This document shows, piece after piece, positions 1 to 64,000 of a DNA stretch of 64,000 nucleotides (positions within the stretch are counted from its first letter, which is position 1; each line of letters begins with the position of its first letter). The notes below the pieces were generated by a model, which was given only the letters and a program-made list of their open reading frames with translations, was not told the origin of the DNA and did no database searches. Location: the IMG/VR virus record IMGVR_UViG_3300042564_000781, positions 1 to 64,000 of that record; one strand, 5' to 3'. Position numbers and translations under genes: made by a program. The stretch comes from a virus.

Positions 1-364
1 CAGTATAGTTTGTGCCCGTTACATGTCGAGTTTCGATCTTGTTTCTTACAGGATCTAAATTGGTCACTGAGCGATCATCTATTACTTTGCTGTAGGTTTC
101 ACTGTATAATGTAGCACTTGTACCTGTTGAATTTGGCGTTAAGTAGGTAATAATGCCTGTAGGGTCTACAGTTGTGCCACCGTTGCCAAAGGCAATTTCA
201 TAGATAAATCCTTGCCCAGCGTTAGCAATACTCTCTGCCAACGCAACGCTCATATTTTCGTAGTGTATAGCATTACGTTTATTAATGAAAACCTCTTGGG
301 TTTTAGGGTCATAAATTTTAATATGTCCCTCTATGTGAATTCCTGATAAGTCTTTACCTTGCAT
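1..364 (-). CDS. Partial phage structural/tail-module protein (MQGKDLSGIHIEGHIKIYDPKTQEVFINKRNAIHYENMS...), runs off the window start
   Basis: Translated by hand: ATG at 364-362, open to the window edge. Preceded by GATAAATA (392-385, minus). Missing from the ORF track because it is truncated. Confidence 0.8.
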   Translation of the reverse strand, partial: MQGKDLSGIHIEGHIKIYDPKTQEVFINKRNAIHYENMSVALAESIANAGQGFIYEIAFGNGGTTVDPTGIITYLTPNSTGTSATLYSETYSKVIDDRSVTNLDPVRNKIETRHVTGTNYT

Positions 365-387
365 ATTGATCTCTCATTGTTTATTAT

Positions 388-3300
388 TTATCGTGGCCAA
401 ACAGTTGTGTTTTCCTTCAAGAAATTAGCAATCTTATTATTAGATCTTGCTAAACTCTTACCTGGATCGTTCCACAATGTTAACTCTTTCTTGACAATAA
501 CCACCTTAGTGCCTTCGGCAGCAGCAGTTGTTAATGTAATTCCGTTAGTAGTTCCGTCTACACTAAACTCTGCAGGGAATGTGCTGTCGCCTTCGTCGCT
601 GTAAGGATAACCATTTGTTTCTTCAAACAAATCGTAATCTACTTTTTTCAACTTGTATCCATTGACAAAAACGTCAACTTCGTTTTCATTGGCAGGAATG
701 TACTGTAAGGTACCTAAGTTTGTAGTAACTCCATTGCTAATAATAGTATCGATAATAATTTTATCAGTATATGGGATTGTTTCTGTAGGGCCAATATCTT
801 GCACTGATTGTCCTGCTAGATGTACTAGCGGAGTTCCTGTTCCTAATGTGCCTCGGCGTAATTGTCCTAGTACATTGCCAACTTTAGTAAAGTACTCAAT
901 ACGTTCCCCGTTAATCTCAATAATACCCGGCAAGTTTAATGCTGGATTAGGTAACGAGAATACTGATCCGTCTGCTACTGTAATTTCAATATCTGATTGT
1001 GTTAGATTACTTGCTAGTACAGATGCTTTTTCTGCACGTAAACGTTTGTAATGTACACGATTTAGCATATCTTTAAATTGCATGAAACCAAATGTACTAC
1101 GAACCGTTTGATCAGAGAACAACATTACCTGTACTACATCAGTAGACTCTAAAGATTCTTTTAATCTAACAGTAATCCGATCATCATCAACAGCATAATC
1201 AACACTGTGCGTTAATAGTGTGCCATTTTTAATAATCCAAACAAAATCGTCAGACACTGCGGAACGACGTAGTGTAAAATATCCACCTAACTTATTTGTA
1301 AATTCATAGTAATCAGTTGTACCAGGAGTTAGTGTAGTTGACGGAATCATTATATCAGTAGTTCTGTCTATATCTAATAACATGTGATTGTAGAATGAAA
1401 TTATTTCAATGTTAGTACTTGCTGGATATACTGTAGAAAACTCAATAGTTCCTGCATCAGTTATTGCATAATCAAAATCTACGTTAATTACCACTGCTAA
1501 CTTAGCACCCTCTATGTATGACGATTGAGAAAGCTCAATTGTGATTCCTAATAAATCAACAATATATCCCACTCCAGGTGTTAGTGCATTAGAATCAGAG
1601 TATACTCGAATATCATTAGAGCTAATCGAATAAGTAGCAAATTTATGTGCAGGAATTGTATAAGATAACACATCATCGGCCATAGTAAAGTATATTACAG
1701 TCGACGGACGTAATATTTCTTGACCTTTACGTACAATAACATTTGTTTCGTAAGGTTGTAACTTGTTTCCTGGTAATACTTCAGAATTTAAATTATCTAA
1801 ATTGTAAATTGTAGCAGTTCCATTAGTAGTGATCATCTGACTCTTTACTACACTAGCAGTTTGCACAGTAGTTCCACTATCTATCATATAGTTAATAAGT
1901 GAGTCAGCTTCAACTGATGAACTAAATCGTATAGCAACTCTATCAGGACTGTCATATGTATTATCAGTTCTAAATAATTCATACGTGGGTACAATGCCAT
2001 TAACTAATACCGTCGAAGTTAGTTCACCTTCGATCCACGGAGCGCGGGTAACATATTCAGTAGTAGTACCGTCAGCAATGAAATGGTCCAAATCTAATAT
2101 GTTTTCACTATTAAAGCCTACGCTAATTATGCTAACTATAGAATCAACCAACGGCGCAGTGTCAAATATTACTGAGTTTGATGCCCAATCAATAGTATAT
2201 GCAGTTTGTTCAATTATTGCGTTTCCAACTTTAACAATTACTGCTCGATCAGTGGCAAAATATTGACCTATAATAAATGTATCAGTAACACCATTGCCTA
2301 CATAGTTTTTAAATAAGATGTTTGGGGCACCACCTTCTGGCCTATGATATACTTTAATAGCTAGTGCATCTGTTATATGGCCAGGAACAATCTCTTCTGG
2401 AGCATGACTAGTTGCAGGTGTAACAAAATCGTCGCCGTCAATGTTAATATCTGCCGGAGCGTATCCGGTTGCCGTTGTTAGTACTGAGCCGTTGAAAGCG
2501 CCACCTTGTAATTGTGTATCATAATCATTAGGTCTCGGAAGGATACTTCCGTCACTAGTACTCTTACGGAATATAACTTTGTCCTTATCGTTAATAGTTA
2601 AATTAGCACTAGGTAATGTAAATATTTCTGTTGTTCCGTCTCCGGGAATAGAAATCATTATTGCATCAGCATTAACGATTGTACCCTTTTCCCATTCAGA
2701 AGCCAAGAATGTTACAGACGAAGTTGCTACGTTAGACACATAATAATAGTCTTCATAAACTACTCGTGTTCCTACAATATATGCATATCCGCTTACCCAG
2801 TCGGGTGTACCATAATATAAATCATCAAGTCTAGTAGGAGCACCGTATGTGTATCCATATACAGTTCCGCCGGTGCCTAATACAACAGCCCTATCTAATG
2901 TTATTGAAAAAGTATCTTCAGAAATTACTTGACGAATTCGATATGTGCCAATGTAGTTTCCAGCTGTCACTCCTGCTATAGTAATAAACATATCAGCTGT
3001 AAATCCGTGTGGAGTAGCTGTAGTAATCCAAACAGACGTATCACTTAATGCAGATTCAGTTGCTGAACTAATATTAACAGTTGCAGTTGGGTTGTATCTA
3101 GAAATATAAACATTTAATAATTCTCCAACATTAGGAGCATAATTTAAATCATATGTATAGTCTCCTGCTCCTGCTGTGAATATTCTATCGTCATACGTTG
3201 GATCAAACCCGTCCCACTCATCCGTAAACCACGGAAGGGCGTCCCAACCACCAGTTGCTCCAAACCCGAGCCCTTGTAGTTGTACACCGTTATAGTCAAT

Positions 3301-6300
3301 CCCGTTCATTAGTTGAGCTAGATCTTTACCTAACATTCCACTCGTTGGCTCGTAGAAGAAATTAATTCTGTCAGCTGCCGACATATGCTCAAAGTTTTTC
3401 TCATAGGTAATTCTAATTGTTTCTCCCACGGTAGGTGCAGTATCTAGTGTTAACAATCCAGAATAACTTGTATATCCTTTGCTGGTAGATTTTTTAGTCG
3501 ATAACGTATATTCGCCACGTAAAATATCAATGCCAGTAACTCCGGGGGTGTCAGGATTTATTCCTGACGGGTATAACTTAATAGAGGCTGATCCTATTTC
3601 TATTCTTGGACTCCACTTTAACGCAAATTGTACACGTGAACCTGTGCCAAGTAATGTTTCAGTCTCAGTTTTTTCACTAATATAATAGTCTCTAGTTATT
3701 CTATCAAACTTAATAGCAATCTTATTTGCTCTAACTACTTCACTTTCAATAATTGCAATTGCAGTTGCTGCGGTGCCTGTCTCAGATAGTCCGCCATCTA
3801 GTGTAATAGTAGGTGCTTTAAGATAACGTGTACCCCCAGATATTAAATCAATCCTATTAACTTTGCCATTGGAAATATATGCTTTTGCAGATGCTCCTGT
3901 GCCAAATCCGCCTTCTATTTTAACTACCGGTTGATTAATATATCCATTGCCGCCGTTAAATATTTCTACAGACTGAATAGTAAATCCCACATGATCATTC
4001 CAGTGCTTCCACGGATATGTTAAAATGTCGCTTGATGATGCATCAATAGTGCCATTATTAGTAACTGTTACATTCATAGGGGTAACTGTTAGATTTTCAG
4101 TAACTAACGGAATTAAGTCAAAATCAGTTGTTGATTGTCTAGCATAATCTGTTTTATTATAAGAGCTAACATACTCTCTAATTTTTGTTCTATAAGGTTT
4201 TACTTCATTAATATAGTCTTCAAAATTAGACAAATTATCATTATTATATGTAACTTTTTCTTTTAACTCGCCTACATTATGAGTTGCTTTTACAAAGCTA
4301 GTCTTAAATGCCCAGTCAATAAAAATTTGCTCGTGCATTACATAACGCAGACTTGAAAAGAATAATTTTAAATACTCAACTCGAAGATCATCAACAAGAA
4401 TTTTATCTTTAATAGAATTAATAATAATTCTCAATTCAGCTGCTGCATAATTATCATATAAAGAAGCATCAAATAATTGATTATCAAATCCTACAGATGA
4501 GTTAACAAATGTATAAATGCTACTTGCAAATTGTATAGTTCCGGCCTGTCTACCAACAACTTTATAATTTTGTGTATAATCGATTGTTGTTAAATTATTG
4601 TATTTTTCTAATAATAGCCAGCCCCCGCTACCAATATTTTTTACCTTAACTATACTGCCATTGTTTGCAGACAATGTTACAAGATAGTATGTATTGTCAA
4701 CCAGATAATCAATTTTTGTAAACTGCGTATATCCTGTAGCATACCAATCAGCATAGTTCCAGAATTTTGTCACGTCATATGATTGGCTTCTTATACGATT
4801 CCAACTATTGTCTCTAGCAGTCCACTCATAGATACTCCATTTATCAAATGAACTAGTATCACTAGATACTAACACCGCATGAGGTCTTACTATTAACATA
4901 GTCTCGCTAAAATAGCCGCGGCCAGCGTTTTGTATAGTAACACTGACAATTCTACCAGCAGTATCTAATACTGGAAGTAGTACTGCTCCGATCCCCGAAC
5001 TTACAATTTTAATAAGTGGGGGATTTTTGTATCCATATCCTGGATTATCTATCAATATATCAGTTATAATTCCATTTTCAGTTACCGCAGTTAGTGCTGC
5101 TTGAACTAATGATGCAGTTCCGATAAATCGTAACTCAGTGTCGAAGTCAATAACAGTGTCCCACAATCCCGAAACTGTCGACGGGGCAGGTTCAGATAAC
5201 ATTAGACCACTTATATCAAAGTCATCAACAATTAAATTTTCCATTAGTATAGCATTAACTCTTTCTATATATTGTTTTAATGCTTCAACTCTATTAACAA
5301 ACATTCCCTGACGAGGTCTAAATTCTATTCCGTAACGATTTTTTACTGGAAGATTAGTATCAGGAATAACTCGATCGTTACTGTCTTTTCCAATTAAACT
5401 GTCTATCCATTTGTTTTCAATATTTTTAGGAATAGTTGTGTTCGGGTGTTCGCTTATAATTTTCCATTGACTGTGCATGTTAATGTCATGATTATCTATT
5501 AACCATGTCTGGAAGTTTAATACTATATCAGTACCTTCCAACAAATTAGCAAAATTGACTAAACTAAAACTATTTGCACCAGTGGGGGCAACACATGTGT
5601 ATCCGTATCCTATAGGATCAGATATTAGACTAGATATCTTTTCTGCTGATATTGTTCTACTAACAGAATTAGGTGTTATTTTTTTATTCTTGACCCAGAA
5701 ATAATATGTAGGAATTAATTTTTGACCAACAGTATCATATTTGTTTTTAATACTGTAGACAGTATCTCCATAAAGACTCGTACCGCTTATACCTGCGGCC
5801 AGGCCTTTAGTAGTATCAGCTAACTTGTCCCATTCGCTTGGTAGATATTTTGTTTCGACCCATTCGTAAATGTCAATGCTGGCAGTTTTATATAACTTGT
5901 TCCATGTAGTTGATCTATATACTACTTCACCGCCTTGATTGTCCATAAACTTAGCACGAGTTAAATTCCACCATAACATGCCTACTTGAGCAGTAGTCCA
6001 ATTTAAACCGCTATCAACGTTAACTGAACTAGTGCCTACAGAGTAAGTTGCTGGGTCAAAATATGTCTTGTATCGAATTTCTTGATCGGCCAATCCAGGA
6101 ATTTTTCCCTGTATTGGGTCAACTACGTCAAGGTATGATACAATAGTATTAGTTATTTTATTATATAGATATGCTTTTTTAACACTAGAGATATTTGGTC
6201 TCGGCTGTTCATACACTTTTAAAGTCCACGATTTTAACAACGGTGGTTTAACATATGAGAATACTGCTCCGGCAGAGCTGTTAAAATTAGGCGCTCCAAC

Positions 6301-9300
6301 TAAAATTGTATTATTACCTGCAGTGATTGATGCTCCGTAACTGACAGCAGTTGAGGTAACGCTTTCACCGTATAGAAATTTAGTACCGTAAAGATCATAA
6401 ATGTCAACTCGACTATCACCTGTAGCAAATACTACTAATGTAGTATCGTTGTTAGTAAACTGTACCGTTGTGCCAAATTGGTCGCCTATATCTTTAGTTA
6501 AACTTGTAATTGTTTGATACGGTGTGCTAGTATTGTCAGTATCGTATATGTAGACCGTGCCAATGTCACTACCAATGGCAATGTACTGAGAAGATTGAGC
6601 TATTGAAATACTTTCACCAAATCTGTCACTTGTTGCAGTGCCGGTAAATGTAGTCGACAATACATAGTTGCCCAACGTTAGAGTATATAATTTTACTTGA
6701 CCTTTATCTGAAACAGCACTTGGTACCGCTGCGGCAAACATGTTACCTGTTGCAGATATTGTAATATTTTCAACATCCGTTATTACTAACGGATTTACAT
6801 AATTAGACCAACTACTTGTTCCGGTAGCTTGATAAAAATATACAGCATCGGTTGCTGATACTGCTAGTATATAAGTATTATCTAATTTAGCAAATGCTAA
6901 CTTAGTTCCAAACAATTCATCAGCACTTGCATTCTGACTTATAATAGAATTAACAAAAGTATATCTATTACCTGCTGCTTTGTAATACAAAGAAACATAA
7001 CCTTGATTGGCATATCCGCTACTGTCAACATTACTTGCAGACGGGGACGCAATAGCTAACCACTTACCGTCTGCTGACAATGCAGTTTCAGCGCCAAATT
7101 CTTGACCGGCAACATCAGCTATAGACGGGTCAATTACGAGTGAATGAGTTTGAATCCATTTATATAATTGCGTAGTATTAGCATTGTATGTCGCTGAAAT
7201 GTTCTGTCTTTCTAATATAATTACCTGGTCAGCATCTGTAACAACTGCGGTGGTACCAACTTGAGATACTGTTACTTTTTTACCAAAGTTTAATCCAGTA
7301 AGATCAGGAATAGTACTAAGATCTATATTAAAAGAATTATATACTGAGTTATTTTCATAAACTCCCCAAGTGCCGTTACCAGAATCTTTAGTCCATAGTA
7401 ATTCATTAGGTTTAATACTAGTTGGCAAATTATCGTTTGCATTATCGATTGTATCAAACAAACAAGGAACAAACTGATACAATACTATTCCTGGTGGTTC
7501 TGGTAACGGTTCCCAACCTGTTGCTACTGTGCGAATAACAATCTTCCGCGGTGTTGAAGCGTCTGGCGTTCCGCCAACTCGTTCTATACCAACTGAGTAC
7601 ACTGTGTAAAATCCATCTTTTGGAATAGCAACATTTGTAAGACCTACTATGTCGCCAACAATTACGTTAGGGATTGTATTACAGGTAAGAACTACCTCTC
7701 CAAGTTTACTAGTAGAATTATAAAAGTATTCTGCTTTAGTTACAGTGAATAAACTTTGAGTAAATCTGTATACATTCCACTTTTCGCTAAAGCTATTTAA
7801 TTTATTTTCAAATGCGCACCATACATAATCACCTTCAGTAAAGGTACTAATATCATTTTGTAATGCATCGGCTAATGTGTCAACACTTAGCAATACATCT
7901 TCATATCTAACAAATCCAGGAGTACGCAGATACTGTTTAGTGCCTGTTACTGACCATATATCGTTATTATATCCTAACGGTTTAATGTACACATCCAACG
8001 GACGTTGTCTGTAGATAAAATCAACTACTGTGGAATCAACAGTTGATACTAGCTCTACAGGTTGAGGATTTATTTTAAATTGTGATTCATCTAAAATAAA
8101 TTCAGTTTCATTGAACGCAGTAACAGCGCCGTATGATCCCACACGGACTGCCCATTCTTCATTGAATGTCAAACTCTCTACGCCATCAGCACTTAGCACA
8201 TCAAATAATTTATTGAGAACATTTTGTGTGCCTTTTTCAATAATCATACCTTGATAGAATTTATATTGACTCACATCGTCTTTGATAATATTTTCAAGGT
8301 ACTGACGTTTCTGATATCCAATTAAATGCTGTGCAAATTTCTGTTGCTCTGCATCAAAATTATCAGTATCAAGGTCGTAGAAATCAGTAAACTGTTCTGA
8401 TCGATAGTCCCAGTTAGCTGACATTTTTGCTGTAGGTTTTTCAGCAAGTAAGGACCAGTCTGCGGCATTGAACTTTTGTACACCTGGCAAAGTTGATAGT
8501 GCAGAATAATAAAATTCTTTATACTTTACAATGTCACCTAGTTTATAATCAGTCCATGGTGTCCAGTCATATATTCTAGCTTGATCAAAAATAAATCCTG
8601 GGATGTTAAAACCGCCCTTCCAACCTTGGCTGAGATATCCAATAACTTTAATACGTTCCTGACGATATCCGGGTTCAAGGTCATAGATAACATCATTAAA
8701 CAATGTTCTATTGTCTAAGATCATCACATGTTCTTTTTGTATCAGATAAAATACAGCGCCATATATTCCATGGGTAGTACTTGTAGGAGTTAGTGAGAAT
8801 GAATTCTCATCATCATTTCGATAGGTATTAGTAAACTCAGGTTCTAATTTTTGTCCGTCTACTCTAAATATCTTATATCCATAAAACGGATCTAGTAGAT
8901 CGTTAACCACACTGTTATTAGTAGATAGAGTTATTCTATTTGCTGCTGGGCTTACAGAAAGTACTGCTCCGGCTCCCCAATTCTGAGTTGTCCAAAACAT
9001 AAATTCTTTTACTGCGGTTTCCCAGTTGGTAATAGCTTTTAATGTAGTGTTAAAGTCATCAAATACAAATCCTTGATTTGATAGGTATGCGCCGTAGCCT
9101 TGCAAGAAATCTACTACTTCTTGGACAGTTGCTAACTTTGTTCCGTATCCTAAGGTCAATGTTAGGGTAGTATCCCATGACTTCCTAATGTTAGCATCAC
9201 GGCCGCCGCTAACAGGCAATTCTGCAAGTCTAGAAAATAATGCAGCGTCAAACGTATCTGTAGAGGTATGTGTAACATTTACTCGATAATATCGATTACC

Positions 9301-12300
9301 GTAATAAACAATACCGCCGGCAACATAACGTTTACCAGCTGTCCATACAATATAACTTTCTGATATTCCGCCAACGTTGATAGTTCTAGCAGATTCTAAC
9401 CACGGGTAGTAATTAAAATACGGTTGCTCGTTATAATATCCAGTGATTTCAAAACCATCAACATGTTTGGTAATAACTACTCCGCTGTATACTACTTTTT
9501 TAACTGCTGACGAGGTGTTTAAGAAAACAGTATAATTTTCTTCAGGAATAAAAATACTACCAGTACTAGTGGGACTCTTACTATCTAATAATAACTTAAA
9601 TTTATTCTTTGCAGTAAATCCGCCTAACTTAACTCCGAGATTGTTAGTTAGTGTATCTAAATCAGTCTGGTACTGGCTAATCAACACGGTTGTATCATTA
9701 GTCAAATAGTCAATGATGTAGTTGATCAATCCCGATGTTGAAACTCGTTGGGTACTTGCAGAAGTTGATGGTAATACAATATCAGCAAGCCTAATACGTA
9801 AACCAGTTTCAGAATAGACTAATTGATTACTAAGATTGCGTACAATACGGCTTCTATCTAAACATGTTCCCAGAACTCGATTAGGTTGCATTAGTAATGC
9901 TGCTTGGATAATTGCAAAAGGATAATGTCCCGAGCGGCGCCATGCAGACTCAACTGGGCCAACGTCGCCGAATGTATAATAACCTTCTGCAGTTGGTTTA
10001 ATGGGACCGTTTACAAAATTAGCGTTGACTGGGTCTTGCAAGTCGCCATTCTCGTCCACAGGCACTCCGTGAGCTAGGATAGACTTTGCAAATTTTTCCA
10101 AACGTCTAATAGGCTGGCCAGGTTCTCTAACTATACCTTGACGAAGGTCATCCCACATGATTAAATTGTCACTGGTGTAAGGTACTGGTCCGTAGACTTC
10201 TTGCCACCACGCTGGTGGTAGACTAAATCCTAAACATTCCCATGGGTGTGTATGTGGGCGGTCAGTATCTAATAACCAACGATATATACCTCTCCAGTAC
10301 GCTGGAACAGGATATCCATTAGGGGAATAATTTCCGCGGTAGTTAAACGTAAATGGATCTAATCTGTTCCACCATTCAACGTTCTGTTTAGTAAAATCTT
10401 GTCCAACATTGCTGGTCCATTGATAAAAGAATGTGCCAAGGATAGCTTCGTATTCGTCTTTTGAATATACAGTTGGTCTATCATATCCTGGAATGTAATC
10501 ATAGATATTAAATATATTAGGATTATATTGTACTTTGATATTGTTGAAAATACGCTTTTCTAATTCTAAGATTAGGTCATCGCGATAGTCGCCAAATGCA
10601 ATAGTTATACTACCATCGTGTCCTTGAATAACTTCCGTTGGTTCAGCATAGGTAGTGTCTACAAATTTTGAAGGAACAAACTTAGGATATAGGCCTAGTT
10701 TAGTAGGGGTAGCAGGACAGAATGACCCGTCAGTACTTTCGTACTCTACTGCCATGATAATATCACCATCAGTAAGGTCAGTTAGTATTTCAAAGAATAC
10801 ATCTGTACCAAATATGTAATCTTGGCCTTCTACTAACTGCACATCATTTAGGTAAAGATTGACTGCTTTATTTGATAGGGCAGTTAAATTAAATGCCGTG
10901 TTTAATGGATATATTTTTGTACGAGCATCAAGTACTGTATATTCAAATATATTAGACGCGGCATATCCAAACATATCTGATAGGTAGTAAGGACGTGATG
11001 TAGATTTATCTTTTGCTAATTCTGCTAGTACATAGTCAACATGGCGTCTTGGATCTGTGTCGATTCCTGAACTAGTTGCTGTTACAATAAAGGCTCTTTT
11101 AAATTTACTGTAATCATCTCGTGCTTGTGCTAGTGCCTTAAACACATTTGCAGTTGGAGTGCCGAGGTGGTATAAACTTAAATTTACAGGGCCGGCATGT
11201 TGAATAAATCGTGTACCATAGGGTGTAACATTTCCTATATCTCGCAAATTGCTAGTGCCAGGATAAGTGCCAACAAACGTAGTAATATTATCAATTATAG
11301 TATCAACATGATCAATTACTTGGCCTAATGTAAATTCTGATAAATTATTGTTTAACGGATTGTTTTGTAAATTAACTGGAATTTCATAATATCCATTGTT
11401 ATTTTTTTGTTGTGCAGAAAAACATTTTAATGTAACTACATCGGTCAGTGCAACATTAGTTTCTAGTAATATATATTTTCTAACACTATTTTCAGTAATA
11501 GTATAATTAGACCTAGGCTGTCTCTTCCCGTTAATATATACTCTAACTTCTAAATCAGCTAGATTATCTACACTTGAATATACGTCAACTGGAAAATTAT
11601 TAACTAGTCCACTTTCTTTAAAAGTTCTAATAATAGGCTGTAAATTTGATATTAGTGTAGTCTTCCATCCGTTAACATACTCGAAAGTAGTTAACCCCGA
11701 AATTGATTTTAAAAATCCAACATCAGTAGTCTGTGTAATAATATCAACTACATTTTTATATTTAAAAGTATCAGACAGCAGATTAAACTCAAAAGCAATG
11801 TCACCGATATTGTTTATATTTTGATAGGATAATGGAAATCCTAATTCGGTATCATTTGATCCGGTCCCTACTTTATACGAAAATAATTTAGTACCTGCAA
11901 ATGTTGTACCGTCATAGTCTAATGCGTTTCCGTAGCTGTCGCGGTCGGCGGCAAATACGTCAAACAATGGAGGTTGGTTGACTAATGTTTTCGTCTGGCC
12001 AATTTTCCATGTAGTTCCGGTGTACCAGTACATTAGTCCTTGATTTATAATTCCTTGCTCTACTAATACAGTTTCATTTACTAATGGAATACTGTCATCA
12101 GCTTCAACTAAATTAATTTGTTTACGATATCCGGAAAACACTTCTAATTTGTGTACGTCCGATCCTGTTGCGAATATATCAGCAACTACTGTTAAATTCT
12201 TGTCAGTGTATAATTTTATTTGTGTAGTATTAAGTACGAGCACATAGTAGGCTTTTCTGTTGATCAACCCAGAAATATCTATATTACCATTATTGAGATA

Positions 12301-13926
12301 TAATATTTGATTGCCAGTTGTTAAACCGTGACCTATGGCATTCGTCAATGTATCGGTTTCTATTGTAATAATATTAGTATCTGGATCAATCCCAGGCAGG
12401 GCATAAAAACCAATCTGGCGGCCAGGTACTGTGACATTTACAAAGTTAATATTAAAGATTCGATCTTTAACTAGGGAGTCAGTATCTGCTGTAAACAGTA
12501 TTCGCATTCCTGCAGCAAGGTCTACACCGTCAACATTATATCCTAATTGCCCTTCAACAGTTGAGAATACATCTGTAGTAAATGTATCAACTAATGTAAC
12601 ATTGGCCTTTGCTTGATGACCAAAATTAAATAATTTTAGTCCAGCATCAAATTCAATAATAGGACGAATTGCTCGAGCTGATTGATCAAGAGAGGGAACT
12701 TGATCAGCAGCATTGGCGGCTGCTATAATTACATCTTGATGGAACCAACGGTTGTATCGACTCCACGGATTTCTATCTGGAGTACCTCGAGCAACTAATA
12801 TGTAGTCTTTATATTGTGGGAACGAAGTGGCAGTACTGAATGGGCTTTGGTCAAAAGGCTCATCGTCAAATAATAGTGCCCTTTCTTGAGAATATGTACT
12901 GATAATTTCCAAATCAGTTTCTGCAACTAATCGAATTGCAGTGCCCACTCCCTCTACATACCAATAGCCTGTTGCATAGTTTATAGGAAAAATGTTGCCT
13001 TCAAATTTTAACTTCATACCGTTTGACAACGGAATACCGTTACTCATAGTATATGATTTCTTACCTAAAATATCAGCATCAACATTTAAGTATGTGTTTT
13101 CATCAATATCCAATACATGGAATACTCCGCCAGTATCAACACTGTTTTCACTAACATAGTATAATACATCAGGCGAATTAACTCCTACAGTAAAAGTTAT
13201 TGTGCCCAACTCGACCGCAGAATTAGAAACTCCAATTGTATATCTATCTAGAGCACCTGCTACTCTAGCAGTTTTAATACTGAACGGATTTCCTGGCGAG
13301 TTGATAACAAATGTATATGTTTGCCCTCTATACAAAGTTAGGGTAGGATTGCGAGTTAGTCCATCGGGTGAGAATAAAAATGCATAATTATCTGATTCAT
13401 CAACTGCGTCAACTGTATATGTACTTTCTATAGCCAGTTGTTGTCCGGTAATTTCAATAGGTGCTGGGCCGTACGGTAACCAGTAGTATTGTTGATAATT
13501 AACAAATTTATCCCAGTTAATATGCGGGTCCCACGAGTATGATTCTTGACTGTTTATTCTTTCATGGTTTAAAACATTGCCACCGAGTACATCAACATGA
13601 TTTATATGATCAATATAGTCTTTGTAAAAATTAGTATTTCCTAGATAGTCTTGAATAACTGCTGCTGGCTCTAATTGATAATTTTGTCGAGTAGTATCAG
13701 CAGCCTTTACAAAAATGTCAGCTGATGTTATTGCTTTGGCCGTTTGTCGTCCAATGTATCCGTTAACTTTTTTAACTGCTCCGGGCTGCGTTAGTTGATC
13801 TAAAGTTGCTTGTAAAAACTTTTTATTACTATCTGTTCTAAAAAATCTTGGCAATAAATTTGCCGAATCTCTGTTGTCAGCATTTGACAACGGTAGGCCT
13901 GATTCGTTTTGATCGTTATTTGCCAT
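388..13926 (-). CDS. Giant (4512 aa) virion structural protein, probably baseplate wedge/fibre-anchoring (gp7-like position)
   Basis: Uninterrupted ORF coupled to the gp6-like gene (TAATG). Contains FG-GAP-like propeller repeats (QEFGAETALS, ELFGTKLAF, DRFGESISI, DQFGTTVQF), CBM5/12-like WxxxxxYxxGxxVxY motifs and GxGY beta repeats. Confidence 0.7.
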   Translation of the reverse strand: MANNDQNESGLPLSNADNRDSANLLPRFFRTDSNKKFLQATLDQLTQPGAVKKVNGYIGRQTAKAITSADIFVKAADTTRQNYQLEPAAVIQDYLGNTNFYKDYIDHINHVDVLGGNVLNHERINSQESYSWDPHINWDKFVNYQQYYWLPYGPAPIEITGQQLAIESTYTVDAVDESDNYAFLFSPDGLTRNPTLTLYRGQTYTFVINSPGNPFSIKTARVAGALDRYTIGVSNSAVELGTITFTVGVNSPDVLYYVSENSVDTGGVFHVLDIDENTYLNVDADILGKKSYTMSNGIPLSNGMKLKFEGNIFPINYATGYWYVEGVGTAIRLVAETDLEIISTYSQERALLFDDEPFDQSPFSTATSFPQYKDYILVARGTPDRNPWSRYNRWFHQDVIIAAANAADQVPSLDQSARAIRPIIEFDAGLKLFNFGHQAKANVTLVDTFTTDVFSTVEGQLGYNVDGVDLAAGMRILFTADTDSLVKDRIFNINFVNVTVPGRQIGFYALPGIDPDTNIITIETDTLTNAIGHGLTTGNQILYLNNGNIDISGLINRKAYYVLVLNTTQIKLYTDKNLTVVADIFATGSDVHKLEVFSGYRKQINLVEADDSIPLVNETVLVEQGIINQGLMYWYTGTTWKIGQTKTLVNQPPLFDVFAADRDSYGNALDYDGTTFAGTKLFSYKVGTGSNDTELGFPLSYQNINNIGDIAFEFNLLSDTFKYKNVVDIITQTTDVGFLKSISGLTTFEYVNGWKTTLISNLQPIIRTFKESGLVNNFPVDVYSSVDNLADLEVRVYINGKRQPRSNYTITENSVRKYILLETNVALTDVVTLKCFSAQQKNNNGYYEIPVNLQNNPLNNNLSEFTLGQVIDHVDTIIDNITTFVGTYPGTSNLRDIGNVTPYGTRFIQHAGPVNLSLYHLGTPTANVFKALAQARDDYSKFKRAFIVTATSSGIDTDPRRHVDYVLAELAKDKSTSRPYYLSDMFGYAASNIFEYTVLDARTKIYPLNTAFNLTALSNKAVNLYLNDVQLVEGQDYIFGTDVFFEILTDLTDGDIIMAVEYESTDGSFCPATPTKLGLYPKFVPSKFVDTTYAEPTEVIQGHDGSITIAFGDYRDDLILELEKRIFNNIKVQYNPNIFNIYDYIPGYDRPTVYSKDEYEAILGTFFYQWTSNVGQDFTKQNVEWWNRLDPFTFNYRGNYSPNGYPVPAYWRGIYRWLLDTDRPHTHPWECLGFSLPPAWWQEVYGPVPYTSDNLIMWDDLRQGIVREPGQPIRRLEKFAKSILAHGVPVDENGDLQDPVNANFVNGPIKPTAEGYYTFGDVGPVESAWRRSGHYPFAIIQAALLMQPNRVLGTCLDRSRIVRNLSNQLVYSETGLRIRLADIVLPSTSASTQRVSTSGLINYIIDYLTNDTTVLISQYQTDLDTLTNNLGVKLGGFTAKNKFKLLLDSKSPTSTGSIFIPEENYTVFLNTSSAVKKVVYSGVVITKHVDGFEITGYYNEQPYFNYYPWLESARTINVGGISESYIVWTAGKRYVAGGIVYYGNRYYRVNVTHTSTDTFDAALFSRLAELPVSGGRDANIRKSWDTTLTLTLGYGTKLATVQEVVDFLQGYGAYLSNQGFVFDDFNTTLKAITNWETAVKEFMFWTTQNWGAGAVLSVSPAANRITLSTNNSVVNDLLDPFYGYKIFRVDGQKLEPEFTNTYRNDDENSFSLTPTSTTHGIYGAVFYLIQKEHVMILDNRTLFNDVIYDLEPGYRQERIKVIGYLSQGWKGGFNIPGFIFDQARIYDWTPWTDYKLGDIVKYKEFYYSALSTLPGVQKFNAADWSLLAEKPTAKMSANWDYRSEQFTDFYDLDTDNFDAEQQKFAQHLIGYQKRQYLENIIKDDVSQYKFYQGMIIEKGTQNVLNKLFDVLSADGVESLTFNEEWAVRVGSYGAVTAFNETEFILDESQFKINPQPVELVSTVDSTVVDFIYRQRPLDVYIKPLGYNNDIWSVTGTKQYLRTPGFVRYEDVLLSVDTLADALQNDISTFTEGDYVWCAFENKLNSFSEKWNVYRFTQSLFTVTKAEYFYNSTSKLGEVVLTCNTIPNVIVGDIVGLTNVAIPKDGFYTVYSVGIERVGGTPDASTPRKIVIRTVATGWEPLPEPPGIVLYQFVPCLFDTIDNANDNLPTSIKPNELLWTKDSGNGTWGVYENNSVYNSFNIDLSTIPDLTGLNFGKKVTVSQVGTTAVVTDADQVIILERQNISATYNANTTQLYKWIQTHSLVIDPSIADVAGQEFGAETALSADGKWLAIASPSASNVDSSGYANQGYVSLYYKAAGNRYTFVNSIISQNASADELFGTKLAFAKLDNTYILAVSATDAVYFYQATGTSSWSNYVNPLVITDVENITISATGNMFAAAVPSAVSDKGQVKLYTLTLGNYVLSTTFTGTATSDRFGESISIAQSSQYIAIGSDIGTVYIYDTDNTSTPYQTITSLTKDIGDQFGTTVQFTNNDTTLVVFATGDSRVDIYDLYGTKFLYGESVTSTAVSYGASITAGNNTILVGAPNFNSSAGAVFSYVKPPLLKSWTLKVYEQPRPNISSVKKAYLYNKITNTIVSYLDVVDPIQGKIPGLADQEIRYKTYFDPATYSVGTSSVNVDSGLNWTTAQVGMLWWNLTRAKFMDNQGGEVVYRSTTWNKLYKTASIDIYEWVETKYLPSEWDKLADTTKGLAAGISGTSLYGDTVYSIKNKYDTVGQKLIPTYYFWVKNKKITPNSVSRTISAEKISSLISDPIGYGYTCVAPTGANSFSLVNFANLLEGTDIVLNFQTWLIDNHDINMHSQWKIISEHPNTTIPKNIENKWIDSLIGKDSNDRVIPDTNLPVKNRYGIEFRPRQGMFVNRVEALKQYIERVNAILMENLIVDDFDISGLMLSEPAPSTVSGLWDTVIDFDTELRFIGTASLVQAALTAVTENGIITDILIDNPGYGYKNPPLIKIVSSGIGAVLLPVLDTAGRIVSVTIQNAGRGYFSETMLIVRPHAVLVSSDTSSFDKWSIYEWTARDNSWNRIRSQSYDVTKFWNYADWYATGYTQFTKIDYLVDNTYYLVTLSANNGSIVKVKNIGSGGWLLLEKYNNLTTIDYTQNYKVVGRQAGTIQFASSIYTFVNSSVGFDNQLFDASLYDNYAAAELRIIINSIKDKILVDDLRVEYLKLFFSSLRYVMHEQIFIDWAFKTSFVKATHNVGELKEKVTYNNDNLSNFEDYINEVKPYRTKIREYVSSYNKTDYARQSTTDFDLIPLVTENLTVTPMNVTVTNNGTIDASSSDILTYPWKHWNDHVGFTIQSVEIFNGGNGYINQPVVKIEGGFGTGASAKAYISNGKVNRIDLISGGTRYLKAPTITLDGGLSETGTAATAIAIIESEVVRANKIAIKFDRITRDYYISEKTETETLLGTGSRVQFALKWSPRIEIGSASIKLYPSGINPDTPGVTGIDILRGEYTLSTKKSTSKGYTSYSGLLTLDTAPTVGETIRITYEKNFEHMSAADRINFFYEPTSGMLGKDLAQLMNGIDYNGVQLQGLGFGATGGWDALPWFTDEWDGFDPTYDDRIFTAGAGDYTYDLNYAPNVGELLNVYISRYNPTATVNISSATESALSDTSVWITTATPHGFTADMFITIAGVTAGNYIGTYRIRQVISEDTFSITLDRAVVLGTGGTVYGYTYGAPTRLDDLYYGTPDWVSGYAYIVGTRVVYEDYYYVSNVATSSVTFLASEWEKGTIVNADAIMISIPGDGTTEIFTLPSANLTINDKDKVIFRKSTSDGSILPRPNDYDTQLQGGAFNGSVLTTATGYAPADINIDGDDFVTPATSHAPEEIVPGHITDALAIKVYHRPEGGAPNILFKNYVGNGVTDTFIIGQYFATDRAVIVKVGNAIIEQTAYTIDWASNSVIFDTAPLVDSIVSIISVGFNSENILDLDHFIADGTTTEYVTRAPWIEGELTSTVLVNGIVPTYELFRTDNTYDSPDRVAIRFSSSVEADSLINYMIDSGTTVQTASVVKSQMITTNGTATIYNLDNLNSEVLPGNKLQPYETNVIVRKGQEILRPSTVIYFTMADDVLSYTIPAHKFATYSISSNDIRVYSDSNALTPGVGYIVDLLGITIELSQSSYIEGAKLAVVINVDFDYAITDAGTIEFSTVYPASTNIEIISFYNHMLLDIDRTTDIMIPSTTLTPGTTDYYEFTNKLGGYFTLRRSAVSDDFVWIIKNGTLLTHSVDYAVDDDRITVRLKESLESTDVVQVMLFSDQTVRSTFGFMQFKDMLNRVHYKRLRAEKASVLASNLTQSDIEITVADGSVFSLPNPALNLPGIIEINGERIEYFTKVGNVLGQLRRGTLGTGTPLVHLAGQSVQDIGPTETIPYTDKIIIDTIISNGVTTNLGTLQYIPANENEVDVFVNGYKLKKVDYDLFEETNGYPYSDEGDSTFPAEFSVDGTTNGITLTTAAAEGTKVVIVKKELTLWNDPGKSLARSNNKIANFLKENTTVWPR

Positions 13927-16900
13927 TAGTAACTCCCACTAGTAATAGACTGTGTACTTAAAGTAGATGATGTTATAGTTATTGCTCCAGCACTGTTAAT
14001 TTTACTAGCAGTCACAGCTGATATAATTTCAAGGTTGTCAATGGTTGCACCGTTAATAAAAATTTGATCTTTTTCTGATCTTATTTCATATAGACCACCA
14101 AACGATAACGCAGTGTCTTTAGGTACTATTAAAAAAGTTACAATGTTAGGAGTTAATTTGCTCATTATATAAGATGAAAGTTCACTGAAATAAAAGCTGT
14201 CGCCAAAGTCCCAGTTTTCAAGCGAAAAGAATTCATTAATTGCCGACAATACTCTCGATTTAATATCGTTATCACTAATAACAACTTCTGCATTTTTTAC
14301 AATCTTAAATGTTGCCTGTACATCTGAAGACGCTTTTTCGCCAAATAATACTTTATATTTCACTGGATGGTAAATTAATTCATCACTAATTGATTTAATC
14401 TTATTAAGGTCTGCGGCCAACAGTGTATACAAATAATCAGTGCTAGGAGGCAGTGGCTCGGCGGCAATTGTTCCTGCTAACCACTGACGATAAGTTTTAT
14501 CATATTGTTTAGTTAGTATAAATGTATCAATAATATTAGTCAATCCTGGATCTATACGAGACTCGTAATCTGCATTATGAATATATTGAAACTTGATATC
14601 TCTGCGACCAATATATACTTTATAATTTAACGATGATGTAAACTGTGGAGAACTATCTCTATTAAATTGTTTAACAGCACCTACATCTTTAAAATAAAAG
14701 TATTGCCCTGTTGAGAATGCCGATGTATTAGTCGGTTGTGTATCTAGAATTGTAACAGTACTATTACTATTATCAAATAATTTATAGTCTTCTTGTCCTT
14801 GGGCAATAATATATCTTTCAAGTATTACATATTTTTTATTGTCTGGAGAATTAACTATGTCTACAATTTCTTCAAACAGGCTAGGATTATCAACTACACT
14901 GTCGTCGTCAGTGTCACTAAATGTAACTTGAATTTTCTTCGTATCAACATAGCCGTCGAGACCAGTATACTCTTCGGTAATTTCCCAATCACGGTCAAAG
15001 GTAAATGAATTAATAAAACTTGGAGGTGCAGTATTAATACCTAGCACTTTGATTTTATCTTTTACAACAGTATTAGTCCTAGTATCATAAATTTTATCAC
15101 TAGCATCAAAGAAGAATCGAATCTGAGCATCACTTTCAAAAATATATCTGATCAATCTCGATGTCACTGTGTAAAACTCAGTATCAGTAGTAAACAATAT
15201 TAACCAACTAGAATCTTTTTGTTGATTTGAGTTGTTTCCTTGATTAGCAGTACTGAAATCATCTAAAGTATTTAAATTTACTTCGAATACAATTTTCCAA
15301 GTGGCTGTTTCAATATCATATCGCAATCCGAACGGTTTATTTGAAAACATTAAATCTACCATAGTAGCAATAGTAGTTGTATTGATTGAAGATTTCCATG
15401 CTGGGATAAGTTCTGATAACACTGCACCTGTCGGGATAATATCATTTAACACAACAGTGCCCGAACCGTCAATTAGTGTTCCGTCTCCGCCACTAGTTCC
15501 GTCTCCAACAACAGATATTACTTTTGCCCATAAGATGGTAGTTGAATTTGCTATCGCTGCAGAACCTAACACTATTGCATTATCATTAGTTTTATCAAAA
15601 TAGTATCCGGCTGGCGCTGTAAATTTTAATAGTGCGCCAGGGGTTACAAATCTTAAATTAGTATTTGTATATGAACCTAACTGGTAAGGCGCAGCAAGTT
15701 CTCCAATATATCCAGTTGTTTGATTAGTATCTACTGTATTACTGTACCACCTAACATCTAGCGAATCAGTAGCGATTCTAAAGAATTTTGAATAATAAAA
15801 ATCACGCAATTGAGTTGTTTTTAAAGTTTCATATATTTGATTATAAATTACTGCTTCAATATCTGTACGAGTTGCATATGTGAATCTAAAACTAGTGGTA
15901 TATTCTTCTTTGTATACTGCGCCGTCATCTCCAAATAAGTTTGTTTTACTATACTTGCCAGTTGGATCAACTAGATCAAAGTATCTACTAATACCGCTTG
16001 CGCTTCTGTTAACTGCTTTAACTTTAACAACATCTTGATTAACACCTAAGGGACTTAGGTTATAATCTTCAGCAGTTATCATTCTATTTTGAGTATAATA
16101 AGTAGCAGGGGCATTATTTTTAATGCTAGTATTTGATTCAGCTTCTGCTGAATTACCAACCGATGTTTGTAAACCTAGCGTTAATGTTAAAGTTTCAGCT
16201 TGACCAACATTAGACACATAGGGAATTGAAATCCCTACATTTTTTACATCGCGAGGATTGATCGTGTAGCTAATGCCGTTGCTTGCACGATAGTAAACTC
16301 TAAATGTTCCACGAGGTAAGTTACCAAATGTGCCATCACTGAAAACTAAACTTACTCGATCATTAGATCGAGTAAGAACATTATAAATGTTTCTAATAGA
16401 CTTATTCAAACTATTATAGATAATATTATTGCCTTCAAGGCTTGGGACTTTTGCCCAATATTCTGTCTCAACACTATTTTGATCTAAACGATATAACCAT
16501 ACATCGGTATTGTTAACATTGATTGCATCAAGGTCAACAGTTTCATTTGTTGCTGGCTGATCAATAGTAAATGTACCTTGATTTAATAGACCTTGTCTAA
16601 AATGTAGAAAGAACCCGCTGCTAGTACTGCCAGCACCTCTGCCGTCATTTCTATAGACAAATGCCATTCTATTACCGATGGCAGGCGGTTCTTCGTATAT
16701 TTCTTCGCCACCTTTGAATGTAGTAGATACTACTTCAAAACTCATATTTCTGCCATCAATAGCTTTGGCAAAACTGAATACAGGAACGTTAGCATTAGAT
16801 CCCTGGAAGCGATATTGCTCTGTAGCAATCCCGTATACATCAGCTTTATCGTCAGGATTTCCAAACTGGCGACTTGCAGGCAATGCTGCATTTATAACTT

Positions 16901-17372
16901 TAATAAATTGATCATACCAGTTGGGGTTAGCAGGATCGTTCCATCCGATAACTTGATTTGCTAGATTTCTGCCGTTAGAATCAACTACTGTTTGAGTGGT
17001 CTGTACCGCAGTAAATTTCAATAATCCAGAGCCTGCAATATTACGTTTTGAGTTGTAACTGAGCAAGCGGGCCAGGCGTAACACGCTGTCACGACGTTCT
17101 GCTAGTTCTAAAAAGTTTTCGCGGGCGTTTAAATCTGTGCGGAAACTGATGCTTTGACCAAGGAATGCAATTAGGTCAATTAGGGCCAAATACTCTGAGC
17201 TTTCAATGTAATCGTTAAAATCTTCCGGATAGTTTTCACGGATATAATTAATCATTACTCTGCGAAGATTTTCAAAGTCGTAGCTTTGGAAATCTGCATT
17301 ACGAAACGTCTGGTATATACGTTTCCAATCTTCTGCTACCAGTAATCTATTTTGTCGATCAGTTGCTGACAT
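13926..17372 (-). CDS. gp6: Baseplate wedge subunit, T4 gp6-like
   Basis: N-terminal SYDFENLR..YIRENYPEDFNDY and ARENFLELAERRDSVLRLA; FSDGTFG and QNRMITAEDY motifs typical of gp6/baseplate-J; adjacent to gp25. Confidence 0.85.
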   Translation of the reverse strand: MSATDRQNRLLVAEDWKRIYQTFRNADFQSYDFENLRRVMINYIRENYPEDFNDYIESSEYLALIDLIAFLGQSISFRTDLNARENFLELAERRDSVLRLARLLSYNSKRNIAGSGLLKFTAVQTTQTVVDSNGRNLANQVIGWNDPANPNWYDQFIKVINAALPASRQFGNPDDKADVYGIATEQYRFQGSNANVPVFSFAKAIDGRNMSFEVVSTTFKGGEEIYEEPPAIGNRMAFVYRNDGRGAGSTSSGFFLHFRQGLLNQGTFTIDQPATNETVDLDAINVNNTDVWLYRLDQNSVETEYWAKVPSLEGNNIIYNSLNKSIRNIYNVLTRSNDRVSLVFSDGTFGNLPRGTFRVYYRASNGISYTINPRDVKNVGISIPYVSNVGQAETLTLTLGLQTSVGNSAEAESNTSIKNNAPATYYTQNRMITAEDYNLSPLGVNQDVVKVKAVNRSASGISRYFDLVDPTGKYSKTNLFGDDGAVYKEEYTTSFRFTYATRTDIEAVIYNQIYETLKTTQLRDFYYSKFFRIATDSLDVRWYSNTVDTNQTTGYIGELAAPYQLGSYTNTNLRFVTPGALLKFTAPAGYYFDKTNDNAIVLGSAAIANSTTILWAKVISVVGDGTSGGDGTLIDGSGTVVLNDIIPTGAVLSELIPAWKSSINTTTIATMVDLMFSNKPFGLRYDIETATWKIVFEVNLNTLDDFSTANQGNNSNQQKDSSWLILFTTDTEFYTVTSRLIRYIFESDAQIRFFFDASDKIYDTRTNTVVKDKIKVLGINTAPPSFINSFTFDRDWEITEEYTGLDGYVDTKKIQVTFSDTDDDSVVDNPSLFEEIVDIVNSPDNKKYVILERYIIAQGQEDYKLFDNSNSTVTILDTQPTNTSAFSTGQYFYFKDVGAVKQFNRDSSPQFTSSLNYKVYIGRRDIKFQYIHNADYESRIDPGLTNIIDTFILTKQYDKTYRQWLAGTIAAEPLPPSTDYLYTLLAADLNKIKSISDELIYHPVKYKVLFGEKASSDVQATFKIVKNAEVVISDNDIKSRVLSAINEFFSLENWDFGDSFYFSELSSYIMSKLTPNIVTFLIVPKDTALSFGGLYEIRSEKDQIFINGATIDNLEIISAVTASKINSAGAITITSSTLSTQSITSGSY

Positions 17373-17421
17373 ACGCCCTTCCCAATTATTGAGTATTTAG
17401 CGTAGTTTATTATGTAGGAGT

Positions 17422-17865
17422 TTAATTCACAAGTCCGTTAGCTTGATCAAATTTCAGCTGTATAGACTCTTGTATGTAGTATGGCAGGTAGGTTAATCTA
17501 CATTCGATCTGTAGGCCACTTTCATATTGTGTGATGATAACTTGGTCAGCTCGAACACGTGGATCATAGTTGATAATGTCCTCAACATTCTTTGCCACCA
17601 ACTGTTTAAGTTCCTCAGTTAGTGGTTCAAATATCACATCCCAGATCACTGTGCCAAATGTTGGATCATTTAATTTTTCACCTTGTCTTATATGGAAATG
17701 GTTGAGAATATCCTGTTTGATCAGGGCAAGATCATACAGTGCAAAGCTGGTAGCATCTTCAGATATAGTACTAAACCCTTTATAGGTCTTGGTACCGGGA
17801 ACATTCTGCTGAGTTCGATTACCTGGTAAAGTAATCTTTTCATATAGTTTAGGATTAGCTGACAT
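17422..17865 (-). CDS. gp25: Baseplate wedge / sheath initiator, gp25-like
   Basis: IKQDILNHFHIRQGEKLNDPTFGT..IFEP and YDPRV motifs of the GPW/gp25 family. Confidence 0.9.
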   Translation of the reverse strand: MSANPKLYEKITLPGNRTQQNVPGTKTYKGFSTISEDATSFALYDLALIKQDILNHFHIRQGEKLNDPTFGTVIWDVIFEPLTEELKQLVAKNVEDIINYDPRVRADQVIITQYESGLQIECRLTYLPYYIQESIQLKFDQANGLVN

Positions 17866-17882
17866 AATAGTATTTAATCTCT

Positions 17883-19652
17883 TTATTCTTCATCAGGTTC
17901 TGCAGGAGAGAATTTAATAAAAGTATCTTCAATAGTTGTATATTGTTTCCATGCATCTGCAGGAGCGATCATTGTTTCTGAAAAATCTGACTGGTCTGAT
18001 ATTTGCTCTGCATCAGTATCTTCATATCTATCTTCTAGATCTCTGTCAGTTTCTTCTGGCTTGACTTTTAACGGATCTAAGTTTTCATGGTATGGATACG
18101 GCTCAAATGTTGGAATGCGGCGCATAATACTTGGAGGTATGACGTCTTCTACAAACTCTCCAGATTCATCTGACAGCTTATGTAATTTTAAACGTTGAGG
18201 TAATACTGCTTCAGTAGCATTAGCGGCAGTGGCTGCGGTAGATGCCGTAGGTCCGTTAAAATTAATGTTTCCGCCAGATATAGTAGTATTAGCTGCTTTA
18301 ATTTCCATATTCCCTCCAGAAGTTTGAAAGTTGTGGCCGCCAATATTGAAGTCAAAATCTCCGCCTACTTTATGTTGATACGCACCGTCAAACACTTTAT
18401 CTACATCTTGTAATACATGCTGTAAGTAGTTTTGATCGTATAATTTGTTTACATCTTGTTTCACATGATGTGTATAATTTTGCTCGTATGTTTTGTCAAC
18501 ATCTAACTTAACATGTATTTTTTGATTTCCGTCAACAATTAAAATTTGGTCTTCAATCACATGAGTATGTTTTTCACCGCGAACTTTAGTATTAAAATTG
18601 CGACCACATTCAATATTGATATCACGATCTGCATAAAAATTTAAATCGTTTTTACTATGTACACTGACACTGTCCTGTGCAAAAATGTCAATCTTGCCGT
18701 CACTGGTCAGTTCAATCCAAGTGGTACCTCTAGCATTGCCAATATAGATCAAATCTTCAGTATTGTGCATCAGGATTTGATGCCCTGTACGAGTTCTAAA
18801 TCTCATCAACTCGTTGTGCAATAGTGTAGGATCACCGTCAGTTTCTTGATTTTCTACTCTAGCATATTCAGGGGGGCCTTCGCTTGCTGTTGTCTTACGT
18901 AAAAATTTATCGTCACCGTCGTCCATTACAAAGCTGCTGCCGCCGAGTCGACTAACAGCAACATTGTTAGTCCTGTACTCTCGCTTACCAGTGTCTCCAG
19001 TTTTTGCGCCGTCTTGTTTATCTAAAGGTCCGGGAGTTGAAATGCCAAAGACCATTGACGGAGTTTCTCTTCTAGCACTGCTTGATGTAATGCCTCGGAT
19101 ATCATCTTCTAACAATCCCTGATCGTCTAACACAATTTCTTGTGGTGTTGCAGGTTTTGTAATAGCAGTTGCGTCAAGTGTTTCAGCTCCAATAACACTG
19201 TTGAACTCAGCAACTGGCACACGCTCTTTATCAGTAACTTTAGTCTCGTCTACATTGTAATAGGTACTTGCATACCCGGGAGTCATAAAATTCTTTTTGT
19301 CATCGAGCACACAGCCCATCCAAAAGTAGCCTTCTCCTTTGACAAAAATAACCATTACAGTGGATCCTACATCGGGAGGTATCATCCACATGCCGTATGA
19401 TTTTTGTGTGTTATTATAGTTGTCTTCAGCGTCACTAACAAAATCAACGCTGGTGATTCCCCAAAACGGGCTTAGGTATCTTGCCTGCTGTAATTGACCT
19501 TCAGCTGCTTCATCGTTACCACTTTCTCTATATAATTGCACCTCAAGGATGCCCATATAATTTTTGTCGTGATGACTAATAACTTTTGCTAGAAAGGGAC
19601 CAGGGTCTGTTGTTTTTCCTGCATCAGCAACATTTCTTGTATCTTCACTCAT
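17883..19652 (-). CDS. gp5: Baseplate central spike, gp5/VgrG-like (no lysozyme domain seen)
   Basis: OB-fold-like N-terminus (YGMWMIPPDVGSTVMVIF), RTRTGHQILMH, 8-residue-period beta-helix repeats, ISGGNINFNG; lies next to gp25. Confidence 0.75.
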   Translation of the reverse strand: MSEDTRNVADAGKTTDPGPFLAKVISHHDKNYMGILEVQLYRESGNDEAAEGQLQQARYLSPFWGITSVDFVSDAEDNYNNTQKSYGMWMIPPDVGSTVMVIFVKGEGYFWMGCVLDDKKNFMTPGYASTYYNVDETKVTDKERVPVAEFNSVIGAETLDATAITKPATPQEIVLDDQGLLEDDIRGITSSSARRETPSMVFGISTPGPLDKQDGAKTGDTGKREYRTNNVAVSRLGGSSFVMDDGDDKFLRKTTASEGPPEYARVENQETDGDPTLLHNELMRFRTRTGHQILMHNTEDLIYIGNARGTTWIELTSDGKIDIFAQDSVSVHSKNDLNFYADRDINIECGRNFNTKVRGEKHTHVIEDQILIVDGNQKIHVKLDVDKTYEQNYTHHVKQDVNKLYDQNYLQHVLQDVDKVFDGAYQHKVGGDFDFNIGGHNFQTSGGNMEIKAANTTISGGNINFNGPTASTAATAANATEAVLPQRLKLHKLSDESGEFVEDVIPPSIMRRIPTFEPYPYHENLDPLKVKPEETDRDLEDRYEDTDAEQISDQSDFSETMIAPADAWKQYTTIEDTFIKFSPAEPDEE

Positions 19653-19655
19653 AAG

Positions 19656-22124
19656 TTATTCTGCCAATTGCGGGCCGACTCCTGCATTATCTGTAGTTTG
19701 TTGTATCTCTTCTGGTGTGCGTATTTCGCCTTCTCCAGTTGCTCCAGTTGCTACTGCAGGTTTTACATTTTGTGTATCCTGTAAAAGTTTTACTGTACCA
19801 CCTTCTGCTGCCGATGGGTTGCTTGATTGCCCTGCACGTCTGATTAATGTTAAAACTTGCGTAAATCTTCCACGAGCAAATGTGCTTTCAACTCTAGTAA
19901 CTTGATATAGTCCACTAAACTGATTGATTAATTTTGTTGGTCCAAATGTATAAGCACCTTTGCTCATGTCAAGATCAATTGGAGTTCTAAAATCAACTGT
20001 TACATCAACTTCTCCTGTTTGATAATCAATACTATAGTCGGCTGTCATATTTTCATATTGAGACTTTGGAGCAGTATAATTACCCATACCGCTATCACCT
20101 AGATAATATGGATCGCCTAAAATAGTCAGTGTGGTATTAACCATGTCAAACGGATTGTTCAATACATTGTTTTGAAAATCCTTTGCTGCTCTAGTTTCAG
20201 GAGTGTCCTTGGCGCTGCTGCTGCTACCGGTGTTAGTAGTTACTGAATCGTATCGTACTTCTTTTGTTACTTCTCCCTCTATTGGTTTACTAGAACCAGC
20301 CGCTGGCGGCGCTGGTTGAGCTTCAACCGCAGGATTAGCTCCCGACGATTCTTTTGCTCTTTGTAGGCCAGCAGTGTTCTTTCCAGCATCTGCAGCCATA
20401 GCTGTATAAAATGCCGCTTTAAATTTAATGTCAAAATTTATTACATCTAAGTTTTTAGCTGTATAGATATAGTTGTACGCTTTAACTGCCTGTTTCTTTG
20501 CCTGTTTAACTTTAGGGTTGGCAGTATTTGGGGGCATAAAACTTGAAGCATCGATACCAAACGGTACTACTCGGTACACAATAAGTTTTGGTTGAACCCC
20601 AGTTGTGGCCATGTTGGCATCAGATGGAATTGTAAACACCTGGGCTTCTATTCGCCACCATGGTATTTTTCCAGTATCAGAAAGCTGTGTAGCTGTTAGT
20701 GCTTGACGACCATAGTCACTCATTAGTAAAACTTGATTTATAGCATTAGGAATGTCAGTACCTTGTGAAAATTTAAAAGTACCTTCGGTAGGGTCTATTG
20801 ATATTTTTCCTCGAGTATATACTTTAGAGGTTTCATTGTATACTAGGCCTTCTTTAGCAAACGAAGAATCTCCAATACGTTCAGGAGTAAATCCCATACT
20901 GGCTCTACCCAAACTATTCATATCAGCAGTATATTGTATTAGTGTTCCGTTACCGCCTTCTTCTTTAGCTAAGATTGCTACTTTTAATTTACCTTGTAAA
21001 TCTCCGCCTTGTACTGCTCCTGTATTTGGAGAACTTGTAGCTGATCCGCCATCGTCGTCATTTCCTACTGGAGCTCCTGATGTTAAATCTTTAGGAAACA
21101 TTATCAATATTTGATCAGGTACTCTACCAATTCCTTTTTTAGCTGCATCGTTAAGACGTTCATTTAATACAACTTGCAAACTTCGTTCACCTGTTTGTAA
21201 CATTTGTTCAACAGTTTTACCTCTGATAGTTATGTCAGTCTTGAGTTCTAAATAGCTGCTAGCAAAACCTTTTTCATTCCACGGAAATGCTGCTACATCA
21301 TATTCAGCGCCACGTCCTGTAACTTTCATTTCTATAGTTGATAATTTTAAAGGAAAGTGTTTTGTTGTTTTTTCTATAGATAATGAATCTGCTGCAATGC
21401 CTTGTTGTGCAGAATTTAAATGTCCCTTGAATTCAATTGTTAACAATAACGGAACATCCATATAGTTTTTATAACCAGCATTTTGAGCAGCAATTTGCAA
21501 GGATTCAAAAAACAATCCCATGCTGTATATTTCAGTAACTTTGAAATTTAATTTAGTGGCATTTGTGTTGCCAGTATCTTTATCTAGATTAATAACACTG
21601 CCTACTGTTAGATTATCCATGAAGAAATCAAACTTACCATAGGCAGTGTTTACTCTGTTGTCAGGACTACCGCTGCCGCTTTTAAAAATGATTTGACCAA
21701 GCTGTCCTTTCTTGTAGGTTTCATTTGGAAAATTTATAGCAACTGCATCAAGCACACTTAATGTAAAGATATAATTATAACTGGCATAACTGTGTAATAT
21801 ATTTGCCATTGGCAACTCAGTTCTAAGATTTACTGTAGTTGCAGAAGAATTTATTGAGTTACTAATATTACCTAGATCAACAATGTTTGATATTTGTTGT
21901 TGTATCTGTCCTAACGCTCCGGCAATGCCTGCAATCTGTCCGGGTATGGCTGAGGTTAATGCTGTTCCAAGATTACTTATTCCGTTAGCTGCTGCTCGTT
22001 GTATTCCGCTAATTGCCCCATTGACTGAGCCCAGGGCACTGGCCAAGCCGGTATTAGATACAACTTTAGATACTTGGTTGACCGCAGATGTTGCAGAGTT
22101 AAGAGCAGAATCTAAAAATCCCAT
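19656..22124 (-). CDS. Probable baseplate hub protein (gp27/GpD-like position)
   Basis: LTILGDP and FSGLYQVTRVESTFARGRFTQVLTLIR C-terminal motifs typical of hub proteins; between the gp53- and gp5-like genes. Confidence 0.55.
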   Translation of the reverse strand: MGFLDSALNSATSAVNQVSKVVSNTGLASALGSVNGAISGIQRAAANGISNLGTALTSAIPGQIAGIAGALGQIQQQISNIVDLGNISNSINSSATTVNLRTELPMANILHSYASYNYIFTLSVLDAVAINFPNETYKKGQLGQIIFKSGSGSPDNRVNTAYGKFDFFMDNLTVGSVINLDKDTGNTNATKLNFKVTEIYSMGLFFESLQIAAQNAGYKNYMDVPLLLTIEFKGHLNSAQQGIAADSLSIEKTTKHFPLKLSTIEMKVTGRGAEYDVAAFPWNEKGFASSYLELKTDITIRGKTVEQMLQTGERSLQVVLNERLNDAAKKGIGRVPDQILIMFPKDLTSGAPVGNDDDGGSATSSPNTGAVQGGDLQGKLKVAILAKEEGGNGTLIQYTADMNSLGRASMGFTPERIGDSSFAKEGLVYNETSKVYTRGKISIDPTEGTFKFSQGTDIPNAINQVLLMSDYGRQALTATQLSDTGKIPWWRIEAQVFTIPSDANMATTGVQPKLIVYRVVPFGIDASSFMPPNTANPKVKQAKKQAVKAYNYIYTAKNLDVINFDIKFKAAFYTAMAADAGKNTAGLQRAKESSGANPAVEAQPAPPAAGSSKPIEGEVTKEVRYDSVTTNTGSSSSAKDTPETRAAKDFQNNVLNNPFDMVNTTLTILGDPYYLGDSGMGNYTAPKSQYENMTADYSIDYQTGEVDVTVDFRTPIDLDMSKGAYTFGPTKLINQFSGLYQVTRVESTFARGRFTQVLTLIRRAGQSSNPSAAEGGTVKLLQDTQNVKPAVATGATGEGEIRTPEEIQQTTDNAGVGPQLAE

Positions 22125-22125
22125 G

Positions 22126-22425
22126 TTATAGTCCTAATATATCTATCAAACTTGCTTTTTTAGGTAGGTAGATTCGAGTACCCGGAGTAAAATCGTATAT
22201 AGGATCTTGTAATATATCTAAATTACGTTGGATAAAAACCCACCATAATTTATTAGTGCCGTACAGATCATGGGCCAATAGATCAGGACGATGACTGTAC
22301 TGTGGCTCTATAGTATAGATCGGATCATCTGCTTCAGCACTTACTGGTCGAATTTTTAAAATATTCAAATAGTTATTTGATATTGTAGTATTTGCCCAAG
22401 GGCTGGTATTAGAATATGTTGCCAT
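22126..22425 (-). CDS. gp53: Baseplate wedge gp53-like / LysM-like protein
   Basis: RPDLLAHDLYGTNKLWWVF..N motif characteristic of gp53/tail-X-like proteins. Confidence 0.75.
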   Translation of the reverse strand: MATYSNTSPWANTTISNNYLNILKIRPVSAEADDPIYTIEPQYSHRPDLLAHDLYGTNKLWWVFIQRNLDILQDPIYDFTPGTRIYLPKKASLIDILGL

Positions 22426-23495
22426 TAGATATACCCGCCTGTGCCGTTGACGTATCCGCCGTTGACAAACTTGCTCAAACTAAACTGCCTAACTGCTTCT
22501 CTACTATAAACTGGTTGCACTGTAACAGTCAATGTACTTTTATTTGGCACATGTGTATTGCCGCTCGATGTCGGAAATGCTCCACCAACACCTTGGCCTG
22601 CACCGCCACTTAATAAACTTGTAACTCCGCCAATGGCGCCGCCAATGGCGCCGCCAATGGCGCCAACTCTTCCTAAACTAGTTGCTAGCCTTCCTGCGCC
22701 AAGGGCACCTGCAACTCCAGCAAGGCCCGAGCTTAGAGCAGCAACTCCGGAAATAGTCGATGCTGCTCCGCCTGACGCTGTGCCAAAGCCACTAAATCCT
22801 GCTGTTCCCATTGTAGTAGAAATATAGTTTGCATCAGCTGGAAGATCAATACTAAAGCTAGTAATTACCACTGGCACATTTTTAAAAACATAATCACCGT
22901 AGCCATTTAAGGATAGGATAGGAGGAGGACTACCTGCAGATTCTCCGTCGCCGGTGTACATCTTAGTAGCTGATCTTAAAAAATGCATGGCAGCAATCCA
23001 ATACTGTGCCTGTACTGCATCTTCAACGTTAAACGGGCCTGAAATACTAATGGCATTTGCCTTACTGTTCTGATAAGCCATAAATTGATAATTTTGATGT
23101 GTAATCGGAACATCATCATAAGTGGCAGAGTGTGAAATAGCTATCGTCGGAGTGTAAGGAAACACTAGGCCGCCTGCTCGTTGTAGCGGAGCAAGCACAT
23201 CACTTGTAGCAAAAAAGTTTGGAGGTATTGATAATCGAACACGCCAATCGTCCGAGTTACCTGGACCAGAAAATTGGACTCGAGTAGCTGCTGCGGCCGA
23301 ACCTGAGGCTTCACCGCCTGGTAGGTTAATACTTCGTAATGCAGAGATTAGTCCGGCTGGGTTGGATAAATTATTAAGTGCGCCGGCTAACCGACTGGCA
23401 GATCCTAATGCACCTTGGAGTCCGCTTACTGCAGACCCAACAGACCTTGCAGCACTAGCAATCGAATTAATAGTTGATCCTGGGTCAAATGCCAT
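22425..23495 (-). CDS. Baseplate/tail-tube initiator-like protein (gp48/gp54-like)
   Basis: LVFPYTP, GSPPPILSLNGYGDYVFKNVPVVITSFSIDLP tube-fold motif; first gene of the baseplate operon with a GGAG RBS. Confidence 0.6.
   Translation of the reverse strand: MAFDPGSTINSIASAARSVGSAVSGLQGALGSASRLAGALNNLSNPAGLISALRSINLPGGEASGSAAAATRVQFSGPGNSDDWRVRLSIPPNFFATSDVLAPLQRAGGLVFPYTPTIAISHSATYDDVPITHQNYQFMAYQNSKANAISISGPFNVEDAVQAQYWIAAMHFLRSATKMYTGDGESAGSPPPILSLNGYGDYVFKNVPVVITSFSIDLPADANYISTTMGTAGFSGFGTASGGAASTISGVAALSSGLAGVAGALGAGRLATSLGRVGAIGGAIGGAIGGVTSLLSGGAGQGVGGAFPTSSGNTHVPNKSTLTVTVQPVYSREAVRQFSLSKFVNGGYVNGTGGYI
22627..22662 (+). repeat. 3 x 12-bp perfect tandem repeat (CCGCCAATGGCG), encodes GAIG repeats on the minus strand
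   Basis: Read directly in the sequence. Confidence 0.9.
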
Positions 23496-23522
23496 TATGG
23501 ACTCCTTTGTTACTCTATTTAG

Positions 23523-23551
23523 TTGACAAAATTAAGTGCATAGTTTATAAT
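23523..23551 (+). promoter_or_regulatory. Consensus sigma70-type promoter for the gp55 gene
   Basis: TTGACA (23523-28), 17 nt, TATAAT (23546-51): exact consensus. Confidence 0.85.
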
Positions 23552-23570
23552 ATTATAAAATAGGACTACA

Positions 23571-24392
23571 ATGAAAGTTAATTATCTCAATAATAAAGAT
23601 CTACTAGAAGAAATACATAAAAGTAAGAATACATTTTCTAGCTTCTTACAGCCAGAATATCATAGGTACGATCTTATCTTGCCAAATGTTGATAAAATCA
23701 ATATTCGAACCATTGCAGAAGCTAAACGAGCACAGGCTAAGCGACAGGGTAGCGAAGAATATCAACGTAGAAAAGCTCTTGGTGAAAAGGTCAAACAAGC
23801 AGACACAGAAGTTGATTATAAAAAGATTGCAAAAACAGATGTTATATTTCGTGTTATGACATTTGATCATATTCCACTTAACAATACCCGCAAGAAGAAT
23901 CCTAAAACACTTGCAGACCATAGAGATAAAGTTAACTTTCCCCCATTCCAACATTGGAAATTTGATGAAAACGATATTCTAGTGTGCGTTGGTAAAAGCC
24001 ACTGGAAGGGTGATCTCGAAAAAGGTAAGTTTGACAAAGACCACGGGCAGATTACTAACACACTAGCCCGTATGTACATTAAACTGTGTGAACGCTATGC
24101 TACTCGTGGCAACGTCCGTGGCTATACCTATAATGATGAGATGCGTGGACAGGCTATCTTACAGCTAACCCAGATTGGGCTTCAGTTCGATGAAAGTAAA
24201 TCGGACAATCCTTTTGCTTATTTTACTGCCGCCGTTACTAACAGTTTTGTTAGGATCATCAACTTAGAAAAACGCAATCAAAACATCCGCGACGACCTAT
24301 TAGAGATCAATGGCATGAACCCAAGTTACTCAAGAACCGGTTCAGGAGAACATGCGGCTGCGGTCAAACGATTCGACGAAACTACCGATTGA
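23571..24392 (+). CDS. gp55: Sigma factor for late transcription, gp55-like
   Basis: YLNNKDLLEEI, N.RGYTYNDEM, FDESKSDNPFAYFT..NSFVRII..EK motifs; directly upstream of gp47/46 as in T4-likes. Confidence 0.85.
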   Translation: MKVNYLNNKDLLEEIHKSKNTFSSFLQPEYHRYDLILPNVDKINIRTIAEAKRAQAKRQGSEEYQRRKALGEKVKQADTEVDYKKIAKTDVIFRVMTFDHIPLNNTRKKNPKTLADHRDKVNFPPFQHWKFDENDILVCVGKSHWKGDLEKGKFDKDHGQITNTLARMYIKLCERYATRGNVRGYTYNDEMRGQAILQLTQIGLQFDESKSDNPFAYFTAAVTNSFVRIINLEKRNQNIRDDLLEINGMNPSYSRTGSGEHAAAVKRFDETTD

Positions 24393-24417
24393 CCTGTAGA
24401 CTTAAAACAACTATAAT
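24389..24417 (+). promoter_or_regulatory. sigma70-type promoter for gp47-gp46
   Basis: TTGACC (24389-94, overlapping the gp55 stop), 17 nt, TATAAT (24412-17). Confidence 0.75.
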
Positions 24418-24437
24418 AGTTCAATGGAGATACTATA

Positions 24438-25451
24438 TTGAGCAACCTTTTTAAGAAAGTAGCCTGTTTTACTGACATTCATTTTGGATTAAAGTCTAAC
24501 AGTCAAGTACATAACCAGGACTGCGAAGACTTTGTAGACTGGTATATTGCAAAAGCCAAGGAGCAAGGATGTGACACAGGAATTTTTATGGGCGATTGGC
24601 ATCACAACCGCAATAGTCTTAATATTACAACTATGGACTACAGCCTTAGAGCCCTTGAGAAACTGGGACAGGCTTTTGATAAGTTTTATTTCTTTCCTGG
24701 TAATCATGATCTTTATTACAAAGACAAGCGGGATATTCACAGCGTCGAATTTGGAAAGTATATTCCTGGAATTACTGTGGTACACGAACCTACTACTATT
24801 GGCGACGTCACCTTATGTCCGTGGCTCATCGGAGACGAATGGAAAACCATAGGCAAGAAAGGTGGCAAATATATCTTTGGTCACTTTGAATTGCCCAGCT
24901 TCTTCATGAACGCAATGATTCAAATGCCCGATCACGGTGAAATTCAACTGGATAGCTTTAAAGGTTATGAGTTGGGATTCAGTGGTCACTTCCACAAGCG
25001 TCAGCAACAGCGCAATATGATCTATATTGGTAATGCGTTCCCGCATAACTATGCAGACAACTGGGATGACGATCGTGGTATGATGATACTCGAGTGGGGT
25101 GGACAACCAGAATACCACACTTGGCCTATGCAACCTACCTTCCGTACGGTTAAACTAAGCCAGCTCATCGACGATGCTGATAAGATTATTAAACCTAACC
25201 AGCACCTACGTGTTAGTTTAGACATTGACATTAGCTATGAAGAAGCAAGTTTTATTAAAGAAAAGTTCATGACTGACTACGCAATACGTGAACTAACACT
25301 TATTCCCGAGAAGAAAGAAATTGAGATTAACACAGACATCGATATTCAAGCATTTGAAAGTGTAGATCAAATTGTCTCCAATCAACTTATCAATATCGAA
25401 AGCGATACATTTGATAAGAAGATCCTGTTGGAGATTTACAATAGCCTATGA
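24438..25451 (+). CDS. gp47: Recombination endonuclease subunit gp47 (Mre11/SbcD-like)
   Basis: Metallophosphoesterase motifs DIH, GD, GNHD, GHF, SGHFH; TTG start with GGAG RBS. Confidence 0.92.
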   Translation: MSNLFKKVACFTDIHFGLKSNSQVHNQDCEDFVDWYIAKAKEQGCDTGIFMGDWHHNRNSLNITTMDYSLRALEKLGQAFDKFYFFPGNHDLYYKDKRDIHSVEFGKYIPGITVVHEPTTIGDVTLCPWLIGDEWKTIGKKGGKYIFGHFELPSFFMNAMIQMPDHGEIQLDSFKGYELGFSGHFHKRQQQRNMIYIGNAFPHNYADNWDDDRGMMILEWGGQPEYHTWPMQPTFRTVKLSQLIDDADKIIKPNQHLRVSLDIDISYEEASFIKEKFMTDYAIRELTLIPEKKEIEINTDIDIQAFESVDQIVSNQLINIESDTFDKKILLEIYNSL

Positions 25452-27223
25452 TTAAAATTAAAGATTTAACAGTTAAGAACTTTATGAGCGTGGGTAATCA
25501 AACCCAAGCTGTGAACTTTGGTCGTGAACAATTAACACTTGTACTAGGTGAAAACTTAGATCAAGGTGGGGATGACAGCGGATCACGTAATGGTACAGGT
25601 AAAACTACCATTGTAAATGCACTTAGCTTTGCATTGTATGGTAATGCCCTGACTAATATCAAGAAAGATAACTTGATCAATAAGATTAACAATAAGAACA
25701 TGCTGGTCACGCTGACTTTTGAAAAAGACGGTAACAAGTATAAGATTGAGCGGGGGCGTAAACCTACGATTATGAAGTTCTATGTTAATAATCAAGAACA
25801 GAGTGCAGAGTCAACTGACGACAGTCAGGGTGACATGCGTGAAACGCAAAAGGACATTGACGAACTGTTAGGCATGAGTCACGATATGTTCAAACATATT
25901 GTAGCTCTTAACACCTATACAGAACCGTTTCTCAGCTTGAAGGCCAATGAGCAACGTGAGATCATTGAGCAGTTGCTGGGCATTACTCTGTTATCAGAGA
26001 AAGCAGACACGCTTAAAGAACAGATTAGACTGACAAAAGAAAATATCTTTCAAGAAACAGCAGATATCGAAGCTGCTAAAAAATCTAACGACAAAATCCA
26101 AGTTAGTATTACTGGATTAGAAACTAGACAGTCAGCATGGTACTCGCAACAGAAGACAGACTGTAATAAAATTGCAGCCAGCATTACAGAACTGCAAAGT
26201 GTTGACATTGAGGGTGAGTTAGAGCAACATGCCAAAGTAAAATTATACGATGAACATGCTGCCAAGATAAAAAGTCTTAACAAAGAACGTGCAACATTAG
26301 AAACTGCGGTTATTCAAGCAGACAAGAGTGTTAACAAGTATACCAAAGAACTAGAGCAGTTAAAAAATAAAACGTGTCCGGCATGCGAGCAGAGCTTGCA
26401 CAGCCATAAACATGAAGAAATGACTGCCAATGTTGAAAAGAATCTAGCAGATTCTGTGTTATACTTACAAGGTATTAGTGACAGTTATACAAGTGTATTG
26501 CAAGAATTAGAAACTATTGGTGATATCAATGGCAGACCAAAAACTTACTATGATACATTAGAAGAAGCACTCAAGCATCAGAACAATTTAACCAGCCTTG
26601 AAGCTGCATTGATTAAGAGAACAGATGAAGTTGATCCGTATCAAGAACAAATTGACGATCTAAAGCATACTGCTATACAGGAAATCTCTTGGGATAACGT
26701 CAACATGCTGAACAGTATGAAGGATCACCAAGAGTTCTTGTTAAAGTTGTTGACTAATAAAGATTCGTTTATTCGTAAGAAGATCATAGATCAAAACCTT
26801 GCATACTTGAACAATAGATTAACCTATTATCTTGATAAGATGGGATTGCCGCATCAAGTAAGTTTCTTAAACGACTTAAACGTTGAGATCACACAGCTAG
26901 GTCAAGATCTTGACTTTGATAACTTGTCACGTGGTGAACGTAACAGATTAATCCTTGGACTGAGCTGGGCATTCCGAGATGTATGGGAAAGTTTGTATCA
27001 AAGCATTAACTTGTTGTTTGTTGACGAATTAATCGACAACGGATTAGATGCAAACGGTGTAGAAAATGCCTTAGGTGTGTTGAAAAAGATGGCACGTGAA
27101 CGTAAGAAGAACATTTTCTTAATCTCGCACAAGGATGAGTTGATTGGTCGTGTTAATAATGTACTTAAGGTCATTAAAGAAAACGGCTTCACTTACTATG
27201 CAAACGATCTAGAGATTGACTGA
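25448..27223 (+). CDS. gp46: Recombination ATPase gp46 (Rad50/SbcC-like)
   Basis: Walker A NGTGKTT, coiled coil with CPAC zinc hook, signature LSRGE, Walker B LLFVDE, ISH. Confidence 0.93.
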   Translation: MIKIKDLTVKNFMSVGNQTQAVNFGREQLTLVLGENLDQGGDDSGSRNGTGKTTIVNALSFALYGNALTNIKKDNLINKINNKNMLVTLTFEKDGNKYKIERGRKPTIMKFYVNNQEQSAESTDDSQGDMRETQKDIDELLGMSHDMFKHIVALNTYTEPFLSLKANEQREIIEQLLGITLLSEKADTLKEQIRLTKENIFQETADIEAAKKSNDKIQVSITGLETRQSAWYSQQKTDCNKIAASITELQSVDIEGELEQHAKVKLYDEHAAKIKSLNKERATLETAVIQADKSVNKYTKELEQLKNKTCPACEQSLHSHKHEEMTANVEKNLADSVLYLQGISDSYTSVLQELETIGDINGRPKTYYDTLEEALKHQNNLTSLEAALIKRTDEVDPYQEQIDDLKHTAIQEISWDNVNMLNSMKDHQEFLLKLLTNKDSFIRKKIIDQNLAYLNNRLTYYLDKMGLPHQVSFLNDLNVEITQLGQDLDFDNLSRGERNRLILGLSWAFRDVWESLYQSINLLFVDELIDNGLDANGVENALGVLKKMARERKKNIFLISHKDELIGRVNNVLKVIKENGFTYYANDLEID

Positions 27224-27498
27224 TGAACTATGATGAGTTGCACGATCAGTTGATGAAAGAACTCAGGGCATACTTTGAGGACTATCAAACTTGGGCAACT
27301 ACAGAGTCGCATGCCAGTGGTATGCGAGCTCGCGCACATTTGTCGGATATTAGACGAATTGCCAGCGCATTAAGAGTAGAAATATTAGAAACACGTAAAA
27401 CTAAACCAAAAATTAAATCACCTGCATATAGAGCTGCAAAGCTCGCAGAACAACAGGCTCAGAATCAACAGGCAATTGAGGATGACGATGCTAACTAA
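27223..27498 (+). CDS. Small helical protein, Hc1 (histone H1-like)-related
   Basis: HASGMRARAHLSDIRRIASALRVEI resembles the Hc1-like core (AAGxRARKxLxEI..LR.EI); basic C-terminal stretch. Confidence 0.5.
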   Translation: MNYDELHDQLMKELRAYFEDYQTWATTESHASGMRARAHLSDIRRIASALRVEILETRKTKPKIKSPAYRAAKLAEQQAQNQQAIEDDDAN

Positions 27499-27501
27499 AG
27501 C

Positions 27502-27930
27502 ATGTCATGGACTTATCAGAATGAAATTATCGAAACACTCCCTGAAGAGTGTATCGGATTTGTATATCTTATAACCAATGTCATCTCTGGCAGAAAATAT
27601 ATAGGCAAAAAACTTGCAAAATTCTCTAAGACTACGGTTAAAACTGTAAAACTAAAGAACGGTACCAAGAAGAAAAAGAAGATTAGAAGCAAAGTCGACA
27701 GCGACTGGCGTGATTATTACGGAAGTAGTCCTAATCTTCAAAAAGACATAGACGAATTAGGCAAAGAAAAATTCACAAGAGAAATCTTATATTACTGCAA
27801 CTCAAAGGCGCAATGCTCTTACATCGAGGCCAGAGAACAATTCTCCCGTAAAGTATTAGAATCAGACGAGTATTACAACGGACACATACAAGTTCGTGTA
27901 CATGGCTCACACATTATATTAAAATCTTAG
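27502..27930 (+). CDS. Stand-alone GIY-YIG (Seg-like) nuclease
   Basis: GFVY-x10-YIG, YYGSS, IEAREQ (candidate catalytic Glu), YYN; 142 aa with a Lys-rich insert and no C-terminal DNA-binding domain. Confidence 0.8.
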   Translation: MSWTYQNEIIETLPEECIGFVYLITNVISGRKYIGKKLAKFSKTTVKTVKLKNGTKKKKKIRSKVDSDWRDYYGSSPNLQKDIDELGKEKFTREILYYCNSKAQCSYIEAREQFSRKVLESDEYYNGHIQVRVHGSHIILKS

Positions 27931-28380
27931 GCTCAACAAGCAGTAATAGGCAAGCGTCGGCTAACATCGGACGCCCGTATACCTGGATCTCGGATCGCAG
28001 GGAAGGAAACTCTAGCTGCTAAGAGTACTCAACCACCATCCTTAACAGGACGAGGATCGCAAAGCTGCCGCGGTTTGGTTGTTTAAAGGAATTTCAAAGG
28101 CAAAAAGAGGGAGAAATACCCACGTTTGCATGTATGTTAGCGTATGCATGTAGGCCGCCGTCATATAAAGACACAGCTCGAGGTACCGGATGACCGCCTC
28201 TGTAATGCTGTAACGCTAAGTGATATTGTTCAACTCAGATAATGTTTCTTTGCCCGCAAGGGCAAAGTGTGACTGAACAATCTAGATAATATTTAAACTG
28301 CTTCGCAGCAGTATTATTAAATACAAAAAGAAAAACAGTTCGAGCGCAAGCGATGAACAGATGTACGCAGTACATCATAA
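27931..28380 (+). ncRNA. Candidate large structured non-coding RNA (alternatively origin-like element)
   Basis: Largest intergenic gap in the window, no ORF of 60 aa or more, about 48% GC over 27961-28260 by hand count, at least 10 stems including nested multibranch helices, GCAA tetraloops and a G-U-rich stem that pairs only on the + strand. Confidence 0.6.
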
Positions 28381-28404
28381 ATACATAACAATGCAGAGAC
28401 CTCT

Positions 28405-29379
28405 ATGAAAGTATATCAAATCATCAGTGAAGTAACACCTCAAAATTATAATCCTGGAGCTCTGGCTAGAAGGCAAGCGATGAGAACGCAGACTCCTACT
28501 GCTCCACCTGTTGCTGCACCTGCTGCACCGTTGACTACTGCTCAACAAGCTGCTGCTAGAGCTGCTAAAACTACTGCAAACGTACAGAGACTTGATCAGT
28601 TAAAAGGTAAAGGAAAGATTGGTGATGCTAAAGTTGAGTATGCTAAACTAGTACAACAACTAAGAGGCAAAGCAGCAGTTAAAGACATTTATGAAACTGC
28701 AAAAAATGTTAAATCGGCTCGTGGCGCTTATAAATTAGAAACATTTATGAAAAATGTTGGCGGCCCTATTAGTATGTTTATTAGGGCTGTTGATTTGTTG
28801 GCAATTGCTCGAGAATACTATAATGTTGTGGGATCAATTGAAGATGCTTATCAGAACGGTGATCTAAGTGAAGATGAAGCTGAAAGTACAAGAATTTTTA
28901 AAAGTTATATAAGTCAAGTCAATGGTGTACTGACTGCCAAGTTGGCAGTCTGGGGGGTACACGCATATACTAGTTTTAAAATAGCTAAATGGATTGCTAG
29001 AATTATTAGATGGGTAGCAGGCGGTGCTACAACTATAGCAACAGGTGGTATTGGCCTAGCAGCCGTGATAGCAAGCGAAGCGTTCTTTATCTGGTTAGAA
29101 AGATGGCTAGACAGCGATCAAGGTCGTGACTGGTTACTCAACGGGTATGTTGGTATGATGATTATAGGTCTTGGAAAGATTGAAGGTAGCGTATATGATA
29201 CAGTTACTGGATACTACACTAAGCAAGCTGGTGTAAAGACTGATGTGCAGAACAAGAAAGCTCTAGATGCAGCCACTACACCTCAAGAGAAGCAGGCAGC
29301 GCAGGCAGCTATTGATAATAAACAGACCGCCCAAGCTCGATCTGACGATATTGACGCTCTACAAAAAGAATTAAAGTAA
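28405..29379 (+). CDS. Hypothetical late protein, possible internal head/ejection protein
   Basis: Preceded by CATAAATA (28376-83); N-terminus MKVYQIISE resembles the T4 capsid-targeting sequence; hydrophobic Gly/Ala segment. Confidence 0.6.
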   Translation: MKVYQIISEVTPQNYNPGALARRQAMRTQTPTAPPVAAPAAPLTTAQQAAARAAKTTANVQRLDQLKGKGKIGDAKVEYAKLVQQLRGKAAVKDIYETAKNVKSARGAYKLETFMKNVGGPISMFIRAVDLLAIAREYYNVVGSIEDAYQNGDLSEDEAESTRIFKSYISQVNGVLTAKLAVWGVHAYTSFKIAKWIARIIRWVAGGATTIATGGIGLAAVIASEAFFIWLERWLDSDQGRDWLLNGYVGMMIIGLGKIEGSVYDTVTGYYTKQAGVKTDVQNKKALDAATTPQEKQAAQAAIDNKQTAQARSDDIDALQKELK

Positions 29380-29604
29380 CGGCATACCGCTTTTCTTAGT
29401 AGCGTCAATATTTTCTTTGATTAGAGAACTCATAATATTCCTATCTTCATAGGAATATACATGGAATAAGTCTTGACTGGTCACTCCGCCACGCATGTAC
29501 CAACTTATTTTAAATATTTCTTCTTTAACCTCTGCCGCTTGCCGATCAAATGTCTTTAAAAAGTCCTCAAGGTCAGAGTGCTCGACATAGCCTAGGCGGT
29601 TACG
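29371..29604 (-). CDS. Unannotated -1-frame extension of the gp26-like gene (gp51/GT-like segment, 77 codons)
   Basis: Open -1 frame RNRLGYVEHSDLEDFLKTFDRQAAEVKEEIFKISWYMRGG...SGMPLL* beginning at slippery T TTT TTC (29610-29604); no start codon before Met37. Confidence 0.7.
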   Translation of the reverse strand, partial: RNRLGYVEHSDLEDFLKTFDRQAAEVKEEIFKISWYMRGGVTSQDLFHVYSYEDRNIMSSLIKENIDATKKSGMPLL

Positions 29605-30422
29605 AAAAAATTTGATTGGTCCAAATTAACAGTTACTGAATCTTCAGTTTCACATGTAGCGCACTTAATATGAGACTTGGGCATAGTCCATTTTTCTTTG
29701 TTTTCTTCTAATTTTTTCTTAATAGCTGCATATAGGGCACGATCGCTATTCTTAACCCACTCAACAATAAATTCTTTTTCGTTAACAATGCCGTCTGGTA
29801 CTTGAACACTGTCAATACTGTTAATAAACAATTGAGTTTGTACGTCTGCTAAATTTTTGTAAACTAGATCAACTTGTACCTGTTGATCTTGCTCATCTGA
29901 CATAGTGCCAACTTGTGCTAACATCTTTTGTAATTTAAAATTTTCTATATTAATTTCAGTAAGTTCTTTGTAACTTAATGGGCGTAGGGTAACTGTTAGC
30001 TCTCCTACTTGAATTTTATTATCAAAAGTTAATCCGCTATAGTATTCTAAGAATGTACGCAGATCAATATCGAATTCATTTTCAGTTCCGCAGTTAGTGC
30101 AGGTGTGTCTAATTCCAAGTAGTTCACCAAATGTAGCAATTCTGATAGCAGTTACAATGCTGTCTACATCTAGTGTAGGCATCTTACTAGCATCTTTAAT
30201 AAAAGGGCAGCAACTCTCAATAACTTTAACTGTTGCTTCGCCGGTAAACAAGGCATCTGGAGTCTTGTACATAATTTCGTCCATGCCGTTCATACCAAAA
30301 ATTGGTACGTTGTTATAGTCACCGTGAAACGCACCTTCTTCGTAGAATAGTCCTTTGCTGGGCAAAGAGATGTAGATTTTAGGCTGGCGATAGTACTTCT
30401 GTAGAGGGTTTGTTGGGTTCAT
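29592..30422 (-). CDS. gp26: Baseplate hub assembly protein / tail chaperone, gp26-like (276 aa)
   Basis: True start is probably ATG 30422 (MNPTNPLQKYYRQPKIYISLPSKG) with a GGAG RBS; LPS.G, D..SI..AIR.ATFG and two CxxC motifs; ends NFF like gp26-family proteins. Confidence 0.75.
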   Translation of the reverse strand: MNPTNPLQKYYRQPKIYISLPSKGLFYEEGAFHGDYNNVPIFGMNGMDEIMYKTPDALFTGEATVKVIESCCPFIKDASKMPTLDVDSIVTAIRIATFGELLGIRHTCTNCGTENEFDIDLRTFLEYYSGLTFDNKIQVGELTVTLRPLSYKELTEINIENFKLQKMLAQVGTMSDEQDQQVQVDLVYKNLADVQTQLFINSIDSVQVPDGIVNEKEFIVEWVKNSDRALYAAIKKKLEENKEKWTMPKSHIKCATCETEDSVTVNLDQSNFFVTA

Positions 30423-30432
30423 TTTTACTCCC

Positions 30433-30459
30433 GATAAATATAATGTATCCTTATTTATA
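30433..30459. promoter_or_regulatory. Pair of opposed late promoters: GATAAATA (+, 30433-40) and TATAAATA (-, 30459-52)
   Basis: Matches to the T4 late consensus TATAAATA between the divergent gp26-like and tape-measure genes. Confidence 0.7.
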
Positions 30460-30484
30460 TACGCAGTTTTCCAGGAAAAATAAT

Positions 30485-33400
30485 ATGTCAATAACCAAAG
30501 ATGAAATGGTAGCAGCACTTAAAGAAGCAAGTAAACTTGGCTATCTTGGAGGCATGTCTGGTGGAGGTGGAGGTGGTACTTCCGGGGGTGGAACAGGAGG
30601 CGGCAGTGATATCGGATCAGGTCGATTTGGTAAAGAACTGGGTGCTGCTGGAGATGCCGCTAAAGGATTAGGCACTGCGGCTGCAACAGTTGCGTCAAAA
30701 CTTGCAGAAGGCGGAGCTCGAGTTAGTGATGCTACTGATGCATTGGCAGCAGGGTTTGGTGGCCTTGGTGCTACCGGATCAGCTTTTGGCACAGTTCTTG
30801 AAAAAGGTTCTAAAGCACTTGCATCCTTAGGACAAAACCTAGATAAAAATATTGACACTTGGAGAAAGTTATCTGACACTGGTCTATCGTTTAACAACGA
30901 TGTCATAGAGATGAAAAATCAAGCAAGTGCTGCTAGGATGAGCATTGCTGAAATGAGTGAAGTAATGCAGAAGAATAATTCTTCAATGCTGGGATTCGGA
31001 GCAACTAGTGCTGAAGGTGCTAAAAAGTTTACTAAAATGGCTGATTCGTTTTTTACTAGTGGTCTAGGCGAACAACTTCGAGGCATGGGCTACACTACCA
31101 AAGAGCTTAACGATGTGTTAGCTGTTAGTATATCGGGATCAAAACTTAAAGATCTAAAAGACAAAGACGGTCAAGATAGATCTCTTAAAGCAGCAGCGAG
31201 CCTAGCTACTGAAATGGATGCTGTTGCTAAGATAACAGGACAGAGTAAACAAGAACAACTTGACGAATTACGTCGCAAGGCTACTGACGGCCAACGTATG
31301 GCCGCTATTGATGAAGCTATTGCTAAAGGTGGTGTAGGTGCAAAAGAAGCGTTTGATGCAATCAGTGCTAACGGTAAACTGATGGGACCACAGTTTCAGA
31401 AACTTGCAGAAGACATGGCTTCAATGGGCCGCCCGTCAGAAGGTATGGAAGCAGCATACGGTCTATTAAGTGCTGATGCTAAAAAATTGATGAGTGAAGC
31501 AGGTGAAGCTGCTCGCAGTGGTGACAGAGAACGTGCGGCAATGCTGACAAAACAAGCCGCAGCTGAGCAAGCTGCTTTTCAAAATACTAGTCAGTACAGA
31601 ACAATGGCTGCACAAGCAGGCATTAAAGAAACTCAAGAAAGTTATGCACAGGGTGCTAAGTTTAGAAATGCTCTTGCAGATGCAGGCGGCAATATAAACA
31701 ATGTTGAAGAGTCAATGAAAAAACTTGACGATCAAGTCAAAAAAGAACAACAGGCCGGCAGCAAAGACGATCCAAATGCAACAGGCGGCCAAGCAATTAC
31801 TAAATTTGCAGTTGATGTTGAAAGTCGAGGAAGAGATTTAACCAAAACAATAAACGATAAACTCATACAGCCATTAGCACAAAAAGATGTTGGCCCAGCA
31901 ATAGCTAAACTTTATAAGGCTTTGAATTTAGATTCACCAACAGTAGTTGATGAAGAACTTGGAAAACCTATTGGAGCAGGTTACGATAAAGCTAGACTTA
32001 GTAGAATAGCTTCAGAAGAAGCAGGTGATAAATCAGGGCCTAACACAGGTGTTGGCAAAACTGATGCAGCCTCTAAAGATGTAAAAGATTTTAATGCATT
32101 ACTTAACGGCAACCAAAAACAATCTGATGCTGCTCTTAAAGTTTTAGAAAAGATTGCTAATGAGAAATCTATGTCTAAAGAAGATGTAGTTAAAGGTGCA
32201 ATGGCAAACAAAGGTGCAGGCATGGCCGACCTTGTTAGTCAGATTAAGAAAGAGTTGCCTGCTACTGAACAGCCTGGATATAAAGATGCAAAGAAAGCAG
32301 AGTTAGAAAAATCAACAGGAAAATTAGTCAATCCTGGTAGTGAAAAACCTGTGTTAGAAGGAGTTGGCGCAGGGATTGATGCACTAGGCGGATTGTTTAG
32401 GTCTGCTAGTCCAGGTTTTGTTTCTGTTGTTGGCGGTGTTGAAGTTACTGGAGTTAAAGCTAAAGCAGTTGGTGGCATAATTGAAAAACCTGAACTTATT
32501 CTTGCAGGTGAAGCTGGCCCCGAAGCAATTTTTAATAAAACACAACTTGAAAGTTACACTGCTAAGATTATGGGAGCAGCAGCTGGTGCAATGCCCAAGA
32601 TGGATGCTCCTAAGTTAGATTTGTCTAGCATGTCTAAATCAATTAGCACTAGTATTAGTTCTGTTAGTGGAGGCGGTGAAACTACTACTAAACGAGTACA
32701 AAATGACAGTAGTAAAGATGCTGAAAAAGAATTAGCCTCTATTAAAGAACAGATGCAAGCTGAACGAAATGCTCTTAGAGAAAAGTTAAAAGCTCAAATA
32801 GGTGACGGAAGTAAACTAGGTGGCGGGTCAGTCGCCAAAGAAATGCGAACTGGAGACGAAGGTAAAGGAATAGCTGAAAAGTATAAAGCTATGATGGAGC
32901 CGTTACAGAAACAAATTGATGCTGGAATCAGTTTTGAAACTACTAAGAAAGCAGCAGCCATTGAAGAAACTACTAAAATGGTTAGTGAGCAATTGGCAAT
33001 TACTAAAACTAGTAATAGTACACTGGCCGATATGTACAAAGATGATAGTAAATCTAAACTAGATATTGCTAAGAAAACTAACGCTGATGCATTTAAAGAA
33101 GCTGATTTAGCTAAAGGAGTAATTGGCACTTCAGTAAAAGGTATGAGTGAAGACATGATCAGCTCTATGATACCAAAAGGTGCAAAGATTGAAGATTATT
33201 ATGTCGATATGAACGACAAGATACAAAGTTATTCAGCTGATACTGTGGCAAAAATGGAAAAAACTGCTAAAGATTCTGCTAATGTAGTTGAGTCATATTC
33301 AACTACAATATCTTCATCTAGTAAAAAAATGGCAACAGATATAGCAAGTTCATTACCCGGCACAACATCTAAGACTATGGCTGCACCATCAGCAATGCAA

Positions 33401-34696
33401 TCAGTTACGTCAATGGGGAAAATGACACTAAACGATGATCAACGTAAAATCTTTGATGAAATGATGTCGTTAAATGACAAACAAGCTAACGAAAAATTAG
33501 AATCTCTTAAAGCAGAAGAAGCAGCAGCAAACGCAGCTAATAAAGCTGCATATACAGCAAGAGATGCGTTAGAAGAAAGATATGAAGCAGAAGGCAAGAG
33601 CTTAAAAGATCTATCATCGGAAGATAAAAAACGATACGACGAACTTACTGCTCAGATGAATCAAACAGTTAACGGCGCTGACAAGGCTCGAGAATCAATT
33701 GCCGCTGCTGAACGTGCTGAATCAACTAGACAAAATTTACAAAAAATGGGTTATGATGTTTTGACTCAGCAAGAAGAAGCCAAAGTAAAAATTGTTGAAA
33801 CCAACGCTGAACAAATTAAATCTTACATAGCTGAATCACTTCCAGTTAAAGATATGGCTGCTAAACAAGAAGAATTCCAATCTCAGTTTACAGAAAGTCA
33901 ACAAAAGATCCTTGACGACTACAAAGGTTATAGCGAAGGTAATCGTGTTGCCCACGCCGAAGCTATGGAATCTGGTATTAAAGAAGATACTGAAACTGCA
34001 AAAATAATTGCTGATCGAATTTCTAAAATGAAAGCTGACATTGGAGATAGACAAGCTACAGAAGAAGAAACGGCAGAACTTGCAAATCAAGAAGCAAACA
34101 AAAAACTGTTTGAACGTCGAGTTGGCGAAAAAACAGAAATGCTTGATATTATGCAGAATTTAGAAGGCTACAGTGCTAAACGTGAATTAGAACTCAAACA
34201 GAAAACAGCTAAAGATGTTACTGCTGAAGATAAGAAAACTGATGCAATTACTGCAGCCGCTAAAGCCGCCTGGGACTCAGCTGTTCCGGAAAAATTAAAC
34301 ACTTCGGTTGTATCAGAAGCACCAAAACGCAAAGTAATGAGCACAGCAGACATGATGGCAGGTGGAATGGACATTGGCCCTAACGGTATGCCAATTATGA
34401 AAAAGATTGATACTGCTAAAAATAGTATACCAGCTAAGCCTGCAGATGCAGATGCCGCCAGAGAAGACGCAAAATTCAAAAGACAAGCTGAAGAGAAAAA
34501 AGCAGAAGCTGCTAAAACGGCTGAAAAAAAGCCCGATGCTAAAGCAGCAACTAAAGAATCTACTCTCTCTGACGTGGTATCGGCGCTGAATACGTTAAAT
34601 AAACAGATGGGCCAACTAATAGCAGTCAGTGAAGAAGGCCATAAATCTACAACCAAAGCTACTAAAAGCACTGCTGGTAACATATACGCGAGATAA
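30485..34696 (+). CDS. Tail tape-measure-like protein (1403 aa from ATG 30485)
   Basis: Long Ala/Lys/Glu-rich helical sequence with the tape-measure-type motif AVGGIIEKPELILAGEAGPEAIF; AGGA RBS before 30485; next to the chaperone-like gene. Confidence 0.7.
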   Translation: MSITKDEMVAALKEASKLGYLGGMSGGGGGGTSGGGTGGGSDIGSGRFGKELGAAGDAAKGLGTAAATVASKLAEGGARVSDATDALAAGFGGLGATGSAFGTVLEKGSKALASLGQNLDKNIDTWRKLSDTGLSFNNDVIEMKNQASAARMSIAEMSEVMQKNNSSMLGFGATSAEGAKKFTKMADSFFTSGLGEQLRGMGYTTKELNDVLAVSISGSKLKDLKDKDGQDRSLKAAASLATEMDAVAKITGQSKQEQLDELRRKATDGQRMAAIDEAIAKGGVGAKEAFDAISANGKLMGPQFQKLAEDMASMGRPSEGMEAAYGLLSADAKKLMSEAGEAARSGDRERAAMLTKQAAAEQAAFQNTSQYRTMAAQAGIKETQESYAQGAKFRNALADAGGNINNVEESMKKLDDQVKKEQQAGSKDDPNATGGQAITKFAVDVESRGRDLTKTINDKLIQPLAQKDVGPAIAKLYKALNLDSPTVVDEELGKPIGAGYDKARLSRIASEEAGDKSGPNTGVGKTDAASKDVKDFNALLNGNQKQSDAALKVLEKIANEKSMSKEDVVKGAMANKGAGMADLVSQIKKELPATEQPGYKDAKKAELEKSTGKLVNPGSEKPVLEGVGAGIDALGGLFRSASPGFVSVVGGVEVTGVKAKAVGGIIEKPELILAGEAGPEAIFNKTQLESYTAKIMGAAAGAMPKMDAPKLDLSSMSKSISTSISSVSGGGETTTKRVQNDSSKDAEKELASIKEQMQAERNALREKLKAQIGDGSKLGGGSVAKEMRTGDEGKGIAEKYKAMMEPLQKQIDAGISFETTKKAAAIEETTKMVSEQLAITKTSNSTLADMYKDDSKSKLDIAKKTNADAFKEADLAKGVIGTSVKGMSEDMISSMIPKGAKIEDYYVDMNDKIQSYSADTVAKMEKTAKDSANVVESYSTTISSSSKKMATDIASSLPGTTSKTMAAPSAMQSVTSMGKMTLNDDQRKIFDEMMSLNDKQANEKLESLKAEEAAANAANKAAYTARDALEERYEAEGKSLKDLSSEDKKRYDELTAQMNQTVNGADKARESIAAAERAESTRQNLQKMGYDVLTQQEEAKVKIVETNAEQIKSYIAESLPVKDMAAKQEEFQSQFTESQQKILDDYKGYSEGNRVAHAEAMESGIKEDTETAKIIADRISKMKADIGDRQATEEETAELANQEANKKLFERRVGEKTEMLDIMQNLEGYSAKRELELKQKTAKDVTAEDKKTDAITAAAKAAWDSAVPEKLNTSVVSEAPKRKVMSTADMMAGGMDIGPNGMPIMKKIDTAKNSIPAKPADADAAREDAKFKRQAEEKKAEAAKTAEKKPDAKAATKESTLSDVVSALNTLNKQMGQLIAVSEEGHKSTTKATKSTAGNIYAR

Positions 34697-34701
34697 CAAA
34701 C

Positions 34702-36423
34702 ATGTCATGGAAAAAGTATTTTACACCTGCGTCAGTTAACACTGATTCCGGAAACTATAGCCCAATAGGAAACAGTTCATCTCGTCCGGGCCCAGCCCAA
34801 GCAAACTACTCTAGTTTCTTACCAGACGTCTACACAGGTGCTCCTAATCGTATTGATCGCTATTTGCAGTACGATACAATGGACATGGACAACGAAGTCA
34901 ATGCAGCCCTAGACATTCTAGCAGAATTCTGCAGTCAAAAGAACAAAGAAAACAACACACCATTTAGTTTATTCTATAGAAATAAAGCTACAAATAGTGA
35001 AATTGCTATCCTTCGAGAGTACCTACAGCAGTGGTGTAAGCTACAAAAATTTGAAACTAGAATCTTCCGTATCGTGCGTAACGTGTTCAAATACGGCGAT
35101 GCGTTCTTTGTTCGCGATCCTGAAAATAAGAAATGGATGTACATTGACACTGGCAAGATTACCAAGATCATTGTGAATGAAAGTGACGGTAAAGCACCAG
35201 AACAGTATGTTATCCGTGACCTAAATCCTAACTTCCAGCACTTAGTTGTTACACAGATCAATCCTAATTCTCAAAATACCAACAACCGCGGAACATCATT
35301 TGTTGCTGGCGGAGCAGCCGCTCGCGGCCAGCCTGGCGCATATCCAAGTAGTCAAAGTTCACGATTTAGTAGCGGACAGGACGAAGTTGCTGTTGATGCA
35401 AAGCATGTTATACATTTAAGTTTATCAGAAGGTCTTGACAACAATTATCCATTTGGTAATAGCTTGTTAGAAAGCATTTTTAAAGTTTACAAACAGAAAG
35501 AACTGCTTGAAGATGCTATCATTATCTATCGTATACAACGTGCTCCAGAACGTAGAATCTTTTATATTGACGTGGGAAATATGCCAAGTCATTTGGCTAT
35601 GAGCTTTGTTGAGCGTGTAAAGAACGAAATACATCAAAGACGTATTCCAAGTTCAACAGGTGGAGGCAACAACGTTGTTGATAGTGCCTACAATCCGTTA
35701 AGTATCAACGAAGACTACTTCTTTCCGCAGACAGCAGAAGGTCGTGGAAGTAAAGTAGAAACACTTCCGGGCGGTACTAACTTAGGTGAAATTGATGACT
35801 TAAAGTACTTTACTAACAAGTTATTCCGTGGCCTACGTATTCCGTCAAGCTACTTGCCAACAGGCGCAGATGACAGCCAATCACAATATAACGACGGACG
35901 AGTTGGTACTGCATACATTCAAGAACTGCGTTTTAACAACTATTGCCAGCGTTTACAAAGTCTAATGCAGGATGTTTTTGACCAAGAATTTAAATTATAT
36001 TTGAATGAACGTGGTGTAAACATTGACTCAAGTTTGTTTGAAGTACAGTTTCAAGCACCACAGAACTTTGCTACCTATCGTCAAGCAGAGCTAGATGGAC
36101 AACGTGTACCACAGTTCCAAACTATGAGTCAGATCCCATTCATGAGCAAGCGTTTTGCTATGAAACGCTTCTTAGGTATGAGCGATGAAGAGATGGCGGA
36201 AAATGAGCGCATGTGGGCTGAAGAGAATGGAAAAGGCAGTGCTATTCCTACTGACAGCTCAGGCGAACTACGTGGCGCAGGCATTAGTTCAGCAGGTATT
36301 GAAAGTGACTTAGGTGACTTATCTGATGACACTGCTCCCCCAGAAGTTGGCGGAGCAGACATTACAGGTGGCATGCCTGCGGCTCCTGGTGCGGCACCGG
36401 CAGCAATGCCACCGGTAGCATAA
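34702..36423 (+). CDS. gp20: Portal vertex protein gp20
   Basis: LEDAIIIYRIQRAPERRIFYIDVGNMP, EDYFFP, TLPGGTNLGEIDD.KYF, ELRF motifs. Confidence 0.95.
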   Translation: MSWKKYFTPASVNTDSGNYSPIGNSSSRPGPAQANYSSFLPDVYTGAPNRIDRYLQYDTMDMDNEVNAALDILAEFCSQKNKENNTPFSLFYRNKATNSEIAILREYLQQWCKLQKFETRIFRIVRNVFKYGDAFFVRDPENKKWMYIDTGKITKIIVNESDGKAPEQYVIRDLNPNFQHLVVTQINPNSQNTNNRGTSFVAGGAAARGQPGAYPSSQSSRFSSGQDEVAVDAKHVIHLSLSEGLDNNYPFGNSLLESIFKVYKQKELLEDAIIIYRIQRAPERRIFYIDVGNMPSHLAMSFVERVKNEIHQRRIPSSTGGGNNVVDSAYNPLSINEDYFFPQTAEGRGSKVETLPGGTNLGEIDDLKYFTNKLFRGLRIPSSYLPTGADDSQSQYNDGRVGTAYIQELRFNNYCQRLQSLMQDVFDQEFKLYLNERGVNIDSSLFEVQFQAPQNFATYRQAELDGQRVPQFQTMSQIPFMSKRFAMKRFLGMSDEEMAENERMWAEENGKGSAIPTDSSGELRGAGISSAGIESDLGDLSDDTAPPEVGGADITGGMPAAPGAAPAAMPPVA

Positions 36424-36431
36424 ATACTACT

Positions 36432-36671
36432 ATGATACTTAGAGAATTATTTTATGCTGATAAAGATATGCAGGCCATTTCAAATGACCTGCAATATTCA
36501 GCCAGCCAAGACGATAGTCCTTTGAAAAGAAAAGATACTCGTAAGACAAGATTAACCTTACGACAGATCAACGAACTAAGAAAAGCTTCTGAAAGCCATA
36601 TATTAGAACAAGAAAAAGATTTAGAACTTGTACAGCAAATGTACATGACGCCGGCTGCACCGCCCGCGTAA
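36432..36671 (+). CDS. Small conserved head-module protein (79 aa)
   Basis: ORF between portal and prohead core; TAAATA 5 nt before its ATG. Confidence 0.65.
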   Translation: MILRELFYADKDMQAISNDLQYSASQDDSPLKRKDTRKTRLTLRQINELRKASESHILEQEKDLELVQQMYMTPAAPPA

Positions 36672-36788
36672 TAAATAACTCGATGACGATTTTTTCTAAA
36701 ATCGTCTAAAATTCCACCATTATAACGTTTATATTACAATTAAGTGTAAATATATCGACAGCCTTTACAATCTAATTAGGAGACAAAC

Positions 36789-37667
36789 ATGACTGATCGT
36801 TCAAAGTTCGAACAGATGCTAGAGCATCTTGTTAATGAAGAAAGTGATAAAGCCAAAGAGCTTTTCCATCAACTAGTAGTTGAAAAATCTCGTGAAATCT
36901 ACGAAAACATTTTAGCAGACGACTTCACAACTGAAGCCGACGGCGATGACGAGGAAGAAGACGACCTTGAAGAAGCAACTAAAGACGAAGATGATGAAGA
37001 TATGGAAGAAAGTTTTGGCTTTGCTGAAGGTGACGATGAAGAAGACACAGGTGACATTGGCGGCGACGCCGGTGACGACTTTGTAAGCGACATCGATGCT
37101 GGTGACGAAGGTGACGAAGAAGGCATGGGCGGCGAAGGCGATATTGAAGATCGCGTAGTTGACCTAGAAGATGCACTTGACGACCTACGTGCCGAATTTG
37201 AAGCATTAATGGGCGACGAAGAAGGCGGCGACATGGGCGGAATGGACGACATGGGCGGCGATGATATGGGTGCTGGCGACATGGGCGGAATGGACGACAT
37301 GGGCGGCGAAGAAGAATTAGAAGACAGCTTCATGCGTGAGTACGTAGAGAAAGTTGGCAACCCAAAGCATGGCGACAACGGCGCAAACACCAAGTCAGTT
37401 ATGGCAAAAGCAAACAATATGGGCGGTACAACTGCTAATATCGTAAAAGGTGGTGAGAGCACAACAGGCGGCACAAAAGGCGGCTTGTTAAATCCATCAA
37501 CTAAAGAAGAAAACTTTGGTAACGTTAATGTCCCAGGCGGTAACGCAGGTAAGACAGCGTTTAAGAAGAAAGAAGCTGGACACGGCGCTGAGAAAAAAGC
37601 AACTGGCGACAATGGCGACAGAAGTGCTGATAGCCCGTTAAATGGCGCTCCTAGAAGAGCAAAGTAA
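36789..37667 (+). CDS. Acidic prohead core protein (gp67/68-like position)
   Basis: Very D/E-rich low-complexity protein between portal and protease; AGGAG RBS; many L/I-x-E potential protease sites. Confidence 0.65.
   Translation: MTDRSKFEQMLEHLVNEESDKAKELFHQLVVEKSREIYENILADDFTTEADGDDEEEDDLEEATKDEDDEDMEESFGFAEGDDEEDTGDIGGDAGDDFVSDIDAGDEGDEEGMGGEGDIEDRVVDLEDALDDLRAEFEALMGDEEGGDMGGMDDMGGDDMGAGDMGGMDDMGGEEELEDSFMREYVEKVGNPKHGDNGANTKSVMAKANNMGGTTANIVKGGESTTGGTKGGLLNPSTKEENFGNVNVPGGNAGKTAFKKKEAGHGAEKKATGDNGDRSADSPLNGAPRRAK
37227..37309 (+). repeat. Two identical 35-bp direct repeats (period 48) encoding GDMGGMDDMGG
   Basis: GGCGACATGGGCGGAATGGACGACATGGGCGGCGA at 37227-37261 and 37275-37309. Confidence 0.9.
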
Positions 37668-37677
37668 GTAGATAAAG

Positions 37678-38304
37678 ATGAACTATCTTCGAGAAAACCT
37701 GAGTTTCGACCAAGCGAGAGTAGTCGTTGAATCCGATGGCGAGAATGGAAAGAACCTTTACATGAAGGGAATTTTCATTCAAGGCGACAAGAGGAATCAG
37801 AATCAGCGTGTTTATCCTGGAAGAGAGATTGCCAGGGCTGTCAAAACCCTGAACGATCAAATTGCAGGTGGGTACTCAGTACTTGGCGAAGTAGATCATC
37901 CAGATGACTTAAGAATCAACCTTGACCGTGTGAGCCATATGATCACAGAAATGTGGATGGATGGCGCAGACGGTTACGGAAAATTAAAAATCTTAGCAAC
38001 ACCTATGGGACAACTAGTGAAAACTATGTTAGAAAGTGGCGTGAAGTTAGGAGTATCAAGCCGCGGATCCGGAAATGTCAGCGATGGCAGTTCCGGTGAA
38101 GTATCAGATTTTGAGATTATCACAGTTGATGTGGTAGCTCAACCTAGTGCCCCTGGCGCATACCCTACACCAATTTATGAACACCTGATGAATAGTCGCG
38201 GTGGTTATAACAGCTTACGCATAGCGCAAGAGGTTAAAGGTGACCCTAAAGCACAAAAATATCTCAAAGAGAGCTTATTAGGTATAATAAGCAAACTCCA
38301 ATAA
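37678..38304 (+). CDS. gp21: Prohead protease gp21
   Basis: NQNQRVYP, LGEVDHP, GVSSRGSG, DVVAQPSAP motifs. Confidence 0.95.
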   Translation: MNYLRENLSFDQARVVVESDGENGKNLYMKGIFIQGDKRNQNQRVYPGREIARAVKTLNDQIAGGYSVLGEVDHPDDLRINLDRVSHMITEMWMDGADGYGKLKILATPMGQLVKTMLESGVKLGVSSRGSGNVSDGSSGEVSDFEIITVDVVAQPSAPGAYPTPIYEHLMNSRGGYNSLRIAQEVKGDPKAQKYLKESLLGIISKLQ

Positions 38305-38317
38305 AGAGGAGAATCAC

Positions 38318-39412
38318 ATGTTGGACGCACTAAAGAATTTGTTTGAAAACAACGTGGTTTCGGAAGAGATCAAAGAATCTATTGAGGCTGCTTGGGAAGC
38401 TCGCATTGTCGAGAACCGCACACAAGTAACTCAACAGCTACGTGAAGAATTTGCTCAACGCTATGAACATGACCGTCAGGTTATGGTCGAAGCAATTGAC
38501 CGCATGTTAGGCGATCAGTTGAAAGAGGAAATTCAGCAGTTTGTAGAAGATCGTAATCAATTAGCAGAAGCTAAGGCAAAGTATGCAGTAAAAATGCACA
38601 ACGATGCTAACCTAATGAAAGAGTTTGTTACTCGTCAATTAGCTAGTGAAGTTAAAGAATTACACGAAGATCAAGTACAAATGGCTTCTAAGTTTCACAC
38701 ACTTGAGAAGTTTGTCGTAGAAGCTTTGGCTCAAGAAATCGCAGAGTTCCATACAGACAAGCAAGACATTGCAGAAATGAAGGTACGTTTGGTACGCGAA
38801 GGCCGTCAGGCACTAGCTTCCATGAAGGAACAATTCATTAAACGTGCAGCTACGTTGGTCGAGAATACAGTTGAAAAGACTCTTACCAAAGAGATTGGTC
38901 AATTGAAAGAAGACATCGAAGCAGCTCGTCGTAACGATTTTGGTCGTAAATTATTCGAAGCTTATGCAAGCGAATATCAAAACAGTTACTTAAACGAAAA
39001 ATCAGAAACAGCTAAATTGCTCAAAGTCATAGACAAGAAAGATCTACAAGTTGCAGAGGCTCATCACGCTGTAGCACAAGCAACTCAGATCCTAGAAAGC
39101 AAGGAAGCACAAGTTAAAGCTCTAATGGAGAGCAAAGACCGTCAAGAAATTATGAATGAATTAGTAGCACCTTTGGGCAACACCCAGAAAGCTATTATGA
39201 CAGAATTACTTGAGAGTGTACAAACTGGCAAACTACGCAGTAGTTTTGACAAGTACCTTCCAGCAGTTATTGCTGGCGAAGCTCCACAGAAGAAGAAGGC
39301 ACTAGTAGAGGCAAAAGAAGTCACAGGCAACAAAGAAACCCACAGCGTCGGTAGCAGCGAGCACGAAAGTAATATTTTCAATATGCGTCGTCTAGCTGGA
39401 ATTAAACATTAA
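38318..39412 (+). CDS. gp22: Prohead core scaffold protein gp22-like
   Basis: Coiled-coil E/K-rich protein between protease and capsid; GRKLFEAY motif. Confidence 0.8.
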   Translation: MLDALKNLFENNVVSEEIKESIEAAWEARIVENRTQVTQQLREEFAQRYEHDRQVMVEAIDRMLGDQLKEEIQQFVEDRNQLAEAKAKYAVKMHNDANLMKEFVTRQLASEVKELHEDQVQMASKFHTLEKFVVEALAQEIAEFHTDKQDIAEMKVRLVREGRQALASMKEQFIKRAATLVENTVEKTLTKEIGQLKEDIEAARRNDFGRKLFEAYASEYQNSYLNEKSETAKLLKVIDKKDLQVAEAHHAVAQATQILESKEAQVKALMESKDRQEIMNELVAPLGNTQKAIMTELLESVQTGKLRSSFDKYLPAVIAGEAPQKKKALVEAKEVTGNKETHSVGSSEHESNIFNMRRLAGIKH

Positions 39413-39426
39413 TTAGGAGAAAATAA

Positions 39427-40596
39427 ATGTCAGAACTACTAACAGGCCGTTGGGCAGAAACAAAAGAAGCACTTCTTGAAGGCCTTCAAGGCACTAAGAG
39501 ATCTGTAATGGCATCTACACTAGAGAACACACGTAAGTATCTAGCTGAGAGTGCAAGTACAGGTGCTACTTCTGCCGGAAACGTCGCAACATTAAATCGT
39601 GTGATCCTTCCAGTGATCAGACGTGTCATGCCAACAGTTATTGCTAACGAGTTGGTCGGTGTACAACCAATGACTGGACCAGTTGGTCAAATCCATACGC
39701 TACGTGTTCGCTACAGCGACACAGTTAGCGGCACATTTGGCGCTAACGCTGGTGAAGAAGCACTAAGCCCATTCAAGATTGCTGAAGGTTATTCCGCAAG
39801 CAATGGCTCTGCTGCTACTGCTGCATCAACTGCATCCCTAGAAGGTGCGGCTGGTAAGCGTATGAGCATCCAGATCTTGAAACAAACAGTTGAAGCTAAG
39901 ACACGTAAGTTATCAGCTCGCTGGACATTCGAAGCTGCTCAAGATGCACAAGCCCAACAAGGTATTGACATCGAAGCAGAAATCATGGCTGCTCTTGCAC
40001 AAGAGATCACAGCTGAGATTGACCAAGAAGTTCTTGGTTCTTTAGCAACTTTAGCTGGTTCACAGAACTTGCAGGCTTATAACCAAGCTGCTGTTTCTGG
40101 TACTGCTACATTCGTTGGTGACGAACATGCTGCTCTTGCAGTTATGATCAACCGCGTTGCTAACACTATCGCCCAGCGTACACGTCGTGGTGCTGGTAAC
40201 TGGGCAGTTGTAAGCCCAACAGCATTGACAGTTCTTCAGTCTGCTACTACAAGCGCATTCGCTCGTACAACAGAAGGCACATTCGAAGCACCTACAAACA
40301 CTAAGTTTGTTGGTACATTGAACAATGCTATGAAGATCTATGTAAACACTTATGCACAGAATGATGATGTATTAGTTGGTTACAAAGGTGCTAACGAAAG
40401 TGATGCAGCAGCATTCTATTGCCCATACATTCCATTGATGAGCAGTGGTGTTGTTCTAGATCCAGCAACATTCGAACCAGTCGTATCATTCATGACACGT
40501 TATGGTTATGTAGAGTTAAGCAACACTGCTTCTTCTCTAGGTAATGCAGCTGACTATCTAGGCAAAGTTACATTAACTGGCCTAGCATTTAGCTAA
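39427..40596 (+). CDS. gp23: Major capsid protein gp23
   Basis: LPVIRRVMP..IA..LVGVQPMTGPVGQI, EAKTRKL.ARWT.EAAQD, FYCPYIPL, FMTRYG. Confidence 0.97.
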   Translation: MSELLTGRWAETKEALLEGLQGTKRSVMASTLENTRKYLAESASTGATSAGNVATLNRVILPVIRRVMPTVIANELVGVQPMTGPVGQIHTLRVRYSDTVSGTFGANAGEEALSPFKIAEGYSASNGSAATAASTASLEGAAGKRMSIQILKQTVEAKTRKLSARWTFEAAQDAQAQQGIDIEAEIMAALAQEITAEIDQEVLGSLATLAGSQNLQAYNQAAVSGTATFVGDEHAALAVMINRVANTIAQRTRRGAGNWAVVSPTALTVLQSATTSAFARTTEGTFEAPTNTKFVGTLNNAMKIYVNTYAQNDDVLVGYKGANESDAAAFYCPYIPLMSSGVVLDPATFEPVVSFMTRYGYVELSNTASSLGNAADYLGKVTLTGLAFS

Positions 40597-40624
40597 TCAA
40601 CTTACCGCAAGGTACGTTACTTAC

Positions 40625-40652
40625 AAAGGACTCTTCGGAGTCCTTTCTCTTT
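40625..40652 (+). terminator. Intrinsic terminator after the major capsid gene
   Basis: AAAGGACTC-TTCG-GAGTCCTTT followed by CTCTTT; a second hairpin TACC-GCAA-GGTA lies at 40603-14. Confidence 0.85.
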
Positions 40653-40751
40653 ATGTGATAAATACTTTGTATGATTTACACAGGGTAGATCTTATGCGGA
40701 AATCCAACCGCGTACAGCCTAGAACGCTGTTTTTCTTAAGGAGAAATTAAA

Positions 40752-41954
40752 ATGGGACGTCCTTTAAATAAAAAATATTTTGGTAACCGCAACACAGGTT
40801 CCGCAAGCACCGCAGCTGATAATTCTATCGGTGGTGGAGCAGTTGCTAGTGTTACATTAAACGCATTAGGCGCATATACAACTCGCCCAACAATTACATT
40901 TGCAGTGCCAACACTACCAGGTGGTGTTCGTGCTACTGGTACTATTACTTCTGAAGTTGTTAGTGCCGCAGTCAGCGGTACACAAACTCGTGCTTATCCA
41001 ACAGCCGCAGCCGCAATTGGTTTCAATACTGCCGGTTCGACCTTTACAGCAACCGTAACCAGCGCCGCTCTAACAACTGTAGTTCGCGCAAGTGCTACAA
41101 CAATAGGTTTTGATGCTGCCAGCGCAAACCTTGCCATAAGTGGTAACAGTATTCACATTACAGGCGCAAGTATCACAGGTACATTATCAATTGGTGGTGT
41201 AGCAATTGCCGCTGGTCAAATTTATTATACAGGTGCTCCAAGTACCACTACATCAGCAACATTGTATGCCACATATGCTGACGCAGTTTCTGCAACTAAC
41301 CCATTAACTATTGTTGCTGGTACAGGCGTTGGCGGTGCAACATTTACACACGGTGTTACATTTGGTGCAGTGACAGCATTAACTCCAGTTGCTCGTGGTT
41401 CATATGAAGCATTAGTTGCAAGCGGCGATGCTGTAGTTGCTACAGCTGGTGTAGGTTCTGGACTAACAATCACTCCAACATATCGTGCTAAAGCAGTTGT
41501 CATTACAGAAGCAGGTTCTGGATACACAGCAGCACCAACACCGACATTTACACAATCAGTAACAGCTACATCAGTTAACATGTTAGTTGACAGTGGTAAC
41601 ATTCGTACAACTGGAAATCAAGAAAATGCTATTTTGATGACAGCATTCTTAACTGGTGGATCAGCATTACCAGTTGACATTATTAAACAAGTATCTACTA
41701 ACCGTTTTAGAGTAACTGATGGTACACTTACTGGTATTGTTAAATTAACAGATTCATTAGCCAATGCCGCAGGTGAAGGCAGCGTTCGGTTACTTGACAC
41801 AGATGGCGGCACATATTTTGCTACTAAACTTACAGCACGTAAAGCTGTTATTACTCGTGGCACTGGCACACAAACAGCATTTGTTACAGGTACATCAGTT
41901 CCGTGGAACATGACTGCTGCAACTGCAACATCATTGTTAATCGATAACGCTTAA
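40752..41954 (+). CDS. Virion structural protein (Thr/Ala/Gly-rich, possibly head decoration/fibre)
   Basis: GATAAATA at 40657-64 and AAGGAG RBS; directly after gp23; GSGYT beta-repeat motif. Confidence 0.65.
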   Translation: MGRPLNKKYFGNRNTGSASTAADNSIGGGAVASVTLNALGAYTTRPTITFAVPTLPGGVRATGTITSEVVSAAVSGTQTRAYPTAAAAIGFNTAGSTFTATVTSAALTTVVRASATTIGFDAASANLAISGNSIHITGASITGTLSIGGVAIAAGQIYYTGAPSTTTSATLYATYADAVSATNPLTIVAGTGVGGATFTHGVTFGAVTALTPVARGSYEALVASGDAVVATAGVGSGLTITPTYRAKAVVITEAGSGYTAAPTPTFTQSVTATSVNMLVDSGNIRTTGNQENAILMTAFLTGGSALPVDIIKQVSTNRFRVTDGTLTGIVKLTDSLANAAGEGSVRLLDTDGGTYFATKLTARKAVITRGTGTQTAFVTGTSVPWNMTAATATSLLIDNA

Positions 41955-41962
41955 TTAGGTCT

Positions 41963-41978
41963 GGGGACTTCGGTCCCC
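41963..41978 (+). other. Stable cUUCGg hairpin without a U-tract (stabiliser, processing site or weak terminator)
   Basis: GGGGAC-TTCG-GTCCCC between two co-oriented genes. Confidence 0.7.
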
Positions 41979-41993
41979 TACTAAGGATAATAG

Positions 41994-43073
41994 ATGTCAA
42001 AGATATTAAAAATTACCGATGGTGATTATAAGATTAAAACCAGAAACTATGGCAGTATCACTTTAGATACTGGCATTGAAGTGGGTGAAGTAATTGTTAC
42101 TGGTTCCTTGACAGTACGAGGGAATACAACAACAGTTAATTCTGAAACTTTAACTATTGTTGACCAACGTATTGAACTTAATGTTGGCGAATCTGGGCCG
42201 GGAGTAACAACTAAACCAACTGACACTAGTTTAGAGTCAGGAATTTTAATCCATCGTGGTGCTAATAATACTGCTGCTAGTAGAGATGTTCTAGTAGTGT
42301 TCAAAGAAGTAGAGCCAGGCTTCCCATCAACTGCCATTGCCGGGCGCGGCACAATACAATTCAAATATTCTAACGGCGATCCAGTTGCTATCAGCACTAA
42401 CAGTATTAGTGTGCCAGGTAACGGAAATCTTGGATTGATTAATGCAGGTAATGGTTATGTTACAGTATCTGGTACTACTAATTATGAACTCAATGCGTTT
42501 AGTTATACTGCATGGAATCTCGCTGGCAGTCCACGTGCAGCATATGCTATTCCTAACGCATTGATAACAGTAGTTGACGATGACGTTATACCAAATGCAA
42601 AAGGTCTGGTGGACTTTGTTGATGCATCACTTTACTATTATAGAAGTCCTTTGCTATCAGAAGGCGATACTACAGTAAGAACATACGATGCCCAGGCACC
42701 TTTCTTAAATTCACCTAGTAGAATTGAGTTTACAGTTGACGGCAGTTTAAGAGGAAAATTTATTGCCACAGGATTAGATGTTGATAATGTTAATATTTTT
42801 ACAAATACTATTAATAACGCAACTAACAATTTAATTTTATCTGCTACAACTACTAATACTGTAGAAGTCAATGCATTGTTACAGTTAAATAATCAAGCAA
42901 GTGATATAACCGTAGCAGTAACAACTGCAACTCAAATATATACAAAAGCTGCTGAAGGTCCTGGACGTACTGGAATTTATTTTACCAACGATACAGCCTA
43001 TGGAGCAAACGCATATAACAACGATGAATTAGTAAGTAAGAACAGAGCAGTATTGCTAAGTATCTTACTATAA
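41994..43073 (+). CDS. Virion structural protein
   Basis: Beta-rich VTGSLTVRGNTTTVNSE..IVD..IELN motif common in fibre proteins; late operon. Confidence 0.6.
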   Translation: MSKILKITDGDYKIKTRNYGSITLDTGIEVGEVIVTGSLTVRGNTTTVNSETLTIVDQRIELNVGESGPGVTTKPTDTSLESGILIHRGANNTAASRDVLVVFKEVEPGFPSTAIAGRGTIQFKYSNGDPVAISTNSISVPGNGNLGLINAGNGYVTVSGTTNYELNAFSYTAWNLAGSPRAAYAIPNALITVVDDDVIPNAKGLVDFVDASLYYYRSPLLSEGDTTVRTYDAQAPFLNSPSRIEFTVDGSLRGKFIATGLDVDNVNIFTNTINNATNNLILSATTTNTVEVNALLQLNNQASDITVAVTTATQIYTKAAEGPGRTGIYFTNDTAYGANAYNNDELVSKNRAVLLSILL

Positions 43074-43082
43074 GGAAAGAAC

Positions 43083-43415
43083 ATGGCGATTAAAAATACA
43101 GCAATTCCAGCAACAACTGATACGGCAATTTATACTAGTAGCGGAAATAATGCTATTACAACTATCATTGTATGCAATACTAATACAACTCCTACTACTG
43201 GAGATAGAACATTAACATTGTATGCAGTAGAACACTCTGGTGCAGCCGTAGGAACTCCTAGTACTGGAAATATGATAGTTCAAACTTTAACAATTCCTGC
43301 AGGGGATACTATAAGTTTTGATCAAGAAAAAATGGTGTTAGCTGACTTTGATAGTGTTGTAGCTTATGCCAGCGGAACTGGAATAACAGCAACAGTAAGT
43401 ACATTACCGGTATAA
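43083..43415 (+). CDS. Small beta-rich structural protein, probable paralogue of 54227-54556
   Basis: 110 aa; TIIVCN...IPAGDT...EKMVL pattern shared with 54227-54556 (LSLAN...VPPNSS...EKLIL). Confidence 0.6.
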   Translation: MAIKNTAIPATTDTAIYTSSGNNAITTIIVCNTNTTPTTGDRTLTLYAVEHSGAAVGTPSTGNMIVQTLTIPAGDTISFDQEKMVLADFDSVVAYASGTGITATVSTLPV

Positions 43416-43419
43416 GACA

Positions 43420-44178
43420 ATGAGATTTTTAAAAACGTTAACACTCAATCGTAGATCAGTTTATGATGACAGATTAGCTATCAATACTGATAGCGAAGTC
43501 ATTATGAATACTACTGCGTCACTGTTAGTACCTTACGGAACTACTGGCGAACGTACTAGTGACGTTAACGGCATGGTCCGATACAATGCCACTACGAAAG
43601 AATTTGAAGGATATCAAGGCGGCGTAGCAGGAGCAACAGGTGGAGGTCAATGGCGTCCTTTTAGATTTAAAGAACCTAATGGTGTTGTTTTACAAGATGT
43701 TGGACCAGCTGATGGACCAACGGATACTCAAACTGTATTTGGTCCATTAACGCCTGATCCATTTTTATACGCTACCCACCAATCTGATATAGATACAAAT
43801 TCAGTACTGTACCCTTCAGGTTGGGTTGCTGGCCAAATGGCTAAAAATATACTAGTAATTACTGAAACTATTGTGCAACTAGGTGGTGTAAACTTTAACA
43901 TTGTACAAGATCCAACTACTACTGGAACAGGCGATGAAATTACAACCGGTGCATTTGTAGACGGCGTTGAGTATGTAATTACTAATGTAGGCGATACCGA
44001 CTTCATTGCATTGGGTGCAAGTGCAAATACAGTTGGGGTCGTTTTCACTACTGCACCAGCAAGCGGTGGTGGCAACGGCACTACAGGTAAAGTAAGAAAG
44101 ACAGGCACATACTTAGAGTTTTACACTGCGGTTCCTGCAGGCCGTTCTGTGCATATTATTCACAACCTAAACCAATAA
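43420..44178 (+). CDS. Virion structural protein
   Basis: VPYGTTGER..GMVRYN..EFEGY fibre motif plus a GAFVDGVEYVITNVGDTDFIALGA module. Confidence 0.6.
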   Translation: MRFLKTLTLNRRSVYDDRLAINTDSEVIMNTTASLLVPYGTTGERTSDVNGMVRYNATTKEFEGYQGGVAGATGGGQWRPFRFKEPNGVVLQDVGPADGPTDTQTVFGPLTPDPFLYATHQSDIDTNSVLYPSGWVAGQMAKNILVITETIVQLGGVNFNIVQDPTTTGTGDEITTGAFVDGVEYVITNVGDTDFIALGASANTVGVVFTTAPASGGGNGTTGKVRKTGTYLEFYTAVPAGRSVHIIHNLNQ

Positions 44179-44211
44179 CAATCTACTATAAATAGTGTAT
44201 TGGAGCTGAAT

Positions 44212-47200
44212 ATGGCGAATGCACTAGGTAGAATTTCTGGTCAATTATTAAAAAATAACCTAACCCGCAACGGCCAGGATCTTGTATTTGACGATCTTGG
44301 CACTACTGATCCCGTATTAAAACTCAATGTAACTAATCGTTATGTTAGCATTAACTCTGACACTACATTAAGAGATTTATTTGTTAACGAAAAGATACGT
44401 ACTACTAATTTAATATCTGTAGATCGATTAAACGATCCGTTAGACGCATCCCCTCTCAAATTAAGCATTAGTGGAACTACCATTATTTCTAGAGATAATC
44501 TTAATTTTTCCGCAGCCACGCAAGTAAATGCAAACATTATTCATACTGATAACATACGTATTGATAACAGGGTAATATCAACTAGAACTCTTAATACAAC
44601 TTTAGATTTTAGTCCAGCAGGATCATTAGACATTTATAATGTGTTAAATGTCACTGGTAACTTACGAGCATGGGATGCTGGACCTGGAACTGGAAATATT
44701 ACCCTAGACGGTAATATTACGTTTGGCAGCACAGACCAATCTGGAACTAATGCAGATACCATTTCGTTTAATGCAGATATCAATACTGATATTAATCCTA
44801 ATCTAGATGAAACATATCGGTTAGGATCTACTACACAACGTTGGGAAGGGTTATATACTGAACTAATTAATGGTGAACAGGTATCAACAATAGGACTATC
44901 TTCCAGCGGCGTTAATTTAGTATTGAGACCTGGAAAAAGTTGGTACGTTGCTACTAACGGGTCAGACACAAATGTTGGCAATCATCAGAGTGGCCCCTTT
45001 GCCACAATTAAACATGCGCTCGACGAATCATCTGCCGGCGACACTGTTTACATTTATCCAGGAACCTATACAGAACAATTTCCGCTAACGGTCCCAGTTG
45101 GGGTAGCTGTTAAAGGTACCGGCATTCGCTCAGTAACGGTGCAACCTACTGCGCTTACACAGTCAAACAATGCGTTTTTACTCAACGGTGAAACTACTGT
45201 TAGTGATTTAACCGTTAAGGATTTTTATGCTCCAGGTTACGCATTTAGTTTTGCTCCTGGATTTACTGTATCTACCCGTAGTCCTTATGTACAAAATATA
45301 ACAGTACTCACAAAAGGTAGTGTTACATCGCCAACTGATCCGAGAGGATTTGACGAAGGTGATGCAGGCGGCGGCGCCTATGTTGACGGTAGTCTGGCAA
45401 CATCAGCTAGTAAAGAAGCTAGTATGTTGTTCCACAGTGTAACATTTATTACCCCGGGTGTAGATGCTCTAACAATGACCAACGGTGTTCGTGTAGAGTG
45501 GTTAAACTCGTTTACTTACTTTGCTAATAAAGGTCTATATGCAACAAACGGTACACTGGGGTTTGGCAGTTCTGTTGTAGGTTTTGACAGCATCGTAGGA
45601 TTTTACGGACAAAACGGAGTTGTATTAACTGGCGATGGCTCTAAAACTGTCACCGTCAATGTTTCTCTTACTGGTCTAATTACTATTGTTAGCATAGACG
45701 TTGGTGCTGTATCCGGATATTATATATCAACTGGTGGCACAACCTGGGTTGTTACTTTAGGAAAGTTTGGCGCTGAACTACGTAGTATAGGATCTGCAAA
45801 CGTCTATGGTAACTACGGCGCCGAAGCAGATGGTGCAAGTACACTAATGTACTTGATACAGCATAATTTTGCCTATATTGGAACTGGAAAAGATTTTAGT
45901 AATGATATATCGTTAGTAATTCAAGCCAACGAAACAGTAGAACTTAATAGCGGAAAAATATATTATCAAGGTTATAATAGAGGCAAGTGGAGAGTAGGCG
46001 ACGCATTTAGTGTTGATCATGCAACTGGTATAATATCTATTAACGGAGTTTCAGTAAGTGCTGGAGGTGTTACATCGATTAATTTTCTTAACGGCACAGA
46101 CGAAACAGTTATTAATTCTAGACAAGTAACTACCGGTAACGTTAAATTTAGCAATAATTTAATAACAACTTTATCGGGCCCAATTAATTTAGTCGGCGGC
46201 ACCGGAGAGATTAACTTAAATGCTAACACATCTGTAACTGATAACTTAGATATTACTGGCAATCTCAACACTGACGGTACTCTAACTATTGGTAATGCAT
46301 ACATTGACATTGTTAGATTTGAAGCTCCTGTAGAATTTGATCTACGTCCCAAAACAGATGACGATTATACTCTAGGTGGTCCAACAAACAAACGTTGGGA
46401 CTTTGTATACCTAGACACTTCGTACATCGGCAACTACAAATTAGAAAATGCTACTATCTCAACAGTAGCAGGCAGTGCTGACGTTGAGCTAAGAGCTGAC
46501 GGTGCCGGAAGAATTTTTGTAAATCAAGACAATGCTGAATTTGATCAAGATTTAACAGTTGACGGTACAACTACTTTAAAAACTACAATAATAACCGGCG
46601 AGCTAACACAATACGGTGATTACTTACAAACAGGTAACACTCTACAAACTGGTAATAGAGAGATTACCAATACATTAGATGTAACTAACAACGTATATTT
46701 TGATAACATAAACATTGTTGACAATAGAATTCTTACCACAAATTCTAATGACAATTTAGAATTACGTGCAGTTGGTTCAGGCATTGTAGTGTTCAATGAT
46801 AATACACAGTTTAGTCAAGCAGCCCTATTTGGTACATTAGAAACCAATGGACTAACCAACTCTGGAACGATTACATCAGACATTTTTACAGACGGTGATA
46901 TAGAGATTAATGACAACTATATTACTACGACTGTGGGTAATAACGATCTTAGACTAGTCCCTAACGGCACAGGAAAAGTATCATTACCTTTAGATCCTGT
47001 AGCAATAACTCAAAAGTTAACTGTAGAAGACGATGCTATACTAAAAAATGTTGCAATCAACGGAGATCTAGATCACCTAGGTAATACTACGCAAACAGGT
47101 AACGTAGTTCAAACTGGAAACTTTGAGCTATCAACGGATCTAACAGTCACGGGAACCGATGCATTCTTTACAGATGTACGTATAATTAACAATCGTATTG

Positions 47201-48213
47201 CAACATCAACAGGAAGTAATAACTTAGAGCTACGTGCCAACGGCACTGCAATTATTAAAATTGCAGATAGTGCTGCTTTTGGACAACCACTAACTGTTAA
47301 CGGCGTCACAACAACTTCTACAATTAGTGCTACAACTGGAACAATCACATCAGATATATTCTCAGATAGTGATATAGAAATTAACGACAATTATATCACA
47401 ACCACTGTTGGAAATAACAATTTAATTTTAGCAGGTAGTACTACTGGCGGTCCTAAACTTGAACAAATTAAATTTAATGCAAGCACTATTAGTACAGAAA
47501 CTACCAATCAAGGATTTACCTTAACAATTCCTAGTGGCAATCTTAATATTAACGCAGCCACTGCCTTAAAAGTTCCAGTTGGAACCACAATAGATCGTCC
47601 AACATTGACCCAAGGTGAGTTTAGATTTAACTCAACTGACAATTTATTTAGAGGATACAGTTCAGCTACAGTTAGTTTTGCAGGAGTATATTCTGCAGAC
47701 AGACGGACTTCAGTGCTAGCGCACCCAACAAATAATACACTATTGTTTACTACTAATACCTTAAACAATATGACGGTTAGTGCATCTGGGTTAACTGTAA
47801 ACTCACTCACTGTTGATAACAATACAACATTTGCAACTAACATAATTTCAACAGCAGTTACTAATAATGACTTGTTCTTAACTCCTAATGGTCTAGGCAA
47901 GGTAGTGATAGATGACATTTCATTATTAAGCAATGAAATTATTAACTCGGCCAATACCGCACTAGTCTTACAAAACACTGGAAGTGGATATGTAAGATTT
48001 GGAGGCACAGGTGGTATTGCACTACCTGCTGGTCCTACAGTAGTTGACACTACTGGAGTAGAACTAGGTGACCTTCGCTATAATACAGACTTGAGCATTC
48101 CAGAAATATTTAACGGAGTTGACTATGTTGGCTTTGTTTCAGAAAATGCCGCACTGCTCAGCGCAGACGAAGTCCAAGAGATTACCAATCTTTGGGCCCT
48201 TGTAATCGGTTAA
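44212..48213 (+). CDS. Large fibre/appendage structural protein A (1333 aa from ATG 44212)
   Basis: TATAAATA (44187-94) and GGAG RBS; YVATNGSD..PFATIKHAL and RSPYVQN beta-helix-type motifs; repeated NxIxTxxxNxDLxLxxxGxG units. Confidence 0.75.
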   Translation: MANALGRISGQLLKNNLTRNGQDLVFDDLGTTDPVLKLNVTNRYVSINSDTTLRDLFVNEKIRTTNLISVDRLNDPLDASPLKLSISGTTIISRDNLNFSAATQVNANIIHTDNIRIDNRVISTRTLNTTLDFSPAGSLDIYNVLNVTGNLRAWDAGPGTGNITLDGNITFGSTDQSGTNADTISFNADINTDINPNLDETYRLGSTTQRWEGLYTELINGEQVSTIGLSSSGVNLVLRPGKSWYVATNGSDTNVGNHQSGPFATIKHALDESSAGDTVYIYPGTYTEQFPLTVPVGVAVKGTGIRSVTVQPTALTQSNNAFLLNGETTVSDLTVKDFYAPGYAFSFAPGFTVSTRSPYVQNITVLTKGSVTSPTDPRGFDEGDAGGGAYVDGSLATSASKEASMLFHSVTFITPGVDALTMTNGVRVEWLNSFTYFANKGLYATNGTLGFGSSVVGFDSIVGFYGQNGVVLTGDGSKTVTVNVSLTGLITIVSIDVGAVSGYYISTGGTTWVVTLGKFGAELRSIGSANVYGNYGAEADGASTLMYLIQHNFAYIGTGKDFSNDISLVIQANETVELNSGKIYYQGYNRGKWRVGDAFSVDHATGIISINGVSVSAGGVTSINFLNGTDETVINSRQVTTGNVKFSNNLITTLSGPINLVGGTGEINLNANTSVTDNLDITGNLNTDGTLTIGNAYIDIVRFEAPVEFDLRPKTDDDYTLGGPTNKRWDFVYLDTSYIGNYKLENATISTVAGSADVELRADGAGRIFVNQDNAEFDQDLTVDGTTTLKTTIITGELTQYGDYLQTGNTLQTGNREITNTLDVTNNVYFDNINIVDNRILTTNSNDNLELRAVGSGIVVFNDNTQFSQAALFGTLETNGLTNSGTITSDIFTDGDIEINDNYITTTVGNNDLRLVPNGTGKVSLPLDPVAITQKLTVEDDAILKNVAINGDLDHLGNTTQTGNVVQTGNFELSTDLTVTGTDAFFTDVRIINNRIATSTGSNNLELRANGTAIIKIADSAAFGQPLTVNGVTTTSTISATTGTITSDIFSDSDIEINDNYITTTVGNNNLILAGSTTGGPKLEQIKFNASTISTETTNQGFTLTIPSGNLNINAATALKVPVGTTIDRPTLTQGEFRFNSTDNLFRGYSSATVSFAGVYSADRRTSVLAHPTNNTLLFTTNTLNNMTVSASGLTVNSLTVDNNTTFATNIISTAVTNNDLFLTPNGLGKVVIDDISLLSNEIINSANTALVLQNTGSGYVRFGGTGGIALPAGPTVVDTTGVELGDLRYNTDLSIPEIFNGVDYVGFVSENAALLSADEVQEITNLWALVIG

Positions 48214-48332
48214 AACCCAAAACAGCTAAATACAATTACTGTAAAAGTTGGCAAACTTTTACGATATTAAACTGTGGTAAACCCGCAATGCAAGGTGGTT
48301 AACCGTGAAACACGGGGTCTAAAGGAGCACTC

Positions 48333-51300
48333 ATGAGCCAGCTTGGTCGTATTTCCGGTCAATTATTAAAAGACAACCTAACCCGCAACGGCCATGACTT
48401 AACGTTTGACAAGATTGTAGATGCTGATCCACTTGTAGCTAAAGACGGACTGCTTCATTTAGACGTTACTAACCGCAGAGTTGGTATTAATACTGAAACA
48501 CCAGAATACGATTTAGACGTAGACGGTACAACAAGAACAACTGAGTTAGAAGTTACAACTCAAGCAGATATTGCTGACTTAACATTTACCACTGACACCA
48601 TTACCAGCAATACTGGCATACTAAATCTAGCCAACGGCACCGGTGATCAGATTAATTATCAAGCAAAACTAGTAGTTGATAATGTTGAACTTGAAAATAA
48701 TGTTATCTCAACTAACGCAGGCGCAAATTTAGAATTACGTCCAGATGGCACAGGCACGGTGGACATCTATGCAGACACTAATGTCTATGGTAATGTCTAT
48801 GTAACAGGTAATATTCGTGCAGACGGCAACATTACTGTTGGTGATGCAAATACAGACAACATCACAATTAACGCTGATGTTAACAGCAATATTATTCCTG
48901 ACGCTGATATTACATACCAATTAGGTAATGGCGGCACTGGCTATGTTGCAGATACAGAATTTACACTAGGTGACGTTGTAGTTACAGTAAGCGGATCAGG
49001 AACAATAGTAACATTATCAATCCCTGCAGCTGGCCCTACCTGGGTAGATACACTGACTGATAACGACATTGGTAAATCTTACCAATTAGCTATAGACGGT
49101 ACACCGGGAAGCTACTCAGTAACCACATCAGGCGTATGGTCTGGCACAAATCCACAAGTAGTATCGACAACAAATGACGGTCTATTAGACGGCACGTATA
49201 ATGTTAGCTCGATTAGGTTTGATCAAAAGCGTTGGGTAGACGTATGGGTTAAAAATTTATATACTGATGCTATTGTAACTGGAGACATCACAGTTGACAG
49301 CATTAATTTGAATTTAGTACAGGGTAAGATCTATTACGTTTCCACAAACGGTTCAGATACTAATGCAGGGCAGCATCAAAACGATCCGTTTGCCTCTGTT
49401 AAACATGCCTTAAGTATAGCTACTGCTGATGATACTGTTTACATCTATCCAGGTACTTATACTGAACAATTTCCCCTAACTGTCCCAACGGGAGTAGTAG
49501 TCAAGGGCACTGGCATTCGTTCAGTAAAAATTGTTCCTACTACAGCTACACGTTATAATGATGCGTTTTTACTTAATGGTGAAACAACTGTTGAAGACGT
49601 GACCATTGCAGATTACTTCAGCGGCGGAAACTATTTTGCAGTTACCTCAGCAGGCGTTGGCGAAACAGTAATGAATGTTGGCACTGCACCATTTGCTCAC
49701 ACATGGGTAAGTAGCGGAACTATTAATATTTCTGGTACAGCGTATAGTATCATTGCTGCTGTATACTCTCACACTACCGGAGTATTAACAGTAAATCATG
49801 TAGGCCCAGATGCAACCAGTGCAAGCCCCGTGTTCTTATCCGGACTAATATTCAGCTGCAATGGTGGCAATAGAGTGTTTCCAGATAATGGATATGCATT
49901 CCGTTTTGCAACAGACTTTGCAGTCTCTAGTCGTAGTCCATACATTCGAAATATTACAGTTCTAACCAAAGGCAGTGTAACTAGTTTATCAGACCCACTA
50001 GGTTACGATGCAGGAGATGCTGGTAAAGGCGCCTACATTGACGGTGCTTATGCAACATCTGTGAGCAAAGAAGCCAGCATGTTATTCCACTCTGCGACAT
50101 TTATCTGTCCGGGTGTTGATGTAATTGTTGCTACTAACGGTGCTCGAGTAGAATGGTTAAATTCATTCACCTACTATGCAAATCGCAGCATGTATCTGTA
50201 CAGCAGTGCAGACGGATTTGCTAGTGACGGTAAGACAAGAGTTAAGATCGTCAACACAACAGGCACCTGGGCAGTTGGTAATACATTAAGCTACTATGAC
50301 ACAGACGGTACAACGGTATTAGCCTCAGGTATTATTGAAAGTATCGACGGTGATTTTTACAATATTGATACTCGTGTATTAGGATTTGAACAAATACAAG
50401 ACCGTGCTGGTAAGACAATAACAGTTCACGGCAATGCAAAACTTAGCACATCTGTTAAGAAATTTGGCACAGCAAGTTTAGCATTAGATGGTACTGGCGA
50501 TTATCTTTCTGTTGCAAGCCAGCCTGACTTTGCTTTTCCGTCAACTATATCAAGAATTGCTAAAACAATTACTGCCAACGGTAATGCCGCAGTCAGCGCA
50601 ACAGAAAGTAAGTTTGGCGGAAGCAGTATTGCGTTTGACGGCACAGGTGACTATCTCAGCATTGCTACAGATACAGATTATGGATTTGGCACAGGCGATT
50701 TTACTATTGAAGGCTGGTTCTATAAAACAGTAGTAGCTACACAATACTTGTTTGATACAAGAACAACTCTAAATGAAAATTCAATTGCCGTTCAGTCCAA
50801 TGGTTCGGGAAGTTTAAGATTATTTGTAAATGGCGCATTTGTACTAACATCTAGTAATGCTCATACTAACAATGCTTGGAATCATCTTGCTATCTGTCGC
50901 GCTGGCGGCGTAACAAGATTCTTTATAAATGGTGTGGTATCTACTACTACCCACACTGACGCAACCAACTATGGAACTACTAAGCCTCTAGTAGTGGGTG
51001 CTCAATACAACGGTACAACAGCATTTGCTGGTTATATCGATGACTTTAGAGTAAGCAATACTGCAAGATATACTGCAACATTTACCCCTAGTGCTGTAGT
51101 ATTCACTAACGACGTTAATACTAAATTATTAGTTCATGGAGATACAGACATCTCCGATGACGTTGGCGGAACAATAACTAGTTTTACAATTGAATCTTGG
51201 ATTTATAATACTGGCGGCCAAAGTGCTGTCCAGGTAATTTTTGATTTTAGAACAGCAACTCCACAAGCAGCTCCATTTTTAAATATTCAAGCCGGCGGTA

Positions 51301-54221
51301 GCTTACTATATTTTGTAAACGGAGTGTCAGCTATATCAGGTGGAACCATAGCATTAAACACTTGGACACACGTTGCCGTTGCTAGAAACGGAACAAGCAC
51401 TAAATTATTTGTTAACGGAACACAAGTTGGTAGTACATATACCGACATTACCAATTACATTCAATGTCCGCTAGTTATTGGCGCACGTTTTGATGGAACT
51501 CTTGGATTTAATGGCTACATTGATGACGTAAGAATTAGCAAAGGTGTAGCACGTTATACCACAACATTCCCAGTACCTACAGCACAGCTGACCGGCGACC
51601 TAAGCACAGTATTATTGATTACCTGCAACGGCACAAATAACAGTACTGCCATTGCAGACAACGGTATTACTCTACAAGACCTAAGAACATCAGCGGGCGG
51701 CACTGCTAGCATTATAGATTTTGCTGACTACTCAGACTTCGGCGTCGAGGTACGATCAATTGGTTCAGCTGCTGTCTACGGAAACTATGGTATCTACGGT
51801 GACGGTCCAGGCGTCATTGCCTACCTAATTGGACAGAACTTAGCCTACATTGGCAACGGTAAAGACACTACTAACGATCCTCTTACAGTTATACAGGCCA
51901 ATGAAGTTGTTGAACTCGATGGTGCAAAGATTTTCTATAACAGTGTGGACCATAAAGGTGATTTCCGTATTGGAGATTTATTCTATGTTAACCAAGCCAC
52001 TGGTGAAGTTAGCTTTACGAACTCAAATGTTACTATTGGCACAAGCCTAACATTTGATGACGGTAGCGGCAATATAACTTACTTAGACGCCACTAAGATC
52101 GAAACTGGTGATTTTAGAATCAGCGGTAATACGATTCAGACATTAACACAAGATTTTAATGTTGACGCTGCTAGCAATCAAATCAACCTACAGAGCAATG
52201 TAACAGTTACTGGTAACTTAGAAGTAACTGGCGATGTTACAGTTGGCGGCAATGTAACTATTGGTAATGAGTCAACTGATGTTGTAAGATTTGTTGCAGG
52301 TGTTGACAGTGATATTTTACCTGCACTGGACAGCCAGTATGATCTAGGTACTAGTACAGAGCGATGGAGTACACTGTATTCTACAACCTTAGTTAATGCT
52401 GATATTCAAATTAGTACTAATGTTATTACAACTACTAATTCTAATTTAGATCTAACTCTGCAAGCTAACGGCACTGGTAGAATTTACGTACCGTCTAATA
52501 ATGTTGAGATTACTAACAATTTAACAGTTAACGGAACTACAAATCTAGCAACTACTAACATTGGTGTTGTTGGAACTCCCGCAACAGTTACACACGTCGG
52601 TGGAGTAACACAAACTGGAGACTTGTTCCAAACTGGTAACACTGAAATTACCGGCACACTAACAGTTGGATCAACTGCTCAGTTTGAAGATATTCAAATT
52701 GACAACAATATTATTACTACTACATTAGGTAATAACGATTTAGTACTAGAAGCTGCCGGCACAGGTAAAGTTATTGTTCCAGTAGACAATGCTGAAGTAA
52801 CTGGAACCCTTACTGTAGTCGGAACAACTAGTACCACTACTATTAATAACACCGGAACAGTTACATCTGGTATTTTTAGCACCGGCAATATACGAATTAC
52901 CACAAACAATATTACTACTACTGTAGCTGATACTGATCTTGTGCTAGAAGCTAGTGGCACCGGCAGAATTTATGTTCCCCTTAATGATGTTACTCTAGGT
53001 AAAACACTAACTGTTACAGGCTTAACTACGTTAGTTGATACTGACATTACTGGAACACTAACACACATTGGAGCCACAACAAGAACTGGCGATGTTACTC
53101 AAACAGGTAGTTATACGCTAAATGGAAACTTAACAGTTTCAAATATTGCACAATTTAAAGATGTTAATATTACCAACAATGTAATTACTACTACATTGAC
53201 TAACAGTAATTTACAATTAGGTGCAGCAGGCACTGGTATTATTTCTGTACCAACTAACAATGTTACCATTGATAATAATCTAACAGTTACTGGTACTACT
53301 TTTACTGCTAATATTAACAACAGCGGCACAGTCACAGCTGGAACATTCAGCACTGGTAATATTAGTATCAATGGCAATACTATTCAGACCACTGTTGGCA
53401 GTAGCAACCTACAACTGCAAGCCGCCGGCACTGGTTATATTGTATTAGAACAATTTGACGTACAAGAAAATGAAATAAGAATTAATACCGGCTCTGACAT
53501 GGTACTAACACCTAACGGCATTGGTATTGTCACAGTTAACTCTACACAAAGCATTAAATTACCAGTGGGTAATACTGCTGCTCGTCCAACAGGCGCTGCC
53601 GGTATGGTGCGATTTAATAGTCAACTGACTCGCTACGAAGGATACGACGGCACAAATTGGATTAGACTAGATGGCGTTGAAGATGCAGACGGCAATACAA
53701 AGATCACTGCTGAATTAACACCAGGTGCAAACGATAACACTATTCGTTTTTACACTAACAATACACAAGTTGCTGACCTAACGTCGACTAGATTGAATGT
53801 TATTAACGTAGATGTTGACGTAATAAACATTAATAACAATGTTATATCAACTACTACAACTGATACTAATTTAGTACTTGCACCAAATGGTACCGGGTCG
53901 TTGCGCACAGGTAATTTTTCTATCAACGGAAGTACAGTTACAAATACTGTAAATAACAGTATAACATATTTTAATCAAACTGGCGATGGATATGTTAAGA
54001 TCAACAGCACCGGTGGATTTGTAATCCCGGCAGGATTAACAACTCAAAGACCTCCGTTGTTTGATGTTGGCATGATGAGATATAACACTGACCCAGGTAA
54101 CTTCCGTGTTGAAGTATGGGATGGTGGCAACTGGGTTAATGCAGGACAAGCAGCAGGTGGCGGAGTAACACTTGCAGAAGCACAAGACATCGGAATTGTC
54201 AGTGCAATTATATTTGGATAA
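48333..54221 (+). CDS. Large fibre/appendage structural protein B with LamG/ConA-like domains; paralogue of protein A
   Basis: Shares the N-terminus LGRISGQLLK.NLTRNG and core motifs with 44212-48213; two LamG-like domains (FTIEGW/FTIESW, W.H.A..R, GYIDD.R.S). Confidence 0.8.
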   Translation: MSQLGRISGQLLKDNLTRNGHDLTFDKIVDADPLVAKDGLLHLDVTNRRVGINTETPEYDLDVDGTTRTTELEVTTQADIADLTFTTDTITSNTGILNLANGTGDQINYQAKLVVDNVELENNVISTNAGANLELRPDGTGTVDIYADTNVYGNVYVTGNIRADGNITVGDANTDNITINADVNSNIIPDADITYQLGNGGTGYVADTEFTLGDVVVTVSGSGTIVTLSIPAAGPTWVDTLTDNDIGKSYQLAIDGTPGSYSVTTSGVWSGTNPQVVSTTNDGLLDGTYNVSSIRFDQKRWVDVWVKNLYTDAIVTGDITVDSINLNLVQGKIYYVSTNGSDTNAGQHQNDPFASVKHALSIATADDTVYIYPGTYTEQFPLTVPTGVVVKGTGIRSVKIVPTTATRYNDAFLLNGETTVEDVTIADYFSGGNYFAVTSAGVGETVMNVGTAPFAHTWVSSGTINISGTAYSIIAAVYSHTTGVLTVNHVGPDATSASPVFLSGLIFSCNGGNRVFPDNGYAFRFATDFAVSSRSPYIRNITVLTKGSVTSLSDPLGYDAGDAGKGAYIDGAYATSVSKEASMLFHSATFICPGVDVIVATNGARVEWLNSFTYYANRSMYLYSSADGFASDGKTRVKIVNTTGTWAVGNTLSYYDTDGTTVLASGIIESIDGDFYNIDTRVLGFEQIQDRAGKTITVHGNAKLSTSVKKFGTASLALDGTGDYLSVASQPDFAFPSTISRIAKTITANGNAAVSATESKFGGSSIAFDGTGDYLSIATDTDYGFGTGDFTIEGWFYKTVVATQYLFDTRTTLNENSIAVQSNGSGSLRLFVNGAFVLTSSNAHTNNAWNHLAICRAGGVTRFFINGVVSTTTHTDATNYGTTKPLVVGAQYNGTTAFAGYIDDFRVSNTARYTATFTPSAVVFTNDVNTKLLVHGDTDISDDVGGTITSFTIESWIYNTGGQSAVQVIFDFRTATPQAAPFLNIQAGGSLLYFVNGVSAISGGTIALNTWTHVAVARNGTSTKLFVNGTQVGSTYTDITNYIQCPLVIGARFDGTLGFNGYIDDVRISKGVARYTTTFPVPTAQLTGDLSTVLLITCNGTNNSTAIADNGITLQDLRTSAGGTASIIDFADYSDFGVEVRSIGSAAVYGNYGIYGDGPGVIAYLIGQNLAYIGNGKDTTNDPLTVIQANEVVELDGAKIFYNSVDHKGDFRIGDLFYVNQATGEVSFTNSNVTIGTSLTFDDGSGNITYLDATKIETGDFRISGNTIQTLTQDFNVDAASNQINLQSNVTVTGNLEVTGDVTVGGNVTIGNESTDVVRFVAGVDSDILPALDSQYDLGTSTERWSTLYSTTLVNADIQISTNVITTTNSNLDLTLQANGTGRIYVPSNNVEITNNLTVNGTTNLATTNIGVVGTPATVTHVGGVTQTGDLFQTGNTEITGTLTVGSTAQFEDIQIDNNIITTTLGNNDLVLEAAGTGKVIVPVDNAEVTGTLTVVGTTSTTTINNTGTVTSGIFSTGNIRITTNNITTTVADTDLVLEASGTGRIYVPLNDVTLGKTLTVTGLTTLVDTDITGTLTHIGATTRTGDVTQTGSYTLNGNLTVSNIAQFKDVNITNNVITTTLTNSNLQLGAAGTGIISVPTNNVTIDNNLTVTGTTFTANINNSGTVTAGTFSTGNISINGNTIQTTVGSSNLQLQAAGTGYIVLEQFDVQENEIRINTGSDMVLTPNGIGIVTVNSTQSIKLPVGNTAARPTGAAGMVRFNSQLTRYEGYDGTNWIRLDGVEDADGNTKITAELTPGANDNTIRFYTNNTQVADLTSTRLNVINVDVDVININNNVISTTTTDTNLVLAPNGTGSLRTGNFSINGSTVTNTVNNSITYFNQTGDGYVKINSTGGFVIPAGLTTQRPPLFDVGMMRYNTDPGNFRVEVWDGGNWVNAGQAAGGGVTLAEAQDIGIVSAIIFG

Positions 54222-54226
54222 AGAAC

Positions 54227-54556
54227 ATGGCATCATTTTTTAGAAACAAGGTAGCTAAGGAAATAGGCACAACACCTGTAGAAGTATTGGCAACTTCAGG
54301 AGCCAATCGTATGACTATCATTGGGTTGAGTCTGGCAAATTTAACATCAGGGATTGTGTTAATTGACATCACATTAACTGACGATGCTAGTGTAACTGGT
54401 TACTATGCTAAACAAGTATTAGTGCCACCTAACTCAAGTTTGCGAGTAGTTAATGGCGGAGAAAAATTAATTTTATCAACCAATAATAGTTTAAGTATCA
54501 CTGCAAATTTTGAAGATGCAATAGACGCAATTATTAGTTACGTAGAACTAATATAA
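54227..54556 (+). CDS. Small beta-rich structural protein
   Basis: 109-aa ORF in the late operon; similar to 43083-43415. Confidence 0.65.
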   Translation: MASFFRNKVAKEIGTTPVEVLATSGANRMTIIGLSLANLTSGIVLIDITLTDDASVTGYYAKQVLVPPNSSLRVVNGGEKLILSTNNSLSITANFEDAIDAIISYVELI

Positions 54557-54565
54557 GGAATTATT

Positions 54566-54943
54566 ATGACATATTATATTGGACAAACTAGCGCACTAGC
54601 TGATGTGCTTGGAGAAGGAAATCCTAGGTACTTTTATGCAATTCGTCGAGACGATGACGGCCTATTATTCTTTGCTAAGATTGATCAACTTACTGATCTA
54701 GGAACTATTATAGTTAACAACTCAGGCCTAACAGAAGATGACTATACAGATTTTGAATATGGTGTAGATTTCTTTGACGGGCGACTAGCAGAAGATCACT
54801 CGAGACCATACAGCAACCTACAATGGGATCAATACCGCTGGGACAGCAAGAATGTATATTATTACATTAATACTGCTGGAGAATTTGTTGTGCGTATTAA
54901 TCAAGCATACGTATATCCTCCAGAATTAATCGTAACCCCATAA
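54566..54943 (+). CDS. Hypothetical protein (125 aa)
   Basis: AAGGA RBS, co-oriented, tight spacing. Confidence 0.65.
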   Translation: MTYYIGQTSALADVLGEGNPRYFYAIRRDDDGLLFFAKIDQLTDLGTIIVNNSGLTEDDYTDFEYGVDFFDGRLAEDHSRPYSNLQWDQYRWDSKNVYYYINTAGEFVVRINQAYVYPPELIVTP

Positions 54944-54979
54944 TTAATTAACGTGTAAATAGAGAACAAGGAATATAAA

Positions 54980-57900
54980 ATGGCAGCAGAATTTAAAATT
55001 GGCAGACTACGATATACATGGAAAGGTGTATGGGCAACAGCAACTTTCTATAACAGGGATGCTGTCGCATCGTATAACGGTAAGACTTATGTGTGTATAG
55101 TACCGCATACCTCTGGCGATTTTTATGACGATTACGAAAATGTAGAACCAAGCGGAGAAATTAAACCTTACTGGGTAATAATGTTGGAAGGTACTAGCTG
55201 GAAAGGCGAATGGCAACCTAATACATTATATACTTTGGGCGCAATTGTATTATATGGCGGAAGCGTGTACAAGAGAATAGTAAACGGCCTGTCAGATGCA
55301 ACATTTAATCCAGCTAGTTGGGAAGTTTACACAACTGTTAATAGTACATGGATTGGCAACTATTCTACTAATCAGTTTTATAAAGTTGGAGACACTGTTA
55401 AGTACGGTGGAATTGTTTATAGTTGTATAACACAGCATACTTCATCTAACTCTATAACATATCCTACATATAGTAATTGGGAAATTTTAGATGTTGGAAT
55501 TGAATATAGGGGCACCTGGACATCTACTAATACATCATATAAGATCAATGACCTTGTTAAATACGGACCCGACTTATGGATCTCAAGACAAGATCATAGT
55601 TCGTCACTTCCATTTAATGCAACTATAGATCCGCTAAACACTACTGCAACTTGGCAATTATGGTTGCCCGGTATTGATTACAGTGCAGCCACTACATGGT
55701 CAGCAACAGTAGTATACCAACCAGGTAATACTGTCAAGTACGGTGGCTATTCTTATATAAATTTAATTGTTAATAATCTTAACATTGTACCATCTACCAA
55801 CGTAGACGGACTAAATCCAGAATGGCAGTTATTGACTACTGGATATGATTTTAACGATGATTGGTTAAGTGGCGTTTCTTATAAAATTGGGTCAGTAGTA
55901 CGCCGAGCCGGCAATCTGTTCGAAGCATTGCAAGATAATTTATCTCAAGATCCTACTGAGTTAATAACAACTACCACATATACCGAGTTAGGTAGTAGCG
56001 GAACAACGCTAATAGTCAACAACACTACTAACATCTTCCCTGGCATGATTATTTCAGGACAAGGATTTGATAAAGGTCAATTTGTTACATCAGTTGAGGA
56101 TGGTACTACATTAATAATCAGTCAAGCCCCATATCCTACTTTAATAGACGGGCAATCATTGGCATTTTCCGGAGTTAACGGAAATTATTGGGTACCACTT
56201 GTACCTGGAACTCGATGGAGGAATCGATGGGCTGCTACTGAAAATTATGTTGTAGGTGATCTAGCTGTATGGGTTAATGTTACCTATAGATGTATTAAAA
56301 CACACATATCTGAAATAACAAAACGCCCCGATATTAATTCTGGAATCTATTGGGTAGTTGAACTAAATCATGATTACTATAATGTACTGAATATTAAAGG
56401 TGACATAATTGTTAGCACTGACGGTACCAATAACGCACTTGCAATTGGATCTGAAGGATATTTGTTAAAATCAGTAACCGAAATCCCTACATGGGCAAAC
56501 GTATTCCAGTCTCCTGCATTGTATTATGTTGCACCATCAGGCTCCGATGCCTTAACCAGTGGTGATACGTGGGATAATCCTTATAAAACAATTAAGTATG
56601 CCTGTGAGCGAATTGCCGCCGGAACACTAAATTCGTCAGCAACACTATTATTAAAACAAAATAAAACTTTTATAGTAGAAGAAACATACGGACCAGCAGT
56701 ACAATCAATTACAACAACACCTCTCGACCTTATACAAACTAAAAGAGATATTAGATCTCTAGTCGATGCAATCACATATGATCTAGCAAGAGGCGGCAAC
56801 AGTCAGACTGTTGCATTTACTCTTTCATTTTTTGACGAACAGTACAGCTATAAATTTATTACGCCCAGAGTTTCCTCTTCAATTACTGTTCTTATAACAG
56901 CCTTTAATCGAGTGTTTACACTAATCTCTGATATTTTAAATAATATAATAGTTGATCCAACGTTTCAAACAATTTATCCGCAGATAACAGGCACTGTTGC
57001 CGGACTATCCCAAGCCCTAACGTCAGTACAATCATTTCAAAACATAGTTATTACTGCTCTAATTAATGAAAATATCAACAGTATACCTGCTCGAAATCAA
57101 GGTCTTACTGCAACTTTAATGGTTAAGACCGGAGCCTACCATGAAGAATTACCAATTGTAATTCCCGCTAATACAGCACTTAATGGAGATGAACTCAGGG
57201 GTGTAATAGTTTACCCGAAGACAATTATTAATACTATTGCAACTAGATCATTTTCCGCAACAAATTTATTTAGAGTAAATACAACAGAAGGAATGATTAA
57301 CAATACCGCAGTTCAGTTTGTATCAGTTAATCCAGTGTCCGGATTTAATACTGTATTCGGCGGAGTTGTTGCCGGAACAACTTATTATGTAATTGGCAGC
57401 TCCATCACAAGCACTCAATTTTCAGTAAGTGCAATTCCAGGCGGCCCTCCAGTTACGCTATCAAATGCTACTAGTCAAATGAAAGTATTTGGCGGCGATG
57501 CATTAAAGGACATGTTCCGTGTTCAAAATGGTTCAGGTATTAGAAACATGACATTATCTGGGCTGCTAGGCACACTTACAGCACCAAATTCATTTACTAC
57601 ACGTCGTCCGACTGGTGGAAGTTTTGTAAGTTTAGATCCCGGAACCGGCATAGCCGATACCACAGCTCATATTTACAGAAGAAGTCCATATATTCAAAAT
57701 GTAACGACTTTTGGTACAGGATGTGTTGGTTTAAAAATCGACGGCAGCTTGCACGCCCTTGGCAACAAGTCTATAGTGTGTAACGACTTTACACAAATTG
57801 TAAGTGACGGAGTTGGTATATACTGCACTGGACCCGGCGCACTTTGCGAAGCAGTGTCAGTATTTTCATATTATGCATATGCTGGATACTTATCCGAAGC

Positions 57901-60900
57901 AGGCGGCCGTATACGTGCTACTAACGGCAACAGCTCATATGGTAACTTTGGAGTTATTGCTGAAGGATTTGATACTACTGAAATCCCATCAGTTGGCACG
58001 GTATTTAATAGATACTACGAAGCCAGTGCAACTCCTATTAGTGCATTGGGCGCAACTGCTAACATTTTGAAGCTTCAATACAGTCATGCTGGGCAGGAAT
58101 ATATAACATCAACAACTAACTTGCTACAATATAGTAATTCATTTACTAACTGGACAAGTGACGGTAATATTACCCTAATCCAGTCAATACTATCCCCGTT
58201 TGCTAATCAATCAGATGCATGGATTGCAACCGGTAATACCTCTGGAACTAACAGTAGCTATTTTTCAAAATCAATTACTATTGCACCATCGGGAGAAATA
58301 TATACTAACATTGCTGGTATTAATATTACCGGCGGTGGCTTAGGAGCAACATTTGATATTATAGTAACTAGTACGCAATATACAGTGACTATTAACAATG
58401 GAGGTACTGGATATGTTGCAACAAATCAGATTCGTATACTTGGCTCTCAACTAGGCGGAATTTCCGGAGTTAATGATCTAATTATTACAGTTACTGAACT
58501 ATCAGGAACTACTATTACGACAATTACCTCAATTGGAGTAGTACAGATTGGTAGTGTACAACCATATACTGCAAGCATTTTCTGCAAACAGGGCACATCA
58601 ACTACGTTTGATCTTGTAGCTACCTTTAGTGGTTATTCTGCAGCATCGAGTAGTATCAGTTACAACTTTAACACAAATACTATAACTCCGGGTAGTGCAA
58701 CAGGCGGCATGACTCCTGTTGTATTTTCTGCAACGCCTATATCAACTAATCCTGGATGGGTTAGATTATCATTTAGATTCTATGATGTATCCGGATTAAA
58801 CAATACTCTTAAATTGACAATCTACCCAAGATCGCAACTAGGTAATAGCAGCTATACACTAATATACGGAGCACAGTTAGAATTAGGCACCCGCACCGGG
58901 TTTTATCAAGAAACAACTACTGGAAGATATACAGCGTATGCAAATTATGACGTTGTAGGAGCAGGATCCGGAGTTGATTTAGTTGCAGACGAAATTAGAG
59001 ACCGTGGCATATATCAAACTCGTATATTAGAAGTTAACGGAGTTACCGGCGGAGTTGGACATAGACTATCTACTAATAATGCACAAGCAGGCACTGACTC
59101 AACAATTACTATTGCTGGTTCAGATATTGCCGGCCCTAAGGACTATCTTGGAATGCGAGTATTTGTTAATAGCGGCTTAGGAGCAGGCCAATATGGAGCA
59201 ATTTCAGCGTTTGACGCAGAATTAAAAATTGCATCAGTATTAAAAGAATCTTTTACTCAATTAGAAATAACAACAAGTTCAAGTATTGGTAATATTTTTA
59301 CGTTAGCACCAAGTGCTGATGTGTATTCATTATATAATAATCAACCAGTACAATTTGTTCCTACTACCTACGACACTATTGTAACATTGGTAGGACAAAG
59401 TTCAGTAGAGGCAACTAGTACAATAGGAGGTCAAACTAATACTATGTATGTGACCAGCACAGCGCAGCTGACTGTTAACATGCCGGTAACATTTTCAGGA
59501 ATAACCTATGGTGGCGTAACTTCAAATTTCACATATTATATAATTGCAATCCTTAACGAAAATGAAATTCAATTAGGCTTAACAGTAGGCGGCATAGCTA
59601 TCTTCTTAAATAATGATGACGGCAGCATGTCATTAAACTATCCGTCAAATACTGGGTATTTAGGTGCGCCGACTACTAATATGGATATAAATTTGCCAAT
59701 ATATTTTACAGGCGCAGTATTGTCAGAGATCGAAGCTAGTACTGATTATTTCATTAATGATGTCATTGACATTAATAATTTTACTATATCAGACACGTTA
59801 GTAACTCCTACTGCTACAAGCACCACAGCTATTAGTAATACCGTTACTGTAGATACAAGTGATACGTTAGTTCCGTTAAATCCTATTAAATTTGCAGGAA
59901 CTGCATTCGGCTCAATCTTACCAAGCACTAAGTATTATATAAACCACATTGTTGACTCTACAAACATTACTATTTCTCTCGGTACATTAACTACTACTGC
60001 AACTGCTACTCAAAATGAAGGAGAGTTAATAACAGTTGGAGATACTACTGGATTTGCTATTGGAAATGCAATTAAATTTACAGGAACTACGTTCGGCGGT
60101 ATTGTTAACGATCGAATATATTATATTTCGTACATTAATAACGCTACATCACTAATCGTTAGTTCATCGTCGTCGGCATTATCTATTACTGCAACTAATA
60201 CATCAACTAGCATCAACATTAGTGGAACCGTCTACAATAATGTTTTAACATTGATATCATCGAGTAATTTAACACCAATGTATCCTGTAACATTTTCAGG
60301 GACTACATTTGGAAGTATCACAGCAGGTACTACGTATTTTATAAGTAGGATTTATGACTCAACTCGTATATCAATTACTAATTCGATTATTTCAGTAACT
60401 GCAATTGAAACATCAGCAACCTCTAACTTAATACATGTCGAGTCTACTGCCGGATTTGTTGCAGGCAACCCAATAATATTTGGAGGAGTATCATTTGGTG
60501 GTATAGTTTCAGGGCAATTATACTATATTTCTGCAGTTAACTCACCCACAGACTTTACAATTAGTACAACGCCAACTGGATCAGCAGTGGTATTAACGGC
60601 CGGCACCGGAAGTATTACAGCAAGAACTCCTGCAGTAAATACTACAGTAACTACAGCAACTGGTTCGATGATTGGAACTACTAGGGCTAGTGCTAGTCCA
60701 GTATTATTAACTTCTGCAATTGGGCTGTGTATTGTTAGGACAACCAGCTCAACAATCACTTTATCAACTGCTACGGGCCTATTAACCGGTACATCAACTA
60801 CCGTAAAGAAACAATTCACTAGTGATGCAGGCTCTATGGTAGGTACTTTTAGTGTACCTATACTTGGTGGTATTACTCAAGGAATCACCTACTACGTCCG

Positions 60901-63088
60901 TACTATTACACCGGGTGTATCAAATACATTTACAATAACAGCTACAAGTGGCGGCGGGACTAATGTAACACTAACAGATACAGTAGGTTCTATGAAGATA
61001 GGGCAGATAGGCTGGGATCATATAAATCCAGGAACACCATTAGTAGCATCGTTTGACTCCACATCTGTGTACAGTATTGAGCCACGAATTATATATTCTA
61101 AACCCAATTTTACATCAACTAGCTCATTAGCTACTACACAAGCAGTTGGGGTTTCTTATGTTGATATAGGATACGGCGGCGGTAAATTTACCGGACTTGC
61201 TAATGCTGATTCGACATTAACAGTTAGTGAAGATGGAGTACTATGGACACCACAATCATTACCATCTTCTGCAACATGGTCTAGTATTGCTTACGGAAGC
61301 AGTTATTGGGTGATTATATCATCCGGGGGTAGTGGTATTTCTGGCTCTAAAGTATTATACTCAAATAGCAATTTAGCAACATGGAAAACATCCTACTTGC
61401 CAAGTATTGGAAATTGGAGTAAAGTAGCGTACGGAAACGGAAAATTTGTTGCTATCACAAGCAATTCTGCAAGTTCGTCGTACTCATTAAATTTTGGCGC
61501 TACTTGGGTAGCAGGCACAGGATTACCTAATACTACATGGTCAGGACTAACATATGGCGCTGGCACATTTGTTGCAGTAGCAACAGGCGGAACTCAGGCT
61601 GCAAGAAGTACTGATGGAATTACATGGGCATCTAGCACATTACCTAATTCAACTGCATGGTCGGGCGTTGCGTATGGAAACGGAAGATTCGTTGCAGTGT
61701 CATCAACTTTATCTAAAGCAGCATATAGCCTAGATGGGATTACATGGAGTCAATCATTATACAGTGTGCTCGGAACTAATATTGCCTATGGAAACGGAGT
61801 ATTTATTTTAGCAGGAGATGACCCATTTTGTTATACAAGCGAAGATGGAATTGTATGGACCAAAACAGCAGTCGTTCCGGGTGTTGGACGAATGGTGTAT
61901 GGATTATATGGTGTAAACGGAAGATTTGCATCAGTTAGTGGCCAGGATACGGCAATGGTAATTACTGCAGGCAGTCAGACTAAAGCAAGAGCCAGTGTTG
62001 CTGGTGGAAAAATTATAGAGATTAACGAATGGGATCCAGGTTCAAATTATATAAATTCCCCAACAGTAACCATAGTCGATGCTAATGCTACAGTTTTAAC
62101 AGCAACGTCGCCACTACTTGGCTCTGGTGTATTAGGAAATCCTACATTTATTAATCGAGGCACAGGATATAATACTAATACTACTACTATTACAATTACA
62201 GGAGATGGGTATGCTGAACGTTTTCAAACTGGTCTAGGAATCATTATTAGCAATTTGATAGTATTGCCAGTAGCCGGTGATAATCTTGCAATCGCTGGGA
62301 ACGACACAATCTATAAAGTAACGTCTGCAACACTATTAGATGGATCAATTACTCCAAACATTATTGCTGAAGTATTTGTGTCACCTGAAATAACAGTTGG
62401 CTTATCACCTAATCAGGGAGTGCCTGTATCAATCAGGACAAAATACAGTCAAGTACGATTAACTAATCATGACTACTTGAACATTGGATACGGAAACTTT
62501 GAAGAATCAAATTATCCATTGCTACCAGCAAGCACAGTATTGTCGCAAGAGAATGAGGCAGTTGATGCTAACTATGGCCGTGTGTTTTATTCTTCAACAG
62601 ACCAAGACGGTAACTTCCGAGTTGGTAAACTATTTGCGGTTGAGCAGGCTACTGGTATTATTACGCTAAGTGCTAGTCAATTTGGACTAAGCGGACTAAA
62701 TGAACTTAAAATTGGTGGCGTTGCAGTCGGCGGCAACAGTGTTATTATTACACAGTTTAGTACAGACTCTACGTTTGTTGCAAATTCTAATAGCATTGTG
62801 CCAACACAAAAAGCAATTAAGGCATACTTAGGTGCAAAATTAACACAGGGTGGATCTAATACATTTACCGGGCAATTAATTGCTGGTACTGTGTTAGTCG
62901 GCGGACCTGATAAGATTGCCAGTACTATTGTTGAAGGTAACGATGGATGGCATATAAACATGCCAAATACAGTCGATGTAACGGGTGTAAATGACGGGAA
63001 CGGCGGCGGCGCTGGCGGCTGGGATGGCGACGGAATGGCAATGGCATTCTTTCAAATGTCCTTTGCCCCAGGAAGTGCTGATCAATAA
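54980..63088 (+). CDS. Very large fibre/appendage protein C (2702 aa): CBM5/12-like repeats, beta-helix-type region, nested beta modules, BNR-like propeller
   Basis: WxGxWxxxxxYxxGDxVxYGG repeats; YYVAPSGSD..PYKTIKYA; RSPYIQN; PxxFxGxxFGGI...YYI modules; WSxxAYGNGxFVAV repeats; GTAAATA upstream. Confidence 0.8.
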   Translation: MAAEFKIGRLRYTWKGVWATATFYNRDAVASYNGKTYVCIVPHTSGDFYDDYENVEPSGEIKPYWVIMLEGTSWKGEWQPNTLYTLGAIVLYGGSVYKRIVNGLSDATFNPASWEVYTTVNSTWIGNYSTNQFYKVGDTVKYGGIVYSCITQHTSSNSITYPTYSNWEILDVGIEYRGTWTSTNTSYKINDLVKYGPDLWISRQDHSSSLPFNATIDPLNTTATWQLWLPGIDYSAATTWSATVVYQPGNTVKYGGYSYINLIVNNLNIVPSTNVDGLNPEWQLLTTGYDFNDDWLSGVSYKIGSVVRRAGNLFEALQDNLSQDPTELITTTTYTELGSSGTTLIVNNTTNIFPGMIISGQGFDKGQFVTSVEDGTTLIISQAPYPTLIDGQSLAFSGVNGNYWVPLVPGTRWRNRWAATENYVVGDLAVWVNVTYRCIKTHISEITKRPDINSGIYWVVELNHDYYNVLNIKGDIIVSTDGTNNALAIGSEGYLLKSVTEIPTWANVFQSPALYYVAPSGSDALTSGDTWDNPYKTIKYACERIAAGTLNSSATLLLKQNKTFIVEETYGPAVQSITTTPLDLIQTKRDIRSLVDAITYDLARGGNSQTVAFTLSFFDEQYSYKFITPRVSSSITVLITAFNRVFTLISDILNNIIVDPTFQTIYPQITGTVAGLSQALTSVQSFQNIVITALINENINSIPARNQGLTATLMVKTGAYHEELPIVIPANTALNGDELRGVIVYPKTIINTIATRSFSATNLFRVNTTEGMINNTAVQFVSVNPVSGFNTVFGGVVAGTTYYVIGSSITSTQFSVSAIPGGPPVTLSNATSQMKVFGGDALKDMFRVQNGSGIRNMTLSGLLGTLTAPNSFTTRRPTGGSFVSLDPGTGIADTTAHIYRRSPYIQNVTTFGTGCVGLKIDGSLHALGNKSIVCNDFTQIVSDGVGIYCTGPGALCEAVSVFSYYAYAGYLSEAGGRIRATNGNSSYGNFGVIAEGFDTTEIPSVGTVFNRYYEASATPISALGATANILKLQYSHAGQEYITSTTNLLQYSNSFTNWTSDGNITLIQSILSPFANQSDAWIATGNTSGTNSSYFSKSITIAPSGEIYTNIAGINITGGGLGATFDIIVTSTQYTVTINNGGTGYVATNQIRILGSQLGGISGVNDLIITVTELSGTTITTITSIGVVQIGSVQPYTASIFCKQGTSTTFDLVATFSGYSAASSSISYNFNTNTITPGSATGGMTPVVFSATPISTNPGWVRLSFRFYDVSGLNNTLKLTIYPRSQLGNSSYTLIYGAQLELGTRTGFYQETTTGRYTAYANYDVVGAGSGVDLVADEIRDRGIYQTRILEVNGVTGGVGHRLSTNNAQAGTDSTITIAGSDIAGPKDYLGMRVFVNSGLGAGQYGAISAFDAELKIASVLKESFTQLEITTSSSIGNIFTLAPSADVYSLYNNQPVQFVPTTYDTIVTLVGQSSVEATSTIGGQTNTMYVTSTAQLTVNMPVTFSGITYGGVTSNFTYYIIAILNENEIQLGLTVGGIAIFLNNDDGSMSLNYPSNTGYLGAPTTNMDINLPIYFTGAVLSEIEASTDYFINDVIDINNFTISDTLVTPTATSTTAISNTVTVDTSDTLVPLNPIKFAGTAFGSILPSTKYYINHIVDSTNITISLGTLTTTATATQNEGELITVGDTTGFAIGNAIKFTGTTFGGIVNDRIYYISYINNATSLIVSSSSSALSITATNTSTSINISGTVYNNVLTLISSSNLTPMYPVTFSGTTFGSITAGTTYFISRIYDSTRISITNSIISVTAIETSATSNLIHVESTAGFVAGNPIIFGGVSFGGIVSGQLYYISAVNSPTDFTISTTPTGSAVVLTAGTGSITARTPAVNTTVTTATGSMIGTTRASASPVLLTSAIGLCIVRTTSSTITLSTATGLLTGTSTTVKKQFTSDAGSMVGTFSVPILGGITQGITYYVRTITPGVSNTFTITATSGGGTNVTLTDTVGSMKIGQIGWDHINPGTPLVASFDSTSVYSIEPRIIYSKPNFTSTSSLATTQAVGVSYVDIGYGGGKFTGLANADSTLTVSEDGVLWTPQSLPSSATWSSIAYGSSYWVIISSGGSGISGSKVLYSNSNLATWKTSYLPSIGNWSKVAYGNGKFVAITSNSASSSYSLNFGATWVAGTGLPNTTWSGLTYGAGTFVAVATGGTQAARSTDGITWASSTLPNSTAWSGVAYGNGRFVAVSSTLSKAAYSLDGITWSQSLYSVLGTNIAYGNGVFILAGDDPFCYTSEDGIVWTKTAVVPGVGRMVYGLYGVNGRFASVSGQDTAMVITAGSQTKARASVAGGKIIEINEWDPGSNYINSPTVTIVDANATVLTATSPLLGSGVLGNPTFINRGTGYNTNTTTITITGDGYAERFQTGLGIIISNLIVLPVAGDNLAIAGNDTIYKVTSATLLDGSITPNIIAEVFVSPEITVGLSPNQGVPVSIRTKYSQVRLTNHDYLNIGYGNFEESNYPLLPASTVLSQENEAVDANYGRVFYSSTDQDGNFRVGKLFAVEQATGIITLSASQFGLSGLNELKIGGVAVGGNSVIITQFSTDSTFVANSNSIVPTQKAIKAYLGAKLTQGGSNTFTGQLIAGTVLVGGPDKIASTIVEGNDGWHINMPNTVDVTGVNDGNGGGAGGWDGDGMAMAFFQMSFAPGSADQ

Positions 63089-63137
63089 AATTGAAATATT
63101 AAACTAAGATAAATATAATGTAAAAGGACGAAAGCAA

Positions 63138-64000
63138 ATGGCTGAATTTAAACTAGGTAGAATTAGATTTGTATGGAAAGGTCAGTGGACCGTTGGAACT
63201 CCATATCTAATAGATGACGTGGTAAGCAACGGCGGAAAGAGTTATATTTGTGTTGTAAATCACACTGCTTCTAGTCTTTTCGATACTGATTTGGACTATC
63301 CAGGAGTACCAAGATGGGAAATTGTCGCCGACGGAACACAATGGAATGGCAACTGGGAACCAGAGACATATTACAATCCGGGTGCAGTTGTCAAATACGG
63401 TGCATTAGTTTATATTTGTAAAACTGGTCACACATCGGCTACATATGTAGCACCTACTTATTTGGGACTAGAAGACGATCAAGTAAACTGGGAATTGTTT
63501 GCTACTTCATTTAGCTGGGAAGGCACTTGGACAACTGCTACTCGATATAGACTTAATGATTTTGTAGTTTACGGCGGCACTACCTATGTATGTAATACTC
63601 CGCATATTTCTGCTGCAATCTCAGCAAGCATAACGGCAACTAATTTTACAGTCCTTGCCGGAACTGCTACCCTAACATTTGCATCAAAAGTAGTTGCACC
63701 ATATGCTGTAGGAGCAACAATTACCTTAGCAGGCTTTAGTCCAGCAGCTACTACTTCTCCAGCAAATAATATTAATACAACCTTTACTGTATTAACCTGC
63801 ACTACAACCCAATTAACATTTGCGCTAACAGGTACATATACTAATTCGGTATTAGGTACTGTATCCGGAACAAGCCAGTTGGGATTAGAACTTGACGCAG
63901 CAAAATGGGATACGTTTAATCAAGGAATTACCTATCTAGGAGATTGGAATTCTGCAAGCCTTCCAGGCGGAGCCAATGTTAGATATAAGCAAAACGATAT
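63138..64000 (+). CDS. Partial fibre/appendage protein D (MAEFKLGRIRFVWKG...), paralogue of protein C
   Basis: Translated by hand: open from ATG 63138 to the window end; GATAAATA 63108-15 and AAGGA RBS; same N-terminus and CBM-like repeats as 54980. Confidence 0.85.
   Translation, partial: MAEFKLGRIRFVWKGQWTVGTPYLIDDVVSNGGKSYICVVNHTASSLFDTDLDYPGVPRWEIVADGTQWNGNWEPETYYNPGAVVKYGALVYICKTGHTSATYVAPTYLGLEDDQVNWELFATSFSWEGTWTTATRYRLNDFVVYGGTTYVCNTPHISAAISASITATNFTVLAGTATLTFASKVVAPYAVGATITLAGFSPAATTSPANNINTTFTVLTCTTTQLTFALTGTYTNSVLGTVSGTSQLGLELDAAKWDTFNQGITYLGDWNSASLPGGANVRYKQND

What the first reader, a model, noticed from the sequence alone, without database searches (positions are those of the whole stretch)
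27502..28290. Minimal GIY-YIG nuclease followed immediately by a large, ornately structured candidate RNA
Seen: the only large non-coding gap in a tightly packed window starts at the nuclease stop codon and is about 48% GC, whereas other spacers are AT-rich. It is tiled by stems: GCGTC/GACGC (27954-74); CCTG-GATC/GATC-CAGG (27982-28001); ACTCT/AGAGT (28009-26); CAACCA/TGGTTG (28030-81) enclosing TCCT-TAAC-AGGA; GGG/CCC; a 14-bp stem (28124-55) with six G-U pairs that would be A-C mismatches on the other strand, which points to a + strand RNA; ACAGC/GCTGT enclosing GAGG/CCTC and CGG/CCG (28173-211); and ATTGTTCA/TGAACAAT enclosing CTTTGCCC-GCAA-GGGCAAAG (28225-81). The nuclease is just a catalytic domain plus a very basic insert (KTVKLKNGTKKKKKIRSK), without the DNA-recognition domains that GIY-YIG homing endonucleases such as I-TevI use. 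Inference: a protein-RNA pair (RNP, possibly RNA-directed or RNA-regulated nuclease, conceptually like IscB/omegaRNA) linked to the gp46/47 recombination genes. I do not recognise the RNA as a known family.
Basis: partly seen in the sequence, partly recalled or inferred. Interest (0 to 1): 0.82.

Follow-up and report, generated by a model that had tools for sequence, protein, structure and literature searches.

The report
Large modular phage RNA beside nuclease
The gap after the small nuclease gene encodes a real, roughly 430-base, intricately folded phage RNA whose first third is an already catalogued orphan motif, and the evidence points to an independent RNA rather than a guide for the nuclease.

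Summary
The stretch 27931-28404 is the largest internal ORF-free gap of the window, and it is G+C-rich and folded.

- **Known part.** 27949-28084 is a full-length match to Rfam RF01718, the Polynucleobacter-1 RNA (106 bits, cut-off 37).
- **New part.** The rest, to about 28377, matches no Rfam family at its threshold. It holds a double-pseudoknot core and a tail, both with strong covariation. On a MAFFT alignment of 70 sequences, 87.6% of cells pair, against 74.8% in shuffles and 40-47% in slid controls.
- **Spread.** I found 226 distinct copies in uncultured T4-like phage contigs of IMG/VR. The RNA always closes the operon gp47-gp46-nuclease.
- **Modularity.** The 5' domain comes in at least three unrelated versions. 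The tail is common to all.
- **Unexplained.** Two single-stranded direct repeats in the tail vary together in the same sense.
- **The nuclease.** It is an intact GIY-YIG domain with a basic beta-hairpin. Its family occurs without this RNA in 380 cultured phage records. In three loci a PD-(D/E)XK nuclease replaces it. Cargo genes can sit between it and the RNA. No guide-like segment was found.

My reading is an independent phage ncRNA (0.55). A ribonucleoprotein with the nuclease gets about 0.1.

The parts
24438..25451 (+). gp47-like recombination nuclease subunit, first gene of the operon (context)
   Evidence: PF00149 Metallophos, E 2.7e-05. It lies upstream in most related loci that reach that far. 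The gp47 name is my reading.
25448..27223 (+). gp46-like Rad50/SMC-type ATPase (context)
   Evidence: PF13476 AAA_23 and PF02463 SMC_N. It lies upstream of the nuclease gene in nearly all loci.
27223..27498 (+). 91-aa ORF of unknown function
   Evidence: Only a sub-threshold Hc1 match (18.2 bits, cut-off 23.5). No PHROG match. Present in part of the loci.
27502..27930 (+). 142-aa stand-alone GIY-YIG nuclease with a basic beta-hairpin insert (about residues 40-66)
   Evidence: PF19835, E 1e-32. phrog_447, E 1.6e-36. AlphaFold2 mean pLDDT 90.1. Best fold match is the I-TevI catalytic domain, Z 8.6. Invariant Y22, Y33, G35, R93, E109 and N126 in 35 sequences.
27945..28377 (+). the whole structured RNA as I delimit it (about 430 nt)
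   Evidence: Conserved from about 27949 to about 28380 in 47 class A sequences. Helices covary along its whole length.
27949..28084 (+). 5' domain, the Polynucleobacter-1 RNA motif (RF01718)
   Evidence: 106.2 bits, cut-off 37, model 1-141 of 141, E 5.2e-22.
28109..28121 (+). H1, a small hairpin (GGG/CCC)
   Evidence: Compensatory variants are seen by eye in A1. Only 56% of cells pair in the MAFFT alignment because the register slips.
28124..28155 (+). H2, a 12-bp hairpin with the conserved loop GUUAGCGU (28136-28143)
   Evidence: 90-92% of cells pair, and all 12 pairs have changes on both sides.
28137..28143 (+). pseudoknot PK1, 5' strand (the H2 loop); it pairs with 28213-28219
   Evidence: 96.5% of cells pair, and 7 of 7 pairs have changes on both sides.
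28161..28163 (+). pseudoknot PK2, 5' strand; it pairs with 28191-28193
   Evidence: 97.6% of cells pair. 28162-28192 is UA 37 / CG 32, and 28163-28191 is GC 43 / AU 19.
28173..28211 (+). H3 outer stem (28173-28177 with 28207-28211). It encloses H4 (28180-28184 with 28196-28200), H4b (28188-28189 with 28194-28195) and the near-invariant core GGUACCGGnnnACCGCC
   Evidence: H3: 85.7% of cells pair, and 5 of 5 pairs have changes on both sides. H4 and H4b: 100% pair. The core motif is invariant in A2.
28213..28219 (+). pseudoknot PK1, 3' strand (ACGCUAA)
   Evidence: seen first by eye.
28232..28245 (+). R1, the first copy of the single-stranded direct repeat
   Evidence: It varies in the same sense as R2.
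28248..28267 (+). H5, an 8-bp hairpin with a GCAA loop between the repeats
   Evidence: 74.9% of cells pair in MAFFT. Present in classes A, B and C.
28279..28292 (+). R2, the second copy of the direct repeat, 47 nt after R1
   Evidence: 28237/28284 AA 72, GG 62, AG 1. 28241/28288 AA 85, GG 49. 28243/28290 TT 110, AA 20, GG 4.
28298..28308 (+). H6, a 4-bp hairpin with a UUC loop, absent in some loci
   Evidence: Stem variants TGC/GCA, CGC/GCG, CAC/GTG and GTC/GAC in A1. Missing in L015, L021 and L042.
28338..28358 (+). H7, a hairpin with tandem G-A pairs and a GNRA loop (GAGC-GCAA-GCGA) inside a variable outer stem
   Evidence: The motif is found in 130 of 142 non-redundant tails. In 126 of those 130 the outer stem has 4 or more pairs, with 56 distinct stem sequences.
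28360..28376 (+). H8, the last hairpin (7 bp); the likely 3' boundary of the RNA
   Evidence: A hairpin of 5 or more pairs in 123 of 130 tails, with 50 distinct 5' arms.
28376..28383 (+). CATAAATA, resembling the T4 late promoter TATAAATA (consensus recalled) ahead of the variable downstream gene
   Evidence: Read from the sequence. TATAAATA-like words follow H8 in L003, L042, L105 and L126. Inference only.
28405..29379 (+). 324-aa ORF of unknown function, not conserved at this position
   Evidence: No Pfam or PHROG match. Found in 4 of 81 related loci. The next ORF downstream differs in identity and strand between loci.

Best explanation
The gap encodes one multi-domain structured non-coding RNA of about 430 nt (about 27945-28377, + strand).

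**How I think it is made (inferred).** It is transcribed as the last segment of the operon gp47-gp46-(orf91)-nuclease-[optional cargo genes]-RNA. It ends at hairpin H8, just before a late-promoter-like word.

**Its parts (shown).**
- A 5' domain that differs between phage lineages. Here it is the Polynucleobacter-1 motif RF01718.
- A middle core with two pseudoknots around the near-invariant GGUACCGGnnnACCGCC.
- A tail (R1-H5-R2-H6-H7-H8) found in every version.

**How I think it works (inferred).** It acts through its fold as an independent RNA, in trans. The two identical single-stranded repeats R1 and R2 offer two copies of one recognition sequence to a partner that is still unknown. That partner could be a dimeric protein, two copies of a complementary nucleic acid, or another copy of the RNA.

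**The nuclease (inferred).** The GIY-YIG protein is a conserved DNA nuclease of T4-like phages. It lies next to the RNA in this clade by synteny. It is not RNA-guided.
For: **The RNA is real.**
- RF01718 match: 106 bits against a cut-off of 37.
- Covariation of the 3' domain on a structure-blind MAFFT alignment of 70 sequences: 87.6% of cells pair, against 74.8% in shuffles and 40-47% when slid; 0 of 500 shuffles reach it.
- The two pseudoknots pair in 96.5% and 97.6% of cells.
- The tail hairpins H7 and H8 covary, with 56 and 50 distinct stems.

**It is one unit.** 33 RF01718 matches that I located are each followed by the 3' domain: the window, L021, 19 loci, 11 loci and L388. L356 carries a divergent version that the profile misses.

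**It is modular.**
- Class B has another 5' domain but the same core motif in 14 of 15 loci. Class C lacks the core in 6 of 6.
- All classes carry the tail.
- L003 has a GIY-YIG 99% identical in protein to the window's, yet a class C RNA.

**It is not a 5' leader.** The next ORF downstream differs in identity and strand between loci.

**It does not depend on the nuclease.**
- Of 226 distinct copies, 3 follow a PF24608 PD-(D/E)XK gene instead, 1 (L126, beside a permuted tmRNA and a tRNA) has no nuclease gene, and 10 have one or two unrelated genes in between.
- GIY-YIG homologues cover at least 80% of the query in 376 of the 380 cultured phage records that match. blastn finds the RNA in none of 50,697 records. 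The two loci I inspected have no such gap and no profile match.
- The states of R1 and R2 do not track GIY-YIG residues: at most 0.31 bit, against 0.9 bit between the repeats.

**Presence in RNA libraries.** Contigs of four freshwater or unspecified metatranscriptome runs, from four studies, lie on the gene or the RNA. This is weak evidence.
Against: - No transcript ends were measured. The RNA-library data are contigs pooled over relatives, and DNA carry-over cannot be excluded.
- No intrinsic terminator or promoter stands out. There were 4 promoter-like sites against 3.3 expected, and no + strand terminator.
- Within the clade the RNA almost always shares an operon with a nuclease gene: 214 of the 215 distinct copies that have enough upstream sequence. 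A functional tie therefore cannot be ruled out.
- Replacement of one nuclease family by another in the same slot could mean that some nuclease is needed.
- The partner of R1 and R2 is unknown, so the proposed mode of action is inference.
Confidence: 0.55

Rival explanations
1. The element acts in cis as the 3'-terminal part of the operon mRNA. As a compact, exonuclease-resistant end it would stabilise or terminate the gp47-gp46-nuclease transcript. It would also insulate that transcript from the late genes that follow.
For: - It always sits at the end of the operon, even when cargo genes are inserted upstream of it.
- It is followed by a late-promoter-like word or by convergent genes.
- The tail of hairpins is the part common to all versions.
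Against: - A 430-nt RNA with two pseudoknots, near-invariant single-stranded stretches and exchangeable 5' domains is far more than end protection needs.
- L126 carries it in another genome type, between unrelated genes.
- No terminator-like site was found at its end.
Confidence: 0.2
2. The RNA and the adjacent nuclease work together, with the RNA as guide, activator, inhibitor or scaffold of the GIY-YIG or PD-(D/E)XK nuclease.
For: - 214 of the 215 distinct copies with enough upstream sequence have a nuclease gene upstream on the same strand.
- Two unrelated nuclease families occupy the same slot.
- The GIY-YIG protein has a long basic beta-hairpin that could bind nucleic acid.
- R1 and R2 are variable words inside a constant frame.
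Against: - The GIY-YIG family is widespread without the RNA.
- The RNA exists without a nuclease gene in L126.
- Genes can be inserted between the two.
- R1 and R2 match nothing else of 10 nt or more in the 120.7-kb record.
- The repeat states do not co-vary with the protein.
- All co-occurrence comes from one syntenic clade, so the copies are not independent observations.
Confidence: 0.1
3. The conserved stretch acts at the DNA level. The nuclease would be a free-standing homing endonuclease parked beside its target or a recombination site, with R1 and R2 as repeated protein-binding sites.
For: - R1 and R2 keep identical sequence, as repeated binding sites for one protein would.
- Between the window and L003, a tract of 96.3% nucleotide identity covers just the GIY-YIG ORF (27477-27935). 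The gp47-gp46 flank is 76% identical and the RNA is of another class. That is a discrete exchange of the gene.
- Weaker PHROG matches carry the name homing endonuclease.
Against: - Compensatory changes, G-U pairs and pseudoknots show selection on an RNA fold.
- The gene is near-universal in the clade, not sporadic.
- Identity at four-fold synonymous sites is 0.47 for the GIY-YIG gene and 0.42 for gp46 over 101 loci. That indicates old, vertically inherited copies under purifying selection.
- There is no DNA-binding domain.
Confidence: 0.07
4. The RNA is a riboswitch or other 5' leader that controls the downstream gene. The catalogue paper rated Polynucleobacter-1 as likely cis-regulatory.
For: - The table in Weinberg 2010 marks the motif 'cis-reg y' and leaves 'switch' open (passages seen).
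- Many conserved nucleotides lie in junctions and pseudoknots.
Against: - The downstream gene is not conserved, and in many loci it lies on the opposite strand.
- More than 300 nt, with several hairpins and a late-promoter-like word, separate the motif from the next start codon.
Confidence: 0.03

Closest known systems
Polynucleobacter-1 RNA motif (Rfam RF01718; Weinberg et al. 2010, PMC2864571)
   Same: 27949-28084 matches the whole model at 106 bits, and every helix is present. The habitat fits the paper's 'fresh water/estuary'.
   Different: In all 33 located matches that were followed up, the motif is only the 5' third of a longer RNA, at the end of a phage operon. It is not a leader of a conserved gene.
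cow-rumen-2 RNA motif (Rfam RF02947)
   Same: At 28124-28228 the alignment shares a hairpin with a UUAGC loop, then GCCGCC, GGAUGACC and a 3' UAAGU. These are the elements I find to form H2, the core and PK1.
   Different: The score is 22.9 bits against a cut-off of 66, with E 0.13 in a 1.1-kb search. There was no match at E 1 or less in 14 other loci, and none at the gathering threshold in 40 loci. It is a lead, not membership.
Large ornate orphan RNAs linked to phages and prophages (GOLLD, ROOL)
   Same: These are large, multi-domain, pseudoknotted RNAs of unknown function carried by phages. L126 holds the RNA near a tRNA and a tmRNA, a context described for GOLLD and ROOL (passage of PMC5737381; abstract of 10.1101/2024.12.08.627333 in the listing).
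   Different: There is no sequence or model match. This RNA is shorter, at about 430 nt. Whether it multimerises is untested.
IscB-omegaRNA and TnpB-reRNA RNA-guided nucleases
   Same: A nuclease gene is followed by a long structured RNA on the same strand. The abstract of PMC11061315 (listing) describes such a co-occurrence for TnpB.
   Different: Here there are no transposon ends and no guide with a target. The nuclease family exists without the RNA. Other genes can separate the two. A GIY-YIG RNA-guided enzyme is not known to me (recalled).
GIY-YIG nucleases of T4-type phages: I-TevI and Seg homing endonucleases, and T4 endonuclease II
   Same: The fold matches the I-TevI catalytic domain (Z 8.6, rmsd 2.6, 82 residues aligned) and T4 EndoII (Z 5.4). 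The Pfam SegE_GIY-YIG domain matches.
   Different: There is no DNA-binding domain, unlike I-TevI and the Seg proteins (recalled). There is a 27-residue basic beta-hairpin insert. Sequence identity to cultured-phage homologues is below 60%.

Membership tests
Rfam RF01718 Polynucleobacter-1 RNA | Covariance-model score at or above the curated gathering score (37 bits) over the full model | tested here: met
   106.2 bits, model 1-141 of 141, E 5.2e-22. The alignment shows all helices.
Rfam RF01718 Polynucleobacter-1 RNA | The motif is a complete RNA, or a 5' leader of a conserved gene, as catalogued | tested here: not met
   It is always followed by about 300 nt of further conserved structure. 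The downstream gene is variable in identity and strand.
Rfam RF02947 cow-rumen-2 RNA | Score at or above the gathering score (66 bits) | tested here: not met
   22.9 bits, E 0.13. Not reproduced in other loci.
GIY-YIG nuclease superfamily (Pfam PF19835 SegE_GIY-YIG) | Profile match above the cut-off | tested here: met
   113.4 bits against a cut-off of 25, model 1-123 of 123.
GIY-YIG nuclease superfamily (Pfam PF19835 SegE_GIY-YIG) | GIY-YIG fold | tested here: met
   pLDDT 90.1. The four best VIA-align matches are all GIY-YIG domains: I-TevI 8.6, PD-T4-3 7.2, T4 EndoII 5.4 and UvrC 5.3. Foldseek alone found nothing at E 0.001 or below.
GIY-YIG nuclease superfamily (Pfam PF19835 SegE_GIY-YIG) | Conserved catalytic Tyr, Tyr, Arg, Glu and Asn (this residue list is recalled) | tested here: met
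   Y22, Y33, G35, R93, E109 and N126 are invariant in 35 sequences. Their mapping onto I-TevI residues is by recall, not by a structural superposition that I read out.
Free-standing homing endonuclease (Seg-like) | Separate DNA-binding domain | tested here: not met
   The 142 aa hold the catalytic domain alone.
Free-standing homing endonuclease (Seg-like) | Sporadic presence or absence among close relatives | tested here: not met
   A GIY-YIG gene lies upstream in 211 of the 215 distinct RNA copies that have enough upstream sequence.
Free-standing homing endonuclease (Seg-like) | Signs of recent horizontal spread (gene much more alike than its flanks, also at silent sites) | tested here: inconclusive
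   In general no: four-fold site identity is 0.47 against 0.42 for gp46 over 101 loci. One lineage (L002, L003) does show a 96.3% identical tract limited to the ORF.
RNA-guided nuclease with adjacent guide RNA (IscB or TnpB type) | Nuclease and RNA always together | tested here: not met
   380 cultured phage records hold the protein family and none of 50,697 records holds the RNA by blastn. L126 has the RNA without a nuclease gene.
RNA-guided nuclease with adjacent guide RNA (IscB or TnpB type) | A variable guide segment that matches a target | tested here: not met
   The only variable words, R1 and R2, have no match of 10 nt or more elsewhere in the record and no partner in cis. Host targets could not be searched.
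RNA-guided nuclease with adjacent guide RNA (IscB or TnpB type) | Physical binding of protein and RNA | not testable with these tools
   No tool here models protein-RNA complexes.
Riboswitch or 5' leader | Lies upstream of, and on the same strand as, a conserved regulated gene | tested here: not met
   The next ORF differs between loci and is often on the minus strand.

The most novel reading that the evidence does not exclude
This would be a new class of large modular phage RNA, with the catalogued Polynucleobacter-1 motif as only one interchangeable head. The universal tail would present two identical single-stranded words that must stay identical. That would be a signature of symmetric assembly, either a homo-oligomeric RNA particle as reported for ROOL and GOLLD or the capture of two copies of one partner. 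It could possibly serve the recombination nucleases encoded beside it.
Probability: 0.2. Interest if true: 0.8.

Novelty: new variant of a known kind. Interest (0 to 1): 0.55.

Why it matters
- **It re-reads a catalogued motif.** Polynucleobacter-1 has stood in Rfam since 2010 as an orphan motif rated as likely cis-regulatory. The only paper in the searched library that names it is the catalogue paper. Here it proves to be one head of a much larger phage RNA. That RNA is core to a large clade of uncultured T4-like phages and matches no cultured phage record. This changes what to test: a stable phage RNA, not a leader.
- **The repeat pattern may be informative in itself.** Two words 47 nt apart change together in the same sense. 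This is unusual for RNA, and it may reveal either a symmetric interaction or a trans target.
- **The nuclease finding is a useful negative.** A 'minimal' GIY-YIG gene next to a structured RNA is not in itself evidence for RNA guidance.

Tried and rejected
- **A small ORF or translational bypass at R1/R2.** R1 contains xyA followed by UAA or UGA. The open frame upstream of that stop has a median of 7 codons in 137 sequences, the same as in other frames. Rejected.
- **A third strand pairing with R1/R2 in cis.**
  - Exact 7-mers of the complement occur in 9 of 121 sequences, at scattered places.
  - No column shares information with the repeat columns beyond the repeats themselves.
  - A scan that allowed G-U pairs found no fixed site.
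- **R1/R2 as promoters.** The variants GATGAA and GATGAT do not fit a -10 box. This was judged by eye against the recalled consensus.
- **A target of R1/R2 in the phage.** Only 9-mers occur elsewhere, at chance level. The record is only 33% complete by CheckV.
- **cow-rumen-2 homology.** Not reproduced.
- **Bacterial genomes.** All 120 stretches returned for the core motif were chance matches in mostly high-GC genomes: 0 of 120 match the profile beyond the motif.
- **T4 endonuclease VII (PF02945) in the record.** Nothing matched, but the tool's controls did not match either, so the result is uninformative.
- **Sequence search of the PDB with the nuclease.** No match at E 1 or less. Foldseek also found none at E 0.001 or below.
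- **Metatranscriptome contigs.**
  - Four runs hold parts of the stretch.
  - In X3 the summed depth peaks at 158-190 over 28149-28290, and there is almost no cover after 28362.
  - The depth pools many relatives and cannot rank genes, so this says little about expression.
- **Pfam on inserted cargo genes and on the neighbours in L126.** Only one weak Amidoligase_2 match.
Full report
**1. What is at the coordinates**

The window belongs to an IMG/VR virus record of 120,667 bases, 33% complete by CheckV. Genes around the finding, all on the + strand:
- a gp47-like phosphoesterase, 24438-25451
- a gp46-like SMC-type ATPase, 25448-27223
- a 91-aa ORF, 27223-27498
- the GIY-YIG gene, 27502-27930
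- a gap, 27931-28404
- a 324-aa ORF, 28405-29379

A baseplate-like gene follows on the minus strand.

The gap is the largest internal ORF-free stretch of the window. Its G+C is 0.45, against 0.34 in the other such stretch. No tRNA or tmRNA is predicted anywhere in the window.

**2. A known family covers the first third**

Rfam's gathering-threshold scan of the whole window gives two matches.
- RF01718, the Polynucleobacter-1 RNA, lies at 27949-28084 (+). It scores 106.2 bits against a cut-off of 37, over the full model.
- RF02980, freshwater-2, lies at 40674-40754. It is outside this finding.

The catalogue paper lists the motif as a likely RNA, likely cis-regulatory, with 'switch' left open. 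It gives the taxa as 'Burkholderiales, fresh water/estuary' (passages of PMC2864571). No other paper in the searched library names it.

The permissive scan adds a weak match to cow-rumen-2 at 28124-28228 (22.9 bits, cut-off 66). It shares several conserved words with that family but was not reproduced elsewhere.

**3. The rest of the gap is conserved and folded**

The GIY-YIG protein has at least 586 relatives in IMG/VR. I kept 80 loci, at 71-99% identity.
- Nearly all loci have a gap of 390-510 nt after the gene.
- In 47 window-like ('class A') gaps, conservation runs from about 27949 to about 28380 and is highest at 28170-28300.
- RNAalifold and inspection of 46 sequences showed compensatory changes and a loop-to-strand pairing.
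- Mutual information on 138 non-redundant sequences recovered the helices and two pseudoknots.

On a MAFFT alignment of 70 diverse sequences, made without any structure, my 45-pair model gives these figures:

| Measure | Observed | 500 shuffles | Partners slid |
|---|---|---|---|
| Cells paired | 87.6% | 74.8 +/- 0.4% | 39.5-46.8% |
| Covariation score | 0.419 | 0.176 | at most 0.112 |

No shuffle reached either observed value. PK1 (28137-28143 with 28213-28219) pairs in 96.5% of cells, and all seven pairs have changes on both sides. PK2 (28161-28163 with 28191-28193) pairs in 97.6% of cells, switching between U-A/G-C and C-G/A-U.

I therefore delimit the RNA as about 27945-28377. That is directly before CATAAATA, which resembles the recalled T4 late promoter consensus.

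**4. The RNA is modular**

Gap sequences fall into at least three classes.
- Class A carries RF01718. It was found in 19 of 20 and 11 of 14 tested loci, and the loci without it are class B.
- Class B has an unrelated 5' part and no Rfam match. It keeps the core motif GGTACCGGnnnACCGCC in 14 of 15 loci.
- Class C lacks that core in 6 of 6 loci.

All three classes, and L126, share the tail R1-H5-R2-(H6)-H7-H8. L003 has a GIY-YIG 99% identical in protein to the window's, yet a class C RNA.

**5. An unexplained feature**

R1 (28232-28245) and R2 (28279-28292) are single-stranded direct repeats on either side of H5. Their variable positions change together in the same sense:

| Columns | Counts |
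|---|---|
| 28237 / 28284 | AA 72, GG 62, AG 1 |
| 28241 / 28288 | AA 85, GG 49 |
| 28243 / 28290 | TT 110, AA 20, GG 4 |
| 28238 / 28285 | GG 124, CC 9 |

The constant offset of 47 nt excludes ordinary antiparallel pairing between them. I also found:
- no third strand in cis
- no match of 10 nt or more elsewhere in the record
- no coupling to GIY-YIG residues
- no ORF that would make the internal UAA or UGA meaningful

R1 and R2 keep fixed differences from each other (CUC against UCU, and the last base). Simple homogenisation at the DNA level is therefore unlikely. That last point is inference.

**6. Relation to the nuclease**

I sampled by two RNA motifs, independently of the protein, and by the protein. 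Of the 307 IMG/VR loci held, 263 carry the 3' domain. They hold 226 distinct 3'-domain sequences:

| Context upstream of the RNA | Distinct copies |
|---|---|
| GIY-YIG gene directly upstream | 201 |
| GIY-YIG gene with one or two unrelated genes in between | 10 |
| PF24608 PDDEXK_15 gene instead (E 2.5e-29; PHROG name 'RusA-like Holliday junction resolvase') | 3 |
| No nuclease gene (L126, beside a permuted tmRNA and a tRNA) | 1 |
| Upstream sequence truncated | 11 |

Motif matches that are not the RNA were recognised as chance. That applies to 14 of 120 stretches. In one search, 11 of the 13 loci tested had no RF01718 match.

All linked cases share the gp47-gp46 synteny, so they are one lineage and not independent trials. 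Outside that lineage the two elements separate.
- tblastn finds the protein family in 380 cultured phage records, all below 60% identity. Of these, 289 are Synechococcus phages, and the best match is Methylophilales phage Melnitz at 48%.
- blastn finds the RNA in none of 50,697 phage records.
- The two loci I inspected show the gene near ribonucleotide reductase genes, with no long gap and no profile match.

**7. What the nuclease is**

- It matches Pfam SegE_GIY-YIG over the full model. Its best PHROG is a 148-position family of stand-alone proteins.
- The AlphaFold2 model has a mean pLDDT of 90.1. It shows the core plus a long beta-hairpin at about residues 40-66, which is the basic insert.
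- VIA-align ranks the I-TevI catalytic domain first (Z 8.6), then PD-T4-3 (7.2), T4 EndoII (5.4) and UvrC (5.3).
- The expected catalytic residues are invariant.
- Identity at four-fold synonymous sites to the window is 0.47, against 0.42 for gp46, over 101 loci. The high protein identity (median 0.78, against 0.65 for gp46) therefore reflects purifying selection on old copies, not recent spread.
- One lineage is an exception. It has a 96.3% identical tract confined to the ORF.

I read the gene as a conserved DNA nuclease of T4-like phages. A Holliday junction resolvase-like gene replaces it in the same slot, which hints at a role in recombination. That is inference.

**8. Expression**

Twelve runs on record as RNA hold 4-16% of the sampled words. 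Contigs of four runs from four studies lie on the gene or the RNA. These are contigs pooled over relatives and can hold DNA. They show presence in RNA libraries and nothing about transcript ends or levels. The consensus scans show no distinctive promoter or terminator.

**9. Verdict**

The most likely reading is an independent, modular phage ncRNA produced from the end of the recombination operon (0.55). The alternatives are a cis-acting mRNA end (0.2), a partner of the nuclease (0.1), a DNA-level site with a homing endonuclease (0.07) and a leader of the downstream gene (0.03).

Three limits on the novelty claim:
- The supplements of the two catalogue papers were closed.
- My literature searches cover open-access papers only.

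Noticed in passing
window 40674-40754 (+): Full-length match to Rfam RF02980, the freshwater-2 RNA (71.4 bits, cut-off 49.9). It is a second catalogued orphan motif in the same phage record.
   Followed up: no
L126:3911-4304, 5169-5240, 8395-8830: An IMG/VR contig without the gp46/gp47 genes carries a permuted (alpha-type) tmRNA and a tRNA. About 3 kb further on it carries the same Polynucleobacter-1 plus 3'-domain RNA, between a 649-aa Amidoligase_2-like gene and a 214-aa gene.
   Followed up: partly
L005:3440-4453, L024:3436-4152, L074:3428-4255, L102:10375-11148, L388 (two ORFs): Unrelated cargo genes of 238-458 aa, with no Pfam match in the four tested, are inserted exactly between the GIY-YIG stop codon and the RNA. 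This boundary seems to accept insertions.
   Followed up: partly
window 27477-27935 against L003:2976-3431: A tract of 96.3% nucleotide identity is limited to the GIY-YIG ORF. The flanks are 76% identical or unrelated. This is a sharp recombination mosaic.
   Followed up: partly
L095:4972-5391 (in the orientation used): An RNase H-like 139-aa ORF (judged from its sequence by eye, not tested) lies between the PD-(D/E)XK gene and the RNA in this locus.
   Followed up: no
L356, downstream of its RF01718 match: A divergent 3' domain with core GGTACAGCATGACCGCC and altered repeats. The profile built from class A misses it, so the family is wider than my counts.
   Followed up: no
window 36424-36788: The second ORF-free stretch of the window (365 nt, GC 0.34). 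Not examined.
   Followed up: no
cultured phage records: Homologues of this GIY-YIG protein are annotated as 'NAD synthetase' in several GenBank phage records and in phrog_447. This looks like a propagated misnomer.
   Followed up: no
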